A program made the translations under genes and the position numbers. 14,370 nt of DNA from Octopus sinensis (taxonomy: Eukaryota), in NCBI RefSeq assembly GCF_006345805.1, contig NW_021825808.1, positions 1 through 14,370 of the forward strand, in the 5' to 3' direction. Numbering within the stretch: position 1 is the first letter of the stretch; the number at the start of each line of letters is the position of its first letter. Positions 1 to 14,370 of this stretch are shown here, piece after piece. The notes beneath the pieces are model-generated. The model was not told where the DNA came from. It saw only the letters and a list, made by a program, of their open reading frames with translations, and did not search any database.

Positions 1-109
1 GAAAGGCAAAGTTGACCTCGGCGGAATTTGAACTCAGAATGAAGAGACAGACGAAATACCGCTCAGCATTTCGTCCGGCGCGCTAACGTTTCTGCCAGGT
101 CACCGCCTT
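1..109 (-). mobile_element. tRNA-derived SINE family A, head and start of body (cut by the window edge)
   Basis: Reverse complement reads GGCGGTGACCTGGCAGAAACGTTAG (A-box-like)...GAGTTCAAATTCC (B-box)...GCCGAGGTCAACTTTGCCTTTC. It closely matches the copy at 4758-4866. Confidence 0.88.
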
Positions 110-612
110 CCTTTAGCATTCAGATAATTTATTTGTCCTTGTGTTAAAACCGAAGGCTCGTGGCCTAGTGGTTAGGGTATTAGACTCACGACCTAGCGAT
201 TGTGGGTTCGATTCCCAGACCGAGCAGTGTGTTGTGCTCTTTTCGCGATGCTCCAGTCCACTCCTCTGTAAATGGGTAGCCATGGGAGAGGACTACTTTT
301 TCCGATCAGGAGAAAATGTTGTCCTGCTCACCCAGCTAATAGGGTGGCGTCGTTCGAAAGTCAAAAAGCAATGCAAAGGGCATTGTGACCAGCGATGTGT
401 AACTGCATCCGATTGTCCAACCGGTTACTTTGCCACGTGATGTTTAAAACTAACCAGATCCGGCCTCTCACACTTACCCTATAATGTCAGTCTAAAACTA
501 AACGATCGCAACTACGAAATCTTGAAACTATCAGACAATACAAAATTTATTCAAAACAATGCGAATAAATATAATTACATCTGACAGAATAATCTAAATG
601 GTAAATGGTCAA
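110..612. mobile_element. Decayed MITE (piggyBac-like termini), interrupted by the SINE at 153-441
   Basis: Left end TCCTTTAGCATTCAGATAAT (110-129) matches the reverse complement of the right end, CCATTTACCATTTAGATTAT (589-608), at 15/20. It resembles TTAA-CCCTTTAGCATT MITE termini (recalled). The TTAA sites are not intact. Confidence 0.45.
153..441 (+). mobile_element. tRNA-derived SINE family B (CORE-type), with internal deletion
   Basis: A-box TGGCCTAGTGG (161-171) and B-box GGTTCGATTCC (205-215). Head and TGCTCCAGTCCA motif are shared with the copy at 11722-11900. Candidate TSD TTAAAAC at 144-150 and 444-450. Confidence 0.85.
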
Positions 613-617
613 AAATC

Positions 618-690
618 AGAGGGTGAGATCTGCGGGTGTATTGGTTGCTATATCTAGCGAGCCAGGCGATCACGTAGACGTCCTTTTCCT
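618..690. repeat. Short interspersed repeat fragment related, in inverted orientation, to 6776-6822
   Basis: GGGTG..ATCTG.G.G....TTGGTTGCTATATCTAGCGAG resembles the reverse complement of CTTGCTAGAAATAGTAGCTAAAGTTCTCTCAAATGAAACACCC. Confidence 0.35.
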
Positions 691-1010
691 AAGCTCATGT
701 TAGCACTTTCGGTCTTGTTGCTTCCGCTGTTTCTTTTACTTTCGATGTTGTTGTTGTTGTTGTTGTAGTGGGAGGATTAATTCTAACATTTTTTTTTGTT
801 TTCAATATTCTTTTTGCTTTATTTTTTTTGGTTTGTTTTTTTTTTTTTTTTTTTTTAATTCATTTTAGAAAGTTATTCTGGGATCGAATTGAAGAAATTT
901 CCAATTTCCGCCTGATCAGACAATGTTATTGGTGAAACGTTGGCGTTGTTATTTCAAGCAATTTCCTTCAGTTTTTAGATATCAAGTTATTAACAAACAC
1001 AAGATAAACA

Positions 1011-1013
1011 TGT

Positions 1014-1071
<58 letters not shown>

Positions 1072-1655
1072 ATGCACGCACGCACACACGCACACGCGTA
1101 TATATACAAAACTGTGTATATATATATATATATATATTATATTTATATATCTATACGTATGTGTGTATGTGTGTGGGCCCGATGTGTATGCACAAACACA
1201 CACACACACACACACGCACGCACGAATGCACGCACGCACACACACACACGCGTATATATACAAAACTGTGTATATATATATATATATATTATATTTATAT
1301 ATCTATACGTATGTGTGTGGGCCTGAGTGTGTATGCACAAACACACACATACGCACACATCCATAACGTACATTCACAAACATACATACATACATATATA
1401 CATACTTACATGCATGTGCGTACACACATGCGTGCGTAAATACATATTTGTATGTGTGTGTATATACGTATATATACATGCTCATAGACACAAACACACA
1501 CACACGCCTTGTGCATTCGTAATCACGCGAACGAGTATATAATTAAATAAACTGAAATAAAGAATAATACACACACACACACACACACAAACAAACAAAC
1601 AAACCCAAGCACAAATGGATATACATACATATACATATATATAAAGGTATGTATG

Positions 1656-1686
<31 letters not shown>

Positions 1687-1868
1687 GTATATTATATATA
1701 TACAAATATATGAATCTCTGTGTGTGCGTGCGTACTAATAATGTGATTATGTACGCATATAAATTGATGCACGTGCGCACACACAACATTCCCTGTGCAT
1801 TCACAGACACTCAACGCTGAATAAGGAAATAAATAAATAATCATAATAATAATAATAATAATAATAAT

Positions 1869-1899
<31 letters not shown>

Positions 1900-2345
1900 A
1901 AGAAGGAAAGAAGAGAAGAAGAAGAAAAATGATAATAATAATAATAATGATGATAATAATAATAATAATAATACACACACACAAACATTAAGACAGTTTG
2001 ACGGATACACACACACACACACTCACTCACACATACATACACATTTACATTGACAAACACGCAAAGAAATAATCAGAAATAAAGATGTGAAACACAGATT
2101 CCCACACAGATAATCACTCACATAAACACATACACAAGTATACACACATATATAGAGACTCGCATACACACAAATATAGAAATGAAGCGCACACACAAAT
2201 ACACACACACACACACACACGCACTCAGAAGTACATTGGTAAAGATACAGGTACACACACATACACCTGTACACAGACTTGCAATCGTGCTTAAGTGTAT
2301 AAGTGTAAAAACAGGTGTAAATAACAAGGCAAAACATGTAGACGC
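1011..2345. repeat. Compound microsatellite field: (CA)n, (TA)n, (CAAA)n, (TAA)n, (GAA)n
   Basis: Seen directly, e.g. (CA)n 1019-1069 and (TAA)n/(GAA)n 1843-1972. Confidence 0.95.
1067..1350. repeat. Tandem duplication of a roughly 150-bp complex microsatellite unit (2 copies)
   Basis: GAATGCACGCACGCAC at 1070 and 1224. CAAAACTGTG, ATCTATACGTATG, GGGCC and TATGCACAAAC recur in the same order. Confidence 0.9.
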
Positions 2346-2466
2346 GGATGCAGGCTCGGAGACAGACAGATACACCCACGCATAAATGCGTAAAGGTACA
2401 GATGGGAATGGTTTAGATGCATATAGAGAGACTTCAACATAACCCTGACTACATATAATATTGCAC

Positions 2467-2900
<434 letters not shown>

Positions 2901-3506
2901 AAACACACATGCTCACAGTACACAAATAAATAGACACTAATATAAAGATTCAATACAGACACAAAACACACACACACTCACGGAAATGGCTACGGAAAAG
3001 ATGTACCTTAACGCCAACAACCTACGCTCATTGGCCAACTGCCCAAATGTGACACGAAAGTCTTATTGTGAACTGACGTCTGCCACGCAAACCACACGCA
3101 GGGTAGCAAGAAAAACTTAAATATAAAGTAAAGCTAGAATCATTTTAGTAATTTTTTTTTTTTCTAATTAAAATTTTTTCCTACTTTTCTTTAATTTTAC
3201 AAATTTTTTGTTAAATATTTTCAATATCAAGCATGGAAAATATTTTCTTTCATTTGAGAATTTCAATCTCTTTCAAACCGACTCATGTGGACAATATTCA
3301 CGAATGAAAAGGTGAAAGCTAGACGCCATCTTAGATAAACATTTCTTAACAATGCACCACATGGTCGTGTTGAAGTTTGATTATAGGGGAGACGAACAGC
3401 AACGACACACCGACCGCTTCAGCTACATATAATTGTACTCTGCTCTAGGTATTGGGTTCATCTCTCTCTCTCTTTTTCTGAAGGAAAATTTATCTACCAC
3501 TACATT

Positions 3507-3549
3507 AGATAGATAGACAGACAGATACATACATACATACATACATACA

Positions 3550-3636
<87 letters not shown>

Positions 3637-3694
3637 GCGTGTGTATATATACATGTGCATACGCACACATATCTATATATATATAGAGAGAGAG
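3507..3694. repeat. (GATA)/(TACA)/(TA)n microsatellite
   Basis: Seen directly. Confidence 0.95.
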
Positions 3695-3695
3695 G

Positions 3696-3860
3696 GGTGT
3701 GTAGGCGTGACTGTGTAGTAAGAAGCTTGCTTCCCAACCATATCGTTCCTGGTTCAGTCCCACAGCGTGGGACCTTGGACATGTGTCTTCTATTATAGCC
3801 TCGGACCGACCGGAGCCTTGTGAGTGAATTTGGTAGATGGAAACTGAAAGAAGCCCGTCG
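3696..3860 (+). mobile_element. tRNA-derived SINE family C (CORE-like), ending in a (TA)(TG) tract
   Basis: A-box-like TGACTGTGTAGTAAG and B-box-like GGTTCAGTCCC, then CORE-like GGACCTTGGACATGTGTCTTC and ...GGAAACTGAAAGAAGCCCGTCG. Confidence 0.75.
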
Positions 3861-4124
3861 TATATATGTGTGTGTGTGGAGAGAGAGAAGGAAAGATAAT
3901 ATATATTTATTTTAATCTGTTTTATGTTGAGTTATAATAAAACAAGACTCTAGTTTTAAAAAAAAAAAAAAGACTTTAATTTAAAGTTAAACCGAACACT
4001 TACTCAATACACATTTTTGAAGAATTCATACACTTTTACAAAAAGAACGGTAACGGTGCTTCAAAGTTTCAGACTGCTAACCTTCGTCGAACAGTCCGAC
4101 GTAAGCTAATAGGCCGACAGTATA

Positions 4125-4290
4125 CAGCAGAGAACATAGCACGCTGTGCAATAATAATTTCTCAATGCAAAGTTATCTAAGTAAAGCCAAGAACTATCAT
4201 ATTAATTACTAACGCGACAAATAACATAAACATGAAAGTGGAGCTATTGTCTAAGTGTCGTCATGCAAAAAAGTTTTCTCTGCACATTGA
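4125..4290 (+). pseudogene. Decayed Penelope-like element, GIY-YIG endonuclease C-terminus
   Basis: 4226-4282 translates INMKVELLSKCRHAKKFSL, matching the LNKRSELxSKCRHxxKF C-terminal motif of Penelope-like GIY-YIG domains. The upstream part is frameshifted. Confidence 0.6.
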
Positions 4291-4579
4291 GCATATGAGC
4301 GGGTGTTGAGCTATGGATGGGTTCAGCGCGCTGTGTTCTGCTTCTGAAATTGATTGTGGAAACTTTTATTGGTGGAAATAGTTCTCTTTTGTTGTGTCAT
4401 CAAACTGAATCTTCAGCGTACCATCACATGTCGTTGAATGCTTGCGTGATAACTCCGTATATTGCGAACTTTTCTATACTTATTATTTATCTACCTTCTG
4501 AAGGTCAGTGTCTAGATGCACTGTCTCTGGGGAAAAACAGAATGATTATGTCCAAGTTTTTAAAATAGGGTATAGATAA

Positions 4580-4920
4580 GGTACTGTAGTTAAGACATTC
4601 GCTTTACAACTAAGTTATTTTAAGTTCGATTCTTATTTCTTTATTACCCACAAGGGGCTAAACACAAAAGGGACAAACAAGGACAGACAAACGGATTAAG
4701 TCGATTACATCGACCCCAGTGCGTAACTGGTACTTAATTTATCGACCCCAAAAGGATGAAAAGCAAAGTCGACCTCGGCGGAATTTGAACTCAGAACGTA
4801 GCGGCAGACGAAATACCGCTAAGCATTTTGCCTGGCGTGCTAACGTTTCTGCGAACTCACCGCCTTTTCAGTTTGATCATACTGCACGGCCCTTTGGATA
4901 AATGTTTTCTGCCATTGGTA
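4580..4920 (+). mobile_element. Old SINE family C copy split by the family A insertion
   Basis: The left piece TGTAGTTAAGACATTCGCTTTACAACTAAG...GTTCGAT and the right piece GTTTGATCATACTGCACGGCCCTTTGGATAAATGTTTTCTGCCAT join into a degenerate version of 3710-3795. Confidence 0.5.
4631..4866 (-). mobile_element. Full-length tRNA-derived SINE family A
   Basis: Minus strand: head GGCGGTGAG...GAGTTCAAATTCCGCC, body GTCGACTTTGCTTTTCATCCTTTTGGGGTCGATAAATTAAGTACCAG, A-rich tail AATAAAGAAATAAGA. Imperfect TSD at 4618-4630 / 4865-4877. Confidence 0.9.
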
Positions 4921-5777
4921 CATAGAAACTGTGAGGAAGCCGTAAAGAAAGAGACTGTCCTTGGTTTGGGATGAAAAACTTAATACGCCACTCAGTTTTA
5001 CAAAACCACCCGGCATGTGAACGACTTTAGAAGAATCCATTCTTTTGCTAGAATTTTATGATAGATCTCCGGTTAAAGAATTTTTTTCCACCTTCAGCCT
5101 TGGAGGCCTCGAACGATATTATGCGCGCTCACTTCCCCACTCTGTAAAAGTCATAAAATATTAAAGCTTGGTTTCAATAACAACAACAACAACAATAGGC
5201 GCCGTTATCACTTTTGTCATTACTATCACCACAACCTTAACCACTAACACCTACCACCTACCAACTACTGCCTAACAGTATTCTGTTCTCAATGCCACAA
5301 CCAAACTTCTTTCCGACAGAAAGTTAATTCCAAGTACTGTAATAATGGATATGATTCGGGTGAAATGTTATAACCTTGCCCACCCGAATACAGATCTTTA
5401 TCTCACTAAAAGTATTGGGTTTTCTAACTACAACCCTTCTAAACCGAATCTTCTCGTATCAACGGATTCAATTTTTTTTTTCATCCGACAGATGTTAGTA
5501 AATTAAATCTTATCGATCCGTTTCAGCAAAGCAGGAACGCAGGGGAACGTGGGTATAACATCACTTCGATCTCATTAATCTATCTCAGTTATCTTTTTCT
5601 GACCTTGAATAAAAGCGAAGCCTTTCTCGAAGACAGCGAAACTTAATGCCAAAGACACGATGAAACGGGTAATGCGTAAAAGTCAATCAGTCTATCGATA
5701 TATCAGCTAAGAATGGACATCGATGCGGCGGCGCGGTTTTTGTTAAATTATTAAGTTACTAATATTAGCCATTAGTG

Positions 5778-6128
5778 ATGGTGCTTGGCTTAACGGTTAG
5801 GACGTTGTTCTTACGATCGCGGTTTCAATTCCTGACCAGGCTGGTGCGTTTGTTTTCTTGAGCAAGACACTTCATCTCACTTTGCTTTGCGATCCCTTTG
5901 CGATACCTGGCGTGTGGGTTCACCGTGCACCTGTTCAGGTAACGTCGAGTTGATGGAGAGAATGACCTAATGCACGGCACATGCATTTGATCCTAAGAAC
6001 CAAATTATTTGTGCAAAAACCGGCAAAACCGTCATTCTCGGACTACGGGAAACTATCATCATCATCATCATCATCATCACACACATCATCATAATCATCA
6101 TCACAATCATCATCATCATCATCATCAT
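5778..6128 (+). mobile_element. SINE family B copy with a distinct 3' half and an adjoining (ATC)n tract
   Basis: A-box TGGCTTAACGG (5786-5796), B-box-like GGTTTCAATTCC (5821-5832), CORE motif TCTTGAGCAAGACACTT (5857-5873), (ATC)n at 6055-6128. Confidence 0.75.
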
Positions 6129-6289
6129 TATAGACAACGCCCTCACAATCATGATCACCGTCACCCTAGATATTAGCTGTTAATGGAAATAATTCCTTCG
6201 TCGGTTTCGACGATGAGCATTTAGTGGGTCACTCGACTGAATTATCACCTACTTGTTAAATTAGAATGTCAAGTGGATGGGAAATTCTG

Positions 6290-6476
6290 CTGGTGCTACT
6301 GACGGTGCCAGTAGTGGTGGTAGTGATCGAGGTGGTGCTATTGGTTGTTGTGGTGATGGTAGTGTTGATGGTGGTGGAGTTGAAGATGCTGCTGGTACTG
6401 CTGCTGCTGCCTGGTGTAATGGCGTTGGCAGTAGTGGTAGTAGCGACGGTGGTGGTGGTGGTGGTGGTGGTGGTGG
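6290..6476. repeat. Degenerate (GGT/GCT/AGT)n trinucleotide tract
   Basis: Seen directly. It gives the poly-V and poly-G pseudo-ORFs. Confidence 0.85.
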
Positions 6477-6499
6477 GAGACAGAATCCAACTTTTTCAG

Positions 6500-6600
6500 C
6501 ACCGATACTTCAATCAGTTCTTATCGATCACCGAGAGATGAAAAAAAAACACGCATTAATCGATCTCTGACAGATTTAAAATTCAAAACGAAGTTCGAAG
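6500..6600 (-). mobile_element. Heavily decayed family-A-like SINE body
   Basis: TTATCGATCACCGAGAGATGAAAA...ATCGATCTCTGACAGATTTAAAATTCAAAACG aligns loosely with TTATCGACCCCAAAAGGATGAAAA...GTCGACCTCGGCGGAATTTGAACTCAGAACG (4739-4798). Confidence 0.45.
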
Positions 6601-7059
6601 GAAAGCTTAGAACAACACCAGGTATTTACCCAACACTATACAGATTCCACCCCTAAGCCCCCAGATCCACCCGGCTTGGATTTGAATAAATAGAAGAATA
6701 GAAAGAGAACAAAAGTAGGCTTTTACTAGTAACACGACCGAGTACATGGACACACCAGCCTTTACTTGCTTGTTCAACTTGCTAGAAATAGTAGCTAAAG
6801 TTCTCTCAAATGAAACACCCTGTAGTAATTTTTAAAAGAATACATTGAACAATATTGGCTTAAATATACAAGAATGGACTGTCGCGGCTGGAACGCTTTT
6901 GATCCTGGATATTTGCTATGGGGGACTTATAAATTATCGGTGAAGAAAATGGCGTTTGAAATATTTGCTAAAATTCGTCAGAGATTCCTTCCGTTCCTAC
7001 TCAGACTTTCAGGTTACATCCAGTTGTTGAGGTTTGGAGGTGAAGGAAGTACCTTTTTC

Positions 7060-7412
7060 CATATGTATGTGTGAATGTGACTATGTGCATGAATAAAACT
7101 CATGTTTCACGAGGTTTACTAAAAATCCCCTTAAACAAGGTGTCTCGCATCTTAATGTGTCCATTCAGGCACTCAGAACGGCAACTCACCACATCACTCT
7201 ACAAATACATCTGGAGATTAACAAATGATAATTCCAATTATAAAATCAATTGTTCCGTTATAGAACACATTTCCGTCTATATTCATAGATCCAGACCACT
7301 CTGTCTCTATCTCTTTCTGGAGAATCACATTCAATTACAGACACACTGCTTTCAATTTTGTACAAACGATATGAATAAGTAAGTTCTTGCAGACACTTCA
7401 TTATTTACAAAA
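7060..7412 (+). pseudogene. Decayed Penelope-like retrotransposon GIY-YIG endonuclease domain
   Basis: Across frameshifts it reads I(C)MCE-VT...G(L)TKNPLKQ...FRHSERQLTTSLYKYIWRLTNDNSNYKINCSVIE (from 7164)...LCLYLFLENHI...LYKRYE*VSSCRHF (7358-7399). This is colinear with the IYxCxV..YxGxT..FKxR..FRH..TxLSKYIW..CLxEK..LNKRxELxSxCRH pattern. It contains a stop and frameshifts. Confidence 0.8.
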
Positions 7413-7841
7413 GAAAGCGCAGTTAAAACTGCCCAAAATATTCTATTTCTCACGTAATAGATTTTGGATGGGAGACGGAGATATCATTTGAAAAGCGTAC
7501 AAATATTAATCAACATTGATGCACCATTTAACAACAGTTACCGCCCTTGCTCACGTCTGCTGAAGCTATGAAAATGTCGTTTGTGTGCATGAATAGATGA
7601 ATATGTCACACGTTTGGCAAATTAAAATTGAAAACATGAAAGTTTCACACATTTTCTAATGATTTATTCGACAAACAAGGGGAAATAAAAGTCAGGCTGT
7701 TTTCAAAGTAAACTTTAGCAATCTTTAATCTTCGTTCTGTTACAGACTTCACCACGTTTAACAATGCAACATCGCTAAGATTTCGATGAAAATGAGAAAC
7801 AGACAGAAATGCCAATGTGTGAATGTATATTGATATACACA

Positions 7842-7891
7842 TATATGTATGTGTACGTGTGTATATGCATGTATGTATTCAGGTATTGCAG

Positions 7892-7940
<49 letters not shown>

Positions 7941-7980
7941 TGTATGTATGTATGTATGTATATATATATATATATATATA
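7842..7980. repeat. (TA)n/(TATG)n microsatellite
   Basis: Seen directly. Confidence 0.95.
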
Positions 7981-8202
7981 TTAGGTTGGTGCATGATCAT
8001 TGCAGCTTTTTTCAATAAATTTGATTCAACAAAAATAATACATGCTTTTAACAAAAGCATCTTTAAATGATTATTCCGAACAATAAAGAATATTCACCAT
8101 CTACTTCAATTTCTGCTTGGCGTTTTGTTTAAATTGGCGTTTTCTTAAATTTTTTGTTGAATAGATTTTATTGAAGAACAACGGCAATAATTATGGACCA
8201 GC

Positions 8203-8206
<4 letters not shown>
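7981..8206 (-). mobile_element. Mariner-derived MITE (226 bp) with roughly 55-bp TIRs
   Basis: TTAGGTTGGTGCATGATCATTGCAGC... (7981-8036) matches the reverse complement of 8152-8206, TTAGGCTGGTCCATAATTATTGCCGT..., at 23/30 over the outer 30 bp. It is flanked by TA. Minus strand 8090-8110 encodes IEVDGEY, like a mariner transposase C-terminus. Confidence 0.88.
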
Positions 8207-8240
<34 letters not shown>

Positions 8241-8244
<4 letters not shown>

Positions 8245-9000
8245 ACAAAATGGGACAAAAACGCAAAACATCCAGACAGTTAGGTGATACAAAAAAGGGA
8301 CAACAAAACATCCAGATACACGATACAAAGAAAACAAGGACGGGTAATTCGGAATTTTCTTTCCTCAGTCGAATTCTAGATTATCTTTGCAATTTTAGCA
8401 GATTATACTCGAGATTGCTCCAATCTGGCCAGCCCCAAGCAAAAACTAAGCTAAGAGCATTAGATACCTTGGAAGAAAGCAGTGAATGTGTACGAAAACG
8501 AGGACGGAATAAACGGAGAATGTTACACAAATACAAATAACAGGACATAACAACAGGTGTCTTACGACTAAGGACGAATTAAAATAAACTGAGGTGTGTG
8601 GAAATATAGCCTTACGGCAGGGGTACATCAGGCTTGTTTGGTGAAAAGGGTGATTTCTGGACACCTGCAGAACGAAAATGAGACCCGTCAAAAGGCGGGA
8701 AAACTACTGTGTAGTCAACGACCAATTCAACAAGTACCTTGTCGCGGTAAACTGCCTGTGTGCTCCATTGACCTGGAGATCTATGCTTGAGAGAGAAAAA
8801 TCTTCAGGCAGGTCTTACCAAGCCAGAAAGGTCGACGGGAAGGAGACATACAAAACCTTAGCGGCAATAAATCGAAACATCGCCAGCAGGGCGTGGATTT
8901 AGTTATCGGCAGGACCTTAACAGATCAGATTCCTGGATTTGAACTAGCAGGATATCACGCAGAGGATCTTGAATACGAGACAATGGACGAAACCCTAATA
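8241..9000 (-). mobile_element. Non-coding interspersed repeat (probably Penelope-like-derived) inserted in (TA)n
   Basis: A 760-bp complex-sequence island bounded by (TA)n on both sides. It has internal 40-bp-period repeats (CAAAACATCCAGA at 8264 and 8304), a hammerhead-like motif, and no recognisable ORF. The class is inferred. Confidence 0.55.
8362..8428 (-). ncRNA. Candidate non-circularly permuted hammerhead ribozyme, core mutated (G12 to A)
   Basis: Minus strand: GCAAU-C-UCGAGU, 10 nt, AAA-AUUGC, 14 nt, AUUCGA-CUGAGGA. Stem III is 5 bp and stem I is 6 bp, both in exact register. The cleavage triplet is AUC. Confidence 0.5.
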
Positions 9001-9006
9001 TTCCTG

Positions 9007-9012
9007 TATATT

Positions 9013-9095
<83 letters not shown>

Positions 9096-9152
9096 ATGTA
9101 TATATATGTATGTTAATATACATATATGTATATATATATATACATATATATA

Positions 9153-9196
<44 letters not shown>

Positions 9197-9432
9197 ATAT
9201 AATATGCATATGTATAATTAATACCATATATTATATATGTATATATTAATATATATATATATGTTAATATATACGTATATATTCATATAATATATATATG
9301 TATATATTAATATATATATATATATATATAATATATATATATATTATATATTATATGTATGTGTATATATGTATGTATATGCATATATACTATATATATC
9401 ATATATATGTATATATATATATATATATACGT

Positions 9433-9462
<30 letters not shown>
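9007..9462. repeat. Long degenerate (TA)n tract
   Basis: Seen directly. Confidence 0.97.
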
Positions 9463-9463
<1 letters not shown>

Positions 9464-9889
9464 GTAGTCATCGTATAGATGTCGTATTCGAGTGTGAACA
9501 GTTTATTTAAGAAATTCAGCCTCGGCAGGGAATAAGTAAATCAAAATCAATAATTAAGCAGGAAAGAATAGTCAAGAAATATCTCACGAGGAGAACATGA
9601 AGAGATTAAGAGATCGGTGCATTTTGTGATCTATAAAATCAAAACCTTCTGTTCATAAATACGAAGAGAAATACATACATATATTAATACATACATATAT
9701 GTGTGCGTGCATGCGTGTGTGTGGTGTGTGTGTGTGTGTCTAGTAGCAGCATTGTTAAGTATAAACGGATTCCTGATGAAGGAGCGGTGTGAAAACCTAT
9801 AAATTAGCAGTTTGCATCTGAAGCAGACAGTTGCCTTTGGCTAGCTTTGAGTGGATGAAATATCAAGGAAGCCGGATAACGATGACGAT

Positions 9890-10139
9890 CATAATAATAA
9901 TAATGATATTAATGATATTAATAATGATATTAATAATAATAATAATGATAATAATAATAAATAATAATGATATTAATAATAATAATAATGATAATAATAA
10001 TAAATAATAATGATATTAATAATAATAATAATGATAATAATAATAAATAATAATGATATTAATAATAATAATAATGATAATAATAATAATAATAATAATA
10101 ACAACAACAATAATAATAATAATGATAATAATAATTATA

Positions 10140-10170
<31 letters not shown>

Positions 10171-10503
10171 TGATATTAATAATATAATAATAATAATAAT
10201 AATAATAATAAGATATTAATAATAATAATAATGATATTAATAATAATATTATATTAATAATAATAATGATGATATTAATAATATAATAATAATAATAATA
10301 TAACAATAATAATGATTTAATAATGATATTAATAATAATAATATAATAATAATAATAATAATAACAACCACAATAATATCTAATAATAATATGATATTAA
10401 TAATAATAATAATATAATAATAATAATAATAATCATAATAAAATAATAATAATAATAATAATAACAACAAAACAATAAATCATAATAATAATAATGATAT
10501 ATA

Positions 10504-10566
<63 letters not shown>
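9890..10566. repeat. (AAT)n microsatellite with a 43-bp higher-order repeat
   Basis: Unit ATAATAATGATATTAATAATAATAATAATGATAATAATAATAA at 9961, 10004 and 10047, with a partial copy at 9921. Confidence 0.95.
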
Positions 10567-10567
<1 letters not shown>

Positions 10568-10880
10568 GTAATATTATATTTAATAATGCTGAAGTAAATG
10601 GGGAGGGAGTGAAAGTGAGAAAGAGCAGTAGTTTTGTAAGTCGTTTTTGTTCATTGAAATCTTGTAGGATTTTGCGGGTAGGTATGTGTTTAATGTACGT
10701 GTGTATGTATGTATGTGCGTATATATGGGTCGTGTGTGTGTGGGTGGGCACGTGTTTGTGTGCTTATTTTGTAGCATCAAAACTAATCTATCAGGCACTC
10801 AAATTCTAGCAAATATGGAAATATGGAGAAATGTATTTACGCATAACGCACAAAAGCATATATATATATATATATATATA

Positions 10881-11056
10881 CCAGGAAAGGTTTCTGGCTC
10901 TAAGGGTGTCCCGAAAGGTCTTGCTGGAGGCCCAAGCTTCTTTTACAAGGCTTAGAAAAACTGAAGGACCTCTGCGGTAAGTGTGGGAATCTGAGAACGA
11001 AATATGTTGAATAAAATCATAATTAAGTGATCCTCGTGTATTTTCATTTACCCAAT
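10881..11056 (+). mobile_element. Mariner-derived non-autonomous remnant
   Basis: 10940-11014 translates LLQGLEKLKDLCGKCGNLRTKYVE*, matching the mariner transposase C-terminal pattern GIxKLxxRWxKCxxxxGxYVE*. It abuts (TA)n. The TIRs are eroded. Confidence 0.7.
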
Positions 11057-11239
11057 GTATATTTGTGTATGTACGTATATATGTTTGTACATATGAGTGT
11101 GTGTATGTGTTTGTATGCGTGTGTGTGTGTGTGTTGTGTGTAAATTTGTATTATATACATTTTTCCGTAAATATTTCTATAGTGTACATTATAAAATATT
11201 ATCCTTCCGATTGCATATAAAATTTTTTGATATATATAT

Positions 11240-11452
11240 TTTCGCAAGGACTAGTTCGACGAGTCGTGTTCTATCCTCACCTTCGAAACACGCTGGAGTT
11301 GAACTAGGGACAGCTGATGAAGGGGATTTTTCCTTGTGTAGTTGTCTTGTACTCTGTTTTTTCGTTGTTAAAAAAATGGTCCGTTCCATGCTTGTTTTTA
11401 CTTTTTCGTTTCTCGTTGAGTTTACGTCTATTTGTGGTGTCCTGTACTCACG
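11240..11452 (+). mobile_element. Short non-coding interspersed repeat between (TA) tracts carrying a hammerhead-like motif
   Basis: A complex island flanked by TA repeats, with a structured 5' half and a T-rich 3' half. Organised like the minus-strand 3' end of the 8241-9000 element. Confidence 0.55.
11251..11335 (+). ncRNA. Candidate non-circularly permuted hammerhead ribozyme, intact core
   Basis: CGUGU (11265-69), U11270, CUAUCCU (11271-77), CACCUUC, GAA-ACACG (11285-92), 14 nt, GGGACAG (11307-13), CUGAUGA (11314-20). Stem III is 5 bp. Stem I pairs at 6/7. Stem II is weak. Confidence 0.55.
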
Positions 11453-11624
11453 TATATATATATTTATATATGCATGTATATATACATGTAGCTGTAGGTG
11501 CGTACATATATGTTTGTATGTATGCATATATTTTTTATATACACTATTGTATGACTGAGCGCCCTCGCGTCGATTCGATTCTATTCTATTCGTTTCGTTC
11601 GTTTCTTTCTTCTTCTTCTAAGCT

Positions 11625-11628
<4 letters not shown>

Positions 11629-11677
<49 letters not shown>

Positions 11678-11719
11678 TATAAATATATATATATATATAT
11701 ATGTATCATATATATATAT
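11629..11719. repeat. (TA)n microsatellite
   Basis: Seen directly. Confidence 0.95.
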
Positions 11720-11721
11720 GA

Positions 11722-11900
11722 GAGAGAATATGACAAGGCTGGTCCTCTGAAATACAGGTACAACTCATTTTTGTCAGCTGAATGGACTGGAGCAACGTGA
11801 AATAAAGTGTCTTGCTCAAGGACGCAGTGCACTGCCAGGAATCGAACTCACGACCCTACAATCTTGAGTCGAATACCCTAACCCCTAAGCCACGTGCCTT
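11722..11900 (-). mobile_element. SINE family B (CORE-type), 3'-truncated
   Basis: Minus strand: A-box TGGCTTAGGGG, B-box GAGTTCGATTCC (11838-11849), CORE motif GTCCTTGAGCAAGACACTTTATTTCAC. Confidence 0.85.
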
Positions 11901-11904
11901 CCCA

Positions 11905-12016
11905 ACATACATACATACATACATACATACATACATACATACATACATACATACATACATACATACATACATACACACATACATACACACATACATACAT
12001 ACATACATACATACAT
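11905..12016. repeat. (TACA)n microsatellite
   Basis: Seen directly. Confidence 0.97.
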
Positions 12017-12099
12017 TCAACTGAAACTGATTTATGGAAGCAGGAAAAGTCAGAATGTTATGATTGCATTATCCATCTTTGTATGCAAGATAGAGTTAG

Positions 12100-12640
12100 C
12101 TGAGATAATGGATAATGGGGTGGAATGCGGGTAGATTGGGAGGAAAGATGGGGAGAGCGGATGGAGAAGATGTTAGATGGAAAAAATTGAGAGAGTGGGA
12201 AGGTGGATGATAGATAGGCAGGGTAGATAGTGAATAGAAGAAAAGAGATGATAGAGAGGAGATGAGAGAATTGAATGGGTAAGAGAGATGGGTGGATGGG
12301 TAGAGGGCGAAAGAGAGGACGGTAGGAGAGATTAACGGTTGTGAGGGGAGAGGGTGGAAATCGAGGGTGGAAAGATCGTGTTTGGGAGAAAGATGGTGTA
12401 GTGATAGAGAGAGAGAGAAAGAGAGTGATTTAGAGAGACAAGAGGGAAGATGTGAGTGAATAAAAGAGAATGGGAAGAAAGAAATCAGTGTGCAAATGAG
12501 AGCAACTGTGATAGAGATTGTGCTTGTGAAAGAGAGAGAAAGAGGAATAAAAAAGAAATATAGAAATGTAGATATGAACATAGGGAGAGACAGTGAAAGA
12601 CGGAGAGTGTCAGACTGAGAAACAGAGAGAGAGAAGATCA
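12100..12640. repeat. Purine-rich low-complexity tract (decayed GA/GATA/GGAT repeats)
   Basis: Strong G+A bias and very few C on the + strand over about 540 bp. Confidence 0.8.
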
Positions 12641-12857
12641 AATGTGAGACACCAGCGTGTGATATGAAGTGAGGGATCGATCTGCAAAGGGAATCGGATG
12701 CACAAAAAAAAAAGAAGTGACGACAGTAGAAACTAAATTCTGACTTCGATTATAATTTACTCGAGAAATTACTGTAAGCAGTCGGAGGTGAGACTAATGC
12801 GGTCCCTTGTGAGCTAATTCATTGCATCAATTATTCTGTTAATTTATTACGTTAGCC

Positions 12858-13077
12858 AAGGCAGCTGCGAGCTGGCGGAAACGTTAGCACACAAGACCAA
12901 ATACTAAGCGGAGATTCGTCGGTCTTTACTTTCTGAAATCCCATCCCGCCGAGGTTTACTTTGCCTTTCAATCTTCCGAAGTCGATAAAAATAAGTACCA
13001 GTTGAATACTGAGGTCGATATAATCGACTTAACCCTTTCCACCGAAATTGCTAGCCCTGAGTCAAAACGTGAAACCA
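12858..13077 (+). mobile_element. SINE family A, older copy with an alternative 3' tail
   Basis: GAGCTGGCGGAAACGTTAGCAC...CGCCGAGGTTTACTTTGCCTTTCAATCTTCCGAAGTCGATAAAAATAAGTACCAG...ATCGACTTAA matches 4696-4866 (reverse complement), then diverges. Confidence 0.82.
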
Positions 13078-13083
13078 AACTAT

Positions 13084-13170
13084 GAAGATGCGTGGCCTTT
13101 ACGGTGAGGATACTGCGGGCGCGATCAAAAGATCGTGGATTCCATTACTTGACCGAGAAGCGAGTTGTGC
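13084..13170 (+). mobile_element. Degenerate SINE family B head
   Basis: GCGTGGCCTTTACGGTGAGGATACT...GATCGTGGATTCCATTACTTGACCGAG...GTTGTGC parallels 157-237. Confidence 0.45.
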
Positions 13171-13924
13171 ACAGATCCGATTCCACTCTCGGAACATGGA
13201 CAACATAAACTCGAACAGAAGAACTATTCTACATCATTGACTATTGCCAGTGTCGCAGGTTTTCTCTCAGACTTTCCCTCTCCTAGGGAAATGTTGTGGC
13301 AACAACAAAGGGGTCTCCTATTCCAAGTGGTCCAACCGCGCATCTGGACACCAATCTAGGTATTCCTACGTACCCGTGCATACATACATTCATACATACA
13401 TACATAATGCATACATACACGTATACAAATATTGTCGGATGGCCAGTCTTGCAGGGTGTCTAACAATCACCCTCCTCACCAAGCAAACTTGATGGGGCTG
13501 CCAGTTTAGTCGCCGACGACTCGACCATGCAACAGGTACCAGTACACTTTTTCAAGAATACTAAGAATCGAAAACCCAACCGAATTATTTGAAGTTTGAA
13601 ACCGCAGAAAGTTGTGAAGCGAAAAGCTATTGAAATATGAAGAAATTATGGCGGTAAATCTTGTTGCATGGGTAGGCACTGAGTTCTTTTGTCAAATATT
13701 TATTGTCTGAAGGCAAGATTTGGTTAAAATTTGCAGTGCATAAAATTTGCTATAGCAGTAATTCGATAATCCAATATATTTTATTCAATTCTTGTTCGCT
13801 GTTGATGGTTGTGAGGCTGGATTATGTTCATTTTTAAATCCAATATACGAAGAAAATCCTATAAAATATACGCTTTATTGGTATAGCTAATACGTACAAT
13901 TACGACTGAAAATATTATTGCATT

Positions 13925-14224
13925 TACACACAGAGATACAAACGCACACGCACACGCATGCTTACCAAGAAACGCATGGGAAAGCCAGCATACGCATTGA
14001 TATAATTATGCGCAGGCATAGGTGTGTGTTTGCGTGTGGTCATGTGCGTGCATGTGTGTGTGTCTGTCCGTGTGCGTGTGTCTGAGTCTGTGTGTGTAGG
14101 TTTGTTAAATTTTAAAGAGAGCCAAGTTCGTACTGTTGTAACAGCCATCAGTTTCCTTTACACCCTAATATACCTACATACATATTTGTATGTAGGTGTA
14201 TATATAAATACATATATATATATT

Positions 14225-14262
<38 letters not shown>

Positions 14263-14370
14263 CGTTCATATTTCACATATATATATACGTGTGCACTTCT
14301 AAGCACACACACACAAACACACACACACACACATATATATATATACATATATATAAATACATATATATAT
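13925..14370. repeat. (CA)/(TG)/(TA) microsatellite field
   Basis: Seen directly. Confidence 0.85.

What the first reader, a model, noticed from the sequence alone, without database searches (positions are those of the whole stretch)
8362..8428. Second, sequence-unrelated repeat with the same permuted hammerhead architecture
Seen on the minus strand: CCAGAUU-GGA-GCAAU-C-UCGAGU-AUAAUCUGCU-AAA-AUUGC-AAAGAUAAUCUAGA-AUUCGA-CUGAGGA. Stem III is GCAAU/AUUGC (plus 8414-18 / 8389-93) and H17 is C (8413). Stem I is UCGAGU/AUUCGA (8407-12 / 8369-74), directly abutting CUGAGGA (8362-68). There is an outer helix AGAUU/AAUCU. The stem III'-to-stem I' linker is 14 nt, exactly as at 11.3 kb. Different stem sequences with the same geometry amount to natural covariation and make chance less likely. 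G12 reads A (UAAAA where CGAAA is expected), consistent with CpG decay, so this copy is probably inactive. No convincing stem II is present.
Basis: partly seen in the sequence, partly recalled or inferred. Interest (0 to 1): 0.72.

Follow-up and report, generated by a model that had tools for sequence, protein, structure and literature searches.

The report
Split-core hammerhead ribozyme in jumping repeats
This is a worn copy of a very common non-coding jumping repeat whose intact copies carry all the parts of a hammerhead RNA, predicted to cut itself, in a scrambled order with the catalytic core opened and closed again by two extra helices; the same wiring ends Naiad retrotransposons from comb jellies to octopus, so it is likely the ribozyme that this group was reported to lack.

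Summary
Stem II exists, supplied by a strand upstream (8434-8429), not by the bases after CUGAGGA. Among the first 100 core-word sites of this genome, 42 have stems I and III (null 3.4); 21 of these have a perfect upstream stem II, 0 a downstream one. The A9/G10.1 break is closed by helix P0 and hairpin Q, a predicted four-way junction; a kink-turn sequence joins stem III to the outer helix. So it is not type SGC (Eckert 2023) but a further wiring, not found in my nine paper searches. By eye, 10 of 54 published Naiad consensus sequences carry it and 6 nematode Naiads carry type CSG. The carrier here is a ~740-bp non-coding tandem repeat. This copy (G12A, damaged stems) is probably dead. Cleavage is untested; RNA reads show no cut-site pile-up. 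The scan noted this motif before on other DNA; the four-way-junction lead came from there.

The parts
8241..8627 (-). 5'-truncated copy of repeat family A (full unit about 731-739 bp, non-coding); 3' end runs into (TA)n at 8240-8206
   Evidence: 815 first-look candidates, 40 scored, 39 other copies at 91-94% identity
8473..8478 (-). P0 5' arm (UUUCUU), pairs with the six bases right after A9
   Evidence: 6 of 6 pairs in 23 of 28 family-A rows
8435..8472 (-). hairpin Q, ends on the base before G10.1; two mismatches in this copy (8466, 8440)
   Evidence: 8 of 8 closing pairs in 19 of 28 family-A rows
8422..8428 (-). outer helix P, 5' arm
8419..8421 (-). kink-turn sequence, non-bulged strand (G3n, G2n, A1n); predicted from sequence
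8414..8418 (-). stem III, 16.x strand, U16.1 = 8414
8412..8413 (-). C17 (8413) and predicted scissile bond between 8413 and 8412
   Evidence: analogy to the hammerhead core; not shown to cleave
8407..8412 (-). stem I, 1.x strand
8397..8402 (-). stem II, 11.x strand; decayed here (one mismatch, two wobbles; majority CCAGCC)
8389..8396 (-). G12-A13-A14 box (G12 changed to A at 8396) and stem III 15.x strand
8383..8388 (-). kink-turn sequence, bulged strand (3-nt bulge AAA, G1b, A2b, U3b); predicted from sequence
8376..8382 (-). outer helix P, 3' arm (G8377A mismatch in this copy)
8362..8374 (-). stem I 2.x strand (8374-8369) and CUGAGGA box (C3 = 8368, A9 = 8362)
8356..8361 (-). P0 3' arm (AAGAAA), directly after A9; cannot pair with the 11.x strand
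11246..11325 (+). second copy of the same architecture, family B; cut short at (TA)n, lacks G10.1, Q and the P0 5' arm, one mismatch in stem I

Best explanation
The stretch is a decayed copy of a hammerhead-type RNA structure, predicted to cut itself when intact, near the 3' end of a non-coding retroelement that is likely a passenger of Naiad-type Penelope-like elements. Shown by covariation: strand order P0 - Q - II(10.x) - P - III/UH/I - II(11.x)/GAAA/III - P - I/CUGANGA - P0. Inferred: stem II stacks on the A9.G12 core pair across a four-way junction with P0 and Q, which replaces the A9-G10.1 bond; a kink-turn bends P back so that it ties the far ends of stems I and II together, as the I-II helix does in types SGC and CSG; cleavage falls after C17. 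Inferred role: cutting read-through or tandem transcripts into unit-length RNAs (possibly circularised) for reverse transcription. This copy, with G12A and damage in stem II, Q and P, is probably inactive.
For: Core words CGAAA-N22-28-CTGANGA: 35,333 matches against 4,845 for the reversed pattern. First 100 unique sites, chosen by core words only: 42 have UH plus stems I and III (null mean 3.4, max 10 in 200 runs); in these 42 a perfect 5-bp Watson-Crick stem II lies upstream in 21, directly downstream in 0, in a 12-nt downstream window in 0, further upstream in 0. Phage control: 2 of 80 sites with stems I and III, 0 with stem II. Covariation: 17 of 24 pairs change on both sides in 10 A-type sequences, 5 of 6 in stem II; 12 of 15 in 12 B-type sequences, 4 of 5 in upstream stem II against 1 of 5 for the downstream register. 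G10.1-C11.1 kept in 19 of 22 representatives. Hairpin Q closing just before G10.1: mean -6.5 kcal/mol, 19 of 33 at or below -6, against -0.04 and 1.7 of 33 when shuffled; P0 at least 4 of 6 pairs in 18 of 33 against 2-3 of 33 at offsets 5 and 8. Kink-turn GA/GA at the expected places in 20 of 42 sites, a GAA/AGUA loop in 10, neither in 12; definition from PMC8191799. By eye the same wiring ends Naiad consensus sequences of a ctenophore, four cnidarian species (five entries), two octopuses and two further entries. In this genome a Naiad RT remnant and the motif lie on one strand (L136, L131 against L317/L318). One extra base between A9 and G10.1 is tolerated in nature.
Against: No cleavage assay. 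About 1,900 family-A-like reads from three unstranded RNA-seq runs of one study and probably another species show no pile-up of ends at the predicted site. A crude five-pair test of the P0/Q junction did not beat shuffles (19 of 36 against mean 14.7), P0 is only moderately above family swaps (3.6 against 2.8 pairs of 6), and Q is more stable if extended by one or two bases into G10.1, which would compete with stem II. Sites are copies of a limited number of families, so counts overstate independence; the sequences in alignments A1 and A2 were picked as good copies. The Naiad supplement was parsed by eye only. Family A shares no coding sequence with a Naiad, and Craig 2021 calls cephalopod Naiads long inactive while family B copies are 95-98% alike, so the mobilising partner is uncertain. 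No precedent for activity with helices inserted at A9/G10.1 was found.
Confidence: 0.72

Rival explanations
1. It is an ordinary type-SGC hammerhead: stem II forms with the bases just after CUGANGA (one or two extra bases allowed), and has decayed in family A.
For: In B-type families C11.1 can pair with an invariant G one base after A9, followed by two wobbles (73% of cells paired); the A2 subfamily has GGCU five bases after A9.
Against: Family A has no such pairing while keeping the upstream strand in 33 of 34 rows; 0 of 42 perfect downstream helices; only 1 of 5 downstream pairs covaries; the downstream G run is accounted for by P0.
Confidence: 0.06
2. The helices are real, but the active form is assembled from two tandem units or two molecules, as proposed for minimal PLE hammerheads, not by one knotted chain.
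For: Family A occurs in head-to-tail tandems 731-739 bp apart; dimeric activity is proposed for metazoan PLE hammerheads; the one-chain fold needs two crossing helices in one loop.
Against: All partners lie within 125 nt, stem III is a full 5 bp and not palindromic, and types SGC and CSG with similar knots cleave as single constructs.
Confidence: 0.09
3. The fold is a conserved signal that no longer cuts (for example a 3' recognition site for the reverse transcriptase), derived from a hammerhead.
For: No cut-site ends in RNA reads; minimal PLE hammerheads cleave poorly in vitro; 8 of 9 predicted Xenopus retrozymes did not cleave.
Against: Every catalytic position stays fixed across families whose stems have fully turned over, N17 is C, A or U, and N7 varies freely; the non-G N17 was part of my filter.
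Confidence: 0.12
4. The pairings are chance in an AT-rich, repeat-rich genome.
For: The window copy alone folds no better than shuffles; loose descriptors do give stray hits (1 of 2 hits in 600 kb of evenly spaced stretches looked like chance).
Confidence: 0.01

Closest known systems
Type-SGC hammerhead (HRIMA-1 and variants; Eckert et al. 2023, PMC10085705; read parts 1-6 of 8, supplement not opened)
   Same: Order cleavage site, GAAA, CUGANGA; short linker from stem I to stem II; extra helix tying stems I and II; two pseudoknots.
   Different: There stem II follows CUGANGA directly, and the paper assumes that block cannot be split; here the strand comes from upstream and P0/Q close the gap. 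SGC was found only in metatranscriptomes, none in genomes of known organisms.
Type-CSG hammerhead (same paper; two metagenome sequences, both cleave)
   Same: Same cyclic order of blocks and same I-II helix. By eye six nematode Naiad consensus sequences carry a full CSG form, one with an extra U between A9 and G10.1.
   Different: The form here equals CSG with two helices inserted at A9/G10.1 and the chain opened in P0 instead.
Minimal type-I hammerheads of Penelope-like elements (Cervera and de la Pena 2014, PMC4209133; read parts 1-2 of 4)
   Same: In terminal repeats of PLEs, thousands of copies, G10.1-C11.1 kept, extra base at 9/10.1 common.
   Different: Type-I order, short palindromic stem III, proposed dimers. 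Here stem III is complete and the order is non-circular.
Naiad elements (Craig et al. 2021, PMC8557442; passages, metadata table and searched passages of the consensus file)
   Same: (TA)n insertion, tandem and inverted copies, short tail; the octopus Naiad 3' end has the same wiring, spacing and kink-turn sequence.
   Different: The paper reports no canonical hammerhead, only 'HHR_core' and 'HHR_half_core' marks. Family A itself has no EN or RT.
Non-LTR retrozymes (Li et al. 2026 preprint 10.64898/2026.07.22.740005; read parts 1-3 of 5)
   Same: Non-coding tandem units with one hammerhead per unit, derived from PLE ends.
   Different: Defined there by a type-I hammerhead; not met here.

Membership tests
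Hammerhead ribozyme | Core CUGANGA, GAAA, UH | tested here: met
   Family majority has all; 15 of 34 rows intact in core and four helices. Not met in the window copy (G12A).
Hammerhead ribozyme | Stems I, II, III abutting the core, with covariation | tested here: met
   stem II abuts G12 and starts with G10.1-C11.1
Hammerhead ribozyme | Self-cleavage after N17 | not testable with these tools
   RNA reads show no ends at the site; unstranded library of mixed, decayed copies, so weak
Type SGC | Block order S, G, C | tested here: met
Type SGC | Stem II strand directly (0-2 nt) after CUGANGA | tested here: not met
   0 of 42 perfect downstream helices against 21 upstream
Type CSG | CUGANGA block first, contiguous with stem II | tested here: not met
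   CUGANGA is last in this repeat
Minimal type-I PLE hammerhead / non-LTR retrozyme | Type-I order with short palindromic stem III | tested here: not met
   no stem I partner downstream of CUGAGGA; stem III is 5 bp
Non-LTR retrozyme | Non-coding tandem unit with one ribozyme per unit | tested here: met
   spacings 731 and 739; longest ATG frame 57-85 aa in 3 of 3 units
Naiad | N-terminal GIY-YIG followed by RT | tested here: not met
   family A unit has no such frame; Naiad remnants exist elsewhere in the genome
Naiad | (TA)n insertion, tandem/inverted copies, 30-40 nt tail | tested here: met
   shared with other PLE clades, so not diagnostic
Kink-turn | Duplex, 3-nt bulge, tandem G.A/A.G | tested here: met
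   sequence only: bulge 8388-8386, G1b/A2b 8385-8384, G2n/A1n 8420-8419, -1b:-1n C:G, 3n = G; the bulged-strand GA is invariant in 10 of 10 rows
Kink-turn | Kinked fold, L7Ae binding | not testable with these tools
   needs FRET, structure or binding assay

The most novel reading that the evidence does not exclude
A seventh natural hammerhead wiring: the catalytic core is opened between A9 and G10.1 and closed by a perfect four-way junction, with a kink-turn or loop-E elbow folding the I-II brace into place. It is the long-missed ribozyme of Naiad retrotransposons across animal phyla, arose from the type-CSG form kept in nematode Naiads, and sits in tens of thousands of copies in one animal genome.
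Probability: 0.62. Interest if true: 0.88.

Novelty: new variant of a known kind. Interest (0 to 1): 0.78.

Why it matters
It would break the stated rule that the CUGANGA block cannot be split, extend non-circular RNA permutations from environmental RNA to animal genomes at very high copy number, and overturn the view that Naiads spread without a hammerhead (which was used to argue that hammerheads may merely parasitise PLEs). Related elements carrying CSG and split forms give a natural series for how non-circular permutations arise, a question Eckert et al. left open. An opening inside the core is also a handle for ribozyme engineering. A 125-nt transcription assay tests it directly.

Tried and rejected
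8626-9005 as the coding part of the element: it is a separate ~570-bp repeat. Type-I reading downstream of CUGAGGA: no stem I partner. Joining of A9 to G10.1 by splicing: AG before G10.1 only in some B families and no GU after A9. GIY-YIG elements with C-terminal nuclease as carriers: the motif in L212 and L222 follows the element's end, and 14 of 30 such loci have their own type-I hammerhead. Evenly spaced 600 kb: only 2 strict hits, too few to test. Crude junction score: not discriminating. In one search the automatic choice of the upstream strand was misplaced for L139 and L233 and maximised pairing, so its stem II counts are not used as the test. RNA: no RNA holder listed on record; family B got 0 reads, no test. 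Naiad RT fragment found no relatives in metagenome contigs or the protein collection, so no second species could be analysed by script. Pfam did not recognise the RT fragment and gave GIY-YIG below cut-off. Forgia 2023 and Perreault 2011 passages showed only short core insertions, none of helices at A9/G10.1; their figures and supplements were not seen.

Full report
Observation. The stretch alone folds no better than shuffles and Rfam has no hammerhead hit, but the strict S-G-C descriptor hits it and only 1 of 300 shuffled windows.

The carrier. The window belongs to a 2.72-Gb animal genome, octopus-like by its repeats (inference: a motif of the published octopus Naiad end matches 599 times, control 0). 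8330-8470 has 815 first-look candidates; the 39 other copies scored are 91-94% identical. The copy spans 8241-8627, is 5'-truncated, ends in (TA)n and abuts an unrelated repeat at 8626-9005. Longer copies define a unit of about 740 bp in head-to-tail tandems (spacings 731 and 739) and inverted pairs, with a short tail; three units examined have no ATG frame over 85 aa. These traits match Penelope-like elements as described by Craig 2021 (passages).

In 34 aligned rows from 30 loci the majority has G12 (23 of 34), C11.1 (24 of 34) and Watson-Crick stems I and III; 15 of 34 are intact in core and all four helices. These rows were the ones most like the window copy, so they lean towards its changes.

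Known frame. The order S-G-C is type SGC of Eckert 2023, shown to cleave, found only in metatranscriptomes; that paper assumes CUGANGA and its stem II strand cannot be separated (text parts 1-6 of 8; supplement not opened).

Stem II comes from upstream. In family A the bases after CUGAGGA cannot pair with those before GAAA, but GGCUGG at 8434-8429 can, starting with the canonical G10.1-C11.1 pair. I tested this on sites chosen without regard to stems. The core words occur 35,333 times against 4,845 for the reversed pattern. Of the first 100 unique sites (109 rows before 9 duplicates from overlapping loci were removed), 42 have UH and at least 4 of 5 pairs in stems I and III (null 3.4). In those 42 a perfect 5-bp stem II lies upstream in 21, directly downstream in 0, in an equal downstream window in 0 and further upstream in 0. 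Phage contigs as outside control: 2 of 80 and 0. On hand-picked family representatives, 17 of 24 pairs (A type) and 12 of 15 (B type) change on both sides; the downstream register manages 1 of 5. The shuffle control of that tool ignores relatedness.

The break is closed. Following it, I found that the bases after A9 pair with an upstream arm (P0; 8478-8473 with 8361-8356) and that a hairpin Q (8472-8435) fills the space up to G10.1. A crude score did not separate this from shuffles; an energy test did for Q (mean -6.5 against -0.04 kcal/mol) and moderately for P0 (at least 4 of 6 pairs in 18 of 33, against 2-3 of 33 at offsets 5 and 8; 3.6 against 2.8 pairs in family swaps). Q is more stable when extended into G10.1, so the boundary is uncertain by 1-2 bases and Q could compete with stem II. 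Inference: stem II stacks on the A9.G12 pair and P0 on Q, keeping the core geometry without the A9-G10.1 bond. One extra base at that step is natural and can raise activity (review passage; Cervera 2014 parts 1-2).

The elbow. Between stem III and the outer helix P, family A has a 3-nt bulge followed by tandem G.A pairs, with C:G before the bulge and G at 3n, a standard kink-turn that the published rules class as folding in ions (PMC8191799 part 1). 20 of 42 sites have this pattern, 10 have GAA/AGUA (recalled as the loop-E motif), 12 neither. Inference: the bend lets P run back to the far ends of stems I and II, the role of the I-II helix in SGC and CSG.

Naiads. Craig 2021 found no canonical hammerhead in Naiads but marked 10 'HHR_core' and 8 'HHR_half_core'. 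Reading places with CTGANGA in the consensus file by eye, I see the split wiring in 10 of 54 entries: Naiad_Bfor (stem I only 2 bp), 3_Chem, Amil, Aacu, Anas, 2_Movir, an entry in part 12 (probably Plae), one in part 19 (name not seen), Obim and Ovul; P0 and Q are clear in seven of them; an entry in part 25 fits partly. Six nematode entries (1-3_Nbra and entries in parts 13, 15, 16) show complete type CSG. I saw none in the bivalve entries, but line breaks, three unseen places of one search word and variant cores could hide some. In this genome Naiad remnants have EN before RT, and RT or 3' UTR sequence links to the motif on the same strand in L136 and L131. That family A rides on Naiads is inference from shared wiring, spacing and insertion habit; elements with a C-terminal nuclease and long open frames also exist here and carry their own type-I hammerhead.

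This copy. G12A, one mismatch and two wobbles in stem II (duplex -2.1 against -5.0 for a copy with one mismatch), a mismatch in P (-2.2 against -7.3) and two in Q. G12 is a core position (established hammerhead knowledge), so the copy is very probably dead. The 11.3 kb copy has lost G10.1, Q and half of P0.

RNA. Three raw RNA-seq runs of one study gave 696, 695 and 531 family-A-like reads, both directions equally, with no pile-up of ends at the predicted cut. This gives no support; it is a weak test because the library is unstranded and pools decayed copies. Family B gave no reads.

Novelty. Nine searches of the held library found SGC/CSG only in Eckert 2023 and no split-core form; subscription papers, figures and unopened supplements may hold more. 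Eight earlier notes of this scan describe the motif on other DNA; they are not independent evidence. A second look-up adding kink-turn and CSG returned none. Verdict: works like a hammerhead, not a member of types I-III, SGC or CSG; new variant; cleavage untested.

Noticed in passing
L205, L208, L217, L220-L230 (14 of 30 GIY-YIG loci): Elements with a C-terminal GIY-YIG and a cysteine-rich linker (Neptune- or Nematis-like) carry a minimal type-I hammerhead with U3-A8 in place of C3-G8 near their 3' end; some have open frames of about 780 aa.
   Followed up: partly
Craig 2021 supplement, nematode Naiads: Six entries show a complete type-CSG hammerhead with long I-II helix, a type so far reported from two metagenome sequences; read by eye only.
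   Followed up: partly
window 11246-11440, +: Family B copy of the same architecture; 1,926 candidates, scored copies 95-98% identical, so a young family whose mobilising partner is unknown.
   Followed up: yes
window 8626-9005: Part of an unrelated interspersed repeat of about 570 bp (300 candidates, 83-88% identity) with broken reading frames on the + strand.
   Followed up: partly
window 7980-8206: Short element with terminal inverted repeats of about 26 nt between (TA)n runs, MITE-like.
   Followed up: no
window 156-226, +: Rfam tRNA match (36 bits, above the gathering score) without an ARAGORN gene; with related inverted copies at 1-106, 4738-4863 and 12864-12989 it may be a tRNA-derived SINE.
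   Followed up: no
L317:3275-3365: A Naiad remnant whose 3' UTR stops in (TA)n right at the predicted cleavage site; a single case, may be chance.
   Followed up: no
L030, two copies: G10.1-C11.1 reads A-U on both sides within family A, a possible compensatory change or two independent decays.
   Followed up: no
Craig 2021 supplement, parts 16-19: Several arthropod Naiad entries have CCCC-CUGANGA motifs that I did not resolve; they may be yet another wiring.
   Followed up: no
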